A stretch of 64,000 nt of DNA from an uncultured virus (IMG/VR IMGVR_UViG_3300001346_000004) (lineage: Duplodnaviria > Heunggongvirae > Uroviricota > Caudoviricetes). Where the stretch lies: the IMG/VR virus record IMGVR_UViG_3300001346_000004. One strand, given 5' to 3'. The notes beneath the pieces were generated by a model that had not been told where the DNA came from, did not search any database, and saw nothing but the letters and a program-made list of their open reading frames with translations. How positions within the stretch are numbered: position 1 is the first letter of the stretch; each line of letters starts with the position of its first letter. Below are positions 1-64,000 of this stretch, in pieces. The translations under genes and the position numbers were made by a program.

Positions 1-3000
1 TAATTCAAATGTTCTTGCAGTTTTCTTTGCCCATTCATCTGGTACTGCAAGTTGTCCGCCTACTGCTCCTGCAACAACCAGTTTCAATCCGTTTACAGTT
101 AAGGCTCTGTCAAACACTGTACCATTGTTCTCAGTAATTAATGCACCATTGTTGTATTCTGCATCTGCCGGCACACCAGGTACTGCTGGTATTGCTGGCG
201 AACCTGATCCAAAATATGGATCATCAATTCTAATTACAGGAGGATTTTTTACTGATTCACTATACTGCAAATTATCAATAGTTGACAGCGTTCCTTCTCC
301 TGCACGTTTTAGATAGATGTTTATCTCTTGTCCATCTGCGGGCACATAAGGAAGCGTTACTTCATTGGTGCTACCATCAGCAACAACATAGTAGTCTGCA
401 CTACTTTCAACACTATCCCAACTATCACTAAACCAAGGCAATGCGTCCCACCCGCCTGTGACATCAAATGTTGTTCCTTGAATTTGAACTCCACCATAAT
501 CTATACCAGTCATTAACTGATTTAATTCTTTACCTTTCATACCGTCAGTTGGATTGTAGTATTTGTTTATTCTATTAACACTATCAAGTAATTCATCATT
601 TTTAGAATAATTAATTTTGATTACATCACCTATTTGTGGTGCATCATTTAATATTATTCTACCATGTATAAAACTATATCCGTCTACTTTCTTGGTAAAG
701 ACTGACACTGTATAATCACTTCCTAAAACTGTTTGATTATTTTTTGTAATACTAATTTTAGTTTTATCAATTGTAGGTGCATATCTTAAATCAAAAACAG
801 CAGTTGTTCCTGTTGCAGTAAATGTTTGACTGTCAGTAAATGTTGTAAATAATCCTTCTTTTGCAATTCTATCAAATTTTACTTTTAATTCAAAACTTCT
901 AGTTGTACCTTCACCTAGATATGCAACTGCTACAGCATCGTAAATTGATGCTCCGTTACCGCCAACTAAGTTAACTGTAGGTGTTGATGTATAACCTTTA
1001 CCTTTATTAAGTATGCGAACACCTGTAACTTTTCCGCTTGAGACAAATGCTTGTGCAGATGCTCCTGTACCATTGCCTTCAATTACAACATTCGGTGGAC
1101 TTGTATATCCACTTCCACCGTTAGCAATAACAATATCTGTTATACTGTAACCTTTATTGTCAAACCATGTTTTCCACGGCTCTTGTGTAACTAGTTCACT
1201 ATTTTCATTTACTGTAACAATCTTTCCATCATTACTAGAATACACTGCTGGTAAGTCGAAGTCATTTGCTGCTACTCCGTTACCTTCAAGTTGATTATAT
1301 TTACTTACGTATTCTCTAATAGTTGTTCTGTAAGGTTTTACTTCTTCAATATATTTCTGGAAACTTTCAAGGTTATCGTTACTGTAATTAGGAACAACTT
1401 TTAAGTTTCCAACATTGTGAGTTGCTTTTAAGAAACTAGTTTTGAATAGCCAATCTACATAAACTTGCTCATGTAACACATATCTTATACTGTTAAAGAA
1501 CGTTTTGTTCCATTCAACTTTATTATCACCTATAAATATATTTTCTTTAATTGCAGTGAATATATTTCTTAATTCTACAGTAGGTTCTAAATCATACAAT
1601 CCTGTATCAAAGTTTACTGTATTATCATATCCAGTACCAGAGACTTGTAAATTATATAAACTTTCTGATAATTTAATTGTACCTTGTCTTCTACCAACTA
1701 ATGTGTAATTACCTAAAGGTAAATCACTAGTGTCAGTCTCTTTTTTGAATACAGCCCAACTGCCTGATCCATATTCTTTAATTCTTATCAAATCGCCAAT
1801 GGCTACTTGAATTGATGGCTCTTCAGATGTATCTAATATTTCTTTAGTAACTCTAGTTGTTTCACTGTAACCTGTTTTCCACCAATCAATGTAAGTCCAA
1901 TATTTTGTTGTATCAAAGGCTTGAGATGCACTTCTATAAAATGTTTTTCTAATATCATCCCATGCATATATTGACCAATAATTGCCTGCTGTAGAATCAC
2001 TACTAACAAGTACACTAAACTGTCTTACAACAGGATTTACATAGGTATAATTTTTTCCGCTGTTAACAACGACTGCTTGTACAATTCTACCTTGATTGTC
2101 AATGTGTGTTAGTACTTCAGCGCCAACTCCATCGCCTTGTAATGTAACTGCTGGTCCAGGATACACTCCAGATGCTTCAGTTGTAAATATTTGTTGTGGC
2201 TTGTAACCAAACCCAGGATCAACAATGTTAATAGAAGTTATTTCGTTGTCTACAATATTAGCAGATAGTTTAGCCTGTTTTACTCTAACAGTACCTACAT
2301 TTTCTAGATCTACAATACTGTCAACTTTTACATCATATAGATATAAAACTTCTGCAGGTTCTGGATCAACAAGATTTAAATTAGTAAAATCTATTGTGTT
2401 TGCAAATGCTTCTTTAACTAATATTGCATTTACACTTTCAACTGTTTGTTTTAATATTTGTTTTCTATTTACAAACATACTTTGTCTTGGACGGAAACTT
2501 AAACCATATTTTTGTTTGGCTGGTAAGTTGGTATCAGGGACTCTATTTCCTTGTATATCGTAACCAACTAAACTGTCAATCCATTTCTTTTCAAGTTTAC
2601 TATTAGGAACACTATTTTCATCGCCTTCAGTAAGTAATAAAAATTCTTTATGTGCTACATTATTATTGCTGCTTGTATTATAATATTCGAGATTTAATAT
2701 GGAAATATTATCTGAAACTATATTTTTGTAATTGTAGAAGAAGATTTTATCTGCATCTGCAAGTGCAATATATGTATTACCTAATGTTGACGGATTATTA
2801 ATCAATGATGCTACTTCTCCAGCACTGATCTGTCTGCCTAATATATTTTCTGGAACTGTAACTTTGTTTTTCACCCAGAAGTAATATTTTGTTTCAGTTA
2901 CTAATCCTGTGTTTACATTTAAAAATTCTTTTACACTATAAACAGTATCGTCAGCATATAAAGGCTGTCCTGATACACCTAACTGTAATCCTTCATTTGT

Positions 3001-6000
3001 GTCTGCAAGTACAGACCATTCAGATGGTAAAAGTTTAGATTCAACCCATTCGTAAACATCAATACTAGATCCTTGTACCTGCGCTCCCCAATTTGCAGAT
3101 CTATATGCGATATCTGCTTGCTCGTAATCTAACCATTTTGCAGTGCTAACATTCCACCATAGTTTTCCAACATTTTTACCAAACCATGCAATTGTATCGT
3201 CTACAACAACATCTTCGGTTCCTATATTGTACGTTGCTGGATCATACAATGTTTTATATGTAAGTTCTTTTTCTGCTGCTGCAAGAACTTTTAATTTAGC
3301 AGGATCTACTACTTCTAGATCTTGTATCTTTGTGTCGCCACTATCTTTGTAAAGACTAATTCTTTTAATTCTTGCTAAATCAATTTTATCTGGTTCTGAT
3401 CCTATAATTTCAAGACTGTTAACATTAGGGTCTTTTCTAAATAATCTAACCATGCCGGCTTCTGGACCTGTAAAATCTAACGTTGGTCCATGTACTACCG
3501 GAGCAATATATTTTGGTGAACCTACAGCAATAATATTATTAGAACAAGATACACTATAACCAAATGACTCGTTAGTGCTTAAATCATCTTCTAATTTTTC
3601 TGTTAGTAAATATCTTGTACCTTTTAATTTAAACACATAAACAGCACCACTGTATCCACCGTATGTTGTAAATGATGTGTTTAATTCATCAAATGTCGTT
3701 GAACTTGTATCAAATCTTATAGGCAAATTGTAACCGGTATTATTTGCGCCAATTACTATTTGAGCAGCATTAGACGTCATACAAACTGATTGCCCAAAAT
3801 ATTCGTTTGGATATATTCCGTAACTTTCTATTTTTTGTTTTAATCTATAACGTGATGCTGAAGAATCTGATTCGTATTTAAAGATATATGCACTTCCTTG
3901 ATTTTGAAAGTTTTTATCTGCTTTAGGACTTGTAATAACAAGTGTTGTGCCTGACATATCCATGTCAACAGCGTAACCAAACATATCACCTGTGCTAATA
4001 ATTTCTTCTGCAGGTAAATCACTTATTTCTGCAAGACTTTCAGCAGTTATAGTTTGTTGTAAACTATAAAAGCCTACATCATTTTTAGTATAAACAAAAA
4101 CTTTACCTACTGATTCAGTAGAACTATCTCCAACGTTCACCCACGGATAACCATCATCAGGTGCCTGATTGTAACTTCTAATAGTGCTGTCTGGACCCAC
4201 TGCTGTGGCGCCAAGGTTTTCTAATTTGTGATAACCGCCTTGATATTTTACAACATCATTTTCCATGTATTCATAATTAGGTTGCCAGTTACCTTTATAG
4301 TTTTGAAAGTATTGTCCGTCTGCTTCTACTGCACCTATTATTAAAGTCGTACCGTCATTATTAAATGCAAGGGAACTACCAAACTTATCACCTTCCTTAA
4401 TCAACTCTGCAAGTTGATCCGCAGATAATATTCCTGATGCAAGTGTGGACCCGTCATCTTCTATACTAACGCTACTTGGAAGAGATACATTTGTGTTTAC
4501 TGAATCTAGTTTGATCCAATCATTGCTTTCAATAGATATAGTGCTACCATCGCCTTGATTGTCTGCAAGTGCTTTCCATAAGTTACCATTGTAGAATACA
4601 ATCGATCCTTTAGGATAGTAACTTTCTACAGAAACAGTTCCTGTGCCATCACCTCTACCTGTTGATACAAACTCTAATCCTGGAGTATTAGTTAATGCTC
4701 CTAGTGACATAAAGTCTGTAGTTCCTAATGTTTCAATTGTGTATGTACGGCCTGCAAGTATTTCTGTTGCTGTAAGTGTTCCACCTGGCTGATATATGCC
4801 TCTGTAATCTTTGTTCTGAATTAGTTCCCAGCCGCCTGCTGTTGTATAATTGTAAAGATAAACTCTACCCTTTGTATCATCCAATCCAGGAGCACTTACC
4901 GCCATTGTATACCCTGTGGCTGTTTGTGCTACAGTAATTTTACTACCAAAAAGTTTATCACCGTCTGCTCTTGGACTTACAAAACTTTCTACATAATTCC
5001 ATTGTTGAGCACTATAACTATACAGCGAAATCATACCTTGGTTACTATAACCTTCATTAGATCCACTTTCTAAAGCATTGATGTTGAATGTTTGTTCCCA
5101 GTCTTCTGTATAAACATTAATACTGCTGCCATCGCCTATAATAGTATTTTTTGCTTTCCACAATTGTCCTTCATACAATACAATATCATTAGCAGAATAA
5201 TTTTTATATGTGCTAAACATACCTTGATAATTTGATGGTACTCCTGATGCATTAGGTGAACCAACAATTAACCATTTGTTGTCTGGTGTTGTTGCAAGTT
5301 CTTCTCCATATGTATTTGTGACTGCTGTAGTAAATCCTGTTGTTAGTTGCAATAATTGTTTAACTGCTAAACCATCTGAAGTTTCAACATAAACAACAGT
5401 AATACCTGAACCTGGCATTGATGCTATAGTTTGATTTAATGATTCTAAGTATAATACTTTCTTACCAGTATGCTTAGGATCTGTACTTCCATATGCAGTA
5501 ATCTTTTTAGCACTAAATTGTTTTCTCTTTTCAACAACTTCCCACTTATTACTTCCGTTATTATCTATATACAATTTAGATTTTCTATCTAATAATGCTG
5601 TTTGTTCTAAATCTAAAGTATCATAACTTGCAAATCTAGCATTTGTTAACAAGATAGGATATGTTAATGTGCTAGGTTCAAAGTTTACATCTGCTGGTGG
5701 TTTTTCGGTTTCAAAACTTATAGTAAAATTAGTTACTTCAGTAATTTTATGAAAGCCGTCAATATCGCCAAACGTTTTAAATCCAATAAAGTCATCTGCA
5801 TTTAAATTATGTCTTTTTGTAAAAGTGACAGTTACTTTATTTTTATCTGTAGTGATGTTTGATATAGGCAATTCATTTGCAAAGTTAATACGCAATACAG
5901 TCCAATCACTATCATCAAAAGTTACCCATATATGATCGTTATTAAGTACCCCTGTAATGTCTATGTTTACTATATCATCTCTGGTCTGTACAACATATTT

Positions 6001-9000
6001 TGTTTGGTCGACTTTAACATATCCTGCCGTTCTAAGATATTGTTTTTCAACAGTAGTAGGATTAATATTAGTTGTAAAAGGTATAGGTGCAAAATAAAAA
6101 TCACTTTGATTGATTCTATAATATCTATCAAGCTCAGCAACGTTTTTAGTATTAGTAACTAATAACGGCTGTGGATTAAGAACAAAATTATCTGTATCTA
6201 ATTTAATTTCTACTACTTTAGTTTGATCTGTGCCACCGAGCTGTCCAACTTTGAATGCCCATTCTTCTTTTAAATTTACTCCTTCGTTATCAGTTCTACC
6301 AAGTTTGTTAAATATTTTAGTAAAAGAATTATTTGTTCCTTTTTCTCTAATAAATCCTTGATATAATCTAAACTGTGTTACACTATCTTCAGATAGGTTT
6401 TGTAAATAATCTCTTGTTTGATAGCCAATTGTATGTCTTGCTAACTCTCTTTGACTTTGTGACAGTCCTTCAGTATCAACATCAAAATAATCTTCCATTT
6501 GATTTATTTTAAAATCAAAGTTAGGAACTAATTTTTTCTCAGGTGTTGAGTCAAGTACTGTCCAATTAATAGCATTAAATTCTTCATCGCTTGTATGATT
6601 ACGTTTACTAGTGTAGTTGACACCTTGGTAATTTATAATGTCGCCAAGTTTATAATCAGTAAACGGCTGCCAAGATATAATATTAACATTATCAAATAAG
6701 AATCCCGGGCTAGTATAATCGCCGTCCCAGTCTACAGTTCTAAACCCTTGTACTTTAATTCTTTCTTGTCTATATCCAGTTGGTTTATCAAAAATTACAT
6801 CATTGAAAACTGTTCTATCATTAAAAATAGCAACATGTTCTTTAAGAACATAATTTAATTTTAGATAAAAAAGTCCTCTAGTAGTTTCATTTATTGTAAA
6901 TGTGAATGTTTGGAATTCTCTGTTGACATCAAAGTTTTTAATTTCCATCGGTTCGCCATTATCAGTCAATACATTATAGTCATAAAAACTATCAAGTATA
7001 TTATCAACTACTCCGATCGGTACAGTAACTTTAAGTTTTTCAGCGCCTGGGCTTACTGCAAGTAATGATCCAACTGCCCATTCATTACGTGTCCAGAACA
7101 TAAATTCTTTAGCAGCAGTTGTAAAGTCTTGCATTGCTTGATTATCTGTACTATAGTTTTCAAAAATAAACCCTTGTACTTTTAGATAATGCTCGTATCC
7201 TAGTAGGAAATCTACAACCTGTTGAACTGTGTTAAATGTAGTTCCATAACTTACATCTTCAGTAGCGAATTGATTGAAGTTTCTTCTGCGCTGTGCAGTT
7301 GCAGCACCTACTATTGGTAACTCTGGTAACTTAGTCCAATTATCTGTTTCAAATTTATCAGTGCTTGTATGAGTTAACTTTGCTCTATAAAACATACTTC
7401 TGTACTGAGCTATTGCTCCGTTGTTGTAAAGTTGATCTTCGGTCCAATTTACAAACGTTGCACTAACTCCGCCTACAGATAATGTTGGATCTGCTTGATT
7501 TGGAATTGATTTATAAATCCTAAAGTAAGGATGTACATCATCGTAACCGTTTACTATCCAGCCACCTTCTGTTTTTTCAAATATAATTCCGCTGTAACTA
7601 ACAGTTTGTATTGGAGAAGAAACATTAAAGAATATGTTATAATTTTCTTCTGGTATGAATATACTTGAACTTGCAGCAGCAGGACTTTTAGAATCTAGCA
7701 AATATTTTTGTTGAGTCTTATCAACAAAACCATTTAACCTACTAGTCAATCTTACATTAATATTTGATAATAAACTTTGTGCAGTTGCAATAGGCTTACC
7801 TGATGAAAGCAAATAACTACCTATATAGAATGCTAAACCACTTGTAATATCAGTACTGCCTGTAACAGGTAATACTATTTCATCAGGTTTAATAAAAATT
7901 CCTGTACTCTTACTAATAATTTGATCTGCAATATTTCGTTTTGTTTTGCTTCTATCAAAGTTTGCAACAATATATTCAAACGGACGAAGTAGGCACAATG
8001 CCATTGTTACAACAAATGGAAATTCTGAACTGCTTCTGTAAGCATATTCAGTAGGCGAAATATCACCTAGTTTGAAACTTCCTTTATTATTTGTTAATGT
8101 AAAGTTTGTTGCTAATCCACTATCAAGAGGACTTAATAATTCACCGTATTCATTTACAGGTATATGTCTTAATATACTTGTTCTAGCATATCTTTTATAT
8201 GTACCTGCTCTTTCGCCTTTTCTAATAATACCGTCTCTAATATCTTCCCAAAGAATTAGGTTTCCACTTGTATACGGTGCTTCACCGTATTGTGTATCCC
8301 ACCAACTTGGCTTTTCACTAAACCCAAGCATTTCCCAAGGACAACGATGCGGTCTATCTGTATCATAGAAATAGTTATAAGCACCTCTCCACCATCCTGG
8401 TAAATTTTCATCACCATCTGGTGTTGTCATATTAGAATAGGTATATGTAAATGTTTCTGTATCTTTTAGGTATGTGTTAGCAGTATAAGCAAGATTAGTA
8501 TTTGCTACCCATTTTAAAAATTCTTGGCTTGCTATTGCATCAAATTCTGCTTTTGTAAATACTGAATTTTTATAATAACCTCCAAGATTAGCATCTATAT
8601 CAAATACACTAGGTTCATAAGATTGTTTAATATTATTATAAATTCTATATTCTAATTCTAATAAAACATCATCACGGAAATCGCCATACGCAACAGTAAT
8701 ACTACCATCGTGACCTTGTATAACTTCTGTAGGTACTCTATATGTGTCGTCAATAAACTTCATCGGAGTATACTTTTTGTATAATCCAATTGACGTAGGA
8801 GTCGGTGGCACATGGCAAGACGCTGTTGATACGTACTCGCGTATTTCTATACTGTCACCTTGTATTAAATTGCCTAGTATAGTTAAAAATGCAAACTCTG
8901 AACTAAACGTGTAGTCTTTACCATGCAATAACTGTGTATTATTTTTATACACATATACTGCACGTCTACTTAATGTATCTAAATCAAAAGTATCATTTAG

Positions 9001-11820
9001 TGAAAATGTCTTTAATCCAGGGTCATCAACTGTATAGTTTATTTTTGTAAATGCTCCTGTACCTAATGTGTCACTATCTGCAAAAGGACTTGCTGAGCTT
9101 TTTGTTTTTGTTAATTGTTCAAAAATAGCATCTACTAAATCTGGTATGCTTGATGTGTCATCAACTTCAAAAGATTTTTTTATAAAATTTTCTTTGAATA
9201 ACGAATACTGTTTTTTAGCATATTGCAATGATTTAACAATATTAATTTCTTTGTCTGCAAGCATCAATAATGCTGACGCTGCAACGCCTGAATGTTTTAG
9301 AAATCTTTTTGCGTTTACAGTAAAGTCTGAAATATCTCTTAAATTAGATACTCCTGGAAGTACACCAGTAAATCTTGTGTCAAATTCTAATGCTGTTTTA
9401 ACATGATCAGCCGCTTGCCCAAGAGTAAAAGTTTTTAGTGTTTCATTTAACGGATTTTTTTCTAATCCTACAGGAATTTCATAGTAACCATTTTTAGGAA
9501 TTATTTCGCCAACTACTTTAATTGTAATAATATCGTTAGGTTGAAACACAGTAGTAAAAGTAAACTGGTTTCTATCACGTGTATAAGATTCTTTTAATTC
9601 ATCACCATTTCTAAAAAATATAATTTCAACAGTATCATCTATATTATCAAAATCAATAATATCAGTTTGTACAATGTTTGTAGCATCTATAATTGTAACG
9701 CTATCAACAATAGGCTGTAAGTATTTAGATTGTGTTCTAACCCAACCATTTTCATATTTGCCGTTTACCTGATAATAATGTTTATTGGTGTTATCAATAA
9801 TTGCCTGTTGGTTAATTGTGTATGTAAATTGTTCAGTTTCCCAACTCCAATCAAATTCTATATCACCTACATTATCAATATTTTGATAAGAAATACTTAT
9901 ACCCAATTCGTTGTCAACTGGTCCGGTACCTTGTTTATAACTAAAAATTTTGCTTCCTGCAAAACTACTTACTGGATACGTATTTGAATTATCAAGTGCA
10001 ACACCTGTTTCATTAAAACTGTCAAATAAAGGTGCTTGGTTTACAGTTGTTTTCTCTTGACTCTTTTTCCAAGATGTGCCGTCAAAGTAAAACTGCTTAC
10101 CTGAATTAGAAGTACCTCTACTAGCAAGAACACATTCATTGATTGTTGGTTTGGAATCTGTAGTTTCTTGTAAAGTAATCTGTCTTGTTCCGTTGTGGAC
10201 AATAAACTTAACTTCGTATATTTTGTTGTTTGCAAGATTATCATCATCTGCTGTAACAAGTACTCTTGCGCCTTCAAAAAGAAACTCACCGTCTACACTA
10301 TATCCTGTACTACCTTCAATAGTTGAAAATACATCTTTTGTATAATCATCAATATAATCAACTGAGGCTTTTGCAATTGTTCCTTGCTGGTAAAGTTTTA
10401 TACCAGGATGAAATTCAATAATTGGTCTCTTTGCTCTTGCTGTTTCAAGACCATCAAAATCACTATCTCTATATTTAAATGCATACTCAAGGACACTACG
10501 ATGGAACCATCTATTATATCTGCTCCACGGATTTGAATCATTACTGCTTCTGTTAATTGTTACATAATCTTTATTTGCAGGATACAAAGTTGCATCGTCA
10601 AAAGGTTGTGAATCAAACCCTTCATTATCAAATAATATTTCAGGAGTGTTTGCACTAATGTTAGGTGGAATTAGATCAGCAAATCTTATTAGCGTTATTT
10701 CTTTTCCTATTCCTTCAACTAGCCATGTGTCTGTAGCATACTTTTCACTTTCAACTTGTCCACGGAATTCAACTACCATTCCGTTTGATAGTTCTACTCC
10801 ATTAGCACTTTTATAATAAGTTTTTCCTAAAATTTCTTTTTCAACATTAATTGCTGTATTACTTTCAATATCAGCAATAATAAATCTGCCTAGTCTATTA
10901 GGATCTGTTTCACTTTGATAAAAAAGTACATCTGGAGCATTTAAAGGAACTGTAAATGTAAGTGTGCCTACTTCAATACTATTATTTGTAACTCCGCTAT
11001 TATAAATTAAACTGTTAAACGAAGCGTTGCTATCAACTAGTTCCCAGTCTTGACTATCTAAGTCTATCGAACTTCCGTCTGCAGGACTAACTTCTTCTTT
11101 TGCTCTCCAAAGTTTTCCATCAAATGCTGCTAAGTCACCTGGAAAATAAGTTATTAATGGGTCAAAATTTAAACTACCAGTATCATAATTTGTTCTTAGT
11201 GCAAAAGGCTCGCCTGGTGAGTTAATAGTAAACTTATATGTTTGACCTCTGTATAAAGTAAGTGTTGGATTGTTTGTAAGTCCATCTGGAGTAAACACCC
11301 AAGAAGAACCAATCCCTTGATTAACTTTATATGTAGATTGAATATCCTGTGTTTGACCAAAGATAGCCACCGTAGGTGGACCAGCAGGTACCCAATAGTA
11401 TTCTCTATAATTTATAAACTTATCCCAGTCTATAGGTGGATTCCAACTATAATGCTCTTGGAATGTAGTTTTATCATCTCTTTCGTTTGAATTACCAAAG
11501 AAAGTTTCAATATTTTTAAAATCTAGATAATCGTAAAACTTAGTTACAACCTGATTGTTTTCAACTGTAACGCCTGGCTCTAACTGATATCTACTTCTTA
11601 AAGTATCGTCAGTATCTAAATATACACTATTACCGTTATAAGTTTTGCCAAATCTTCTACCAACATATCCTGATAGTTTATCCAATGCACCTGGTTGTAC
11701 AAGAGGATCAACTACTCCTGATAGAAATTTGTCATTAGCGTCTGTTCTAAAAGTTTCTGGAAGAAGCTCGGAACTTTTTCTAATAGGTAACTGACTGTTA
11801 GGGTAAACCTTATCTACCAT
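1..11820 (-). CDS. Giant baseplate wedge/structural protein (gp7-like position), at least 3940 aa, 3' end outside window
   Basis: ATG at 11820-11818 overlaps the gp6-like stop (TAATG). Reads MVDKVYPNSQLPIRKSSELLPETFRTD..., and codons at 60-1 in the same frame read GGQLAVPDEWAKKTARTFEL. Absence from the ORF track fits no stop before the edge. Contains FG-GAP-like repeats (ESFGYSVS, EYFGQSVC, DMFGYAVD, DKFGSSLA, KLFGSKIT) at ~3500-5400. Confidence 0.85.
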   Translation of the reverse strand, partial: MVDKVYPNSQLPIRKSSELLPETFRTDANDKFLSGVVDPLVQPGALDKLSGYVGRRFGKTYNGNSVYLDTDDTLRSRYQLEPGVTVENNQVVTKFYDYLDFKNIETFFGNSNERDDKTTFQEHYSWNPPIDWDKFINYREYYWVPAGPPTVAIFGQTQDIQSTYKVNQGIGSSWVFTPDGLTNNPTLTLYRGQTYKFTINSPGEPFALRTNYDTGSLNFDPLITYFPGDLAAFDGKLWRAKEEVSPADGSSIDLDSQDWELVDSNASFNSLIYNSGVTNNSIEVGTLTFTVPLNAPDVLFYQSETDPNRLGRFIIADIESNTAINVEKEILGKTYYKSANGVELSNGMVVEFRGQVESEKYATDTWLVEGIGKEITLIRFADLIPPNISANTPEILFDNEGFDSQPFDDATLYPANKDYVTINRSSNDSNPWSRYNRWFHRSVLEYAFKYRDSDFDGLETARAKRPIIEFHPGIKLYQQGTIAKASVDYIDDYTKDVFSTIEGSTGYSVDGEFLFEGARVLVTADDDNLANNKIYEVKFIVHNGTRQITLQETTDSKPTINECVLASRGTSNSGKQFYFDGTSWKKSQEKTTVNQAPLFDSFNETGVALDNSNTYPVSSFAGSKIFSYKQGTGPVDNELGISISYQNIDNVGDIEFDWSWETEQFTYTINQQAIIDNTNKHYYQVNGKYENGWVRTQSKYLQPIVDSVTIIDATNIVQTDIIDFDNIDDTVEIIFFRNGDELKESYTRDRNQFTFTTVFQPNDIITIKVVGEIIPKNGYYEIPVGLEKNPLNETLKTFTLGQAADHVKTALEFDTRFTGVLPGVSNLRDISDFTVNAKRFLKHSGVAASALLMLADKEINIVKSLQYAKKQYSLFKENFIKKSFEVDDTSSIPDLVDAIFEQLTKTKSSASPFADSDTLGTGAFTKINYTVDDPGLKTFSLNDTFDLDTLSRRAVYVYKNNTQLLHGKDYTFSSEFAFLTILGNLIQGDSIEIREYVSTASCHVPPTPTSIGLYKKYTPMKFIDDTYRVPTEVIQGHDGSITVAYGDFRDDVLLELEYRIYNNIKQSYEPSVFDIDANLGGYYKNSVFTKAEFDAIASQEFLKWVANTNLAYTANTYLKDTETFTYTYSNMTTPDGDENLPGWWRGAYNYFYDTDRPHRCPWEMLGFSEKPSWWDTQYGEAPYTSGNLILWEDIRDGIIRKGERAGTYKRYARTSILRHIPVNEYGELLSPLDSGLATNFTLTNNKGSFKLGDISPTEYAYRSSSEFPFVVTMALCLLRPFEYIVANFDRSKTKRNIADQIISKSTGIFIKPDEIVLPVTGSTDITSGLAFYIGSYLLSSGKPIATAQSLLSNINVRLTSRLNGFVDKTQQKYLLDSKSPAAASSSIFIPEENYNIFFNVSSPIQTVSYSGIIFEKTEGGWIVNGYDDVHPYFRIYKSIPNQADPTLSVGGVSATFVNWTEDQLYNNGAIAQYRSMFYRAKLTHTSTDKFETDNWTKLPELPIVGAATAQRRRNFNQFATEDVSYGTTFNTVQQVVDFLLGYEHYLKVQGFIFENYSTDNQAMQDFTTAAKEFMFWTRNEWAVGSLLAVSPGAEKLKVTVPIGVVDNILDSFYDYNVLTDNGEPMEIKNFDVNREFQTFTFTINETTRGLFYLKLNYVLKEHVAIFNDRTVFNDVIFDKPTGYRQERIKVQGFRTVDWDGDYTSPGFLFDNVNIISWQPFTDYKLGDIINYQGVNYTSKRNHTSDEEFNAINWTVLDSTPEKKLVPNFDFKINQMEDYFDVDTEGLSQSQRELARHTIGYQTRDYLQNLSEDSVTQFRLYQGFIREKGTNNSFTKIFNKLGRTDNEGVNLKEEWAFKVGQLGGTDQTKVVEIKLDTDNFVLNPQPLLVTNTKNVAELDRYYRINQSDFYFAPIPFTTNINPTTVEKQYLRTAGYVKVDQTKYVVQTRDDIVNIDITGVLNNDHIWVTFDDSDWTVLRINFANELPISNITTDKNKVTVTFTKRHNLNADDFIGFKTFGDIDGFHKITEVTNFTISFETEKPPADVNFEPSTLTYPILLTNARFASYDTLDLEQTALLDRKSKLYIDNNGSNKWEVVEKRKQFSAKKITAYGSTDPKHTGKKVLYLESLNQTIASMPGSGITVVYVETSDGLAVKQLLQLTTGFTTAVTNTYGEELATTPDNKWLIVGSPNASGVPSNYQGMFSTYKNYSANDIVLYEGQLWKAKNTIIGDGSSINVYTEDWEQTFNINALESGSNEGYSNQGMISLYSYSAQQWNYVESFVSPRADGDKLFGSKITVAQTATGYTMAVSAPGLDDTKGRVYLYNYTTAGGWELIQNKDYRGIYQPGGTLTATEILAGRTYTIETLGTTDFMSLGALTNTPGLEFVSTGRGDGTGTVSVESYYPKGSIVFYNGNLWKALADNQGDGSTISIESNDWIKLDSVNTNVSLPSSVSIEDDGSTLASGILSADQLAELIKEGDKFGSSLAFNNDGTTLIIGAVEADGQYFQNYKGNWQPNYEYMENDVVKYQGGYHKLENLGATAVGPDSTIRSYNQAPDDGYPWVNVGDSSTESVGKVFVYTKNDVGFYSLQQTITAESLAEISDLPAEEIISTGDMFGYAVDMDMSGTTLVITSPKADKNFQNQGSAYIFKYESDSSASRYRLKQKIESYGIYPNEYFGQSVCMTSNAAQIVIGANNTGYNLPIRFDTSSTTFDELNTSFTTYGGYSGAVYVFKLKGTRYLLTEKLEDDLSTNESFGYSVSCSNNIIAVGSPKYIAPVVHGPTLDFTGPEAGMVRLFRKDPNVNSLEIIGSEPDKIDLARIKRISLYKDSGDTKIQDLEVVDPAKLKVLAAAEKELTYKTLYDPATYNIGTEDVVVDDTIAWFGKNVGKLWWNVSTAKWLDYEQADIAYRSANWGAQVQGSSIDVYEWVESKLLPSEWSVLADTNEGLQLGVSGQPLYADDTVYSVKEFLNVNTGLVTETKYYFWVKNKVTVPENILGRQISAGEVASLINNPSTLGNTYIALADADKIFFYNYKNIVSDNISILNLEYYNTSSNNNVAHKEFLLLTEGDENSVPNSKLEKKWIDSLVGYDIQGNRVPDTNLPAKQKYGLSFRPRQSMFVNRKQILKQTVESVNAILVKEAFANTIDFTNLNLVDPEPAEVLYLYDVKVDSIVDLENVGTVRVKQAKLSANIVDNEITSINIVDPGFGYKPQQIFTTEASGVYPGPAVTLQGDGVGAEVLTHIDNQGRIVQAVVVNSGKNYTYVNPVVRQFSVLVSSDSTAGNYWSIYAWDDIRKTFYRSASQAFDTTKYWTYIDWWKTGYSETTRVTKEILDTSEEPSIQVAIGDLIRIKEYGSGSWAVFKKETDTSDLPLGNYTLVGRRQGTIKLSESLYNLQVSGTGYDNTVNFDTGLYDLEPTVELRNIFTAIKENIFIGDNKVEWNKTFFNSIRYVLHEQVYVDWLFKTSFLKATHNVGNLKVVPNYSNDNLESFQKYIEEVKPYRTTIREYVSKYNQLEGNGVAANDFDLPAVYSSNDGKIVTVNENSELVTQEPWKTWFDNKGYSITDIVIANGGSGYTSPPNVVIEGNGTGASAQAFVSSGKVTGVRILNKGKGYTSTPTVNLVGGNGASIYDAVAVAYLGEGTTRSFELKVKFDRIAKEGLFTTFTDSQTFTATGTTAVFDLRYAPTIDKTKISITKNNQTVLGSDYTVSVFTKKVDGYSFIHGRIILNDAPQIGDVIKINYSKNDELLDSVNRINKYYNPTDGMKGKELNQLMTGIDYGGVQIQGTTFDVTGGWDALPWFSDSWDSVESSADYYVVADGSTNEVTLPYVPADGQEINIYLKRAGEGTLSTIDNLQYSESVKNPPVIRIDDPYFGSGSPAIPAVPGVPADAEYNNGALITENNGTVFDRALTVNGLKLVVAGAVGGQLAVPDEWAKKTARTFEL

Positions 11821-14800
11821 TAGTAACTAGAACCTCCGCTGCTAGAACCTGTAGTACCTGTACTCGTAGTGCTTGTGTTTGTAGTTGTAGTTGTACCTGT
11901 ACTTGTGCTTGAACTTGTTGTGTTTGATTGTGAATCACTTTCTACTGTTCCTGTGCTTGATCTAATTTCAGCGGCGGTAATGCTAGTAACAATTTTGATG
12001 TCGTCTACTGTTGCACCACTTACAAAAATTTCATCTGGGTTGCTTTGTATTTCAAAAAGACTGCCAAATGATTGTGCTGATGATCTAGGTAAAATTACAA
12101 AGTTAGTAACATCAGGTGCTACTGTGTTAATAACGTAGGTTGTTAATTCACTTAGATAGAATCTGTCACCAAAATCCCAGTTTTGAATTTCAAAGAATCT
12201 GTTTATTGCTGTAACAATTCTTACTTTTAAATTGTTATCATTAATTGCTTTATCTGAATTTTTAACTACTTTGAATTCGGCCTGTAATTTAGTTGCTGCC
12301 TGAGAACCAAATAATACTTTATATTTCACAGGGTGATAAATTACTTCATCACTAATAGTTTTAATTTCATTTAGATTAGCACCAAATTCTATTCTTAAAC
12401 TATCTGTTGTAGGAGCATCAGGTTCTGTTGTTGCACCTGCAAGATAATTTCTATATGCAGTATCGTAATTTTTAGTTAATAAAAATAAATCAACAATGTT
12501 AGTTACGCTAGGATCGATTCTTCTATTTTCACTAGCAGCATGTGTGTATTGAAATTTTAAATTTCTTCTACCTATATATGCAACATAGTTACTGTTTAAT
12601 TCAAGTATGTTAGTTGTTCTATTAACTGTTTTAACTACATCTTCAGCAATGTCACTAAAATAAATTAATTGACCATTAGTGTAATCATTTACATTAACAT
12701 CTGCTTCTTTATCTCTTATAATAATTGTACCTGTACTATTATCAAAAAGATTTAATACGTCTGTACCGTATTCGTCTACTTTTCTTTCAAAGAACAAATA
12801 GTTTAACTCAGAATCAGCACCTGCAACTTGTATAAATGAATCAGGATCGTCAATAACACCATCGCTATCGCTATCACTAAAACTTAATTTTATTTCTTTG
12901 TTGCTTTCATACCCGTCATCAAACGATATAGTATCTGTGATTTCAAATTTATAATCTCTGCCTAATGCTGATGCAGTAGTTGTTTGACTATTAATACCTA
13001 AAATATTAACAATATCTTTTGCAATTTTTCCTGTCAAATTATTGTAAGCAATTTCGTTTTTATCAAAATAAAACCTGTTTTGCTCAACACTTCCAAATAC
13101 ATAATTTAATGTTCTAATTCTAATTACATACTGATCGTTTTCTTTTACAAATGCAAACAACCAAGAACCATCAAGATTCTCATTTGTTATATCACCTGCC
13201 TTACCTAAATTAAAGTTATTGACTAAATCTAAGTTTTGATTTTGTATAATTTTCCATGAAGTGTCAGCAGTATCATATCTTAAACCAAAGTTTAAACTTG
13301 CAAACATAAGGTTAGTAATTTCTGTTTCAAGTGCTACACTCAAATCGTTAACAAACTTTGGAACAATACTATTTGCTATTGCGCCTTCTGGAATATTTTC
13401 ATTAAAAGTAATTGGTCCTAATCCGTTTGCAAGAGCACCTCTATTAGCATTTGTACCATCTCCTATAATTGATTGTACTTTGGCCCAAATATAAGTTGAA
13501 CTTCCTGTATGATCTGCGGTGCCGGCCATCAATTTATTATTTTGATTTGTCATAAAGTGAAAACCATCAGGGGCAGTAAATTTAATTGTTGACCCAACAG
13601 TAAGGAATTTTAAACTACTCGTTGAGTATGTGCCAACTTTAAGTAGACTGTTATCAATAGTGTTTGTAAAATAACCAGTTCCGCTATTTAAATCGTTAGT
13701 AATACTTTTCCACACTGTTGTTTTTTCACTAAATGTTACTCTTTCATATTTGGTAATGTAAAAATTATATAAGTCTTTATCAGTAAATGCACCTTCAATG
13801 TTTTGCCTTATGAAATTGATAATTTCAGTTTTGCTTGTGAACTTTAAAAATAAACTTCTTTCTGCTTCTTGTCTATAAATGTATCCATCATCAGCAAAAA
13901 CATTTACTGCACTATATTTTCCGCTTGCATCTACAATGTCATAATTTCTACTAATACCACTTGAAGTTCTGTTTACTGCTTTTATTTTTAAAATGTTTTG
14001 AGAACTTGCTAACGGAGCAAGATTATAATCTTCTCCAGTAACCATTCTGTTTTGTGTATAATAAAGTGCAGGAGCATTTTGCCTAATTGTATCAGTACTT
14101 TCTGTTGCCGCTGCATTATTAACAGTATATTGCAAACCTAAGTTTACAGTAAGTGTATGTGCAATACCTGATTTATTTAAATAATTGATATCGATTGAGA
14201 TACCTTTCATATCATTAGGAGCAATGGCATACTCGAGTCCATTACTTACTCTGTAATACGTTCTAAAAGATCCTTGCGGTAAATTTCCATATGTGCCATC
14301 AGCAAATACAAGATTGACTTTATCGTCAGGTTGTGTAGACACTGAATAGATGTTTCTAATATTACCTACTATACTATTGTATGCAATATTGTTTCCTGTT
14401 AGATTACTTACTTTAGCCCATTCACGGTCTTGGCCGCCTGCGCTATTCAAACCAAACAACCAAAGATCATCATTATTAATATTGTTTGTCTCTACAGAAA
14501 TTGTTTCATTTGTTGTTGGAGTACTAATATCAAAGTCTGCAAACTCTAAACTTCCTTGTTTAAATTGTAAAAAGAAACCTGTGTTTGCACTTGCTGAACC
14601 TTTTCCATCTTGTCTGTATACAAACCCTAACTGGTTACCTGGTGTTGGTGCTTCTTCATATATAAATTCTTGTTCCTTAAACGCTGTGCTTACTATTTCA
14701 AATGCCATGCTTCTACCAGCAACAGATTTTGAAAAGTTGTATAATGGAACATCATTTGAAGTAGTTCTAAATCTATATTGCTCGGTAGGTATACCTTGTA

Positions 14801-15335
14801 TTGTAGCAGCGCCTTCACTTCTACCAAACTCTGTATTGTCAGACATAGCAGAATTAAGAATTAACACAAACTGTTCTGCCCAGTTACTGTTTGTAGGATC
14901 ATTCCATTTAACAGTTTGTTGTGCTAAGTTTCTACCATTACTATCAATAATATTTTCTGTAGTTGATATTGTATTAAATTTTAATAAGCCACTAGATCCT
15001 ATATTTCTTTTTGCGTTGTAGGACAACATTCTAGCAATTCTAAGAACACTTTCTTTACGCTCTGCTAATTCTAAAAAGTTTTCTCTACTTGCTAAATCTA
15101 GTCTGAAACTGATGCTTTGGCCTAAAAATGCTACTGCATCAACTAGAGCCATGTACTCAGAACTTTCAATATAGTCATTAAAATCTTCAGGATAGTTTTC
15201 TCTTAGATAAGAAATAATTACCCTGCGGATATTTTCAAAATCATAAGACTTAAAATCCGCATTTCTAAACGTTTGATAGATGCGAGTCCAGTCCTGATTT
15301 AGTATTAAATTGTTCTGTCTTGACGTTGTGCTCAT
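11820..15335 (-). CDS. gp6: Baseplate wedge protein, T4 gp6-like
   Basis: N-terminal DF..YDFENIR...YLR...PEDFNDY.ESS...L.D..A pattern, LA.RKESVLRIARMLSYN, and NAPALYYTQNRMVTGEDY, typical of the gp6/baseplate-J family; adjacent to gp25-like gene. Confidence 0.85.
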   Translation of the reverse strand: MSTTSRQNNLILNQDWTRIYQTFRNADFKSYDFENIRRVIISYLRENYPEDFNDYIESSEYMALVDAVAFLGQSISFRLDLASRENFLELAERKESVLRIARMLSYNAKRNIGSSGLLKFNTISTTENIIDSNGRNLAQQTVKWNDPTNSNWAEQFVLILNSAMSDNTEFGRSEGAATIQGIPTEQYRFRTTSNDVPLYNFSKSVAGRSMAFEIVSTAFKEQEFIYEEAPTPGNQLGFVYRQDGKGSASANTGFFLQFKQGSLEFADFDISTPTTNETISVETNNINNDDLWLFGLNSAGGQDREWAKVSNLTGNNIAYNSIVGNIRNIYSVSTQPDDKVNLVFADGTYGNLPQGSFRTYYRVSNGLEYAIAPNDMKGISIDINYLNKSGIAHTLTVNLGLQYTVNNAAATESTDTIRQNAPALYYTQNRMVTGEDYNLAPLASSQNILKIKAVNRTSSGISRNYDIVDASGKYSAVNVFADDGYIYRQEAERSLFLKFTSKTEIINFIRQNIEGAFTDKDLYNFYITKYERVTFSEKTTVWKSITNDLNSGTGYFTNTIDNSLLKVGTYSTSSLKFLTVGSTIKFTAPDGFHFMTNQNNKLMAGTADHTGSSTYIWAKVQSIIGDGTNANRGALANGLGPITFNENIPEGAIANSIVPKFVNDLSVALETEITNLMFASLNFGLRYDTADTSWKIIQNQNLDLVNNFNLGKAGDITNENLDGSWLFAFVKENDQYVIRIRTLNYVFGSVEQNRFYFDKNEIAYNNLTGKIAKDIVNILGINSQTTTASALGRDYKFEITDTISFDDGYESNKEIKLSFSDSDSDGVIDDPDSFIQVAGADSELNYLFFERKVDEYGTDVLNLFDNSTGTIIIRDKEADVNVNDYTNGQLIYFSDIAEDVVKTVNRTTNILELNSNYVAYIGRRNLKFQYTHAASENRRIDPSVTNIVDLFLLTKNYDTAYRNYLAGATTEPDAPTTDSLRIEFGANLNEIKTISDEVIYHPVKYKVLFGSQAATKLQAEFKVVKNSDKAINDNNLKVRIVTAINRFFEIQNWDFGDRFYLSELTTYVINTVAPDVTNFVILPRSSAQSFGSLFEIQSNPDEIFVSGATVDDIKIVTSITAAEIRSSTGTVESDSQSNTTSSSTSTGTTTTTNTSTTSTGTTGSSSGGSSY

Positions 15336-15355
15336 TAACTATATTCCTATTGTAA

Positions 15356-15361
15356 TATTTA
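15356..15361 (-). promoter_or_regulatory. T4-type late promoter core TAAATA upstream of gp6-like gene
   Basis: TAAATA on minus strand 20 nt before ATG at 15335; the motif recurs at many intergenic sites and a gp55-like sigma is encoded in the window. Confidence 0.6.
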
Positions 15362-15379
15362 GCCCTTGTAATTAAGTGC

Positions 15380-15817
15380 TTAGTTTATAACCGAGTTATT
15401 TCTATCAAAATTAAAGCGCATTCTTTCAGTTACATTAAATGGAACATACACTACATCTGCTTCAATTCTCATGCCTTGTTCTGTGCTATCAACACTAACG
15501 CTTTGAACTACAACTCTAGGGTCATAGTTTATAATAGTTTCTACGTCTTTGGCTATAATATTCTTTACTTCTTCAGTAAACTGTTCAAAGATCATATCCC
15601 ATATTACAGTACCAAAGGTCGGATTTTCTAACTTTTCACCTTTTCTTATGTAGAAGTTGTTGATAATATCCTGTTTTACCAAGTCAATATCATATAATTT
15701 AAATCCGCTTTTTTTGTTTTTTGAAGAGAATCCTCTATATGTAAACGTGTTCGCTCCTGCAGACCCAACACTTGCTTGGTTAACTGCTACTGCTTTTTGA
15801 TTGTATATTTTTTTCAT
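15380..15817 (-). CDS. gp25: Baseplate wedge/sheath initiator, gp25-like
   Basis: DIDLVKQDIINNFYIRKGEKLENPTFGT.IWD.IFE...I..DV..IINYDPRV matches the gp25/GPW pattern. Confidence 0.85.
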   Translation of the reverse strand: MKKIYNQKAVAVNQASVGSAGANTFTYRGFSSKNKKSGFKLYDIDLVKQDIINNFYIRKGEKLENPTFGTVIWDMIFEQFTEEVKNIIAKDVETIINYDPRVVVQSVSVDSTEQGMRIEADVVYVPFNVTERMRFNFDRNNSVIN

Positions 15818-15820
15818 ATA

Positions 15821-17617
15821 CTACTCCTCTTTTGGTTCTCTGTCGGTAAACGTTTCATTTTGTAATGCAGGAGAATTATTCTCATGCAACGGCCACGGCT
15901 CATGCATAGGTACTCTTTTCATTATTGTTTTTATTTTTCCGTCAGTGTATTTAAGTTTAGGCCATCCAACAGCAGGATTTGTAAACAATGTTGTATGTAG
16001 ATGCAAGGCAGTAATAGTTGCTGCTTGACTTGCTTCTTCTGCTTCTCTTGCTTGTGGGCCATTCATGTGTATTTCTGCTGCTGTCTCAGTATGATTGCCA
16101 CCACTTAAAATATCTGTTGTACCACCGGCTGTATATGCATTGTTACCATCTGTATTCAGATCCAGATTACCAGTAGTTTTTATAAGTGTATCTCCAGATA
16201 CTTTCAAGTCAAGATCATGTGCACCAACTATTCCATATCCTGTAGCAATTTTTGTAGAGCCTATTACGCTGATGTCTAAAGATCCGTCAACTTTTACACC
16301 TTCTGCATTTTCATAATTTCTAGTTTCTATCTTACCATTAGCGCCAATTAGTATGTTTGTGTTGAATGCACTTTCAATTTGTATTCTACCTGATTCATAT
16401 TCATTTCCGTCTTGTATTTTAGATATAGGATTTCCATCTGCATCTCTTCTATGTAATTCATTAGTTGAAACATATTCAGCAGTTGCTTTCATGTTTATAT
16501 TTCTTCCGGCTTCAATATTAACATCTCTATCGGCTTTGATGTTTAAATCATTTTCAGTATGCACACTTATACTATCTGCTGCGTACACATCAATTTTACC
16601 ATTTGATGTCATTTCAATCCATGACGTTCCTCTTGAATTACCAATATAAATTAAGTCTTCTGAGTTATGTAATAGTATCTGATGTCCTGTTCTTGTTCTT
16701 AGTCTTGTATATTCATTATAAGGAACAGTTACGTCACCTTTGTCATTTGTTTGAGCTCCTTCAGCATCAGCAAATCTTTTTTCTATAACATCAATATATT
16801 TTACAGGACCACTGGCTGCTGGCGTTTGTCTAACATATCTATCATCACCGTCATCCATAACAAACTGTGTGCCGCCAAGTCTACTTACTGCAACACCTAT
16901 AAGTGATGAATTCTCTGTTGTACCTGTTGTCATTCTTTTACTACCGTCTCTCCAATCTAGAGGTCCAGGAGTAGAAATACCAAAAGCAGCATTAGGAGTT
17001 TGTCTTCGAGCTGAAGTGGTAGTAACACCACGAACATCATCTTCTAAAGTTCCTGCTTCAAGAAATCTATCAGCAATAGGATGAACAGGTTTTTTAATTT
17101 TATCTGGGTCTTTTTCTAATTCTTCTTTATTAGATATTTTGTTTATCTCACCTACAGGAAGTGGCTGTGTTGTATCAAACTTTTTCTTATCTGCATCTGT
17201 TAAATCTACTTGTGTACTTCCCGCTATGGCTGGTACCATATTATTTGCAAAGTTGGGTGGTAAACAGGCGAACCAATATCCTTCGCCAGGATCGCCGTCA
17301 ACAAAAGTACACATGACTGTTACACCTATATCGGGTGGAACAAACCACATACCATAAGATTTTTGAGTGTCGTTGAAATCCTCATTATTCTTTCCTAAAG
17401 CAGGATAAGGTGTATAACCAAAGAATGGAGATGCATAGTTAACTGTATACGTTTGTCTGTCTGCTCCTACATCATTACCTTGTGATTTTAAAAGACTTAC
17501 ACGAAGTCTTCCGTTGAAGGTAGGATCCATGACACTAATAACTTTCGCAAGAATGACTCCGGCGCCTAAATTTACGCCTGCTGTTTCTTTACTAGGTCTT
17601 CTTCTTTGTATTGCCAT
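15821..17617 (-). CDS. gp5: Baseplate central spike, gp5/VgrG-like, with no lysozyme domain evident
   Basis: N-terminal OB-fold-like DP...GRLRV...GMWFVPPDIG..V...F..GD; RTRTGHQILLH...YIGN.RG.SWIEMTSNGKID beta-helix repeats. Confidence 0.75.
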   Translation of the reverse strand: MAIQRRRPSKETAGVNLGAGVILAKVISVMDPTFNGRLRVSLLKSQGNDVGADRQTYTVNYASPFFGYTPYPALGKNNEDFNDTQKSYGMWFVPPDIGVTVMCTFVDGDPGEGYWFACLPPNFANNMVPAIAGSTQVDLTDADKKKFDTTQPLPVGEINKISNKEELEKDPDKIKKPVHPIADRFLEAGTLEDDVRGVTTTSARRQTPNAAFGISTPGPLDWRDGSKRMTTGTTENSSLIGVAVSRLGGTQFVMDDGDDRYVRQTPAASGPVKYIDVIEKRFADAEGAQTNDKGDVTVPYNEYTRLRTRTGHQILLHNSEDLIYIGNSRGTSWIEMTSNGKIDVYAADSISVHTENDLNIKADRDVNIEAGRNINMKATAEYVSTNELHRRDADGNPISKIQDGNEYESGRIQIESAFNTNILIGANGKIETRNYENAEGVKVDGSLDISVIGSTKIATGYGIVGAHDLDLKVSGDTLIKTTGNLDLNTDGNNAYTAGGTTDILSGGNHTETAAEIHMNGPQAREAEEASQAATITALHLHTTLFTNPAVGWPKLKYTDGKIKTIMKRVPMHEPWPLHENNSPALQNETFTDREPKEE

Positions 17618-17626
17618 TTTTATTCC

Positions 17627-20248
17627 TTATTGCGGTCCGTTTTGCGGTCCGTAGTCACCGTCATCACCTGGTAAGTCATAGCCTTCTCCGGGTGGTATAG
17701 GCCCTACTGTGATAGTGCCACCAGGATCTGCTACTAAAATTTCTTCGCTTACAGATTCTTTATCTTTTGCCTCGCCCTTTACTTTTACAGTTGAATTACC
17801 TTGTTTGCTTGTCTGTAGTTTCTTGCCATCAAAGTCAGTTGGTTGTGCTTGCATTCTAATACATTGTAGCTCTTGCTTAAATGTTCCGCCTTCAAATTTA
17901 CTAATAACTTTAATTACTCTGTAGATACCACTAAACGGACTCACACCGTCATCGAACTCAAAACCACCAGTTCTTTCATTTATATCTGCTGGTGTTCTAA
18001 ATGTAATGTATATGTAAACATCTTGTCCTTCATAATTCATCGTACCATCTTCAGTTAATAGGTTTGACGATCCTGATTCAGCAGCAAAGTAATTACTTAA
18101 TCCACTGTCAATCAAATAATAGGTATCTCCCATTACTGTAAAATTAATTTTTACTAAGTCAGCACTTGTGACATTGATAAATGCATCTTGGAAACTTTGT
18201 GCAATTTTTTGTTCAACATCTACGTCTCCTGATCCTCCTCGCAACACATTAAATAGATCAGGATTTTTCTTAACTTTAGATTTACCTAAATTTGCAGCCT
18301 GTGCTGTAGAGTTATTACCTTTCTCTATCTCTACCTCTTTTGGATTGCTGCCGGCTGGTCCTTTATTATCTTTATTGTCTTCGTTTTTTGTTTTAGTTTC
18401 TGACTGTGGATTTGCTCCACTATAAAATAGATAGTTAATATCAATATCAAAACTTAGTATTTCTGTATTCTGTCCAGAATATATGTATTCGTACTTTTTA
18501 ACAATATTTTTTTCTAATATATCATACCCTGGAGGAATTGCATTAGGATTACCAAATATACTAGAATGCACTTTAAATGGCACAACTCTATAAACGTATT
18601 TTTTTGCAAAGTCGCCAATTGAGGCATCATAATCTAAAAATTCAATCTGCGTATCAATTTTAAACCAGTCTATCATACCGTCTGCTTTTGTAGCCTTTTG
18701 TGTTGCTTCTTTGGCCCATGTAGAACTTAGTATAACTTGTGTAATGATATCTGTTAATTTTTGTTTTTGTGTAAAATGAAAAGACCTTGCGCTTTCATCA
18801 ATTTGCATTATGCCTCTATTTACACGGCCGGTTTCTTCATCAACAACATCTTTGTCTGTCTTGAAAGGAAAGTTACCACCACGTTTTGTATCAAACCCAA
18901 ATTTAGATTTAGCAACAGGATTGTTACCTATGTTTTGACTTGTTGTTGCATCAACTTCTGTTCCGCCTACTGAGTTTTGACCAGCGTCAGCAGGATTAAA
19001 AGTTGCGCCAGCATTAGCATCATTACTTGATTGGTTTTGATTAGTAAATCGTTGACTAGACTTTTCTGGAAAATGTATTTCGTATCTATCTTTTATATCA
19101 TATCTACCTTGCTTTACTGCAAGTTCTTCATTTTTATTAAGCAAGGCAACTAAACTGTTTCCTCCAGTTGCTAAAAGATCTCTAACCGTGCCTTTTTCTT
19201 CTTGTGGCATCGGTGCTGTTCCTGTTGTTATACCTATGTTAATATCTGTAAATGCTGTATCCACAGTGTCTGAGAATCCTTGATGATTATAAGGATATGC
19301 TTCTACAGCATACTTACTTCCTGTTTCATCTACACTAAAAGTAACTTTCTTTAATTTTAAAATAAAAAATTTAGGTTTAATTGTTTTTTTAATTTTAGAA
19401 GATTCATCAAAACCTATAATATCAAGTTTTAACAAAAACGGACTATCTAAGTAATTTGAGTAGCCTGCTTTAATTGCGGCATTCTGTAAACTCTGCAAAA
19501 ACAATCCCATGGAATAAGGTTCTAGTATATCAAATGTAAAGTTAATTGCATTTTGATTTCCTGTTCTAGGAGTTGCAGCAATTATAGATGTCATATTAAA
19601 ATTATCTACAAAGTATTCTGGCTTGCCGTATTTTGTGTTTACTCTTTCTGCGTCGCCTCTACCTGCACTACTAAAAACAATACTAGATTGCAAACTTGCT
19701 GTCCTGGTATCTTTGAAAGTTGCTTTTTGACCCATGATTGTAGTTTCAACATCTACTGTAGATGAAACATCATATGATTGATTTGCAAAACTCATACCAA
19801 CTGCATTTCTATATAGGTTAGGATTATTAAATTGTTTAGGTGTAAGGACTGCCATAGTCCATAAATGGTTTACACTAGCAAACTGTCCTAGAGGATTTGG
19901 TACTATGCCATTTAAATTTGTACCTGACGATCCTGCATTAGATCCCTCTGGTTTTTTCTTTTCGTCTTCCTTTTCGTCTTTATCTAGATCTGTTGTTGCG
20001 CCTGATTCTTTTTTAAACTTCTCAACAAATGCTTTGATAATTGCACTGTCTTGTTTTGTAGGTAGTTTTTTTGTACCGTCTGGTTTTTTGTTCTGATAAG
20101 TGTCTAGTTGCTCCTTGGTGCCGTACACTTTGGCTTCTTTGCCATTAATTCTTGTGGTAATGTAAGGTTGCTTTCTAGTTTCGTCGGTGATGTTGAAATT
20201 CGCGGCGCTACCAGTGGATTGAATTCTGTACTCTTTCAAGTCAGCCAT
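17627..20248 (-). CDS. Baseplate hub/tail protein (gp27/phage late control D-like)
   Basis: 873 aa, directly upstream of spike gene; C-terminal FSGIYRVIKVISKFEGGTFKQELQCIR motif typical of hub proteins. Confidence 0.55.
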   Translation of the reverse strand: MADLKEYRIQSTGSAANFNITDETRKQPYITTRINGKEAKVYGTKEQLDTYQNKKPDGTKKLPTKQDSAIIKAFVEKFKKESGATTDLDKDEKEDEKKKPEGSNAGSSGTNLNGIVPNPLGQFASVNHLWTMAVLTPKQFNNPNLYRNAVGMSFANQSYDVSSTVDVETTIMGQKATFKDTRTASLQSSIVFSSAGRGDAERVNTKYGKPEYFVDNFNMTSIIAATPRTGNQNAINFTFDILEPYSMGLFLQSLQNAAIKAGYSNYLDSPFLLKLDIIGFDESSKIKKTIKPKFFILKLKKVTFSVDETGSKYAVEAYPYNHQGFSDTVDTAFTDINIGITTGTAPMPQEEKGTVRDLLATGGNSLVALLNKNEELAVKQGRYDIKDRYEIHFPEKSSQRFTNQNQSSNDANAGATFNPADAGQNSVGGTEVDATTSQNIGNNPVAKSKFGFDTKRGGNFPFKTDKDVVDEETGRVNRGIMQIDESARSFHFTQKQKLTDIITQVILSSTWAKEATQKATKADGMIDWFKIDTQIEFLDYDASIGDFAKKYVYRVVPFKVHSSIFGNPNAIPPGYDILEKNIVKKYEYIYSGQNTEILSFDIDINYLFYSGANPQSETKTKNEDNKDNKGPAGSNPKEVEIEKGNNSTAQAANLGKSKVKKNPDLFNVLRGGSGDVDVEQKIAQSFQDAFINVTSADLVKINFTVMGDTYYLIDSGLSNYFAAESGSSNLLTEDGTMNYEGQDVYIYITFRTPADINERTGGFEFDDGVSPFSGIYRVIKVISKFEGGTFKQELQCIRMQAQPTDFDGKKLQTSKQGNSTVKVKGEAKDKESVSEEILVADPGGTITVGPIPPGEGYDLPGDDGDYGPQNGPQ

Positions 20249-20249
20249 G

Positions 20250-20549
20250 CTAGACTCCTAAAAATCTTTGCAAATTAGATTCTTTAGGTATATAAATTTT
20301 CGTTCCTGGAACAAAATCATATATAGGATCTTTAATTGTTTCCATATTTCTTTGCACAAATACCCACCATAGTTTAGCGTCACCGTATAAATCGTATGCT
20401 AATAAATCAGGACGTCTTTTATATTGATTCTCAATAGTATATAAGTAATCATCCGCCTGTGCTGGTACAGGTCTGATACTTAATAACTCAAGATACAAAC
20501 TATTTGCAGGTGTTGCATGATACGGAGACGATTGTTTGTAAATTGCCAT
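20250..20549 (-). CDS. gp53: LysM-like baseplate wedge protein, gp53-like
   Basis: YTIENQYKRRPDLLAYDLYGDAKLWWVF...N...DPIYDF.PG.KIYIP is the gp53/tail-X LysM pattern. Confidence 0.8.
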   Translation of the reverse strand: MAIYKQSSPYHATPANSLYLELLSIRPVPAQADDYLYTIENQYKRRPDLLAYDLYGDAKLWWVFVQRNMETIKDPIYDFVPGTKIYIPKESNLQRFLGV

Positions 20550-20550
20550 A

Positions 20551-21708
20551 TTATAAGTACCCCTTGCCTGATGGTGTTTTTAAATTTCCTTTAGCATAAT
20601 CAACTAAACTAAACTGTCTTAAATTTCTTCTGTTGTAAACCGGTTGTACGTTTATGTTTACACTGCTCGTAATTGGTACCCATGTGTTTGTGCCAAAGGC
20701 GTTACAGCGTTTGTACTGTACATCGTTGTCGAAATCAACTGAGAACGATTTTACTACAACTGGCACGTTATCAAACACGCTTGCACCATATCCTGTTAAT
20801 CTACACACTGGTGGTGGAGCACCTACATTTGCACCTTGACCGAAAAACATCTTGGTCATTGTTTTAAAGAATGTTGTCATTGCTATCCAGTATGCTGCTT
20901 GAGTTTCATCTTCACAAACAAAAGTACCATTGATCATTATTTCATCAACTTGTGAATTTTTGTAAGCCTGGAACGGATAATTGTTGTGAATAGGATCAAT
21001 TTGTGTATAGTTTGCTTTAGTAGAGAATGTAATCGAAGGAAGTACAGGAAAAACTACTCCCGCTGACTTTTGTAATAGTTCAAATTGAGGGTTACCAGGG
21101 AATAAACTCCAATCACAAGCAATTCTAACACGCCAGTCCTCACCGTTTTTAGGTATAACTTGTATACCTTCTCCTGATGATTGAAAAAGTTCTCCGCCTT
21201 TAGGTATGTTAGCACCACGTTTTAAACTTAAAAAATCATCTAGTGCGCCTGCACCTTGTGCTATTTGACCTGCTAGTTGTTCTATACCTCCTGCAAGATT
21301 ACCTCCGGTAAATTTACTTGCAAGTGATCCTATTTCATTAAGTGAGTTATTTAAAGATGTGCCTACACTGTTTGTAGCATTTCCAATTACACTACCAAAA
21401 CTACCTACAGTAGACGATAATGAATCTAGTATGCCGGATTCTGATCCGCCGTCAAGATTGTTATTGATAACATTACCCATACCTGTGGTTACTTTATCTA
21501 ACAGTTCACCTCCTACACTACCAGCGGCGTTTAATCCACTGCCGATGTCACCTCCCAACTTTGCCATTTTTGCATCAAGTCTTGCCTTTTCAAACTGGTT
21601 TCCTACCTTGGGTGCATTGAAGGCTGCTTCTGCTACATCTAGTGCTGCTTGCGTCTCTGCATCTATTTTTGATACCAATAGTGATATCGGATTAACTGAT
21701 AAACTCAT
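20551..21708 (-). CDS. Putative baseplate tail-tube initiator (gp48/gp54-like)
   Basis: C-terminal tube-like domain (FPVLPSI...ANY....H.NY....Y.NS.V..I...G.F; GAPPPVCRL.GYG...F..VPVVV.SF); first gene of baseplate operon. Confidence 0.55.
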   Translation of the reverse strand: MSLSVNPISLLVSKIDAETQAALDVAEAAFNAPKVGNQFEKARLDAKMAKLGGDIGSGLNAAGSVGGELLDKVTTGMGNVINNNLDGGSESGILDSLSSTVGSFGSVIGNATNSVGTSLNNSLNEIGSLASKFTGGNLAGGIEQLAGQIAQGAGALDDFLSLKRGANIPKGGELFQSSGEGIQVIPKNGEDWRVRIACDWSLFPGNPQFELLQKSAGVVFPVLPSITFSTKANYTQIDPIHNNYPFQAYKNSQVDEIMINGTFVCEDETQAAYWIAMTTFFKTMTKMFFGQGANVGAPPPVCRLTGYGASVFDNVPVVVKSFSVDFDNDVQYKRCNAFGTNTWVPITSSVNINVQPVYNRRNLRQFSLVDYAKGNLKTPSGKGYL

Positions 21709-21745
21709 TTTGGTAATATTTCCTCATCATTTGATTACTTTACTC

Positions 21746-21782
21746 TATTTATTTCTTTCATAATGTGCTATTATAATAAATA
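21746..21782. promoter_or_regulatory. Back-to-back TAAATA late promoters (minus 21746-21751, plus 21777-21782)
   Basis: Two TAAATA cores on opposite strands in the gap between the baseplate operon and gp55; a TATAAT also lies at 21772-21777. Confidence 0.55.
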
Positions 21783-21803
21783 TTAAAAAGTTCTGGAGAA
21801 CAT

Positions 21804-22625
21804 ATGAGAAAAGTAAAATACCTTAACAATAGAGACATATTAGCACAAATACACAAGAGTAAATCCGCCTTCTGCTCCTTTGTAGATAAAGATTTTCATC
21901 AATATGATATTATACTGCCAAGTCTCGAAAAAATTAACATTAGAACTACAGCCGAAGCAAAACGCAACCGTGCTGCTAGACTTGCGAGGGAAAATCACGA
22001 AGCAGCCGTAATGGCCGCTGGAAAGAAGATTCCTGCTAAAGAGTTCAATATAGATTATAAAACCATGGAAAAAACGGATTTAGTTTTCCGTATTATGTCA
22101 TTTGAACATATTCCTGAAGATCTTACACGTAAGAAAACAAAAAAGACAGTTGCTGACAGCCATGTTAAAGTAAACTTTCCTCCTTTTCAACATTGGAAGT
22201 TTGATGACAAAGGAAATTTAATATGTGTAGGCAAAAGTCACTGGGAAGGTGGTATGGAGAACGGTTTCTTCAATCCTAAAGCAGGTAAAGCAACAAATGA
22301 ACTTGCTCGCATGTGGATAAAACTTTGTGAAAGATATGCTACAAGAGGAAATGTACGAGGCTATACTTACAACGATGAAATGAAAGGACAAGCAATATTA
22401 CAATTAGCACAAATTGGGTTGCAGTTTGATGAATCAAAATCACAAAATCCATTCGCTTATTATACAGCCGCAGTAACTAATTCTTTTGTTAGGATCATTA
22501 ATATTGAAAAACGTAATCAAAATATAAGAGATGATATCTTAGAAATGAACGGAATGAATCCTAGTTGGACTAGACAGAATGCCGACACACATCCTAGTCA
22601 ACCTAAAGAAAAGAAAAAAACTTGA
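21804..22625 (+). CDS. gp55: Late-transcription sigma factor, gp55-like
   Basis: YLNNRDIL N-terminus; NVRGYTYNDEMKGQAILQL.....QFDESKSQNPFAYYT....NSF.RI...EK matches gp55; precedes gp47/gp46 as in T4-like phages. Confidence 0.85.
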   Translation: MRKVKYLNNRDILAQIHKSKSAFCSFVDKDFHQYDIILPSLEKINIRTTAEAKRNRAARLARENHEAAVMAAGKKIPAKEFNIDYKTMEKTDLVFRIMSFEHIPEDLTRKKTKKTVADSHVKVNFPPFQHWKFDDKGNLICVGKSHWEGGMENGFFNPKAGKATNELARMWIKLCERYATRGNVRGYTYNDEMKGQAILQLAQIGLQFDESKSQNPFAYYTAAVTNSFVRIINIEKRNQNIRDDILEMNGMNPSWTRQNADTHPSQPKEKKKT

Positions 22626-22650
22626 CATTATCAAAGATATCCGTTACAAT
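22622..22650 (+). promoter_or_regulatory. Sigma70-type promoter for the gp47-gp46 operon
   Basis: TTGACA (22622-22627), 17 nt, TACAAT (22645-22650), then AGGAG SD before ATG 22669. Confidence 0.75.
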
Positions 22651-22668
22651 ATAAAGTAAGGAGAATAA

Positions 22669-23679
22669 ATGCCGTTATTTAAGAAAGCAGCCTGCTTCAC
22701 TGATATACACTTTGGTATGAAGTCTGGTTCAAGAATACACAATGCAGATTGTGAACAATTTATAAAGTGGTTTTGTGAAGAAGCAAAAGCCGCTGGTGCT
22801 GAAACTTGTATATTTTTAGGAGACTGGCACCACAACCGTGCGACTACAGACGTCAGCACAATGAACTATACTGTTAGTAATCTAGAAAGACTTAATGAAA
22901 CGTTTGAAAAAACTTATTTCATGGTAGGTAACCATGATTTATTTTATAAAGACAAGCGTGAAATTAACTCTATTGAGTTTATGAGATTGTTTCCTAACAT
23001 TGTTCCAATAACAGATATATTTACAGAAGGTGAAGTTACATTACTTCCTTGGTTAGTTGGAGAAGAATGGAAAACAGTAAAAGATATTAAAAGCAGATAT
23101 GTGTTTGGACACTTCGAACTGCCATATTTTAAAATGAATGCAATGATTGAGATGCCTGATCACGGTGAACTACAACCAAATCACTTTATTAATCAAGAAT
23201 ATGTATTCTCAGGACACTTCCATAAACGTCAAACAAAAGGCAATGTAACCTATATGGGTAATGCATTTCCTCACAACTATGCAGACGCATGGGATGACGA
23301 ACGTGGTATGATGTTCTTAGACTGGGGAGGTACGCCTGAATATAAGACTTGGCCTAATCAGCCAGTGTTTAGAACTTTTAAACTTTCGCAACTATTAGAA
23401 AAACCTGAAGATCATTTAAAAGAAAATATGTATTGTCGTGTAACAATTGACGTACAGATTACTTTCGAAGAAGCAAACTTTATTAAAGAACAATTTATAC
23501 CACAGTTTAAACTTCGTGAACTTATGTTGATTCCAGAGAAAGTAGAAATTGAAAGCAATATCGATCCTATTGATGTTTCATTTGAAAGTGTTGATACGAT
23601 TGTATTAAACCAGATTGAACAATTAGACGGCGAAACGTATGACAGACGCATGCTTACGGAGATTTATCGAGACCTATGA
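22669..23679 (+). CDS. gp47: Recombination nuclease, Mre11/SbcD-like
   Basis: Metallophosphoesterase motifs TDIHFG, GDWHH, GNHD, GHFE, SGHFH. Confidence 0.92.
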   Translation: MPLFKKAACFTDIHFGMKSGSRIHNADCEQFIKWFCEEAKAAGAETCIFLGDWHHNRATTDVSTMNYTVSNLERLNETFEKTYFMVGNHDLFYKDKREINSIEFMRLFPNIVPITDIFTEGEVTLLPWLVGEEWKTVKDIKSRYVFGHFELPYFKMNAMIEMPDHGELQPNHFINQEYVFSGHFHKRQTKGNVTYMGNAFPHNYADAWDDERGMMFLDWGGTPEYKTWPNQPVFRTFKLSQLLEKPEDHLKENMYCRVTIDVQITFEEANFIKEQFIPQFKLRELMLIPEKVEIESNIDPIDVSFESVDTIVLNQIEQLDGETYDRRMLTEIYRDL

Positions 23680-25454
23680 TAAGAATTAAAAACATCACAG
23701 TTAAAAACTTTATGAGTGTGGGTAATCAAACTCAAGCAATTGATTTTGACAAAGGAGAACTTACACTTGTGCTAGGTGAAAACCTAGACTTAGGCGGTGA
23801 CGGTAGCGGTTCCAGAAACGGCACTGGTAAAACCACTATCGTCAACGCACTAAGTTATGCAATCTATGGCAATGCCCTTACAAATATTAAGAGAGACAAT
23901 CTTATCAACAAGATTAACGGCAAGGGCATGTTGGTTACTATCGAATTTGAGAAAGATAATATACAATATAGCATACAGAGAGGCAGAAAGCCTAATACTT
24001 TAAAGTTTACTGTTAATGGTACTGAACAAGAACCAACAGATACTGACGAAGCACAAGGTGATAGTAGAGAAACACAGAAAGATATCGAAGCATTATTTGG
24101 TATGAGCCATGACATGTTCAAGCATATACTTGCATTGAACACGTACACAGAGCCTTTCCTATCAATGAAGAACAACGATCAACGTGCTGTTATTGAACAA
24201 CTGCTTGGTATTACAATGCTTTCTGAGAAAGCAGAAATACTTAAAGACAAAATGAAAACTAATAGAGATGGTATTAGTACAGAGAGTACAAGAATAGAAA
24301 CAGTAAAAGCAAGTAATGAAAGAATTGAAGAAAATATTCAAAGCCTTGAACGCAAACAGCGTATGTGGGAAGATACAAAACAACAGAATATAAAGTCATT
24401 AAATGCAAGTATTGCAGCACTTGAAAAAATTGATATTGAATCAGAGATTGAAGCACACAAATGTTGGGAGCGTTTTAACGATAGAAAGCGTTCGCTTGAT
24501 GAAGCACAGCGTTGGATGGCATCTATTACTGCGGATACTGAGAAGCAAGAAAAAACAATTACAAAACTAGATAAAGAAGTTGCAGCACTTAAGGATCACA
24601 AGTGTTATGCTTGTGGGCAAGAACTACATGATAGTAAACAAGATGAAATCCTTAAAGGAAAAGAAGAACTATTGCAAGAAGCAGCACAACAAATACTAAC
24701 AAACGAAACACAATATCAAGAACACGCAAAGGTTATTGCTGATATAGGTGAACTAGAAAGTTGCCCTGCGACACAATATGATAGTGTTGAAGAAGCATAC
24801 AATCATCGTAACACAGTTGAAAGTTTACAAAAAGAACTAGAACAAAAGGAAACAGATGAAAATCCATATCTTGAACAGATCGATGATTTAAAAGAAACTG
24901 CGATACAAGAAGTTAGTTTTGATAAACTAAATGATCTTACAAAAGAAAAAGATCATATGGACTTCTTGTACAAACTGCTTACTAATAAAGATAGTTTTGT
25001 TCGTAAAAAGATTATTGAACAGAACTTAGCATATCTAAATCAACGTTTAACATACTACTTGTCTAAAGTAGGATTACCGCATATTGTTGAATTTCAGAAC
25101 GATTTAACAGTGGTTATTACACAACTAGGACAGGACTTAGACTTCGATAACCTCAGTAGAGGAGAACGAAATAGACTCATATTAAGTCTAAGTTGGGCAT
25201 TTAGAGATGTATGGGAATCTTTATATCACGGTATCAATCTATTGTTTATTGATGAACTTGTAGATAGTGGTATGGATAGTGCTGGAGTTGAAAGCAGTAT
25301 TAGTATTCTTAAGAAAATGACACGTGAACGTAATAAGAATGTATTCTTAATCTCGCACAGAGATGATTTAGCAGGGCGTGTTAATCATGTATTGAAAGTT
25401 ATTAAGGAGAATGGGTTTACTTCATATTCAAACGATATTGAAATAGTCCAATAA
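23676..25454 (+). CDS. gp46: Recombination ATPase, Rad50/SbcC-like
   Basis: Walker A NGTGKT, coiled coil with CYAC zinc hook, LSRGE signature, Walker B LLFIDE, SH H-loop. Confidence 0.93.
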   Translation: MIRIKNITVKNFMSVGNQTQAIDFDKGELTLVLGENLDLGGDGSGSRNGTGKTTIVNALSYAIYGNALTNIKRDNLINKINGKGMLVTIEFEKDNIQYSIQRGRKPNTLKFTVNGTEQEPTDTDEAQGDSRETQKDIEALFGMSHDMFKHILALNTYTEPFLSMKNNDQRAVIEQLLGITMLSEKAEILKDKMKTNRDGISTESTRIETVKASNERIEENIQSLERKQRMWEDTKQQNIKSLNASIAALEKIDIESEIEAHKCWERFNDRKRSLDEAQRWMASITADTEKQEKTITKLDKEVAALKDHKCYACGQELHDSKQDEILKGKEELLQEAAQQILTNETQYQEHAKVIADIGELESCPATQYDSVEEAYNHRNTVESLQKELEQKETDENPYLEQIDDLKETAIQEVSFDKLNDLTKEKDHMDFLYKLLTNKDSFVRKKIIEQNLAYLNQRLTYYLSKVGLPHIVEFQNDLTVVITQLGQDLDFDNLSRGERNRLILSLSWAFRDVWESLYHGINLLFIDELVDSGMDSAGVESSISILKKMTRERNKNVFLISHRDDLAGRVNHVLKVIKENGFTSYSNDIEIVQ

Positions 25455-25458
25455 TATT

Positions 25459-25704
25459 ATGGCAACTGACAGTCACGACAAAATGATTGAAGCGTTCCAG
25501 AACTATTTTAAATGGCAGGAACGTTTTGAATATCATGGAAGTGATGAAGCAGGCATTAAGTCTCGCTTTTGGTTGTCAGAGATACGTAACTTTGCAAGTG
25601 TAAGGCGTAAAGAAATACAAGATAAAAGGCAAGAAAGAAAAGAATCCAGAAAAGGCATGGTCGGTCGTCCTACTAAAGTAAGTAAGACTGATGAAGATTC
25701 CTAG
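25459..25704 (+). CDS. Small basic helical protein (possibly Hc1/histone-H1-like DNA binding)
   Basis: 81 aa, basic C-terminus, AG.KSR.WLSEIR.....RRKEIQ pattern; family assignment tentative. Confidence 0.5.
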   Translation: MATDSHDKMIEAFQNYFKWQERFEYHGSDEAGIKSRFWLSEIRNFASVRRKEIQDKRQERKESRKGMVGRPTKVSKTDEDS

Positions 25705-26140
25705 TTGGACATTTGAAGGCAAAGAAATAGAAAGTATTCCAAATGAATATGAAGGCTTTGTGTATCTTATCACCAACAAGACTAATAATAAAAAATACGT
25801 AGGCAAAAAACTAGCCAAGTTTAAAACAACTAAACCACCACTCAAAGGCAAAAAAAACAAGAGGCGCGGATACAAAGAGTCAGACTGGCAAGACTATTGG
25901 GGTAGTTCCGATAACTTACAGGCTGATGTTGACGCACTAGGCCCTCAAAACTTTACGAGAGATATAATTTACATGTGTCACGGTAGAGGCGAAATGTCCT
26001 ATCTTGAAGCACGAGAGCAGTTTGACCGTAGAGTTTTAGAATCAGATGAATATTACAATGGCATCATAAACGTTAGAGTAGGCGGTTCAGACAAATTACG
26101 CAAGGCACTTCTAGAAAGACATATCAAAACCAAGGCTTAA
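25691..26140 (+). CDS. Stand-alone GIY-YIG family endonuclease
   Basis: GFVYLITNKTNNKKYVGKK (GIY-YIG), YWGSS, conserved E (YLEAREQF) and YYNGII; no C-terminal NUMOD/HTH domain. Confidence 0.8.
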   Translation: MKIPSWTFEGKEIESIPNEYEGFVYLITNKTNNKKYVGKKLAKFKTTKPPLKGKKNKRRGYKESDWQDYWGSSDNLQADVDALGPQNFTRDIIYMCHGRGEMSYLEAREQFDRRVLESDEYYNGIINVRVGGSDKLRKALLERHIKTKA

Positions 26141-26144
26141 CTTA

Positions 26145-26582
26145 ATCTACATAGCAACACTGTTTGGTCGAGGCTGCTCGACCCACTTTGAACTTGTGAG
26201 AAATACACCGGTGGACTAGTGCGTTGCAAGGACAATACTAACTTAGGTATAAAAGATCGTGGCTCTGAGAAAAAGCAACCACAGAGTAAGTGATTTCGAC
26301 TGTTTGGGATTAACTACTTTCCGCGTATTATGCGAATGCTGAAGTAGGGGGTATGCGGTACGCCGCCTCCGTACATATTATATGTAATCTTCTTAAACAG
26401 GGTGGTGATGCTAACTCACATGAAGCTCAACAACACATTCGCCCGGCAACGGGCGAATTGTGGCTCTACTATCTACATGATGCTAACAAAATTACTTCGT
26501 AATTGTTGTAATCATATATATAATGTGTAAGAAGAAAAATGCATTGAGCTTTAGCGAAAATGCATAAGATCTTTAGATCTTA
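26145..26582 (+). ncRNA. Candidate large structured non-coding RNA (or structured origin region)
   Basis: ORF-free and visibly more GC-rich than flanks. Nested stems: GGTCGAG-GCTG-CTCGACC, CTGTTTGGGA/TCTTAAACAG, GCGG-TACG-CCGC, ATTCGCCCG-GCAA-CGGGCGAAT and others; G-U pairs and GNRA/UNCG-type loops favour the plus strand. Confidence 0.6.
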
Positions 26583-26598
26583 CTTACAATGTAAATGA

Positions 26599-26605
26599 AT
26601 AAATA
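26599..26605 (+). promoter_or_regulatory. Late promoter ATAAATA
   Basis: 30 nt upstream of ATG 26636. Confidence 0.6.
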
Positions 26606-26635
26606 ACATTACATAACGGTTATGGATAGGAATCA

Positions 26636-27544
26636 ATGCGTTTAAACGAAATTCTGATTGAACAACAAGTAGATGAAGCACCGCAGGGCTTTCTAGCTCG
26701 TATGGGTAAAAAAGCAAAATCTTTAGTTCCGGGTCAAACTGGAAGAAAGGCTAAGGGTGATCTTGAAGTAGGTAAAGAAGCAAACTGGTTAAAACAGCAG
26801 TTTGATACGTATTTAGGTAAAGTAGGAAAACCTCCTAGTCCACAACTAGTAATCGATTTCTTAAGAAAAAACAACTATCCTACAGGTGACGCTGAACAGG
26901 AAATGACCAAAGTAACTAGAGGTCAAAAAGTTGGCGCGGCTGCTGGCGCAGCAGTTAAAGGTGTTGGTAAAGCCGTAGGAGCAGTAGGCAAAGGCATAGC
27001 AGATGTTGCTAAAGGTGCTGCTGCAGGTGCACAAAAAGGTTTAGAAAAAATCAATCAAGTGAATCCTAATGATGCACAGAAACAAACTGATGCAAAGCCT
27101 GGTACGCCAGCAACTGATACAAATGCAAAGCCTGTTGATAAAGCAGCAGATACACCAGATAACAATATAGCAATTAAAGGTGCTAAGAAAAAAATTGTAC
27201 CACCTAGCGCGAACAACAAGCAAGTAGTTAATCAATCTATTGATTGGAGCGAAGCAACGTTTATATTTGAAAACGATGCTGCTGCTGTTTCTTTATCAGG
27301 TGGACAACTAGATAATGTTTTTATGGCAGCGGTAAGACAAGCAATTGCACGTGATGAAGGTGGACAAGCAGATCAAGGAACAGGAGTTGCTCCAGCAAAC
27401 GCACAGCAAGGCGGACTAAAAGGTGCAGCACAAGGTGCAGCAGGACAATTTAAAGATGCAGGCTCGACACTACCACCTGAACTGCAAGCAAAATTAGAAA
27501 TGCTTCCTGCTAAAGACAGACAACAACTATTGAAGATGCTATAA
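26636..27544 (+). CDS. Putative internal virion protein, Ala/Gly/Lys-rich
   Basis: 302 aa behind a late promoter; N-terminus MRLNEILIEQQVDE resembles protease-cleaved capsid-targeting leaders. Confidence 0.6.
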   Translation: MRLNEILIEQQVDEAPQGFLARMGKKAKSLVPGQTGRKAKGDLEVGKEANWLKQQFDTYLGKVGKPPSPQLVIDFLRKNNYPTGDAEQEMTKVTRGQKVGAAAGAAVKGVGKAVGAVGKGIADVAKGAAAGAQKGLEKINQVNPNDAQKQTDAKPGTPATDTNAKPVDKAADTPDNNIAIKGAKKKIVPPSANNKQVVNQSIDWSEATFIFENDAAAVSLSGGQLDNVFMAAVRQAIARDEGGQADQGTGVAPANAQQGGLKGAAQGAAGQFKDAGSTLPPELQAKLEMLPAKDRQQLLKML

Positions 27545-27545
27545 C

Positions 27546-30485
27546 ATGAGATTAGAACAGTTACAAAAAAAATATATTACTGAAGGGTGGAATAATCCTG
27601 AAATGCTTTTATTGGAACAAAAGGTAATTAATCCTTTTGTAAGCAATGTAGAACGTATTGTTCTTGAAGCAGAATTAACAGCAGACCAAATTAAACAGGT
27701 ATTTGCAAATGTAGAACAAGGTGCAACTGATGCAGGATCAAACAGAACAGCAATAGGTAAAGGCACAGATGCTGTTAAAAATACAGCCGTTGCAATTAAT
27801 CAACAAATTGATAAACTTGGTGCTGCGATTCAAAAAGCAGGCCCTGTACAAAATATAGACGCTAAGTTTAAAGAATTAAAAGCAAAGATAGGCGACAAAG
27901 ATTCTAAAGTAGTAGGTGCTGTAAAAGCAGTAAGCGACTGGGCAAAAGAAAATCCAGGTAAGGCAAGTGTTGCTGTTGCTATTCTTACTTCAGCCGCTGC
28001 ACTAGCAGGTGGACCATTAGGCGGTTTGATAGGCGGTTTCCTTGCTCGAGCAACTAAAGACGTATTACAAGGCAAAGAACTTTCTACAGCAGTTGGTAAG
28101 TCAATTAAAACTGGTGCTATTGGTGCTCTTGCTGGTGGCGCAATTGAAATGATTGGCGACCTAGTAGATCCAGAACTTGCACAAACACTTATAGCAAGTG
28201 ACGGACAATCAATTGATGTAAGCGGGCTAGAAGGAATGGCAGTTACAAAAATTGCAAATCTTCCTGTAGATGCAGCAGAGGATCTACTTAAGACACAAAA
28301 CGCATTAGAAACAGCACTTAAAAATGTAACTGGTGCTGAACAAGAAATATTCCAAGCAGAATTTGAAGAAATCAGTAATAAAATTAACGAATTAGGTGGC
28401 AGAGAGGCACTTGCTGATCATGCAGGCCTAGAAGGTCAAGACTTACAAACAAGTACAACAACTTCAACAGATGTAGGTGTTGATAAAACAGAATTACCAG
28501 GCGATGATGGCCAATATGGCGATCAAGATTCAGGCACGGCCGACGGTGGTGCTGTAGACAGTTCAACTGTTGAAACTGTTCCAGGACAAACTATCGAAGC
28601 AGACACGCTTAAAGAGGCAGGTATCAACTTTGATACTGAACCAAACATTTCACCTGAAGTAAAGGCATGGGCTGAATCAAAAGGCATTGATGCTGACGAA
28701 TTGCAAAAAATGTTCCAAATGGAAAAAGCAATGACTGATGCAGAATTTATGGGAACAACTATTTCAGCAAATGAATCTAGTGCAACGTCGTGGGCAGGCG
28801 ATGATGTTCCTGCACTAGGAACAACAACTTTGCCAGATGGTACAGAAATTCAAGTAGGCGACCAATTTAGTTCACAAGTAAGCACAAGTGTAGGCGGTAT
28901 TGAACCACCTATTAACTTTAATGCTGAAGTTAGTATTAATGGTGTTGATGCAAATGGAGATGCTGTATTTGTTGTAAAATCAGTACAAACTATGGAAACG
29001 CACCCTGTATGGGATAATATTGATAAAGCAAATTTATCAGAAGAAGATAGCCAGAAGTTGTTCGACTTCTTAGGTGCATATTCAGGCACTTCAATGGATT
29101 CTCAAGCAGGAATCGAAACACTAGTTGATACATTCAAGCAGGATGTTGCAAAGTCAATTGGTGCAGCAGCAGTTGCGGTAGCAATGAGTGTAGCATTACA
29201 AGATAAAAAAGTTGTAGCAAAAGGCGAAGGCGGAGATGCAGCCGCAAAAGAAGAATCAATTAATTACAAAGTCAAAAGACTTAGCGAAGGACAGATTTAT
29301 ATGCTGTTCAACAGAGTTGAAACTGTAAACACACATATGCTAGAAAACAAAATAATGTTTGAAAGTGTGTTTGATGCAGTATCACATTATCATAGACATA
29401 ATTTGAATGAAGGTCCTATGGATGCAATTAAAGGCGCAGCAAGTAAAGTAGGCGGCGCTCTTAAAACAGGAGCCAAAGCAGCAGGCAGCGCAATCAGTGG
29501 AGCAGCAAAACAAGTTACTACAAAAGTAACAGCAGAAAAATTAATGACTGCTTGGAAGAAAGCAGACTCACCAACTGACAGTGCGGCAGTTTACGATGTA
29601 ATTAAAGGACTAGGTGTTGCAGACGATGTTATTAAAGGCACTTATGATTCTATGAAGATTGAAGTTCCTGGAACAACTGATGCACCAGACGCAGACAAAG
29701 ATGCTGATGCAGCAGATCAATCAACAGATGACCCGAACGCAACAACAGCAGGCGATGCAGGCGATCAAGCAACAGATGCACCAGCACCTGGAGCAGGGAA
29801 TACTGATACATCTAGTACCGATCCAGCAACAGGTAACGCTACATTAAGTAAAGATGAAAGATATGTTTTACAAAAAAATGCAAATGATGAAACTAAAGTA
29901 GATATTATTGATAAGCAAACTAGTAAGCCTGTTAAAGATGGTGTTGCTCTTGATCCTGAAAAAGCAGAACCTATGAGCGATAACATGAATAAAGAAGCAG
30001 GCGCATTTACACCAAAAGGCGAAAGATACACAATGCAACCAAGTACTGTAGATCCTAAGAAATTTGATGTTGTAGATGCCCAAACTGATAAACCTATCAA
30101 AGGTGGAGCAAATATCGAACCAGGAGCAGCAGAAGAACTAAGTGATAAAATGAATTCTCAAACGTCAACTTCTACAGCAACAGCAACTGATACTACAACA
30201 ACTGATAAACCAGCAGCAGATGGTGCAACAGACGCGAATACAGCGTCAACAAACGGTGATCAAGGTGCAGATGCAACAACTACAGCAACTGATCCAGTAG
30301 ACGCAAATAACGATGGTATAGACGATAATACAGGAAATCCTATTGCCCAAAATAGAGGCGCAGGACAAGGAAAAGATACAGCAGCGCCTGGAGGTACTCC
30401 GGCAAATATAAACGATTTGGCTGCTGAACTTAAAAAGTTAAAACCAGAACAGATTGAAGACGCTAAAAAGTTACTAGCAGCCTAA
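27546..30485 (+). CDS. Large putative internal/ejection virion protein
   Basis: 979 aa; hydrophobic glycine-zipper segment (ASVAVAILTSAAALAGGPLGGLIGGFLA), acidic low-complexity tracts, internal 55-aa duplication. Confidence 0.6.
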   Translation: MRLEQLQKKYITEGWNNPEMLLLEQKVINPFVSNVERIVLEAELTADQIKQVFANVEQGATDAGSNRTAIGKGTDAVKNTAVAINQQIDKLGAAIQKAGPVQNIDAKFKELKAKIGDKDSKVVGAVKAVSDWAKENPGKASVAVAILTSAAALAGGPLGGLIGGFLARATKDVLQGKELSTAVGKSIKTGAIGALAGGAIEMIGDLVDPELAQTLIASDGQSIDVSGLEGMAVTKIANLPVDAAEDLLKTQNALETALKNVTGAEQEIFQAEFEEISNKINELGGREALADHAGLEGQDLQTSTTTSTDVGVDKTELPGDDGQYGDQDSGTADGGAVDSSTVETVPGQTIEADTLKEAGINFDTEPNISPEVKAWAESKGIDADELQKMFQMEKAMTDAEFMGTTISANESSATSWAGDDVPALGTTTLPDGTEIQVGDQFSSQVSTSVGGIEPPINFNAEVSINGVDANGDAVFVVKSVQTMETHPVWDNIDKANLSEEDSQKLFDFLGAYSGTSMDSQAGIETLVDTFKQDVAKSIGAAAVAVAMSVALQDKKVVAKGEGGDAAAKEESINYKVKRLSEGQIYMLFNRVETVNTHMLENKIMFESVFDAVSHYHRHNLNEGPMDAIKGAASKVGGALKTGAKAAGSAISGAAKQVTTKVTAEKLMTAWKKADSPTDSAAVYDVIKGLGVADDVIKGTYDSMKIEVPGTTDAPDADKDADAADQSTDDPNATTAGDAGDQATDAPAPGAGNTDTSSTDPATGNATLSKDERYVLQKNANDETKVDIIDKQTSKPVKDGVALDPEKAEPMSDNMNKEAGAFTPKGERYTMQPSTVDPKKFDVVDAQTDKPIKGGANIEPGAAEELSDKMNSQTSTSTATATDTTTTDKPAADGATDANTASTNGDQGADATTTATDPVDANNDGIDDNTGNPIAQNRGAGQGKDTAAPGGTPANINDLAAELKKLKPEQIEDAKKLLAA
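29850..30155 (+). repeat. Two diverged 55-aa (165-nt offset) repeats in the 979-aa protein
   Basis: KDERYVLQKNANDETKVDIIDKQTSKPVKDG..LDPEKAEPMSDNMN vs KGERYTMQPSTVDPKKFDVVDAQTDKPIKGG..IEPGAAEELSDKMN. Confidence 0.8.
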
Positions 30486-30685
30486 AAGAAAGGCAGTTGG
30501 GTTTTTTTGGTAGTTTCTAAATTTTCTTTAATTATTTCGCCGACAATTTCACGCTCTTCATTGCCAAGGTGCATGCCTTCGCTGTAACTGAGGCCTCGCA
30601 TATACCAGCACATCTTCAAGACTTCCTTCTTGATCGCCCTCGCCTCATTATCTAATTTTTTTACTTCTTGCAAGATCTCCGGCAA
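30482..30685 (-). CDS. Small hub/tail assembly chaperone partner (gp51-like position), probably expressed as a -1 frameshift extension
   Basis: Only a TTG start with no nearby SD; lies in the -1 frame of the upstream gene and is open back through the slippery site; WYMRG.SY.E...L..EER motif. Confidence 0.65.
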   Translation of the reverse strand: MPEILQEVKKLDNEARAIKKEVLKMCWYMRGLSYSEGMHLGNEEREIVGEIIKENLETTKKTQLPFF

Positions 30686-30718
30686 GGATAACTTTAAGAT
30701 CTTGCTCCGAAAAAATTT
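30670..30718 (-). other. Programmed -1 ribosomal frameshift signal
   Basis: In-frame A-AAT-TTT (30718-30712; also T-TTT-TTC), 6-nt spacer, then perfect 9-bp stem GCAAGATCT/AGATCTTGC (30705-30697 / 30678-30670). Confidence 0.75.
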
Positions 30719-31605
30719 GCTTGGTCCATTGTAACGTTAATGTCAAACTGATGTGAACATTTGTCACAGGTTGCACTCTTAACTTTTAAATCTAACTGCT
30801 GCTTCATCTTTTGTAAACTTTGTTGCAAGTTTTCAAAAATTTCTTTTGGTGCATTAAGAATAAAATCACGTATCTGTTTTGGATCTGTTTCTGAACCTTG
30901 CGGAGTATCAATTCGTCTAACTACATCTGCTACAGACTCAACTGTAAGCTCTGTCAATTTTACAAAACTAACTCCAAATCTATCAACTTTTTCTTCGTCG
31001 GACATTTCGTTATCATTAATGATATTGAATATTTTTTCTTGTTCGATTCTTGCAAGTGTTTTCTTTGTGAACTCTTTGTAAGTATATGGACGAATATGGA
31101 AAACAAGTTCACCGGATGTAAATGTATCTGTATAGTTAAACTGTGCAAGTTCTTCTAAGTATTTTGTTAAATCAAATCCATAACGCTGCTCTTCTTTGCA
31201 AGCAGGACACTCTGTATCAATGTCCATGTTTTCGCCATAAGTGGCTATTCTAATTGCAACTAGGATAGCATCTAGATCGATTGTAGGTAATTGCCAAGGA
31301 TCTTTAATAGAAGGAATACAACTGTTAATAACAGCAACAGTTGATTGCCCGCTTAGTAATGCATCAGGTGTTTTAAACATTAATTCGTCTTTGGCTGTCA
31401 TGCTGTACACAGCATATGTTCCGTCTTCACTCTTATCAAGTGCGGCCGGTGCGTAGAAGTTTCCTTTACTTGGTAAACTTACGTAAATTTTAGGTTGTCT
31501 ATAGTAGGCAGATAAAGGACTGCTCTGAACAGCGGCATCACCATTGCTAGTCGCTGGAGCACTCCCTGTAACATCTACCTTTGGTAGTTCTTTGTTTTCG
31601 TCCAT
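30694..31605 (-). CDS. gp26: Baseplate hub assembly chaperone, gp26-like
   Basis: LPSKG.FY, MTAKDE, IDLDAILVAIRIATYGE, CPAC and CDKC zinc-binding pairs; divergent from tape measure gene. Confidence 0.75.
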   Translation of the reverse strand: MDENKELPKVDVTGSAPATSNGDAAVQSSPLSAYYRQPKIYVSLPSKGNFYAPAALDKSEDGTYAVYSMTAKDELMFKTPDALLSGQSTVAVINSCIPSIKDPWQLPTIDLDAILVAIRIATYGENMDIDTECPACKEEQRYGFDLTKYLEELAQFNYTDTFTSGELVFHIRPYTYKEFTKKTLARIEQEKIFNIINDNEMSDEEKVDRFGVSFVKLTELTVESVADVVRRIDTPQGSETDPKQIRDFILNAPKEIFENLQQSLQKMKQQLDLKVKSATCDKCSHQFDINVTMDQANFFGARS

Positions 31606-31617
31606 CTTTATCTCCGA

Positions 31618-31656
31618 TAAATAATATATAATTGCATATTAACAAATGTATTTATA
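31618..31656. promoter_or_regulatory. Face-to-face late promoters (plus TAAATA 31618-31623; minus TATAAATA 31656-31649)
   Basis: The minus copy is the exact T4 late consensus TATAAATA; both lie in the 77-nt gap between divergent genes. Confidence 0.65.
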
Positions 31657-31682
31657 TGCGTATATTTCTGGAGAAATAGTAA

Positions 31683-34325
31683 ATGGCTGATGTAACTGGT
31701 AATTTTGGACAAGAAGAAATTGTTCTTAATAATGCCGCGACGGAAGCCACGTTAAAGCAACTATTATCAGCAATGCAGGTTGTTGCTGCTAAATCCAAGT
31801 CAGAATTCAAAAACCATGCAGATTTTGAAAAGGCAATGGGCAACCTTGCAGGTACAACCCAAAATCAAGTAAAAAATGGTAAGAAGTTCAACGATAGCAC
31901 ACTTAGAGCATATAAAGCCAAAGATAAAGAAACCGCTTCAGTTGAAGAAAACACAAAGGCCTACGACGAATCAGTTAAGAAAATAACACATTTTCAGGCT
32001 AATGTTGAAAAAGCCGCAGGTGCAATAGTAGGTTTAATTAATAAAGTAAGTTCTGCAGCAGAGGCTGTACGAGGCATGGATGGTTCTATTGGTAGTGCTG
32101 TAGGTGCATTAGGCCAAATTCCTATGGGAGTTGGTGATGTTATCAAAGGTATATTTGGACCAGTAGCAGGTGCAGTTGATCAAACACACGCAGCATTTTT
32201 AGAAGTAAGTTCAGTAGGTGCTAACTTTGGCGGCAACATGGCAGCCATGTTGAAATCCTCAAGTGAAGCAGGTTTGTCACTTTCAGAATTTGGCGGAATA
32301 ATTAAAGGTAATTCTGAAGCATTGATGTTGTTAGGTGGTAGCACAGCCGAAGGTGCTAAACGTTTAGCAAAACTTGGTAAGGACATTAGAAACACTCCAC
32401 TTGCAGCAGACCTTGCAAGATTAGGATTTAGCACAGCAGATATCAACGAAGGATTTGCAGACTATTCTAAAATGTTGGCAAGGAATGGAAGACTGCAAGG
32501 CAAGACTGATGCACAGTTAATTGAAGGCACACACACATACTTGAAGAACTTAGATGCTGTTAGTAAGTTAACAGGTAAGAGCAAAGAATCATTACAGGCT
32601 GAAGAAGACGCTAGACAGGCAGACGCACAGTACAGGATTATGATGTCCAAACTGGACGAAGACGGCCAGAAAAATATGAAGGCGTTGATGGATAGTATTC
32701 CTAAGCAACACCAAGCAGGACTTAAAGAGATTTTAGCCACAGGTACTGCAACTACTGATGCTGGTATCGAAGTAATGGCTTACTTGAAACAGTCAGGTAG
32801 TAGTGCTCAAGAGTTGTTTACTCAGATGCAAAACAACGGTACTTTAAGTACTGAGCAAATGAACAACTTTACCACTCAATACAAAAAAGAAGCAGACGAG
32901 TTTGCCAAGAGTCCGTTAGCAGAAACACTAGGTAAATTTGATCCAGCGGCAAACGATTTTGTTATAGGTGTTTTAAATGTTGCAGCCAGAACAAAAACTC
33001 TAGAAGAAACTCTTGCACAAAATGAAAAAGATCTAAAAGATATTACAATTAAAGAAATACCGGATCTAATTGATCCGGCTACAGTACAGAGCTTCAAACA
33101 GAATATTAATCAAAAATCAATCGAGATGACCACTGCACTTGCATCTATTGATTTAAGCAAGTTAGAAACAGTCTTCAACACAGCAGCAGACATCGCCATT
33201 GAATATTTGCCTAAAGCCGTTGAATTAGCCGCTGATAATTTTGAACTTGTAGCAGGAACTGTACTTGCACTTAATAGTGCGGCACTACTTGCAACAGCAG
33301 CATTAAAAGGCATGAGTCTAGCAGCAGGTGCTAATATGCTTACAGGTGGCAAAGCCACCAAAGCAGGCAAAGCCAAAGTAGGTGGAAAAGTAGGTGGCGG
33401 AATGCCAGGTGCTGCAGGCCCTGGAGGCAAAGGCGCAGTTGCCAAAGGCGTAGCAAGAAGATTTTTGCCTCTTGCAGTGTTGATGAGTGCATACGAAGGC
33501 TATACAGGTGCAGCGGCAGCAGATGATAAAGCCGAAGCAGGAGAAATTACTGGTAACGAAGCAACAGTAGAAAAATCAGAAGCAATTGGCGGCGCTGTGG
33601 GCGGTGGTGCTGGCGCACTAACAGGTGCAGCAGCAGGTGCTGCTATGGGATCGGTAGTTCCTATTGTTGGTACAGCAATTGGAGGACTAATTGGTGGTGC
33701 TATAGGCTATTGGGCAGGAAGTAAAGGTGGTGAAATGGCTGGTGAAGCCATTGGTGATGCCATTGCTGGCGAAGATACCATAAAAGATCTTGAAGCTCAA
33801 ATTACCGAACAACAGGCTAGAATTGAAAGAAGTGAAGCAGGTGAAAATGAATATTTAGGTTTTGAAAGTAGTGGTATTAAAAAATCTAAAGCCAAAATAG
33901 AACAATTAAAGAGAGATCTTGAATTAGTAAAAAAACGTACGGCTGAAGCACAAAAAGAAGCCGAAGGCGCAGCAGCAGAAGAAGAAAACAATATTGCAAC
34001 AGAAGCAGAAGTAGGAGATACTTCTTCTACTTCAACAACTGCAACAGATGCGCAGAAAAAATTAGAAGCAGAAAAAGAAAAAGAAAAGAATGAGGCTATT
34101 AAAAAACAAGAAGAACTCAAAAAGAAAACAGATGAAGAAAAGAAAGCCAAAGAAGATGAATTATCTAGTATAACCGAAACCAAGAAAACACCAGAAGAAA
34201 TCATGTTAGCGTTAAATACAAACATAGAAGAATTAGTATCATTAACAAGACTAAGTAACTCTTTAAGCCAAAAACACATTGGAGTTGCACAAGGAATGTC
34301 AAATGATGCATATACTGTAGGATAA
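31683..34325 (+). CDS. Tape measure protein (gp29-like role)
   Basis: 880 aa, Ala-rich helical, glycine zipper GAAAGAAMGSVVPIVGTAIGGLIGGAIG, charged coiled-coil C-terminus; next to chaperone. Confidence 0.7.
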   Translation: MADVTGNFGQEEIVLNNAATEATLKQLLSAMQVVAAKSKSEFKNHADFEKAMGNLAGTTQNQVKNGKKFNDSTLRAYKAKDKETASVEENTKAYDESVKKITHFQANVEKAAGAIVGLINKVSSAAEAVRGMDGSIGSAVGALGQIPMGVGDVIKGIFGPVAGAVDQTHAAFLEVSSVGANFGGNMAAMLKSSSEAGLSLSEFGGIIKGNSEALMLLGGSTAEGAKRLAKLGKDIRNTPLAADLARLGFSTADINEGFADYSKMLARNGRLQGKTDAQLIEGTHTYLKNLDAVSKLTGKSKESLQAEEDARQADAQYRIMMSKLDEDGQKNMKALMDSIPKQHQAGLKEILATGTATTDAGIEVMAYLKQSGSSAQELFTQMQNNGTLSTEQMNNFTTQYKKEADEFAKSPLAETLGKFDPAANDFVIGVLNVAARTKTLEETLAQNEKDLKDITIKEIPDLIDPATVQSFKQNINQKSIEMTTALASIDLSKLETVFNTAADIAIEYLPKAVELAADNFELVAGTVLALNSAALLATAALKGMSLAAGANMLTGGKATKAGKAKVGGKVGGGMPGAAGPGGKGAVAKGVARRFLPLAVLMSAYEGYTGAAAADDKAEAGEITGNEATVEKSEAIGGAVGGGAGALTGAAAGAAMGSVVPIVGTAIGGLIGGAIGYWAGSKGGEMAGEAIGDAIAGEDTIKDLEAQITEQQARIERSEAGENEYLGFESSGIKKSKAKIEQLKRDLELVKKRTAEAQKEAEGAAAEEENNIATEAEVGDTSSTSTTATDAQKKLEAEKEKEKNEAIKKQEELKKKTDEEKKAKEDELSSITETKKTPEEIMLALNTNIEELVSLTRLSNSLSQKHIGVAQGMSNDAYTVG

Positions 34326-34328
34326 TGG

Positions 34329-34358
34329 TTGACAAACAATATATACAGACTGTATAAT
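34329..34358 (+). promoter_or_regulatory. Sigma70-type promoter upstream of portal
   Basis: TTGACA (34329-34334), 18 nt, TATAAT (34353-34358); ATG at 34371. Confidence 0.6.
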
Positions 34359-34370
34359 AAAGGATAAGTT

Positions 34371-36068
34371 ATGAGTTGGAAAAAATACTTTACACCGGTT
34401 AATACCGAAAACCAATCAGGATCATACAGCCCAATTAGTGGCGGTGGACGTCCCGGTCCTGCACGGTCTAACTACTCATCATACTTACCTGACGTATATG
34501 CAGGAAGTCCAAATCGTATTGAAAAATATATGCAGTACGACACAATGGATATGGATTCAGAAGTAAATGCAGCATTAGATATTCTTGCAGAATTTTGTAC
34601 AGGTAAAGATAAAGAAAATGCTACTCCTTTCCATTGCTTCTTTAGAAATGCTCCGACAGGAGTAGAAACAAAACTTATAAAAGAAGCATTACAAAAATGG
34701 TGTAAAATACAACAGTTAGAAAATAGAATTTTTAGAATAGTAAGAAATGTATTCAAATATGGCGATTGTTTTTTCATGCGTGATCCAGAAACTAGAAAGT
34801 TGTTATATGTGGATCAAGCAAAAGTCTCTAAAATTATTGTTAACGAATCCGAAGGAAAACTTCCTGAGCAGTATGTTGTAAAAGATATTAACTTTAACTT
34901 TAAAAATTTAGTAGCAACTACACCACACGGTACAACAAACACATCACCAAGCGGAACAAGTTCATACACAAGCGGCGGTGGATTTGGTAGAGGAATGGTT
35001 GGCGATGCAGCACAACCGCCAGGTACACGTTTTCAAAATGCACAAAATGAAGTAACTGTAGATGCAGAACATATTATGCACATCAGTTTATCAGAAGGAT
35101 TAGACGGTAACTATCCATTTGGTAATTCATTACTTGAAAGTGTGTTTAAAGTTTACAAGCAAAAAGAATTACTAGAAGACGCAATTATCATTTATAGAAT
35201 ACAACGTGCTCCTGAAAGAAGAATTTTTTATGTTGATGTAGGTAACATGCCTGCACACATGGCAATGAGTTTTGTTGAAAAAGTTAAAAACGAAATACAA
35301 CAAAGACGTATTCCTAGTTCAACAGGTGGCGGAACTAGTGTTATTGACGCAAGTTATAATCCACTATCAACTAACGAAGATTACTTCTTTCCACAAACAG
35401 CAGAAGGAAGAGGTTCTAAAGTTGAAACATTACCAGGTGGAACTAACCTAGGCGAAATTACAGATTTAAAATACTTTACTAATAAACTGTTTAGAGCTTT
35501 ACGTATTCCAGCAAGTTATTTGCCAACATCAGTTGATGAACAAGCAAATACAGTTTCAGATGGTAAAGTAGGAACAGCATATATTCAAGAACTAAGATTT
35601 AATAGATATTGCGAAAGACTACAAAGTAATATTGTAGAATCTTTTGATCACGAATTTAAATTTTGGTTGTCTAAAAACGGATACAATATTGATCCAAGTT
35701 TATTTGAATTAAAATTTAATCCACCACAAAACTTTGCAGCATACAGACAAGCAGAGTTAGATACAACAAGAGCAAATATTTTTGGAACACTACAACAAGT
35801 TCCGCACTTATCAAAACGTTTTGCACTAAAACGTTACTTAGGTTTAACTGAAGAAGAGATAAAAGAAAACGAAAGACTATGGCGTGAAGAAAACGGAAGT
35901 AATCTTGTCGGAGTTGACAAAGATGCTGCTGGTGAGTTAAGAGGCGCAGGTATTACCCCAGGTGGTATAGCAGCAGATGCCGCAACACAAGATGCTGAAG
36001 CACCAGAAGAAGTTGCAGCCGCAGCAGAGCAACCAGAGGGAGATGCCGGAGCAGAAACTCCTGCATAG
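34371..36068 (+). CDS. gp20: Portal vertex protein
   Basis: LLEDAIIIYRIQRAPERRIFYVDVGNMP, EDYFFP..EGRGSKVETLPGG.NLGEI.D..YF..KL..AL.IP hallmark motifs. Confidence 0.95.
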   Translation: MSWKKYFTPVNTENQSGSYSPISGGGRPGPARSNYSSYLPDVYAGSPNRIEKYMQYDTMDMDSEVNAALDILAEFCTGKDKENATPFHCFFRNAPTGVETKLIKEALQKWCKIQQLENRIFRIVRNVFKYGDCFFMRDPETRKLLYVDQAKVSKIIVNESEGKLPEQYVVKDINFNFKNLVATTPHGTTNTSPSGTSSYTSGGGFGRGMVGDAAQPPGTRFQNAQNEVTVDAEHIMHISLSEGLDGNYPFGNSLLESVFKVYKQKELLEDAIIIYRIQRAPERRIFYVDVGNMPAHMAMSFVEKVKNEIQQRRIPSSTGGGTSVIDASYNPLSTNEDYFFPQTAEGRGSKVETLPGGTNLGEITDLKYFTNKLFRALRIPASYLPTSVDEQANTVSDGKVGTAYIQELRFNRYCERLQSNIVESFDHEFKFWLSKNGYNIDPSLFELKFNPPQNFAAYRQAELDTTRANIFGTLQQVPHLSKRFALKRYLGLTEEEIKENERLWREENGSNLVGVDKDAAGELRGAGITPGGIAADAATQDAEAPEEVAAAAEQPEGDAGAETPA

Positions 36069-36069
36069 A

Positions 36070-36075
36070 TAAATA
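36070..36075 (+). promoter_or_regulatory. Late promoter TAAATA, 5 nt before ATG 36081
   Basis: GATAAATACAAGTATG; no SD. Confidence 0.55.
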
Positions 36076-36080
36076 CAAGT

Positions 36081-36320
36081 ATGCTTTTGAAAGAATTTTT
36101 TTATTTTAACGATGAGATAAACGACTTTGCTGTTGATCGTAGATACGACAACAAAGAAGATTCATCTGTTGTTGAATTAGATGATACTAGAAAAATTAAA
36201 CTTACTTTGGGTCAAATAAATCAACTGCGCTTGCAAGCAGAAGCCCATGATGCAGAAAAGCAAAGCGAAGCGGGTTTCATAAGTCAAATGTATGGAACAC
36301 CAGTTGAGCAAGAAGAATAA
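36081..36320 (+). CDS. Small head-module protein
   Basis: 79 aa after portal; MLLKEF start, DTRK.KLTL.QIN.LR. Confidence 0.65.
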   Translation: MLLKEFFYFNDEINDFAVDRRYDNKEDSSVVELDDTRKIKLTLGQINQLRLQAEAHDAEKQSEAGFISQMYGTPVEQEE

Positions 36321-36930
36321 ACCAAAATCTGTACACAAAGATATAGCATTTGTTCTTGGCAATGGCAAGAGCAGATTACATGTGAAGTGTGAATCTCTTT
36401 TAGATATAGGAACAGTATACGGGTGCAATGCCCAGTATAGAGAATTCGATCCTCATTATATTGTTGCTGTTGATGTTAAGATGGTTAATGAATTAATTGA
36501 TTCAGGGTATGCAAACAAAGGTACTGTATGGACAAATCCTAACAAAGGTATCAAAGATCGACAAAAAATAAACCTATTTAATCCACATAAAGGTTGGAGT
36601 AGTGGGCCTACAGCACTATGGTTTGCTGCAAAGAACGGCCATAAAAACATTTATATTCACGGTTTTGACTATCAAGGACTGCAAGGAAAGTTTAATAATG
36701 TGTACGCAGACACACATAATTACAAAAAAAGTACTGATTCTGCTACTTTCTTTGGTAATTGGTTATCACAAACAGAAAAAGTAATCAAAGAATTTCCACA
36801 TACACAGTTTCATAGAGTAATAACTTCAGGAGCATATATACCTGATAAGTTAGGACCACAATATTCTAACTTAAAACACCTTTCTATCGAAGAATTTGGT
36901 AAAACCTTCGAAGGAACTATATATCAATAA
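36292..36930 (+). CDS. Maf/MptE(DUF115)-like, glycosyltransferase-like protein
   Basis: AFVLGNGKSR, VYGCNA, VAVD, SSGPTAL..A, IYIHGFD motif series resembles Maf_flag10/sialyltransferase-like Rossmann folds; start uncertain. Confidence 0.55.
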   Translation: MEHQLSKKNKPKSVHKDIAFVLGNGKSRLHVKCESLLDIGTVYGCNAQYREFDPHYIVAVDVKMVNELIDSGYANKGTVWTNPNKGIKDRQKINLFNPHKGWSSGPTALWFAAKNGHKNIYIHGFDYQGLQGKFNNVYADTHNYKKSTDSATFFGNWLSQTEKVIKEFPHTQFHRVITSGAYIPDKLGPQYSNLKHLSIEEFGKTFEGTIYQ

Positions 36931-36979
36931 CAAATGAATCAAAAAACACCCTTTTTACCCCAATTTTATAAGTAAAATG

Positions 36980-36985
36980 TAAATA
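36980..36985 (+). promoter_or_regulatory. Late promoter TAAATA for scaffold-protease-capsid operon
   Basis: Intergenic; followed by AGGAG SD and ATG 37027. Confidence 0.6.
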
Positions 36986-37026
36986 CATTAACAAACAGCC
37001 TTACCAATTATATATAGGAGAATACA

Positions 37027-37923
37027 ATGGCAGATAAAACAACATTAGAGCAAATGCTTGAGCATTTGGTTAACGACGATGCTGCGAAAGCAGAAGAGTT
37101 ATTCCACGAGTACGTGGTATCAAAATCAAGAGAAATTTATGAAGACCTTATCGAAGAAGAAGTAAAAGATGAGGAAGTTGACGAAGCATCTAAAGATGAC
37201 GATGCAGAAGACAAAGAAGTAGACGAAGCGTCAAAAGATGACGATGCAGAAGACGAAAAAGTAGATGAAGCATCTGATAAAGACGAAGAAGTTGACGAAG
37301 AATTTGAAGAAGTTGCTATAGAAGCAGACGACGAAGATCCAATGGATGCTATGGGCGGCGATAAAACCGACGATCTAGAAACAGACATTACAGGTGATAG
37401 CGAAGAAGGTGATAAAGAGCCAGAAGAGTTATTCCAGGATTTAGATTCAATCGTTGATGAACTACAGTCAAAATTCGACGAAATTAAAGGCGAAGAAGGC
37501 GATGAGATGGACATGGATGCAGAAAAAGAAGAAGAAATGTTTGCTCCAGAATCATCTGCTGACCCAGAAGGCGATGCTGAATTAGCAACAATGCGTGAGT
37601 ATGTTGAAAAAGTTGCAGGTGGACACGGTGCTGAAACAAAAGGTAGCGCAGACACAGCAGACAACAAAAAATCAGTTGTTGATAACATGAAGAACGACAT
37701 GGGTGGAACAAGTGCTAACATCTTAAAAGGTGGTGAAGAGTCAGGTAAAAATGACGGCGGATTAGCAGATATTACACCTAAAGATATTGCAAGCGGCAAT
37801 GTTAACACTCCAGGTAGCAAAAATGCAACGAAGATGTCCAATGAAAAAGGACACGGTGCAGAAAAGAAAGGCGCTGCTGAGACTGCTGACAACAAGCAAT
37901 CAATTTTCCGTGGTCGTAGATAA
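37027..37923 (+). CDS. Acidic prohead core/scaffold protein
   Basis: Extremely D/E-rich 298 aa between portal and protease, the position of T4 gp67/68 core proteins. Confidence 0.7.
   Translation: MADKTTLEQMLEHLVNDDAAKAEELFHEYVVSKSREIYEDLIEEEVKDEEVDEASKDDDAEDKEVDEASKDDDAEDEKVDEASDKDEEVDEEFEEVAIEADDEDPMDAMGGDKTDDLETDITGDSEEGDKEPEELFQDLDSIVDELQSKFDEIKGEEGDEMDMDAEKEEEMFAPESSADPEGDAELATMREYVEKVAGGHGAETKGSADTADNKKSVVDNMKNDMGGTSANILKGGEESGKNDGGLADITPKDIASGNVNTPGSKNATKMSNEKGHGAEKKGAAETADNKQSIFRGRR
37174..37299 (+). repeat. 42-nt tandem repeat encoding EVDEASKDDDAEDK
   Basis: Two full units (37174, 37216) plus degenerate copies. Confidence 0.85.
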
Positions 37924-37938
37924 TAGAGGAGACTAAGG

Positions 37939-38565
37939 TTGAAAACTAACCTACAAGAACATCTGAGCTTCGACCAGGCTAAAATCGTCGTAGAACGTGA
38001 TGAAGGCGAGGGTAAAACATTACATTTAAGTGGCATCTGTATTCAAGGTGACATTCGTAATGCTAACCAGCGTGTTTATTCTTCGAAAGAAATTGATAGG
38101 GCTGTCAAGACGCTCAACGAACAGATTTCTGGGGGGTATTCAGTGCTAGGTGAAGTTGATCATCCTCAAGATTTACGTATCAACCTCGACCGTGTATCTC
38201 ACATGATTACAAAAATGTGGATGGACGGTCCTAACGGCTACGGAAAACTTAAAATGCTTCCAACTCCAATGGGTCAATTAGTTTCGACCATGTTGGATTC
38301 GGGAGTTAAGTTAGGAGTTTCTAGTCGAGGATCAGGCGAAGTAGATCCAAGTGGTAATGTTCAAGGATTTGAAATTATTACTGTGGATGTGGTAGCACAA
38401 CCAAGTGCTCCAGGCGCCTATCCAACACCAGTTTATGAACACCTTATGAATAATAAAGGTGGTTACGAGGCATTTAAAGTAGCACAAGAAGTACAAGGCG
38501 ACGCACAGGCACAACGTTATATAGCAGAGAGCTTGAAAAATTTAATTCAAGGTCTTAAATCTTAA
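37939..38565 (+). CDS. gp21: Prohead protease
   Basis: N.NQRVY, GEVDHP (His), GVSSRGSG (Ser), ITVDVVAQPSAP; TTG start after GAGGAG. Confidence 0.93.
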   Translation: MKTNLQEHLSFDQAKIVVERDEGEGKTLHLSGICIQGDIRNANQRVYSSKEIDRAVKTLNEQISGGYSVLGEVDHPQDLRINLDRVSHMITKMWMDGPNGYGKLKMLPTPMGQLVSTMLDSGVKLGVSSRGSGEVDPSGNVQGFEIITVDVVAQPSAPGAYPTPVYEHLMNNKGGYEAFKVAQEVQGDAQAQRYIAESLKNLIQGLKS

Positions 38566-38577
38566 GGAGAATATCAC

Positions 38578-39681
38578 ATGCTAGACTTTGTTAAACAATT
38601 GTTTGAAAACAATGTGATTTCCGAGGAAACTAAGTCGGAGATTGAATCCGCTTGGGGAACTGCTGTTCAAGAAAACCGCGACACAATCTCTACACAATTA
38701 CGTGAAGAATTTGCATCGAAGTATGAGCACGATAAAACTGCAATGGTTGAAGCAGTAGATAAGATGCTTTCAGACAGAATTACTGCTGAATTATCTGAAT
38801 TTGCTGAAGACCGTCAAGGACTTATCGAGGCTAGAGCCAAGTATGCTAAGAAGATTAAAGACGATTCCAAAGCAATGGAATCATTCGTTCTTAACAACCT
38901 TAAAAAGGAACTAGGTGAACTTCGTGAAGACCGTAAGAATGTAGCGGGCAATGTTGCCAAGTTAGAATCTTTTATAGTGAATTCATTGGCGAAAGAAATC
39001 GCAGAATTCCATGCTGATAAAAAGGATCTTGCTGAAACCAAAGTTAAACTTGTTAGAGATAGCAAGGCTAAATTTGAAGATGTTAAGAAACAATTTATCA
39101 ACAAAGCATCTGAAGCAATTCAGGAAACAGTTTCAAAAGGACTGCGTTCTGAAATGACTCAATTAAAAGAAGATATCGAGGCTGCACGCACGAATGATTT
39201 TGGTCGCAGAATTTTTGAAAGTTTTGCAAGCGAATATGCAACTAGCCATCTTAATGAAAAATCTGAAACAGCCAAACTTCTTAAAGTTGTAAAACAGAAA
39301 GAAGAAGCAGTTAAAGAAGCAGAAGCCAAAGCGGCTGATGCTGAGAAACTAGTTGAAAGCAAAGATACTGAAATAACTCGTATGAATAACTCAGCGCAAA
39401 GAAAGGAAGCAATGGCAGAACTTATGTCACCGCTTTCAAAAGAAAAGCGTGAAGTTATGGGCGAACTTTTAGAATCTGTGCAGACAGATAAACTACACGC
39501 AACCTTTGACAAGTATATTTCTGCCGTAATGGAAGGAAATGTACCTCAAATGAAAAAGGTGGCGCTGACAGAAGGCAAAGAAGTAACAGGCGATAAAACA
39601 CAGGCACAAGCAATCGGCGGATCAGAGCAAAAAACCGCTGAGATTTTTGACATCCGCAGGCTTGCGGGACTAAAAGTTTAA
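38578..39681 (+). CDS. gp22: Major prohead scaffolding protein
   Basis: Coiled-coil 367 aa between protease and capsid. Confidence 0.75.
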   Translation: MLDFVKQLFENNVISEETKSEIESAWGTAVQENRDTISTQLREEFASKYEHDKTAMVEAVDKMLSDRITAELSEFAEDRQGLIEARAKYAKKIKDDSKAMESFVLNNLKKELGELREDRKNVAGNVAKLESFIVNSLAKEIAEFHADKKDLAETKVKLVRDSKAKFEDVKKQFINKASEAIQETVSKGLRSEMTQLKEDIEAARTNDFGRRIFESFASEYATSHLNEKSETAKLLKVVKQKEEAVKEAEAKAADAEKLVESKDTEITRMNNSAQRKEAMAELMSPLSKEKREVMGELLESVQTDKLHATFDKYISAVMEGNVPQMKKVALTEGKEVTGDKTQAQAIGGSEQKTAEIFDIRRLAGLKV

Positions 39682-39693
39682 GGAGAACAAACA

Positions 39694-40866
39694 ATGTCAC
39701 AACTATTAGAGTCACGCTGGTCAGAAACCAAAGACGCCCTTTTAGAAGGGTTAAATGGTAACAAGCGTACTGTTATGGCAACCACTCTGGAAAATACCCG
39801 TAAGTATTTGTCAGAGAGTGCTACAGCAGGTGCAACTTCTGCCGGCAACGTCGCAACACTAAATCGCGTCATTTTACCAGTTATCAGACGTGTAATGCCA
39901 ACTGTCATCGCAAATGAATTAGTTGGTGTTCAACCAATGACTGGACCAGTAGGACAGATCCACACGTTAAGAGTACGTTATGCAGATAACTTTACTTCAG
40001 CGTCTGGAACGAATGCTACTGCAGGTGAAGAAGCATTATCACCTTTCAAAATTGCTGAAGGTTATTCAGGAAATGATGACATCAAGGCTGGTTCTACTGC
40101 ATCTCTAGAAGGTGAAGCAGGAAACAGACTGTCAATTCAAATCTTGAAGCAAACTGTTGAAGCCAAAACTCGTAAGTTATCAGCTCGCTGGACTTTTGAG
40201 GCTGCTCAGGATGCACAAGCACAGCAAGGGATTGATATCGAGGCTGAAGTAATGGCTGCGTTAGCGCAGGAAATTACTGCTGAGATCGATCAGGAAGTGA
40301 TTACTTCTTTATCAACATTGGCTGGTACAGCCGCATTAACATACGACCAAGGCGCAGTGTCAGGTACTGCTACTTTCGTTGGTGATGAACACGCAGCACT
40401 TGCAGTTCAAATCAACAGAGTTGCTAACTTGATTGCACAGCGTACACGTCGTGGCGCAGGTAACTGGGCTGTTGTTTCACCAACAGTATTAACTTTGTTA
40501 CAATCTGCTACAACTTCAGCGTTTGCAAGAACAACTGAAGGTACTTTTGAAGCACCAACAAACACTAAGTTTGTAGGAACTTTAAACAGTGCGATGAAAG
40601 TGTATGTTAACGGTTATGCTACATCAGACGATGTAATTGTTGGTTACAAAGGTTCAAGCGAATCAGACGCAGCAGCGTTTTACTGCCCATACATCCCATT
40701 GATGTCAAGCGGTGTGGTTCTTGATCCAGGCACTTTTGAGCCAGTAGTAAGTTTCATGACAAGATATGGTTATGTAGAGTTAACAAACACTGCATCATCT
40801 CTTGGTAATGCGGCAGACTACTTAGGTAAAGTGGCTGTAACATCAGCGAACCTAAGATTTGCGTAA
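39694..40866 (+). CDS. gp23: Major capsid protein
   Basis: LPVIRRVMP..IA.ELVGVQPMTGP.GQI..LR, AKTRKLSARWT.EAAQD, EI.AEIDQE, FYCPYIPL, DP.TFEP...FMTRYG. Confidence 0.96.
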   Translation: MSQLLESRWSETKDALLEGLNGNKRTVMATTLENTRKYLSESATAGATSAGNVATLNRVILPVIRRVMPTVIANELVGVQPMTGPVGQIHTLRVRYADNFTSASGTNATAGEEALSPFKIAEGYSGNDDIKAGSTASLEGEAGNRLSIQILKQTVEAKTRKLSARWTFEAAQDAQAQQGIDIEAEVMAALAQEITAEIDQEVITSLSTLAGTAALTYDQGAVSGTATFVGDEHAALAVQINRVANLIAQRTRRGAGNWAVVSPTVLTLLQSATTSAFARTTEGTFEAPTNTKFVGTLNSAMKVYVNGYATSDDVIVGYKGSSESDAAAFYCPYIPLMSSGVVLDPGTFEPVVSFMTRYGYVELTNTASSLGNAADYLGKVAVTSANLRFA

Positions 40867-40892
40867 GCAATAAACTACACTTTACAGTGTTT

Positions 40893-40923
40893 AAAAGGGC
40901 GGCATTTATGTCGCCCTTTTTTT
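40893..40923 (+). terminator. Intrinsic terminator after capsid gene
   Basis: AAAAGGGCGGCA-TTTA-TGTCGCCCTTTT followed by further Ts. Confidence 0.9.
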
Positions 40924-40953
40924 ATGACTTGACTTTGAGTGTTAAATATACAT

Positions 40954-41226
40954 ATGCTTGAAATAAAAAGTCATGAAGACTTTAACAAATTACGAGACCA
41001 ATTAACTAAATGGCGTAAACGCTTTCCTATGTTTACACATGATATACGGTCAATACAAAACTCAATAGAAGTTCATATGAAAAACTATATGGATTTTTTG
41101 ATCAAGTACAAACAAACAAAGAAAGACAGATATATAGAATCTGCACAAAGCGAAATAGATAAAATCAATACGCTAATGAACACTATTAGTAAAGTTGAAC
41201 TAATGGCTTTACTGAGTAAAGGATAA
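40954..41226 (+). CDS. Hypothetical helical protein (90 aa)
   Basis: ATG 40954 lies 5 nt after TAAATA (40943-40948); the track's upstream GTG start would precede the promoter. Confidence 0.6.
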   Translation: MLEIKSHEDFNKLRDQLTKWRKRFPMFTHDIRSIQNSIEVHMKNYMDFLIKYKQTKKDRYIESAQSEIDKINTLMNTISKVELMALLSKG

Positions 41227-41333
41227 ATACTTGTGTCAGATAGCGAGCCGCATAATGTGGCGGACTTATGCTGTTTAACCCACAGCGTACCGGATAGAAC
41301 CCGGATGGGACTACTTTTTATAGGAGAAAACAA
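41224..41333 (+). promoter_or_regulatory. Late promoter plus three-hairpin structured 5' leader
   Basis: TAAATA 41224-41229; stems GCCGCA/TGTGGC, TATGCTGT/ACAGCGTA, CCGG/CCGG; AGGAG SD. Confidence 0.6.
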
Positions 41334-41783
41334 ATGGGAAGACCACTTAACAAAAGATTATTCGGAACGCCAACAGCGGCTGGATCTGAAATCAAAGTCA
41401 ACTTTCATAACGACACAGCAGTTAAAGAAGGTTATATCGTAAAGCAAAAAGGTTCAAAGAAATTTGTATGCGAAGAAATTGAAACAGCAGGCGAATATAC
41501 TTGTGTGCTAACAACTGGTAAATTACCAGCAGCATTAGCAGCAGGCGAAATGTCAATTTCATTCAAAATGGACGATGCAGAAACATACACAGTAAGTAAA
41601 ATTTCTGGGAAGAAAGCAACACTATCAGCACCTAGTGCAACAGGTACTAACTTGTATGACGGTGTTACTGTTCCTTGGAACTTTGCAGCATCTACTTCAG
41701 ATGGCGCAGCACAAGTTGAAGAAGCAGGTGACGACAACACATTGATCGGCACTGATGACGACGACTTCACAGAAGACGCATAA
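41334..41783 (+). CDS. Virion structural protein (possible head decoration)
   Basis: Strong SD, late promoter; MGRPLNK start; paralogous to the next gene. Confidence 0.7.
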   Translation: MGRPLNKRLFGTPTAAGSEIKVNFHNDTAVKEGYIVKQKGSKKFVCEEIETAGEYTCVLTTGKLPAALAAGEMSISFKMDDAETYTVSKISGKKATLSAPSATGTNLYDGVTVPWNFAASTSDGAAQVEEAGDDNTLIGTDDDDFTEDA

Positions 41784-41795
41784 GGATAACTGAGG

Positions 41796-42158
41796 ATGGA
41801 ACCACCAATTAATGTATTTTGGGATTTCTTAAAAAATCTAAAAAACTTGGTTGTTTCAGTTAAAATTGAAAGTGCTAAGGCGTGCCATAACGGTAACGTC
41901 TTAGCACAAATTTCAAACTCAGAGTTTAAGGTAGAAGATAAAGAAGGAAACGTAGGCGTTTGTAAACTTGTTAAAAAACAAACAAGTGAATTAAAAGATA
42001 ATGAAATGACATTATCAGGATTAGTATTAGAATCAAGTGTTTGGGTTTTTATAAAAGAAATTATTGATAACGTAATGAAAGATTTTGTAAATATAAACTA
42101 TAACTGGGAAGTTGATGATGATTCATCTCAACGTATAGTTTTACTTAAAGGTATTTAG
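41796..42158 (+). CDS. Diverged paralogue of 41334-41783
   Basis: Shared G.V/I..Q.....F......G...C.L......L...EM.I/LS pattern. Confidence 0.65.
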   Translation: MEPPINVFWDFLKNLKNLVVSVKIESAKACHNGNVLAQISNSEFKVEDKEGNVGVCKLVKKQTSELKDNEMTLSGLVLESSVWVFIKEIIDNVMKDFVNINYNWEVDDDSSQRIVLLKGI

Positions 42159-43139
42159 ATGGGACAGTTTCTACAAACAAACGGTGATTATAACATCAAA
42201 ACTAAAGAAGGCGGCGTTGTTAGACTAGACGTTGGTCCTCCAAGTTCAGGCGGACAAGTAATTGTTACTTCTGATCTTATCGTTGAAGGTGACACACTTA
42301 CTGTAGAAGCAGAAAACCTAAACGTAAAAGATAATATAATACAATTAAATTTTGGTGAAACAGGCGCAGGTGTATCTTTAAGATATTCAGGTTTACAAGT
42401 AGATAGAGGCAGTCTTAATCCTGCTTCATTCTTTTGGGATGAAAATGACGATTCATTTAATTTAGCAACAGGTAGTCCTGAATCAACATTTAATTACAAT
42501 ACTACTTTAAGATTAAAAAAAATTACAACAGATACGTCTAGTCCTGATCTAGAACTAATAGGTTATGGCCAAGGTGTTATTACAGTTACAGGAACTACAG
42601 ATTACGAAAATCAAATTACTGATGATGACGATATTCCAAATAAAAAATATGTAGATGATTCTATTAGAGACAATCCAACTTTCCAAATTATCGATGATAA
42701 TACAAGAGTTATTGTTACAGATAAAGAAGTAACAGGATCATTACAATACTTAATTGACAATACAGGTTACAGTTCATATAGCGAAAGTGCTGTAAGCGTA
42801 TTGGTTGATAACACACTTAACACACAATTCTATGCAAATAGAGCATTAATACAAGGATTAGAATTTAATCAAAGTGAACCAGGAAGTCCTACTATTACTG
42901 TAAACAACACCAATGATAGTATATTTTTACAGACAAACGGAACAGGTAAAGTAAGATTAAATTACGGTTTACAGTTAGATCAAATTGCTGTTGATCCTGC
43001 ATATATTCCAGATTCAACAGTACAATATTCTAAGCAACCTGGTATTGGTAATACTGGTTTATACTATAGAAATACTAATAATGACACTGATGAATTGATA
43101 AGTAAAAATAAAGCATTGCTGTTTAGCATGATATTTTAG
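42159..43139 (+). CDS. Virion fibre/structural protein
   Basis: L.V.DNIIQLNFGETGAGV....SGLQVDRG motif typical of phage fibre shafts; hydrophobic C-terminal helix. Confidence 0.65.
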   Translation: MGQFLQTNGDYNIKTKEGGVVRLDVGPPSSGGQVIVTSDLIVEGDTLTVEAENLNVKDNIIQLNFGETGAGVSLRYSGLQVDRGSLNPASFFWDENDDSFNLATGSPESTFNYNTTLRLKKITTDTSSPDLELIGYGQGVITVTGTTDYENQITDDDDIPNKKYVDDSIRDNPTFQIIDDNTRVIVTDKEVTGSLQYLIDNTGYSSYSESAVSVLVDNTLNTQFYANRALIQGLEFNQSEPGSPTITVNNTNDSIFLQTNGTGKVRLNYGLQLDQIAVDPAYIPDSTVQYSKQPGIGNTGLYYRNTNNDTDELISKNKALLFSMIF

Positions 43140-43148
43140 GAAAAACAA

Positions 43149-43517
43149 ATGATTAATAACCAACAATTAACTACTACAAGTGACACAAAAGTTTTTACAG
43201 CATCAACTACAGGTGCCGCTCTTGGCGGTGCAGTCACAGCACAAAATAGGGCTGTAACAAACATTATACTTTGTAATACAGGCGCAGTTACTATTACAGA
43301 CGAATCAATTAACAGAACTGAAGTTGATTTATATCTAGTAAAACTAGGTGATGCACCTGTTGACGCAAATAAAATAGTATCAAGTGTAACTGTTCCTGCA
43401 GGTGAAACTGTATTTTTTAGCGATGAGAAAATTATATTAGACGGCGGCGATGAAGTATGGGTAAAGGCGGCAGATGCAAATCTAATCACAGTTACCGTAA
43501 GTTCATTACCTGTATAA
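43149..43517 (+). CDS. Small beta-sandwich adaptor-like virion protein (family copy 1)
   Basis: Similar to 46949-47281 and 61131-61460. Confidence 0.65.
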   Translation: MINNQQLTTTSDTKVFTASTTGAALGGAVTAQNRAVTNIILCNTGAVTITDESINRTEVDLYLVKLGDAPVDANKIVSSVTVPAGETVFFSDEKIILDGGDEVWVKAADANLITVTVSSLPV

Positions 43518-43527
43518 GGATGAATAG

Positions 43528-44076
43528 ATGAGATTTTTAAAATCACAATACGTATCAAAATATAGTCCTAACGATAATACTGTTAGAGTAAATTCTTATG
43601 GTAGAGGCGTAATGGATTTTAACGGTGCTGTAATGATTCCAAAAGGAACAACTGCACAGAGACCACAATTGACAGGTGTTAGGCATCCAATTGATGGTAA
43701 CGGTTATATAAGATACAACATTGATAATGATGCAGTAACTGGACAGCCTATTGGAATAGAAGCATATGTTGGTGGTGCTTGGCAAGTTGTAAGAGGTCCA
43801 GCAGTTGGAGCAGTATCAATAGAAACACTAGGACCTGGAGACGCTACAGAAACAGTGTTTGGTCCATTATCAAAAGTTCCTGCAAGTGCAAACAATATTA
43901 TTGTGCTTGTAGAAAACGTAATGCAGATACCTACAACAAACTTTACATTAGAACAGAGTGCAGGCGGAAGTCTTGCAGGACCGGGCAGCCCATATGCTGA
44001 CGGATGGTATTTAAAATTTACCTCACCAGTTCCACTTGCTAAGAATGTAACAGTGTTTACTGGTTTTGCTAACTAG
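43528..44076 (+). CDS. Virion structural protein
   Basis: IPKGTTAQRP...G.IRYN fibre motif; C-terminal GD..ETVF...IIVLVENVMQ.P small domain. Confidence 0.65.
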   Translation: MRFLKSQYVSKYSPNDNTVRVNSYGRGVMDFNGAVMIPKGTTAQRPQLTGVRHPIDGNGYIRYNIDNDAVTGQPIGIEAYVGGAWQVVRGPAVGAVSIETLGPGDATETVFGPLSKVPASANNIIVLVENVMQIPTTNFTLEQSAGGSLAGPGSPYADGWYLKFTSPVPLAKNVTVFTGFAN

Positions 44077-44086
44077 GGGGTAGTAA

Positions 44087-45760
44087 ATGTCACAATTGGG
44101 GCGAATCACTGGTCCGTTACTAAACGCAAACCTACACCGTGACGATATTGATCTTAAAATTTCAAACACAACGTTTGATGCTACTCCAGTATTATTTTTT
44201 GATGTTGGAACTTCTACTGTAGGTATTAAAACTGATGATCCTAATTCTGACTTTGCACTTGATGTAAGAACTGATACCTTAACAACTAGACTTCAGGTAG
44301 ATGATACAGCAAAAATAGATAACGTTTTAATTAAAGCACCTAATACTTTTTCAACAGTTGTTGGCCCGTTACATATTTTACCAACAAAAACTGCTGGAAG
44401 TTACATGAACTTCCAAAGAATGCGTTCAGACGATTTAGAATTTAATGATAATACAATAAGTGGAATCATATCTAATCAAACTATAGAATTAGATCCAAGC
44501 GGGACAGGAACAGTTGAATTTACGGCTTCTTCAAATATTTACGGTACCTTAGGAGTTACTGGAAATATTACTATGGATGGAAACTTAACAAAACTTGGCG
44601 ACCTTACTATTGGAGATGAATTATATAATCCTGATGTGGGAGGCGGCTCAGGAGATGTTGTTGAGATTATACCAGACTTTTCTCAATCAATTATACCGGG
44701 TGATGACAACACATGGGATTTAGGAACAGGAACACTTGTTGATAGTTCTGTAAGAAGATGGAACAATGCTTATATTACAGATAATCTAGTAAATGTAGAT
44801 ACTCCGTTACCATTAGAAATAAGAGTAAGCGATCAGCAAAAGTTAGACGGTGTAAATAATGAAATCTTTTCGTTACAAAGTAACGATGATTTAGTTCTTG
44901 CACCTGACACAGGTATCAATATAATTGAATGGACTCAGTGGAACGAGATTACTGCTACAAGTACGTCAGCCAGTATAAGCGGGTCCACACTTACAATAAG
45001 TGGAACAATTGTAGGTACATTTGTACCGGGAATGTTGTTAACTGGAGTAGGTATTATACCAGGAACTATTATTACTGGCACTTCAACAGGAAGCGATAGT
45101 GCAGGAACGTATACGGTTAACTTTAATTATGACGGATCAGGATCAAGACCTGCACCTACAGGAACAATATCCGTATCAGGTGCTACTGATGCAATAACAA
45201 ATCTTACTGATATAGGTGGTGGACCTAGAGAATATCCAGAAACTCCATTGACATTTGCTGGTACAGGAATAGGTTATTTACGATTTACTGATACTAACAC
45301 ATTTTTAGTTCCTGCTGCTGGTAATGCAGATAGACCAGCACGCCCTGAACTTGGTGATAGTAGATGGAATACCGATAGAAATATTTTAGAAGTATTTGCA
45401 GGAACAATAGAATCTGTTACAGGAATTGCAGTTGTTACAGGATTACCCAATCAAATAACAGCAGGACTTACAGGTACAACAAACGGGAGTGGAGTTGATG
45501 CTGAATTTACTATTAGTATAGCATCTGGAGCATTAACTACTATAACAATTACCACAGTAGGGCAAGGTTATATTACCGGTGATTTAATTACAATTCTAGG
45601 AAGTTCTCTTACAGGTGGCTCAACACCTGCTAACGATATTATACTAACTGTAGGCGCACAAACCGACGAAGGATATCAATTATCAACTGGTGGTGGTGCT
45701 GAAGTAGACGTTCCTCTTATGGAAGATCTTAGTGACGTATATAGCCTTATGCTTGGGTAA
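44087..45760 (+). CDS. Fibre-like structural protein
   Basis: N-terminus LGRITGPLLNANL.R paralogous to 45877; C-terminus SLMLG. Confidence 0.7.
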   Translation: MSQLGRITGPLLNANLHRDDIDLKISNTTFDATPVLFFDVGTSTVGIKTDDPNSDFALDVRTDTLTTRLQVDDTAKIDNVLIKAPNTFSTVVGPLHILPTKTAGSYMNFQRMRSDDLEFNDNTISGIISNQTIELDPSGTGTVEFTASSNIYGTLGVTGNITMDGNLTKLGDLTIGDELYNPDVGGGSGDVVEIIPDFSQSIIPGDDNTWDLGTGTLVDSSVRRWNNAYITDNLVNVDTPLPLEIRVSDQQKLDGVNNEIFSLQSNDDLVLAPDTGINIIEWTQWNEITATSTSASISGSTLTISGTIVGTFVPGMLLTGVGIIPGTIITGTSTGSDSAGTYTVNFNYDGSGSRPAPTGTISVSGATDAITNLTDIGGGPREYPETPLTFAGTGIGYLRFTDTNTFLVPAAGNADRPARPELGDSRWNTDRNILEVFAGTIESVTGIAVVTGLPNQITAGLTGTTNGSGVDAEFTISIASGALTTITITTVGQGYITGDLITILGSSLTGGSTPANDIILTVGAQTDEGYQLSTGGGAEVDVPLMEDLSDVYSLMLG

Positions 45761-45774
45761 TTTTTCCTTTTTGC

Positions 45775-45876
45775 TAAATACTATTGTTAACGAGGACCGG
45801 CGTTAACTTTTTACTGTGGTCAACTCGCAATGTAAGGTAGTTGGAGGGACAGGATCCCCGTGTAAAAGGAGAGCAA
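45775..45876 (+). promoter_or_regulatory. Late promoter plus structured leader with terminator-like hairpin
   Basis: TAAATA 45775-45780; GTTAACG/CGTTAAC stem + T5; CTGT/ACAG and CAACT/AGTTG stems; GGGA/TCCC. Confidence 0.55.
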
Positions 45877-46944
45877 ATGGCGATTGGTCGTATAAGTGGG
45901 CCGCTCTTAAAAGCAAATCTAGTGCGTAACGGCGTGGATTTAACTTTTAGAAATGGAGCAACAGACCCTGATATTTTGTATGTTGATGTAAACAATGCTC
46001 GCATTGGTGTCAACAATTCAGCGCCTACAACCGATTTACACGTAACAGGTACAACAAGAACAACAACACTAAGAGTTGAAAACGACATTGATGTTGGTAA
46101 TTTAAATATTACTGGCAATACAATTTCAAGCGATTTAGACACAATTAACTTTGCGCCTGCTGGTTCAGATCCAGTAATTTATCATTCAGTAGTAAACGTA
46201 GATGATTTACAAATTGAAGGTAATACAATTTCAACAACTAATTCAAATGCAACATTAGAATTTAGACCAAACGGAACAGGAACACTAGAAGTATTTGCAT
46301 CAACAAACATAGACGGTGACTTATATGTTAGCGGCAATGTAAATGTAGACGGCAATGTTACAATAGGCGGCAATATTACAATTGGTGACGCACTTACAGA
46401 TTCAATACAAATTAATGCTGCGATTAAAAGTAACCTTATACCTGAACAAGACAACACATTTGATTTAGGTAGTGCAGCATTTAGATGGAAAAATTTACAT
46501 GTCAATAACTTGAATGCAGACCTGCTTACATTGTCTACATTAGATGTAGGTAACTTAATATTTCGCGATAACCAGATTACAACAACAACAAATCAAGACT
46601 TACACATTGATGCTAATGGTACTGGTGGTGTAAGATTAGGAAATTTAAAAATTACCGGAAATGTTATTACAAACGTTGAACCAAATGCTATTACACAAAT
46701 TGCACAAACTGGTAACGGATATTTTAAAATTGCAGGTACAAACGGCTTTGTTCCTCCCAGAGGTAACACAGCACAAAGACCAAGTACATACGCAGTAATA
46801 GGTATGACAAGATTTAACACAGATACAAACGCATTAGAAGTTTGGGCAGGGACGTCATGGGCATCACCTGCAGGTGCTTCAGGTGCTGTATCAGAAATTT
46901 TAGCAAATGATATTTCAGCATCGTTTGCACTAATGTTAGGATAA
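45877..46944 (+). CDS. Fibre-like structural protein (355 aa)
   Basis: ATG 45877 after AGGAG; MAIGRISGPLLKANL; VPPRGNTAQRP; ends ALMLG. Confidence 0.75.
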   Translation: MAIGRISGPLLKANLVRNGVDLTFRNGATDPDILYVDVNNARIGVNNSAPTTDLHVTGTTRTTTLRVENDIDVGNLNITGNTISSDLDTINFAPAGSDPVIYHSVVNVDDLQIEGNTISTTNSNATLEFRPNGTGTLEVFASTNIDGDLYVSGNVNVDGNVTIGGNITIGDALTDSIQINAAIKSNLIPEQDNTFDLGSAAFRWKNLHVNNLNADLLTLSTLDVGNLIFRDNQITTTTNQDLHIDANGTGGVRLGNLKITGNVITNVEPNAITQIAQTGNGYFKIAGTNGFVPPRGNTAQRPSTYAVIGMTRFNTDTNALEVWAGTSWASPAGASGAVSEILANDISASFALMLG

Positions 46945-46948
46945 TAGG

Positions 46949-47281
46949 ATGCCAACAGTATTTAAAAACGAAGTAGTAACTGGAGTAGGAAAAACTCCTG
47001 TAGATATATTACAGATTATCTCAGGTGTAAGAGCAACAATAGTAGGTTTGAACTTAGCAAACACATCAGACTATGATATGGCTGTAGTGAATGTTTACGT
47101 AATAGATGAGTCATCTACCGTTGCAAACTATGCTAGACAAATTCCAATACCCCCAGGATCTAGTGCAAAAGTTATTACCAACGGTGAAAGATTAATACTT
47201 CCTGAAACAGCAGGATTAAGATTAGAATGTGATACAGACGATTGTATTGACGCTAGTATCAGTTACGTGGAGATATCATAA
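46949..47281 (+). CDS. Small adaptor-like virion protein (family copy 2)
   Basis: Paralogue of 43149 and 61131. Confidence 0.65.
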   Translation: MPTVFKNEVVTGVGKTPVDILQIISGVRATIVGLNLANTSDYDMAVVNVYVIDESSTVANYARQIPIPPGSSAKVITNGERLILPETAGLRLECDTDDCIDASISYVEIS

Positions 47282-47643
47282 TGAGTACATATTACTTTGG
47301 TCAAAGTCCAGATAATGCACTAGGCGATAGTCCTCGTTATCTATATATGGTTAGACGAAACGACGATGGCGAAATATTTTTACGTCGAATTGATAACTTA
47401 GTAGACAAGGACACTGTAGACTTAAATTATCCTGGAGTACCAGAACAGACATTTGAAGATTTCGAACCTGGCATTGATTACTTTGACGGTATAGCAGCCA
47501 ATCACGAAACTAATTATGAAAATTTAAGATGGTCACAATATCGTTGGGATCAAAGAAGTATTTTGTATTATGTAGATAGCGAAGGAATGCTAGTACAAAG
47601 AATTAATCAAAATTATCAATACCCGCAAGGTACATCGAGCTAA
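47281..47643 (+). CDS. Hypothetical virion protein
   Basis: 120 aa, translationally coupled (TAATG). Confidence 0.65.
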   Translation: MSTYYFGQSPDNALGDSPRYLYMVRRNDDGEIFLRRIDNLVDKDTVDLNYPGVPEQTFEDFEPGIDYFDGIAANHETNYENLRWSQYRWDQRSILYYVDSEGMLVQRINQNYQYPQGTSS

Positions 47644-47654
47644 TAGGATAGAAA

Positions 47655-50600
47655 ATGGCAGAATTTAAAATAAGCAGACTTAGGTATACCTGGAGAAATA
47701 TTTGGAATACGTCAACATCTTATAACAAAGATGATGTTGTTCGATATGGCGGTTCAACATATGTATGTGTTAGACAACATACATCTTCAGCCTTCCAAAC
47801 AGATCAAGACTACTTAGCAAACCCAGGAGATACTGCTCCTACAGTTGCTTGGTTAAAGATGACCGACGGATATTACTGGAGAGGTAATTGGGCAGGTAGT
47901 ACACTTTATGCTTCTGGAGACTTAGTATTATACGGCGGTGTAGTTTATCTAGTAGCAACTAGTCATACATCAGACACAAATTTTATTACAAATGCTGATA
48001 AGGTAGCAGAATATGTATCGCTTTATGCCTGGACAGCCGATTGGGCAGCAGCAACAAGATACGGAATAGGTGATGTTGTAAGATACAACGGATTTGTTTA
48101 TAAATGTATCGCAGAACATACTTCAGGCTCAGTTGCACAAGGTGCTGAAATTGGAAACAGTGACGGACTAGATGATAGTACAAAAGAATTATGGGAAATT
48201 GTAAATGAAGGAATTCAATACGTAGGAACATTTACTGCCGCAACACGATACAGACCAAATGATTTAATGAAGTATGGTGGAAGTTTATTAAGATGTACTA
48301 TTGGGCATACTAGTGCCTCAACTATAGATAGCACATACTTTGTTACAGAATTGCCAGGTAATAATTTTTACCAAACATGGGCAGATGATGTTATGTATGC
48401 TGTTGGCGATGTTGTCAGACACGGTGGACATATCTTTATTGCAAATAAAAATAACAATGATATAAATCCTACAACAAGTTTATATGCTACACCTGATAGA
48501 AGTGTACCAAATGACGAATGGAAATTATTAGCAAAAGGTATAAATCTAGTAGGCGATTGGGCAGTAGGACAGAGTTATAAAACAGGAGACGTTGTTCGTA
48601 GAGGCGGATATGTTTATGTAGCAATTTTAGATACAGCAATAACTGATGACGGTAGTTCTTTAGATTATTTAGATGACAGTAACTGGGAAATTGTTTTGCC
48701 AGGTCAAGCATGGAGAAATGCTTGGACATCAGGTAGTCAATTTGAAATTGGTGATATTGCACTATATAGAGGTACAGCATATACTTGTAATGTTGCACAC
48801 ACTTCTAGTAGCGAAAACTTTCCAGGAGATAACGGTAGTGGATTTTCATACTGGGATATTCTATCTCTAGCAGGCGAAGGTGTAGGATTAAGTGTTCAAG
48901 GTGATTTATTAACTTTTGATTTAACACGCGGATTAGTAGGAGACGGTTCAACATTTGGAGCAACTTCTTTACCAATTGGAACAGAAGGTCAATTAGTTGC
49001 TGTTAACACTAGTGACAGTATAGAATATAAAACCTATGGTAATGTTCAAAAACTTATATATGTTAGCAATGATGGTATAGATGATTTAAATGCTAATAGA
49101 GGAATAAATCCAGAAAAACCTTACAAAACTATTAGATACGCTGCTGAAAGAGTAGCAGGCAGAGCCGATACCAACGAAACTATAATTAGAGTAAATGCAG
49201 GAACATATGATGAAGTATTACCTATCGTAGTACCGGAAGGTACTGCAATTAATGGAGCAGAACTTAGAACAACTACAGTTAGACCATGTAAGCCAGATGC
49301 ATCATTAGCAACTGATTTACCTTTCCATAAAATTGCATTAGATAGAATTTCAGATATAGTTGAGGCAGTTATTCAAAGAACAACAGTTTCACCGAGTGTA
49401 GGAAACACTGTATCTCAAGTAACTACTAATATAGTATTTCAAACAGTTCCTTATGTTCCACCGCAATATGAATTTGGTCCTGATGAGAATGGATTATATG
49501 GCCCAGAGCTTTTCCAAACTCCTTATATAGATACCACTATAGGTACACAGATACAAGATTTGATTGTTGACGACGTTGTACCTTATTTAGATTATTACCT
49601 TTCAAGTGTAGGCAGCAATCCAGTTATAACTGGTTCAAATACTAGAACTGATCATGTTGGGACTGAAGCGATCGCACAAGATTATGCTGTCGAAAATGCT
49701 AGACGAATATTCGAAGCAAATAGACTTTTTGTAATTGCTGAAGTAATTGCGTTTATGAAAGTAACGCAGCCAACTTACACTTTTGATGAAGCAGTATTAA
49801 CAGATATGCTGAATAGATATATAGACGCTTTTATATACGATACTACTTACGTTGGAAATTATGCTTCTTTTCAGGCTGCAAGATATTATAAAAATAAAGT
49901 TAACGGGTCTGACACTGAAGACATGTTTTATGTTAGAAATGCTACAGGCATAAAAGATTTTACACTTAAAAACTTATCAGGAACACTTAATCCACCAGAA
50001 GTTTTTGAATTATATAAAAGACCAACCGGCGGTGCATATATTTCACTTGATCCAGGTTGGGGTCCGGCCGATACAAGATGTTGGATTATGAAGCGTTCAC
50101 CATACATACAAAACTGTACAACATTTGGAGCAAATTGTATAGGACAGAAAATTGATGGTGCATTACATAACGGCGGAAACAAATCAATTACATCAAATGA
50201 CTTTACACAGGTTATCAGTGATGGTATAGGTGCATGGGTGTTAAACAATGGTAGAGGAGAACTAGTATCAGTGTTTACATACTACAATCAGATTGGTATG
50301 TTTGCAGAGAAAGGCGGAGTTATTCGTGCTACTAACGGTAACAGTTCATATGGTGACTTTGGTGCAGTTTCAGATGGTAACGATCCTACAGAAACACCTG
50401 CATTTGCAGAAGTTGACAACAGAACAGGACAAGCAATAGTTGCATCAGCGTTTGCTGGAGAAGTAAATGACGAAATACTAATACTTGAATATACAAACGC
50501 AGGCGAAAATTATACCCAGGCTGATTACACATTTGTTGGGTCTGGTGTTAATGCACAAGTTAAACAAGAAGATTTCCGCGATGATGCAGTTTTTGAAGCA

Positions 50601-53318
50601 TTAGTAAAAAATGCTCCAACAGATCCAGGCGGAACTGTAGGTGCTGGCGGTTATACTAACAAAGGTAACAATGCACAGACAGGAACAACAACATCACTAA
50701 CACTAGCAACTAATGATGATAGTACAGAAGCAGAAATACTAGGTTTAAGATTAATTATTACAAGCGGAAAAGGTGCTGGGCAGTACGGTTACGTAACTTC
50801 TTATAATCCTACTTCAAAAGTTTGTAATGTGTCAAGAGAATCAGATGACGTTGCAGGCTGGGATCATGTTATTCCAGGAACACCAGCACAAACATCATTG
50901 TTCACAGACAATACTTACAGATTAGAACCAAGACCAACATTTAGCCATCCAGGGTTTACAGTAGGCGATATTAACATGGGTGCTACTAACGCATGGGCAA
51001 ATGTTGCATATGGAGAAACTACAGCATCTTTTAGTGCTGTTCAAGGAACAACAACAGGCGGAACAGGTACACCTATTGCAGAAGCAACATGGAATGTTAC
51101 AAAAGTTGCAAGAAAATATACAATAACAAATGTTGAAGTAGGGTCAGGATACGAAGTTGGCCAAGAAATTACTATCGACGGCGCTGCACTGGGCGGAACA
51201 GCCGGTGAACATGATTTAGTTATTACTGTATTAGAAGTTTCTGAAGATAGTACAAATACATTAGTAAGATGGGAACATACAGGAACAGCAGATAGTGGAA
51301 AATTTGTAGTAACACCAACCGCTGGAGCAGATTTTACATACAGTTCCGATGGCGAAACTTGGACAGTAGGAACACTTCCACTGTCTGGAAATTGGAAATG
51401 TGTTGCAGCAGGCGGAAATGCTTTTGTTACATTATCTAGAGGTACTAGTTTTGCAGCATACAGTACAAATGGAACTAGTTGGACTTCTGTTAGTTTGCCT
51501 TATGATAGAAATTGGAATTCAGTTGTATATGGTAAATCATCTAACGGCACCGGCAACGGAGTATTCCTAGCAGTTGCAGCAAATACTGATGCAGGTGTAT
51601 ATAGTACAGACGGCGGTCAAACTTGGAAAGCAACTACATTACCTGACATAGGTGATTCAACATTTAACGAATGGGTTGATGTTGCTTATGGTGCAGGAAG
51701 ATTTGTAGCAGTTGCAAACAGTGGTAACTTTGTAGCAGTAGGCGAATATAATTCAGTTACAGATGCTTGGACATGGAATCCAGAAATTATGGACGTGATT
51801 GATGATTCATCAACTAAGGATTGGAAAACAATCACATATGGTAATAACAGATTTGTTACTATATCAGGAACTGGCGAAATTGCATACAGTTTCGACGGAA
51901 CGATATGGTATGGATCTGTAATGCCAACACAAGATGGTTCAACAGCACATGACTGGAAAATGGTTAGATACGGACAAGGTGTTTTCATTGCAATTGGTGA
52001 TACTGATCAACGTACTATTGGTGGAGACGACCCTGTAGATGCTACTTCTAATTATGCTGCATCATCAGAAGATGGAGTAACATGGACAGAGAGAACATTA
52101 ACACAAACATCTAATTGGACAGGAATAGGTTTTGGAAATCCTGATATTTCAACTGGTGACTCAACTACACAATCAAACAGCACAGGCACATGGATTGCAG
52201 TTGCTAAAGATGTTGCTACTGGTAATAAAATTTTAACAGGATCAAGAGCAAAAGGAAGAATTATTGTTGAAAGCAGAAATATTTCTGAAGTAAGAATGTG
52301 GGACGTAGGTAGCGGATACAACGATAGTCAACCAACACTTACAATTACTGATCCTGGTAATACAATTGATGCATATGTTGAAATAAGAATGGGCGATGCT
52401 GTACTTGGCCAACCTAGTTGGGTAAACAGAGGCGCAGGTTATAGAACTTCAAGCACACAGGTAAGCGTATTAGGAGATGGTTTTGCAGATGTTATACCAA
52501 AAGGACAGTTTGTAACTATTTCAGGAATAATTGGTCCAGTACCAGGTCCTGGAACACAGTTAAGATTCCGTGGTGCAACAGAATTTTATACTACTCAAAC
52601 TTCAACACTTGAAAACACTGATAGTAACGGAAGCCAAACAGTATTATTTAGAATAACTCCTAAACTAACACTAAGTGATTTCTTAGAACATACGTCACAA
52701 GTAGAAATTAGAGAAAGATATTCACAGGTTAGGATTACTGGACACGACTTCCTTGACGTAGGAACAGGAAACGCAGTACAAACAAACTATCCTGTACTTT
52801 ATTCAACAGGAATTTATACAGGTGCACCAGAAAATGAAGTTGTAGAACTTAACGGTGGACGTGTATTCTATACATCAACAGACCAAAACGGTAACTTTAG
52901 ATGTGGAGAATTATTTGCTGTTGAACAGGCAACAGGTATTGTAACTATTAGTGCTGACTTCTTTGATCTAGGTGGATTAACTGAACTAGCACTTGGTGGT
53001 GTTAGACTAGGTGGTTCAGGAGCAGTTGTTAGAGAATTTTCAACAGATCCTGCATTTACACAAGATAGTAATAATGTTGTACCAACACAAAGAGCAATTA
53101 AAGCATACTTACAAAATAGATTAAATGTTGGTGGATCTGATCTACTAACAGCGAGCTTTATTGCTGGTACTATTAAGGTAGGACCTAATCTAATTGACAA
53201 CGTTGCTAGCCTCGAAGTATTGTTCCCAGGACCTGTAGCGTTTAGAGGATCTGATGCAAATATTAGCGGAACGTTAGTAGGACAACAACTATTTTTAAGA
53301 AGAGAAGAGGATCTTTAG
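47655..53318 (+). CDS. Giant fibre/spike protein A (1887 aa)
   Basis: Seven N-terminal CBM5/12-like repeats (W...Y..GD.V.YGG..Y.C), YVS..G.D...P.KTI beta-helix start, RSPYIQNC, W..V.YG..FVA propeller repeats, C-terminal GHDFLDVGTG...STDQ.GNFR. Confidence 0.8.
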   Translation: MAEFKISRLRYTWRNIWNTSTSYNKDDVVRYGGSTYVCVRQHTSSAFQTDQDYLANPGDTAPTVAWLKMTDGYYWRGNWAGSTLYASGDLVLYGGVVYLVATSHTSDTNFITNADKVAEYVSLYAWTADWAAATRYGIGDVVRYNGFVYKCIAEHTSGSVAQGAEIGNSDGLDDSTKELWEIVNEGIQYVGTFTAATRYRPNDLMKYGGSLLRCTIGHTSASTIDSTYFVTELPGNNFYQTWADDVMYAVGDVVRHGGHIFIANKNNNDINPTTSLYATPDRSVPNDEWKLLAKGINLVGDWAVGQSYKTGDVVRRGGYVYVAILDTAITDDGSSLDYLDDSNWEIVLPGQAWRNAWTSGSQFEIGDIALYRGTAYTCNVAHTSSSENFPGDNGSGFSYWDILSLAGEGVGLSVQGDLLTFDLTRGLVGDGSTFGATSLPIGTEGQLVAVNTSDSIEYKTYGNVQKLIYVSNDGIDDLNANRGINPEKPYKTIRYAAERVAGRADTNETIIRVNAGTYDEVLPIVVPEGTAINGAELRTTTVRPCKPDASLATDLPFHKIALDRISDIVEAVIQRTTVSPSVGNTVSQVTTNIVFQTVPYVPPQYEFGPDENGLYGPELFQTPYIDTTIGTQIQDLIVDDVVPYLDYYLSSVGSNPVITGSNTRTDHVGTEAIAQDYAVENARRIFEANRLFVIAEVIAFMKVTQPTYTFDEAVLTDMLNRYIDAFIYDTTYVGNYASFQAARYYKNKVNGSDTEDMFYVRNATGIKDFTLKNLSGTLNPPEVFELYKRPTGGAYISLDPGWGPADTRCWIMKRSPYIQNCTTFGANCIGQKIDGALHNGGNKSITSNDFTQVISDGIGAWVLNNGRGELVSVFTYYNQIGMFAEKGGVIRATNGNSSYGDFGAVSDGNDPTETPAFAEVDNRTGQAIVASAFAGEVNDEILILEYTNAGENYTQADYTFVGSGVNAQVKQEDFRDDAVFEALVKNAPTDPGGTVGAGGYTNKGNNAQTGTTTSLTLATNDDSTEAEILGLRLIITSGKGAGQYGYVTSYNPTSKVCNVSRESDDVAGWDHVIPGTPAQTSLFTDNTYRLEPRPTFSHPGFTVGDINMGATNAWANVAYGETTASFSAVQGTTTGGTGTPIAEATWNVTKVARKYTITNVEVGSGYEVGQEITIDGAALGGTAGEHDLVITVLEVSEDSTNTLVRWEHTGTADSGKFVVTPTAGADFTYSSDGETWTVGTLPLSGNWKCVAAGGNAFVTLSRGTSFAAYSTNGTSWTSVSLPYDRNWNSVVYGKSSNGTGNGVFLAVAANTDAGVYSTDGGQTWKATTLPDIGDSTFNEWVDVAYGAGRFVAVANSGNFVAVGEYNSVTDAWTWNPEIMDVIDDSSTKDWKTITYGNNRFVTISGTGEIAYSFDGTIWYGSVMPTQDGSTAHDWKMVRYGQGVFIAIGDTDQRTIGGDDPVDATSNYAASSEDGVTWTERTLTQTSNWTGIGFGNPDISTGDSTTQSNSTGTWIAVAKDVATGNKILTGSRAKGRIIVESRNISEVRMWDVGSGYNDSQPTLTITDPGNTIDAYVEIRMGDAVLGQPSWVNRGAGYRTSSTQVSVLGDGFADVIPKGQFVTISGIIGPVPGPGTQLRFRGATEFYTTQTSTLENTDSNGSQTVLFRITPKLTLSDFLEHTSQVEIRERYSQVRITGHDFLDVGTGNAVQTNYPVLYSTGIYTGAPENEVVELNGGRVFYTSTDQNGNFRCGELFAVEQATGIVTISADFFDLGGLTELALGGVRLGGSGAVVREFSTDPAFTQDSNNVVPTQRAIKAYLQNRLNVGGSDLLTASFIAGTIKVGPNLIDNVASLEVLFPGPVAFRGSDANISGTLVGQQLFLRREEDL

Positions 53319-53339
53319 GGAGAACTATAGTAACATGGA

Positions 53340-53345
53340 TAAATA
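53340..53345 (+). promoter_or_regulatory. Late promoter TAAATA
   Basis: Intergenic, 23 nt before ATG 53369. Confidence 0.55.
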
Positions 53346-53368
53346 TAATATAACAATGGAAAGATACA

Positions 53369-56300
53369 ATGGCTGAATTTAAACTAGGTAGAATTAGATT
53401 TGTTTGGAAGGACTCTTGGGCACCTTCTTCAACGTACTACGTCGATGACGTTATACGATATGGCGGCCGTACTTACATTTGTGCGGTAGGACATACATCA
53501 GACTCAACAGATTTTAACACAGATTTAGAGTATAGTCCGACTAAATGGAATCAAATGAGCGATGGTCAATCCTGGAAAGGCGATTGGGCAGTATCTACAT
53601 TTTACAAAATTAACGACGTTGTTAAATATGGTGGTTTACTATACCTTTGTAATGATTCTCACACATCAAATTCAAGTTTAGGAACAGGAGCCGCAGGCGC
53701 TGAAACTACAACTGGATTAGAAGTAGACACAACCAAGTGGGATTTATTTGCTGAAGGTTTTGATTGGAAAACTGATTGGACTGTATTAACAAGATACAAA
53801 GTAAACGATTTAGTCAAGTATGGCGGAACAACTTATGTTTGTAAAACAGCACATACTTCAACTGCTACAGTTGCAGATGGTTTAGAAGCACAACAAAGTT
53901 ATTGGGATTATTTCAATCAAGGAATTGAATACAAAGCCGATTGGGCACCAGCAACTAGATATAAAGTTAATGATGTTGTTAAGAGAGGCGCTGGCTTATG
54001 GATAGTCAAGGCAGCTCAGAGTCATACTTCAACAACAGATTTTGCAGCAGACGTAACTAGCGGATACTGGGAACAGTTTGTAGAAGGTTTTGAATACGAA
54101 AATAATTGGAACATTGGTACTCCTTATCAGTCAGGCGATATTGTAAGATATGGTGGTAACCAATATGTATCAAAAACACAACACACAGGAACAGTTCCTA
54201 CAGCATCAAGTCAAACTGATTGGGATTTATTAAGCGAAAACTTTACATACCAAGGCGATTGGTCTATTAACACATCATATAAGATTGGTGATGCTGTTAG
54301 ATTAAACGGATATACATACAGAGCAGTTAAGGATTCTCCTTCAACTGTACTAAGTGTTACTGCAACATCTGCAGTTGATAACACATTTACAGTAGCAGAT
54401 ACTTCTGCACTTGTTGCAAACATGGCTGTTAGATTTACATCAGGTACAATTGGAAATGTATTTGAAGGTGCAACATATTATATTAAAACAGTTACTAACG
54501 CAACGAAGTTTACTATTTCTATAGCGCCAGCAGGAACTGAATTTGTTCCTACAACTGCTACAGGAACTATGGTTGGTAGAGCAGCAGCAATTGCTCCTAA
54601 CACAACATATTGGTATCAAGTAGCCAGCGGTTTTGCTTGGCAAGGTACATGGACTGATGACAATGGATATTTTGTAGGTGACGTTGTACGCTTTGGTTCA
54701 AACAGTTATATCTGTATACTAAATCATAGATCAGAAGGTGACGATGGATCAACAGTAGGCGCAGCAGGTGGCGGCGCAGACAATTCAAGACCAGATCAAG
54801 ATATTTCAGGAACGTATTGGAATGCATTTACAATTGGTAGTGATGTTTCAGTATTGACAACTGAAGGTGATATGGTTTACTACTCAGGTGCTGGACCAAC
54901 AAGACTTCCGATTGGAGAAGAAGGACAAGTTCTAGTATCAACAGGAACACTTCCAGAATGGAAATCATTAGGAAAAACAGATCAAATCTATTACGTTGCT
55001 CCGCACGGAACAGATGGACTTTCACCAGTTCACGGTTCATCACTTGATAGACCATTTAAAACAATTAGATATGCTTGTGAACAAATAGAAGATGGACCAA
55101 GAAATCCTAACGCACAGCATTTGTTAGAAAGAAATAGAGTATTCTTACAAAGAGAAACTTCAAGTTGGATCCAATATCAAGTTGCTAACGCAGGCGGCTC
55201 TGGTATTTGGAACGGTTTTGATTTCGACGAATACAAATGTGAAAGAGACGTTGGTTTTATAATTGATAGAATTATTTGGGATCTTGGACACGGCGGAAAT
55301 TTAAAAGTACGTGCAGCAGCACTATCTTTTGTTAACGGATTTAGTGCAGATGGCGAATTTTCAGCAGCATCAGAAGATAAAGTTTATGGTGGTGCAGGAC
55401 TTGCAGCAGAAGCTCAACAGTCTGTAGCAGCATACACATACCTAGAAACAATTATGGGTAATGTATTAGCAAATACAGCACCAGCAGTTGCATATCAAGA
55501 TGGTACTGACTCAACAGCAGTTGCAGACCAATACTTTAACACTACTCTTGTAACTGAAACAGGTGTTACTACATCTGTAGCATCACTATTAAAGATTGTA
55601 ACAGATACTGTCACAGCAGGCGACACAAGTGCAATTCCAGAAAGAATTGTACCTAATGCATTAGTGTATGTAAAAGCAGGACAGTACAAAGAAATATTAC
55701 CTATCATTGTTCCAGCAGAAGTTTGTATATTAGGTGATGAAGTTAGAACAGTAAACGTTGATGCGGCTGACGCAACTGAAAGCGGTACTGACATAACTGA
55801 TTCATACTACTCTATAGAAACTTTGAAACACTTGAAAGGATTCATTGACAATGTTGTACAAGGTACAACAGTAACTCCTACTACAGGAAACACAACTACA
55901 CAAGACCAAACATGGCCTGTAGCAGACGATACCGAAACACCAGCACTTACAGCGAAGTTAGCCGATGTAATCATGGAGCAAATTGATTTTAAACTTGGTG
56001 TAAAACATACAACCAATTTAACAGAGCCAACAGGATACAATGCGGGTTACTTGGCAGGTTATGGTACCGCTAAAGAAAACGTTACTGAAAATAAAAAATT
56101 CCTACAAGAAGAAGTTATTCAGTATATTACAAATAACTATTCAACTTTAAAATACAGTAAAACTAAATGTAGACAAGATGTTGGTTACATTGTAGATGCT
56201 TTAAGTTATGATTTAACTTATGGTGGAAATTATCAAACACTAAATGCAGCAAAAGCATATTGGGATGGAGAAAGTTCTACAAGTGCATTGAATAGTAATG

Positions 56301-59300
56301 CAGTTACACAGACTATTGCAGCATACAATTACTTAAAAACATTATTAGGACAAATTGTAAGGAACCAAGCAATTACACCTTTACAAACTAATACTCCACG
56401 TTATCTGAATTCAGATGCAGGTGCTACACCCGCAACATTTGTATCAGATAACTTTGATATTATACTTAATACACTTGCTGGAGATTCAACAGGAGCAGAC
56501 TTACCGTTTGTTACTGTAACTACAACAGCATCAAATGTTATTACAACAAGTGCAGCACACGGATTACAAGTTGGCGATGCATTTATTCCTTTAGAAAGTT
56601 CAAATAACTTAGTAGCAAATACAAAATATTGGATTATAAGCACACCAGCAGCAACTACTTTCACAGTTAGTTTAACATTTGGTGGAAGTGTTGTTACATT
56701 AACAGATGCAACAGGACTAAGTGTACCAGCTCACGTTGAGAACTATCCAGCAGTTACTAATGCTGTAAGTTCAACAACAGCACTTATCACCGCTGCAGAG
56801 ACCTTAGATGCGCAGCAAGAGGCCCTTGCAACACTGGTTACTACTTACATTACTAACAACTTTCCTACACTTACATATGATTCTGCTAAGTGTAAAAGAG
56901 ATACAAGATTAATTCTCGAAGCAGTTATGTTTGACTTTATGTTAGGTGCTGGAGCATCTAACGCAGACTCAACAAATTTTGCAACACACATTGCAGCAAT
57001 AGCATATTTGCGTAGTACTTCAAGCGATGTATACACTAAAGGACAAAAAGCCGCTACTAGAGCGTCTTTCAAAGAACTAGCAAGAATAATTGCTGCTGAT
57101 ACTGCAACATACTTAAACAGTGATGCAACAGCCGCAGCAAGAGTTGTATTATTGATGGATAAATTAGACACAATATTCTTTAGTGCAACAAACGAAGGAG
57201 ATGTTTGTGCAACTGATGTTAGAAACAGAGACTATGCTAGATTAAAACTTGAAGAAAATAGAGCATTTATTAAAGCAGAAGTTGCTGCATATATCGATCA
57301 AACATTTAGCGATACTGCAACAGCAACAGACGCTGGTACAAATTCTTTAACAATAACTGATACTAGTTGGCTAGTAAGAAATGTTGCAATACAATTTACA
57401 GGAACTGTAATTGGTGGATTAGCAACAGGCACAACTTATTATGTAAAAGAAATTATTAATGCAACATCGTTTACTGTAAGCACAACTAGATACGGTGCTA
57501 ATGCTCTTGGATTATCAACAGCATCAGGCGGTACAATGGGTGTTGAAATAGTTTATAGCGAAACAGCATGTGCTAGAGATGTAGACAAATATATTGATGC
57601 AATGAAATGGGATTTACAATGGTCTTCAAATTATAAATCAAGATATTGCGCAAGATATTATGCCAATTCAGTTACAGGTAGCATGGAAGAAGATTTCTTC
57701 TACTTACGTAACGGAACTGGTTTACGTAATATGACACTTGACGGATTACGTGGAGACGTATTACCACCAAACGAATATGGAACATCTAGAGTATCAGCAG
57801 GTGCTTACGCTTCATTAGATCCAGGTTGGGGAGTAGATGACTTCCGTACTTGGATTATTGCACGTTCACCATATGTACAAAACGTTGCAACATTTGGTAA
57901 TGCTGCTATTGGTCAAAAAATTGACGGAGCATTACACGCAGGCGGTAACGATTCAATAGTATCAAACGACTTTACACAATTAATTAGTGATGGTATTGGT
58001 GCTTGGGTAGCAAACAATGGTAGAGCAGAGCTTGTATCAGTGTTTACATATTACTCACACATTGGTTACTTGGCTACAGAAGGTGGAAGAATTAGAGGTA
58101 CAAACGGTAACAACTCATACGGATCGTTTGGTTCAGTAGCAGAAGGTTTTGATTCAACTGAAACTCCTGGAACAGCGATTGTTGATAACAGATTACAGTT
58201 TGAATCAACAGTTGGAAGTGTTATGACTGACGCTGCTAATAAAATTCTTAACTTTGAATTTACTAATGCTGGTTCAGAATACACTGAAACTCAATGGGGA
58301 CTGTTTGGTGCAGGATCAAATGCAACAGCAGAACAAGATAAAGAATTTAGAGATGACTCTGTATTCGAAGTAAGACTTCTTGATAATGTTGATGATTCAA
58401 CATCAGCACCAGAAGCAGCAGGAAACTACGGTGGGTTTGGATACATTACAAATTCAAACACTGCACAGGGCGGAACAACATCACAAATTACAATTGCTGC
58501 AACTGACTCTGAAACATCTTTGGCTTATATAGGTATGAGAGTTTACCTAGATGGCGGTACAGGTGTTGGGCAGTTTGGTAATATTGCAACATATAACTCA
58601 GGTACTAAAGTAGCAACTGTTACAAAACCTTCAACAGGCGCAGCAGGCTGGGATCATATAGTACCAGGTACTACTATTGCAGCACCTGATGCATCAACAA
58701 CTTATACAATTGAACCTCAAGTAGCGTTTACTGCACCAACTCATAGTACTACTGCTAGAACTACTAATGGAAGTACAACTTGGACAGGAATTACATATAG
58801 TGAGTTCTATAACACTTATGCAACTATTTCACAAAACTCAACAACAGGATCTGGATCTGGCGCAACATTTAATGTTACTGCAAAAGGTACCAAGTATAGA
58901 GTTGATTTAATTGCTGGCGGAACTGGCTATGCTGCAAATGAAGTTTTAACATTTAACGGTGCAGCAGTTGGCGGAACAACCGGCGCAAACAACATTACAA
59001 TTACAATTACATCAGTTAATGCTTCCTCTGGTGCAATCCTAGCATTTGATAAGGATGGTACAGCACGAGGTGGAACATTTGTTGCAATTAGTAGTGCAAG
59101 TGGTACAACTACAAACGCATCATTAGATGCATCTACATTTACTGCAGGCACAGCATTACCAGTAAGTACAACTTGGACAGGAATTGCTGCAGGACGCTTA
59201 CAAAGAGTTATTAGTGCAGGAAATTTTGTTGTAGGACGTTCTTACACAATTACAACACCAGGTGACACACCTTGGTTATCAATTGGATCAACTTCAATTG

Positions 59301-61108
59301 TTACAGGAACAACATTTGTTGCTACTGGTGTAGGATCATTTACAACAATTGCAGGTGAAGCAAGAGAAAATGCAGCAGCAATAGTTGCTATAGCAGGAGG
59401 CAGTGGTGTTGATGATGTTGCTTATTCATTAGACGCTGGTGCAACTTATGTAGCAGGTGGTAATTTACCAAGCACAGGAACTTGGAACGCAATTGGATAC
59501 GGTGCTGGTAACTTTATGGCAATCAAAACTGGTACAAACGCAGTTGCACTGTCAATAACTAACGGCGTATCATGGACTTCCCCAGGAACATTACCTAGTG
59601 CAACAACTTGGGAAAGCATTGCATACGGTCAAGGATACTGGGTAGCAGTAGCAAGTGGCGGCACAGCAGCAGCATACTCCAGCGATCTTGGAGTAACATG
59701 GACAGCAGCAACTTTACCAAGCAGCTCAAACTGGAGCAGTGTAACTTATGGTAATAACAGATTCGTTGCAGTTTCATCAACAAACGGAACAGTAGCCGCA
59801 GTAAGTATTGACGGTGGAGTAACATGGATAGCAAGTACACTTCCGGCTACAGCACAATGGTCTAATATTGAATACGGACAAGGTATGTTTGTAGCAGTAA
59901 GTAACGGTGCAAATTATGCTACATCACCAGATGGTATTGTTTGGACTGCAAGAACACATGCAGAAAGCAATGGATTAGTAGCAACAGCATTTGGTAATCC
60001 ACAGCAAGTAGGTAGTTTCTTAGGAGTTAGACAAGGAAGTGGTAACGGAGCAATGCAAATTAAAGCAGGTGCAACTACTACTGGTAGAGCATTTGTTGCA
60101 ACTGAAAAAATATTTGCAATTAGACTTGTAGAGCCAGGCAGTGGATATAGCACAGCACCTACATTAACTATTACAGATCCTAATAATACATACGAAGCAC
60201 CTACACAAGTTAGAATCGGTAAAGGTGCATTAGGTTGCCCATCCTTTACTAATAGAGGAACAGGATATACTTCAGCAAGTGCAGACTTGTTAAGTGGTAA
60301 CGGTTTTGCAGACTTATTCCAAAGCGGACAGTTTGTTGCTGTAAGAAGACTTTCAAAAATTCCAGCAGTAGGATCAAACGTTGTGTTTGGACACTTGCCA
60401 GAAAGAACATTTAAACTGGTACAGGTTATTTCACTACTAGGTTCATATGATGGAAGTTATACAGCATTCTTACAAATTGCACCAGATGTAACAGTATTTG
60501 ATACACCACCAGATGGAGCAACAGTAACTACTAGAATTAGATATTCACAGGTACGTTTGACAGGACACGATTTCCTAGATGTTGGTACTGGTGGATTTAC
60601 TACTACTAACTATCCTAATACACCAACTCAGTTGCCAGATCAAGCAAATGAAACAAAAGATAACAACGGTGGTAGAGTATTCTTTACATCAACTGACCAA
60701 GACGGTAACTTTAGAGTTGGCGACTTGTTTACAATTGAACAATCAACTGGTGTTGCAACATTGAATGCTGATGCATTTAATATTTCAGGACTACAAGAAC
60801 TTACACTAGGTGAAGTTACACTAGGTGGTAACTCAGCAAGTGTACAAGAGTTTAGTACAGATCCATTCTTTAGTGCTAATAGTGATAATATTGTTCCAAC
60901 GCAGAGAGCAATTAAATCGTACATCAGTTCACAAATTGGTGGCGGTGGTGCTTCTCTTAACGTTAACAGTGTAACGGCTGGATTTATTACAATCCAAAAC
61001 AACACTATTACTACTACAACAGGCGGTGTAATTGAAATGAATGCTAAATTCAACTTTAAAGGTGGCGTTGTGGGCCTTCCTTTAGCATATAATTACTTTT
61101 TGAACTAA
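53369..61108 (+). CDS. Giant fibre/spike protein B (2579 aa), paralogue of A
   Basis: Same collinear architecture from MAEFK to the C-terminus, with inserted modules and four KCxRD-type helical repeats. Confidence 0.8.
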   Translation: MAEFKLGRIRFVWKDSWAPSSTYYVDDVIRYGGRTYICAVGHTSDSTDFNTDLEYSPTKWNQMSDGQSWKGDWAVSTFYKINDVVKYGGLLYLCNDSHTSNSSLGTGAAGAETTTGLEVDTTKWDLFAEGFDWKTDWTVLTRYKVNDLVKYGGTTYVCKTAHTSTATVADGLEAQQSYWDYFNQGIEYKADWAPATRYKVNDVVKRGAGLWIVKAAQSHTSTTDFAADVTSGYWEQFVEGFEYENNWNIGTPYQSGDIVRYGGNQYVSKTQHTGTVPTASSQTDWDLLSENFTYQGDWSINTSYKIGDAVRLNGYTYRAVKDSPSTVLSVTATSAVDNTFTVADTSALVANMAVRFTSGTIGNVFEGATYYIKTVTNATKFTISIAPAGTEFVPTTATGTMVGRAAAIAPNTTYWYQVASGFAWQGTWTDDNGYFVGDVVRFGSNSYICILNHRSEGDDGSTVGAAGGGADNSRPDQDISGTYWNAFTIGSDVSVLTTEGDMVYYSGAGPTRLPIGEEGQVLVSTGTLPEWKSLGKTDQIYYVAPHGTDGLSPVHGSSLDRPFKTIRYACEQIEDGPRNPNAQHLLERNRVFLQRETSSWIQYQVANAGGSGIWNGFDFDEYKCERDVGFIIDRIIWDLGHGGNLKVRAAALSFVNGFSADGEFSAASEDKVYGGAGLAAEAQQSVAAYTYLETIMGNVLANTAPAVAYQDGTDSTAVADQYFNTTLVTETGVTTSVASLLKIVTDTVTAGDTSAIPERIVPNALVYVKAGQYKEILPIIVPAEVCILGDEVRTVNVDAADATESGTDITDSYYSIETLKHLKGFIDNVVQGTTVTPTTGNTTTQDQTWPVADDTETPALTAKLADVIMEQIDFKLGVKHTTNLTEPTGYNAGYLAGYGTAKENVTENKKFLQEEVIQYITNNYSTLKYSKTKCRQDVGYIVDALSYDLTYGGNYQTLNAAKAYWDGESSTSALNSNAVTQTIAAYNYLKTLLGQIVRNQAITPLQTNTPRYLNSDAGATPATFVSDNFDIILNTLAGDSTGADLPFVTVTTTASNVITTSAAHGLQVGDAFIPLESSNNLVANTKYWIISTPAATTFTVSLTFGGSVVTLTDATGLSVPAHVENYPAVTNAVSSTTALITAAETLDAQQEALATLVTTYITNNFPTLTYDSAKCKRDTRLILEAVMFDFMLGAGASNADSTNFATHIAAIAYLRSTSSDVYTKGQKAATRASFKELARIIAADTATYLNSDATAAARVVLLMDKLDTIFFSATNEGDVCATDVRNRDYARLKLEENRAFIKAEVAAYIDQTFSDTATATDAGTNSLTITDTSWLVRNVAIQFTGTVIGGLATGTTYYVKEIINATSFTVSTTRYGANALGLSTASGGTMGVEIVYSETACARDVDKYIDAMKWDLQWSSNYKSRYCARYYANSVTGSMEEDFFYLRNGTGLRNMTLDGLRGDVLPPNEYGTSRVSAGAYASLDPGWGVDDFRTWIIARSPYVQNVATFGNAAIGQKIDGALHAGGNDSIVSNDFTQLISDGIGAWVANNGRAELVSVFTYYSHIGYLATEGGRIRGTNGNNSYGSFGSVAEGFDSTETPGTAIVDNRLQFESTVGSVMTDAANKILNFEFTNAGSEYTETQWGLFGAGSNATAEQDKEFRDDSVFEVRLLDNVDDSTSAPEAAGNYGGFGYITNSNTAQGGTTSQITIAATDSETSLAYIGMRVYLDGGTGVGQFGNIATYNSGTKVATVTKPSTGAAGWDHIVPGTTIAAPDASTTYTIEPQVAFTAPTHSTTARTTNGSTTWTGITYSEFYNTYATISQNSTTGSGSGATFNVTAKGTKYRVDLIAGGTGYAANEVLTFNGAAVGGTTGANNITITITSVNASSGAILAFDKDGTARGGTFVAISSASGTTTNASLDASTFTAGTALPVSTTWTGIAAGRLQRVISAGNFVVGRSYTITTPGDTPWLSIGSTSIVTGTTFVATGVGSFTTIAGEARENAAAIVAIAGGSGVDDVAYSLDAGATYVAGGNLPSTGTWNAIGYGAGNFMAIKTGTNAVALSITNGVSWTSPGTLPSATTWESIAYGQGYWVAVASGGTAAAYSSDLGVTWTAATLPSSSNWSSVTYGNNRFVAVSSTNGTVAAVSIDGGVTWIASTLPATAQWSNIEYGQGMFVAVSNGANYATSPDGIVWTARTHAESNGLVATAFGNPQQVGSFLGVRQGSGNGAMQIKAGATTTGRAFVATEKIFAIRLVEPGSGYSTAPTLTITDPNNTYEAPTQVRIGKGALGCPSFTNRGTGYTSASADLLSGNGFADLFQSGQFVAVRRLSKIPAVGSNVVFGHLPERTFKLVQVISLLGSYDGSYTAFLQIAPDVTVFDTPPDGATVTTRIRYSQVRLTGHDFLDVGTGGFTTTNYPNTPTQLPDQANETKDNNGGRVFFTSTDQDGNFRVGDLFTIEQSTGVATLNADAFNISGLQELTLGEVTLGGNSASVQEFSTDPFFSANSDNIVPTQRAIKSYISSQIGGGGASLNVNSVTAGFITIQNNTITTTTGGVIEMNAKFNFKGGVVGLPLAYNYFLN

Positions 61109-61130
61109 ATAACAGTGGAGAACAAATAAA

Positions 61131-61460
61131 ATGGCAACAGGAAGATTAGGAGCAGTAGATTTAGGTGCGTTAGCGTACACTGATTTATACACAGTTCCGG
61201 CAGATACATTTGCAGTGGCTTCAATTAGCCTTGCTAATAGAACTAGTAGTGCTATTCAAGTTAGAGTAGCAATTACAACAACAGCAGGTCCAGGTGCACC
61301 AGCAAATAGCGAGTTTATCGAATACGGTACAAGCATTGCAGCAAATGGTGTGTTAGAAAGAACAGGACTTGTTTTAGACACAGGTAAAATTATTAGTATC
61401 TATGCTGCTACCGTTGGAATCAGCGCAGTGGCAATGGGTATTGAGACAGCAACTGTATAA
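61131..61460 (+). CDS. Small adaptor-like virion protein (family copy 3)
   Basis: Paralogue of 43149/46949; TAAATA at 61106-61111 upstream. Confidence 0.7.
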   Translation: MATGRLGAVDLGALAYTDLYTVPADTFAVASISLANRTSSAIQVRVAITTTAGPGAPANSEFIEYGTSIAANGVLERTGLVLDTGKIISIYAATVGISAVAMGIETATV

Positions 61461-61489
61461 TGATAGGTCGTAACTAAGAGGAAAACTAA

Positions 61490-62362
61490 ATGGCAAGAAA
61501 GATAACAACAGGTGAAGTTGGTGGTGCATTCGGTGGAATTAACATTACGAATACTACTATTAGCGCAGCACCAGGTCTAGACATTACTATTGATCCTCAA
61601 GGATCTGGTAGAGTTAACATACAAGCAAATACGCATTTAGGGTTACAATCAGATTTAAGATTTGGTGACTCAGATGATTCAAACTATGTTGCTTTTAAAG
61701 CACCTACAACTATTGCAAGTGATGTTACATGGACTTTACCAGCAGCAGATGCAGCAGTATCAGGATATGCTCTAGTATCAAACGGTAGTGGAGTGTTATC
61801 ATGGCAAGCAGCAGGTGCAACACACACTGACGAAACAGCAGCAAGTGCAACATATTACCCTGTTATCACAACACAAACTTCAGGGTTTCTAACAGTTACA
61901 GACGTATCAACAACAAAATTAGCATTCCAGCCAAGTACAGGAAAAATGACACTAGGTGGTAACACAGCGTCAACAAGTAAAACTACTGGAACATTAGTAG
62001 TAACAGGCGGCGTTGGAGTTTCAGGAGCAATGTATGTAGGTGGAGATATATATTCATATGCATCTTCAGACAAAAGACTAAAAGAAAACCTTGAAAAAAT
62101 TGATGGCAGTTTAGAAAAAATTGCAAAGATTTCAGGATACGAATATAACTGGAACAGTATTGCGCAAGAGATGCATCCAGAAAGAACAGAACGTGACTAC
62201 GGGGTTGTTGCCCAAGAAGTACAAGAAGTTCTTCCATCAGCAGTAGTAGAAAGAGAAGATGGATATCTTGCTGTAAATTATGAGAGAATTATTCCACTGC
62301 TAATAGAATCTATAAAAAGTTTAAAAGAAGAATTAGATATGATTAAACGAGGAGACGCATAA
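61490..62362 (+). CDS. Tail fibre with C-terminal intramolecular chaperone (peptidase S74)
   Basis: SSDKRLKENL autocleavage motif, GVVAQEV.EVLP.AV, VNYE.IIPLLIESIK. Confidence 0.85.
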   Translation: MARKITTGEVGGAFGGINITNTTISAAPGLDITIDPQGSGRVNIQANTHLGLQSDLRFGDSDDSNYVAFKAPTTIASDVTWTLPAADAAVSGYALVSNGSGVLSWQAAGATHTDETAASATYYPVITTQTSGFLTVTDVSTTKLAFQPSTGKMTLGGNTASTSKTTGTLVVTGGVGVSGAMYVGGDIYSYASSDKRLKENLEKIDGSLEKIAKISGYEYNWNSIAQEMHPERTERDYGVVAQEVQEVLPSAVVEREDGYLAVNYERIIPLLIESIKSLKEELDMIKRGDA

Positions 62363-63189
62363 TGCCAGTACAATTATCAGACAAAGGTATAGTTTATTCA
62401 AACAATCAACATCAATGTAAAATTGCCGAAGGTTACGAATTTTATGTATATGACGGCGATTGGTGGACACCATGTAATGGCGGAAGATGTTGTAGTTGGT
62501 CTGTACCAGCAGGAACTACATCAATTAAATTTGAAATACTATCAGGTGGAGGCCCAGGTGGCTCATCAGGTGGTGACTATGATAACGGAATTGGTGGACA
62601 GGGCGGAAACTACGCTGTAAAAACACTACAAAAATCAGTACACGGATTTAGCGATGGCACATCATACACAATTTGTGCTGCTGGATCTTCAGCATGTAGT
62701 TGTTGTTGTAGATGTAACGTAAACAACCGTCATGGTTGCAGAAGTTATGTTAATGGTACAGGTTTAAGTAATTTCTGTGCAACAGGCGGCATGGGCGGTC
62801 CTACAGTTTGGGATAAATCTTCAAACTGTTATAACTGTCATATTGGTAACGTTCAGTGTAACAGAGGTTTATATAACAGTAGTTGGCAAGCAAATGCATG
62901 TAACGAAGCAACTTATGGCGCTGATATGTCATTTAGAGGAACAGCAGGTTCAATGAACAGACAGTACAACTGTTGTGCTGATTACTTCTCGGTAGCAGGC
63001 GGCCCTTCAGGACCATTTGCAGCACCACACGGAGTAGGCGGCAAACACTGGTGTACAGGTAACTTGGCTTGTTGTTCAGCACACGCAGCATTTCCAGGCG
63101 GTGGTGGAGCAGGACACGGTACTGGTTCAAGTAATGCTTGTTGGGGATCATTCGGTGCAGGCGGATTAGTAAGAGTAACATACAGTTAA
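62362..63189 (+). CDS. Gly/Cys-rich adhesin-like tip protein
   Basis: W.VPAG...I.FE..SGGG.GG ... GGGG.G...G.GA.GLVRVTY glycine-rich domain; 22 Cys in 275 aa. Confidence 0.65.
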   Translation: MPVQLSDKGIVYSNNQHQCKIAEGYEFYVYDGDWWTPCNGGRCCSWSVPAGTTSIKFEILSGGGPGGSSGGDYDNGIGGQGGNYAVKTLQKSVHGFSDGTSYTICAAGSSACSCCCRCNVNNRHGCRSYVNGTGLSNFCATGGMGGPTVWDKSSNCYNCHIGNVQCNRGLYNSSWQANACNEATYGADMSFRGTAGSMNRQYNCCADYFSVAGGPSGPFAAPHGVGGKHWCTGNLACCSAHAAFPGGGGAGHGTGSSNACWGSFGAGGLVRVTYS

Positions 63190-63198
63190 GGATTAAAC

Positions 63199-63924
63199 AT
63201 GGCAAATATACAAAAAACACTAACTTACAGTTTACCAGATACTATGTATTCATCAACAACTGATCTGGGTAAAACTAGTACTATGCATTATAACGGTCCG
63301 GCAGAGATCGTACTATGGATTGATAAAGAAACAGGATACTTAGAACAGTGTCATTCACATGAAGAAGAGCCTGATTGTCCACTTCCACAAAACCTAAGAA
63401 GAGAAATATTAAAGGCAGATACTGATGTTAACACAATTAAAATTGCTTTATTGTGGGGCGGTATAGAAGAACCAAAAGTATACGAAGTAGCAGTTGGTCC
63501 TAGTGATCAACCAAACGCTATCATTCCTGATCCTACACACATTTGTGAAGTTTATAACGAATATGCATTATACGATGATTATAAAAAACCTTTAGAATGG
63601 GCACCGATGGATAGAGCAGCCTATGTTGAAGGTTGGGATTTCTTAAGACAAGAAAGAAATCTGCGATTAGCAAACACCGATGGCAAACTAGCAGAAGATA
63701 TGCCAGACTCATTAAAAACTCAATGGCGAGAATATAGACAAAAACTAAGAGATATGCCAGTAACGTGGGATGGAGTTCCTGGAAATTTGGTAAGATTTCC
63801 ATTAGCACCTGACGATGCTCCTGATCCAAACTTTAATGATGAAAATGTTAGAGTTACAATGATCGCTGAAAGAACTAGTGACGATGATGATGCTATTAGC
63901 ATGCTTCCAAACGGTGTAAATTAA
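63199..63924 (+). CDS. Tail fibre assembly chaperone-like protein
   Basis: LRQERNLRLANTD....D.P......W.EYRQKLRD.P motif. Confidence 0.75.
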   Translation: MANIQKTLTYSLPDTMYSSTTDLGKTSTMHYNGPAEIVLWIDKETGYLEQCHSHEEEPDCPLPQNLRREILKADTDVNTIKIALLWGGIEEPKVYEVAVGPSDQPNAIIPDPTHICEVYNEYALYDDYKKPLEWAPMDRAAYVEGWDFLRQERNLRLANTDGKLAEDMPDSLKTQWREYRQKLRDMPVTWDGVPGNLVRFPLAPDDAPDPNFNDENVRVTMIAERTSDDDDAISMLPNGVN

Positions 63925-63960
63925 ACTATTCACATTACTACCTTAGCATAAATCTATAAA

Positions 63961-63967
63961 ATAAATA
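63961..63967 (+). promoter_or_regulatory. Late promoter ATAAATA for a gene beyond the window
   Basis: Intergenic copy of the recurring motif. Confidence 0.45.
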
Positions 63968-64000
63968 TTATAACTACAGCATTTAGCAAAGGTTATAATA

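Follow-up and report, generated by a model that had tools for sequence, protein, structure and literature searches.

Gene content and position of the element

The stretch analyzed, 64,000 nt in length (hereafter, the window), derives from a large T4-like phage. Its plus strand carries, in this order, the genes of the late sigma factor gp55, gp47 and gp46 (21804-25454; PHROGs matches), an 81-aa basic ORF (25459-25704), a 149-aa GIY-YIG gene (25691-26140), a 495-nt gap and structural genes. The nearest cultured gp55 and gp46, 41-50% identical to those of the window, were found in PA5oct/Paride, Phosso, Atu_ph07 and the PBECO4/GAP32 group. The coding strand switches ~5 kb from the locus. The 81-aa ORF occupies a conserved slot after gp46; no family match was obtained for it in PHROGs and domain-family searches, and its relatives presumably resemble the histone-H1-like protein Hc1.

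The GIY-YIG product is a nuclease of the SegE type (PF19835, E 3e-34) and consists of a lone catalytic domain, as had been recognized in the initial annotation of this DNA. The best Foldseek row for its predicted structure (pLDDT 73) was the I-TevI catalytic domain, with a nonsignificant E of 1.1, and no solved relative was found by sequence search. This GIY-YIG domain protein is labeled 'NAD synthetase' in PHROGs (phrog_447) and in many GenBank records.

The gap (26141-26635) is the sole long ORF-free stretch of the window, as had been noticed previously and as was seen again on an ORF map that included open-ended frames. Near its end is the sequence TAAATA (26600-26605, plus strand), which we take to be T4 late-promoter-like; it is probably the late promoter of the next gene (302 aa) and is located outside the element described below. 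Elsewhere in the window, positions 1-11820 of the minus strand form a single open frame of 3940 aa that runs off the window beside baseplate-type genes, and an Rfam freshwater-2 RNA (69 bits) was found at 41246-41336 of the plus strand, ahead of a 149-aa ORF.

Structure of the RNA body

The gap had been described as packed with stems, and its folding z-score of -2.89, which none of 100 shuffles reached, agreed with this description. Covariation was studied in the 30 of 44 window-type sequences that were left by a 96% filter, 28 of which were aligned. In these 28 distinct relatives, a 73-pair structure was 98.7% paired, with both-side changes in 22 of the 73 pairs, a count reached in 0 of 500 shuffles. 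When the structure was slid along the alignment as a control, pairing was 36-42%, a lenient comparison because the structure was drawn from the same sequences. The RNA body contained 267 G-U and no A-C pairs among 1652 cells; therefore, the plus strand is fixed and RNA is favored. Thus, the conserved structured RNA proposed initially was borne out by covariation, and the alignment indicates that ~250 nt of the plus strand is a folded RNA.

This RNA begins with a 5' domain of type A (26152-26282), recognized by covariation and profiles, in place of which relatives carry a type B domain or Polynucleobacter-1 (type C). It consists of P1 (26154-58/26223-27), P2 (26166-83), P3 (26184-87/26218-21), P4 (26235-50) and P5 (26259-82). 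A central double-pseudoknot domain follows at 26284-26400. In it, loop 26300-05 of the hairpin 26284-26319 pairs with 26395-400 (PK1), and 26323-28 pairs with 26358-63 in the loop of P8, 26347-70 (PK2); both-side changes were observed in two of six pairs of each pseudoknot. The domain also contains the variable stem P9 (26373-85). PK2 was present in 91 of 98 A/C-type elements, with at least 11 different complementary sequence pairs.

Most of the stems listed in the initial annotation held in the 28 relatives, namely GCAAC/GTTGC (26154-58/26223-27), the stem-loop at 26166-26183, GTGG/CCAC, CTGTTT/AAACAG, the variable TACATA hairpin, the GCAA hairpin and AATTAC/GTAATT. Three features had to be redrawn. 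One pair of CTACTT/AAGTAG is C-A in 12 of the 28 sequences, and 26315-19 covaries with 26284-88 instead. The outer pair of GCGG-TACG-CCGC is broken in 19 of 28, and its TACG, which had been read as a UNCG-type loop, is unconserved because these bases are the 3' strand of the pseudoknot with 26323-28. The long-range helix, read earlier as enclosing a multibranch junction, is a pseudoknot formed from a hairpin loop. The RNA element of ~450 nt postulated earlier stands as to its folded body, and its final ~100 nt resemble DNA hairpins. In agreement with the initial annotation, the gap gave no match to tRNA, tmRNA or any Rfam family, nor to the family models of group I and II introns and RNase P. 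A C/D-box or K-loop reading was rejected, types A and C having no conserved D box.

Twin boxes flanking a hairpin

The gap also contains two boxes that were absent from the initial annotation. Box 1 (26414-26424, plus strand; core ACATGA at 26418-23) and box 2 (26471-26481, plus strand; core ACATGA at 26475-80) are the same at the variable positions. In the window, they read ACTCA-CATGA (26414-23) and ATCTA-CATGA (26471-80) and flank a hairpin with a GCAA loop (26437-26458, plus strand) supported by covariation. All 170 elements examined had a hairpin of at least seven pairs between their boxes.

At two free positions, the boxes agreed in 120 of 120 cases, where ~61 and ~64 were expected. With a looser pattern, 153 of 154 distinct viral matches agreed at all free positions, the sole exception being a second chance match in locus L134. 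As a control, cellular genomes were searched in the same way: of the matches lacking the RNA, 30 of 112 agreed, and of those with it, 8 of 8. The next box position agrees in 161 of 176 elements and differs in 15, the window included.

The boxes are identical within an element yet variable between phages. At least 5-6 independent double switches were counted within cassette types. Loci L003 and L004, which are 98.7% identical and have the same nuclease, differ in both boxes, and record G003 contains two copies of the element with different boxes, each self-matched. Because of these double switches, the L003/L004 pair and the G003 copies, shared descent does not explain box identity. Such a rule would be expected if one box paired with the template strand of the other; a protein reader fits less well. 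Four of five long records carry one copy of the element and the fifth carries two. Different self-matched boxes were found in other lineages (L339, L341), and the candidate boxes of a lineage with RNase HI are unequal (GTGAAATC or GTGATTTC vs GTGATATC), which speaks against the pairing rule. Motif counts and mutual information revealed no third, complementary partner of the boxes within the locus.

The possibility that the boxes are a dispersed promoter motif was discarded, since their 7-mers occurred at the background level and the pair only once. A box match inside an ORF in L149 was due to chance, and record G009 (L278), a chance 16-mer match, served only as a decoy and was left out of the reverse-transcriptase count given below.

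DNA-type hairpins downstream of box 2

Behind box 2, the AT content rises from ~57% to ~70%. This part of the window contains a minus-strand hairpin closed by the triloop C-GAA-G (26490-26504; 167 Watson-Crick and 0 G-U cells) and then, at 26505-26581, an AT-rich stretch, a conserved GAGC..AGCGA motif in a hairpin loop (26546-57) and a last hairpin (26566-81), which in many relatives has a C-GNA-G loop on the plus strand that is absent here. C-GNA-G loops are typical of single-stranded DNA. A C-GNA-G triloop hairpin was present no more than 170 nt behind box 2 in 143 of 169 elements, compared with 1 of 159 segments of equal length from the RNA body upstream and, in the cellular control, 4 of 119. 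The hairpins also have a fixed polarity: the minus-strand hairpin, located 11-17 nt behind box 2, precedes the central motif in 77 of 78 elements, and the plus-strand hairpin follows it in 67 of 71. The GAGCG..AGCGA motif itself was found in 128 of 169 elements and had one site in the 268 kb of record G008. Opposed single-strand initiation sites are known from RSF1010-type origins, which offer an analogy for hairpins on both strands.

Modularity of the element and its relation to Polynucleobacter-1

Profiles sorted 176 distinct elements into three types by their 5' domain and into two by their central domain, and chimeras were observed as well. The 5' domain of type C is the Rfam motif Polynucleobacter-1 (RF01718), with scores of 62-115 bits in 6/20 and of 80-114 bits in 6/20 loci, the membership cut-off being 37 bits. 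The window element did not match this covariance model at the gathering score or at E<=10; its type shares the central domain and the boxes with the Polynucleobacter-1-positive loci L052 and L058. The model (141 nt) covers that domain only, from which the 5' domain of the window differs, and the central pseudoknots, the boxes and the DNA module fall outside it. Because the type C domain is Polynucleobacter-1, the motif is one module of a larger element of ~450 nt: type C members carry the motif and then the same central domain and twin boxes. No function for Polynucleobacter-1 was found in the sections of PMC2864571 that were available. Beyond this motif, no description of the element was found in the literature searched, mostly without subscription papers and in partial texts (PMC2864571, PMC7318152, PMC5043065, PMC5737381, PMC3016281). 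The phage RNA-plus-DNA element is real and modular and, as a whole, undescribed there.

Independence of the element from the adjacent nuclease

In the vicinity of the window, linkage between nuclease and RNA is tight. Among 80 GIY-YIG nuclease loci (L001-L080), 53 had at least 450 nt downstream, and the element was found in 52 of these; in the 53rd, the contig ends inside the element. Contig ends were located no more than 450 nt downstream of the nuclease in 27 of the 80 loci and no more than 450 nt upstream in 2, probably because the RNA is shared among strains and assemblies break in it.

A search that used only the RNA motif yielded 120 viral loci, 71 of which had at least 900 nt upstream. 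Of these 71 box-defined loci, 59 had a GIY-YIG gene upstream, one had it downstream, six had a PD-(D/E)XK gene, four had no nuclease and one was a chance match. The six PD-(D/E)XK genes encode a resolvase (PF24608, phrog_244), as found by phmmer for all six and by domain scanning for four. Each of the 5' types A, B and C is found downstream of members of both nuclease families, the PD-(D/E)XK cases numbering 5, 1 and 5. In a set of 28 PD-(D/E)XK loci, several of which are near-duplicates, 15 had standard boxes, 2 had other boxes, 9 had an RNase HI gene and then a B-type RNA, and 2 were out of range. Nucleases that are 89-91% identical carry different RNA types, and Melnitz-3, whose nuclease is 67% identical, has a 148-nt gap without the element. 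The GIY-YIG and PD-(D/E)XK families never occurred together in the long records checked, all of which are incomplete, and the slot of the GIY-YIG gene, filled by PD-(D/E)XK resolvases in some relatives, holds EndoVII or a RusA-like gene in cultured ones. Nuclease and RNA are often separated by inserted genes; in L034, L074, L087, L121 and L144, a small basic ORF or a C-terminal extension was observed at this place.

The initial annotation had favored an undescribed GIY-YIG/ncRNA ribonucleoprotein. This proposal is contradicted by the refuting condition that the initial annotation itself had set for the partnership, because the element was found independently of the nuclease gene: it follows PF24608 PD-(D/E)XK genes or RNase HI in some phages, stands by itself in others, and may lie on the strand opposite EndoVII. 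Conversely, in Melnitz-3, the nuclease was found without the element. Nor was the guide-like variable segment suggested earlier seen, that is, a variable guide in a fixed scaffold with outside targets: in the alignments, variable hairpins occurred at internal sites only, there was no guide at the edges, and the position of the locus was fixed. No nuclease residue tracked the boxes. HEARO and OMEGA systems likewise have a structured RNA beside a compact nuclease gene; here, in contrast, one nuclease family can take the place of another, the locus keeps its position among core genes, and neither guide nor mobility was seen. Judging from gene context, the GIY-YIG gene is most likely a neighbor in a replication-recombination cluster, and its product would most likely be a junction-cutting stand-in for a Holliday-junction resolvase.

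Counterparts in cultured jumbo phages

Blastn of the window element against cultured phages gave no match. The same layout, with its own promoter and other twin boxes, was nevertheless found in PBECO4/121Q, GAP32, BF and K64-1. The syntenic gap of PBECO4 had a folding z-score of -4.4 and relatives in 73 records. Six aligned cultured members share a TATAAT promoter, both pseudoknots, in which compensatory changes were read by eye, twin boxes (the sequences CGTCAAG, TCGTCAG and CTTCAAG occur), an AT-rich stretch and a C-GNA-G hairpin. A hairpin with T6-7 follows box 1 in 6 of 7 cultured-phage copies, and the transcript may therefore hold box 1 without box 2. In these phages, EndoVII is encoded on the opposite strand or the vicinity lacks a nuclease (BF 259 kb, K64-1); BF carries two full copies of the element.

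The domain profiles of the window family missed the cultured-phage element, apart from a single match with E 0.01 at the right position. Homology with the window family is only probable because it rests on layout and this one match. In the cultured genera, the element appears as an unannotated structured stretch of ~500 nt with its own promoter (L291 13630-14300, L344-L347, L350, L351; Asteriusvirus, Mimasvirus, Eneladusvirus, Alcyoneusvirus), for which BLAST gives 2-5 places per record. Atu_ph07 has no such gap. In PA5oct (L290 13900-15380), the syntenic stretch is gene-poor, with strong hairpins, an AT-rich end and no recognizable twin boxes, and the four ncRNAs reported for this phage all lie off the syntenic gap. 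Sinorhizobium phage Phosso (L349 8410-9425) has a 1-kb gap from resolvase to RNase HI, in which a repeated TGCTTTA flanks a hairpin and a minus-strand C-GAA-G hairpin is located at the second copy.

Possible function of the element

No account of how DNA replication starts in jumbo phages of the PA5oct/121Q/GAP32 group was found in the literature searched. As its second proposal, the initial annotation had offered an RNA with a role in replication or recombination, and this was the better of the two. The chances are about even that, in this jumbo-phage group, the element acts in cis as a transcript-primed origin of replication, like ColE1 RNA II or the R-loop origins of T4. Starting from what is demonstrated above, namely the structure, the identity of the boxes, the polarity of the hairpins and the independence from the nuclease, transcription, hybrid formation and replication would proceed as follows. 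The RNA would be made from the gp55-47-46-nuclease operon or, when moved, from its own promoter. Its fold would expose box 1, which would base-pair at box 2 with the template strand of the DNA and hold an R-loop open beside the hairpin module. Trimming of the RNA end, by RNase H or some other nuclease, might then leave a primer, and through the hairpins both strands might be loaded with helicase or primase.

The layout fits this class of origins: covariation of the RNA type is followed by the rise in AT, and PBECO4 has a promoter-like site for a predicted transcript. RNase HI is encoded directly before the RNA in 9 of 28 PD-(D/E)XK loci and beside the gap in Phosso; it was found in none of five long records, all incomplete and window-type ones among them, where a host enzyme is possible. 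The window has no terminator after box 1, and a crude parser found a T-run (T4) at this place in just 4 of 98 elements of types A and C and 21 of 70 of type B. The RNA-like character of the inter-box hairpin, which has a U-G pair and a GNRA loop, counts against an origin, and the shared box core of 6-7 nt is weak for an unaided RNA-DNA hybrid. Further points against it are the unequal candidate boxes of the RNase HI lineage, the box position that differs in 15 of 176 elements, the weak sequence homology with the cultured-phage element, and Atu_ph07 and PA5oct, the former without the gap and the latter without recognizable boxes. In G008, GC and AT skew follows gene direction and gives no origin signal. 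Four RNA runs were available as contigs only, which carry no level, ends or strand; run X1 gave an even ~20x over all genes, as DNA would, and in X5, X11 and X10 the element was covered thinly or in part.

The comparison with ColE1 RNA II is proposed as an analogy, a long folded non-coding transcript lying upstream of a DNA site in both cases. Masukata and Tomizawa reportedly showed that an upstream stretch of RNA II pairs with template DNA near the origin. With RNA II as precedent (PMC5043065), the analogy would extend to a persistent hybrid, to trimming by RNase H and to the loading of helicase onto the displaced strand. The two systems are set side by side by description, and they differ in that here no antisense RNA I was found, the context is a phage, the boxes vary with lineage and hairpins occur on both strands. 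With T4 oriF/oriG and oriE, the element shares a T4-like phage setting, a transcript with an AT-rich unwinding element and, as in oriE, direct repeats. According to the available portion of PMC3016281, oriF forms R-loops that are processed by RNase H, oriE has direct repeats, T4 R-loop origins of ~100 bp need no specific RNA sequence, and active origins lie near switches of the coding strand, such as the one ~5 kb from the present locus; no conserved folded RNA is described there for T4, unlike here. The long structured motifs ARRPOF, GEBRO and PAGEV also lie in replication regions, and whether they act as RNA or single-stranded DNA is undecided in what was seen of PMC5737381; these are plasmid motifs, and the element has no Rfam match to them.

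A more specific mechanism is tentatively suggested. The modular RNA might be a self-targeting guide, whose short box pairs with its counterpart in the DNA further downstream and thereby opens the origin. Origin specificity would then reside in RNA-DNA complementarity and could be reprogrammed by a joint change of both boxes. Such RNAs would range from uncultured aquatic jumbo phages to those of E. coli, Klebsiella and Serratia.

Alternatively, the element might be a free, trans-acting structured RNA (a scaffold, decoy or ribozyme) in which the boxes serve as binding sites for a two-fold symmetric protein or as marks of two processing sites; the hairpins in the DNA would then be a separate neighbor. 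The rich tertiary-type structure, the exchangeable 5' domains, the own promoter of displaced elements (L072, L146) and the two copies each in BF and G003 would suit such an RNA, which we consider doubtful, since a protein reader leaves unexplained why boxes differ between near-identical phages or same-genome copies yet match within a copy, and since the spacing between box 2 and the DNA-type module is constant. That the locus serves recombination or packaging is unlikely. Its direct repeats would slip-pair or exchange strands, giving branched DNA for gp46/47 and the adjoining resolvase, with transcription only opening the site; the identity of the direct repeats suits slip pairing between DNA strands, next to the locus there is usually a junction-type nuclease from one of three families, and domains are shuffled between phages. 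However, copies occur far from any nuclease (BF 259 kb, K64-1, G003 166 kb), and such a site does not need a 250-nt double-pseudoknot RNA.

That the element is a 3' untranslated control region stabilizing, processing or ending the gp55-47-46-nuclease message appears improbable: in the window it begins within ~12 nt of the stop codon and has no promoter above chance, but in cultured phages it has its own promoter and the adjacent nuclease is on the other strand, and a moved element follows unrelated genes. Very improbable is a degenerate selfish element, either a split intron or a template RNA of a reverse transcriptase jumping between the boxes; template-jump signals are matching direct repeats around a hairpin, which the boxes resemble, yet there was no intron family match and no interrupted gene, no RVT_1 in four relevant, incomplete records, no reverse transcriptase adjacent, and the position among core genes is fixed. 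Finally, an OMEGA- or HEARO-like partner or guide of the GIY-YIG nuclease is hardly credible, the tight linkage near the window (52/53) and the nuclease upstream of 59/71 box-defined loci being outweighed by the three 5' types behind both nuclease families, the different RNA types of nucleases that are 89-91% identical, the Melnitz-3 nuclease without RNA and the frequent intervening genes.

If the locus is indeed a transcript-primed origin, it would name an origin for a large phage group, give a function to the orphan motif Polynucleobacter-1 and present a rare signature, in which two boxes co-vary by identity and not by complementarity. Since the same layout exists in cultured phages, single and double box changes would provide a test. 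The RNA-guided GIY-YIG enzyme is removed as a false lead, and, judging from the gene context, a junction resolvase can apparently be replaced by the phrog_447 'NAD synthetase' protein, which is widespread.

The element was also detected in eight contigs of bacterial bins (L355, L377, L395, L397, L398, L400, L423 and L437), three of them in Methylococcaceae/Methylococcales bins. These are probably phage contigs, and their binning is a possible hint of the host.
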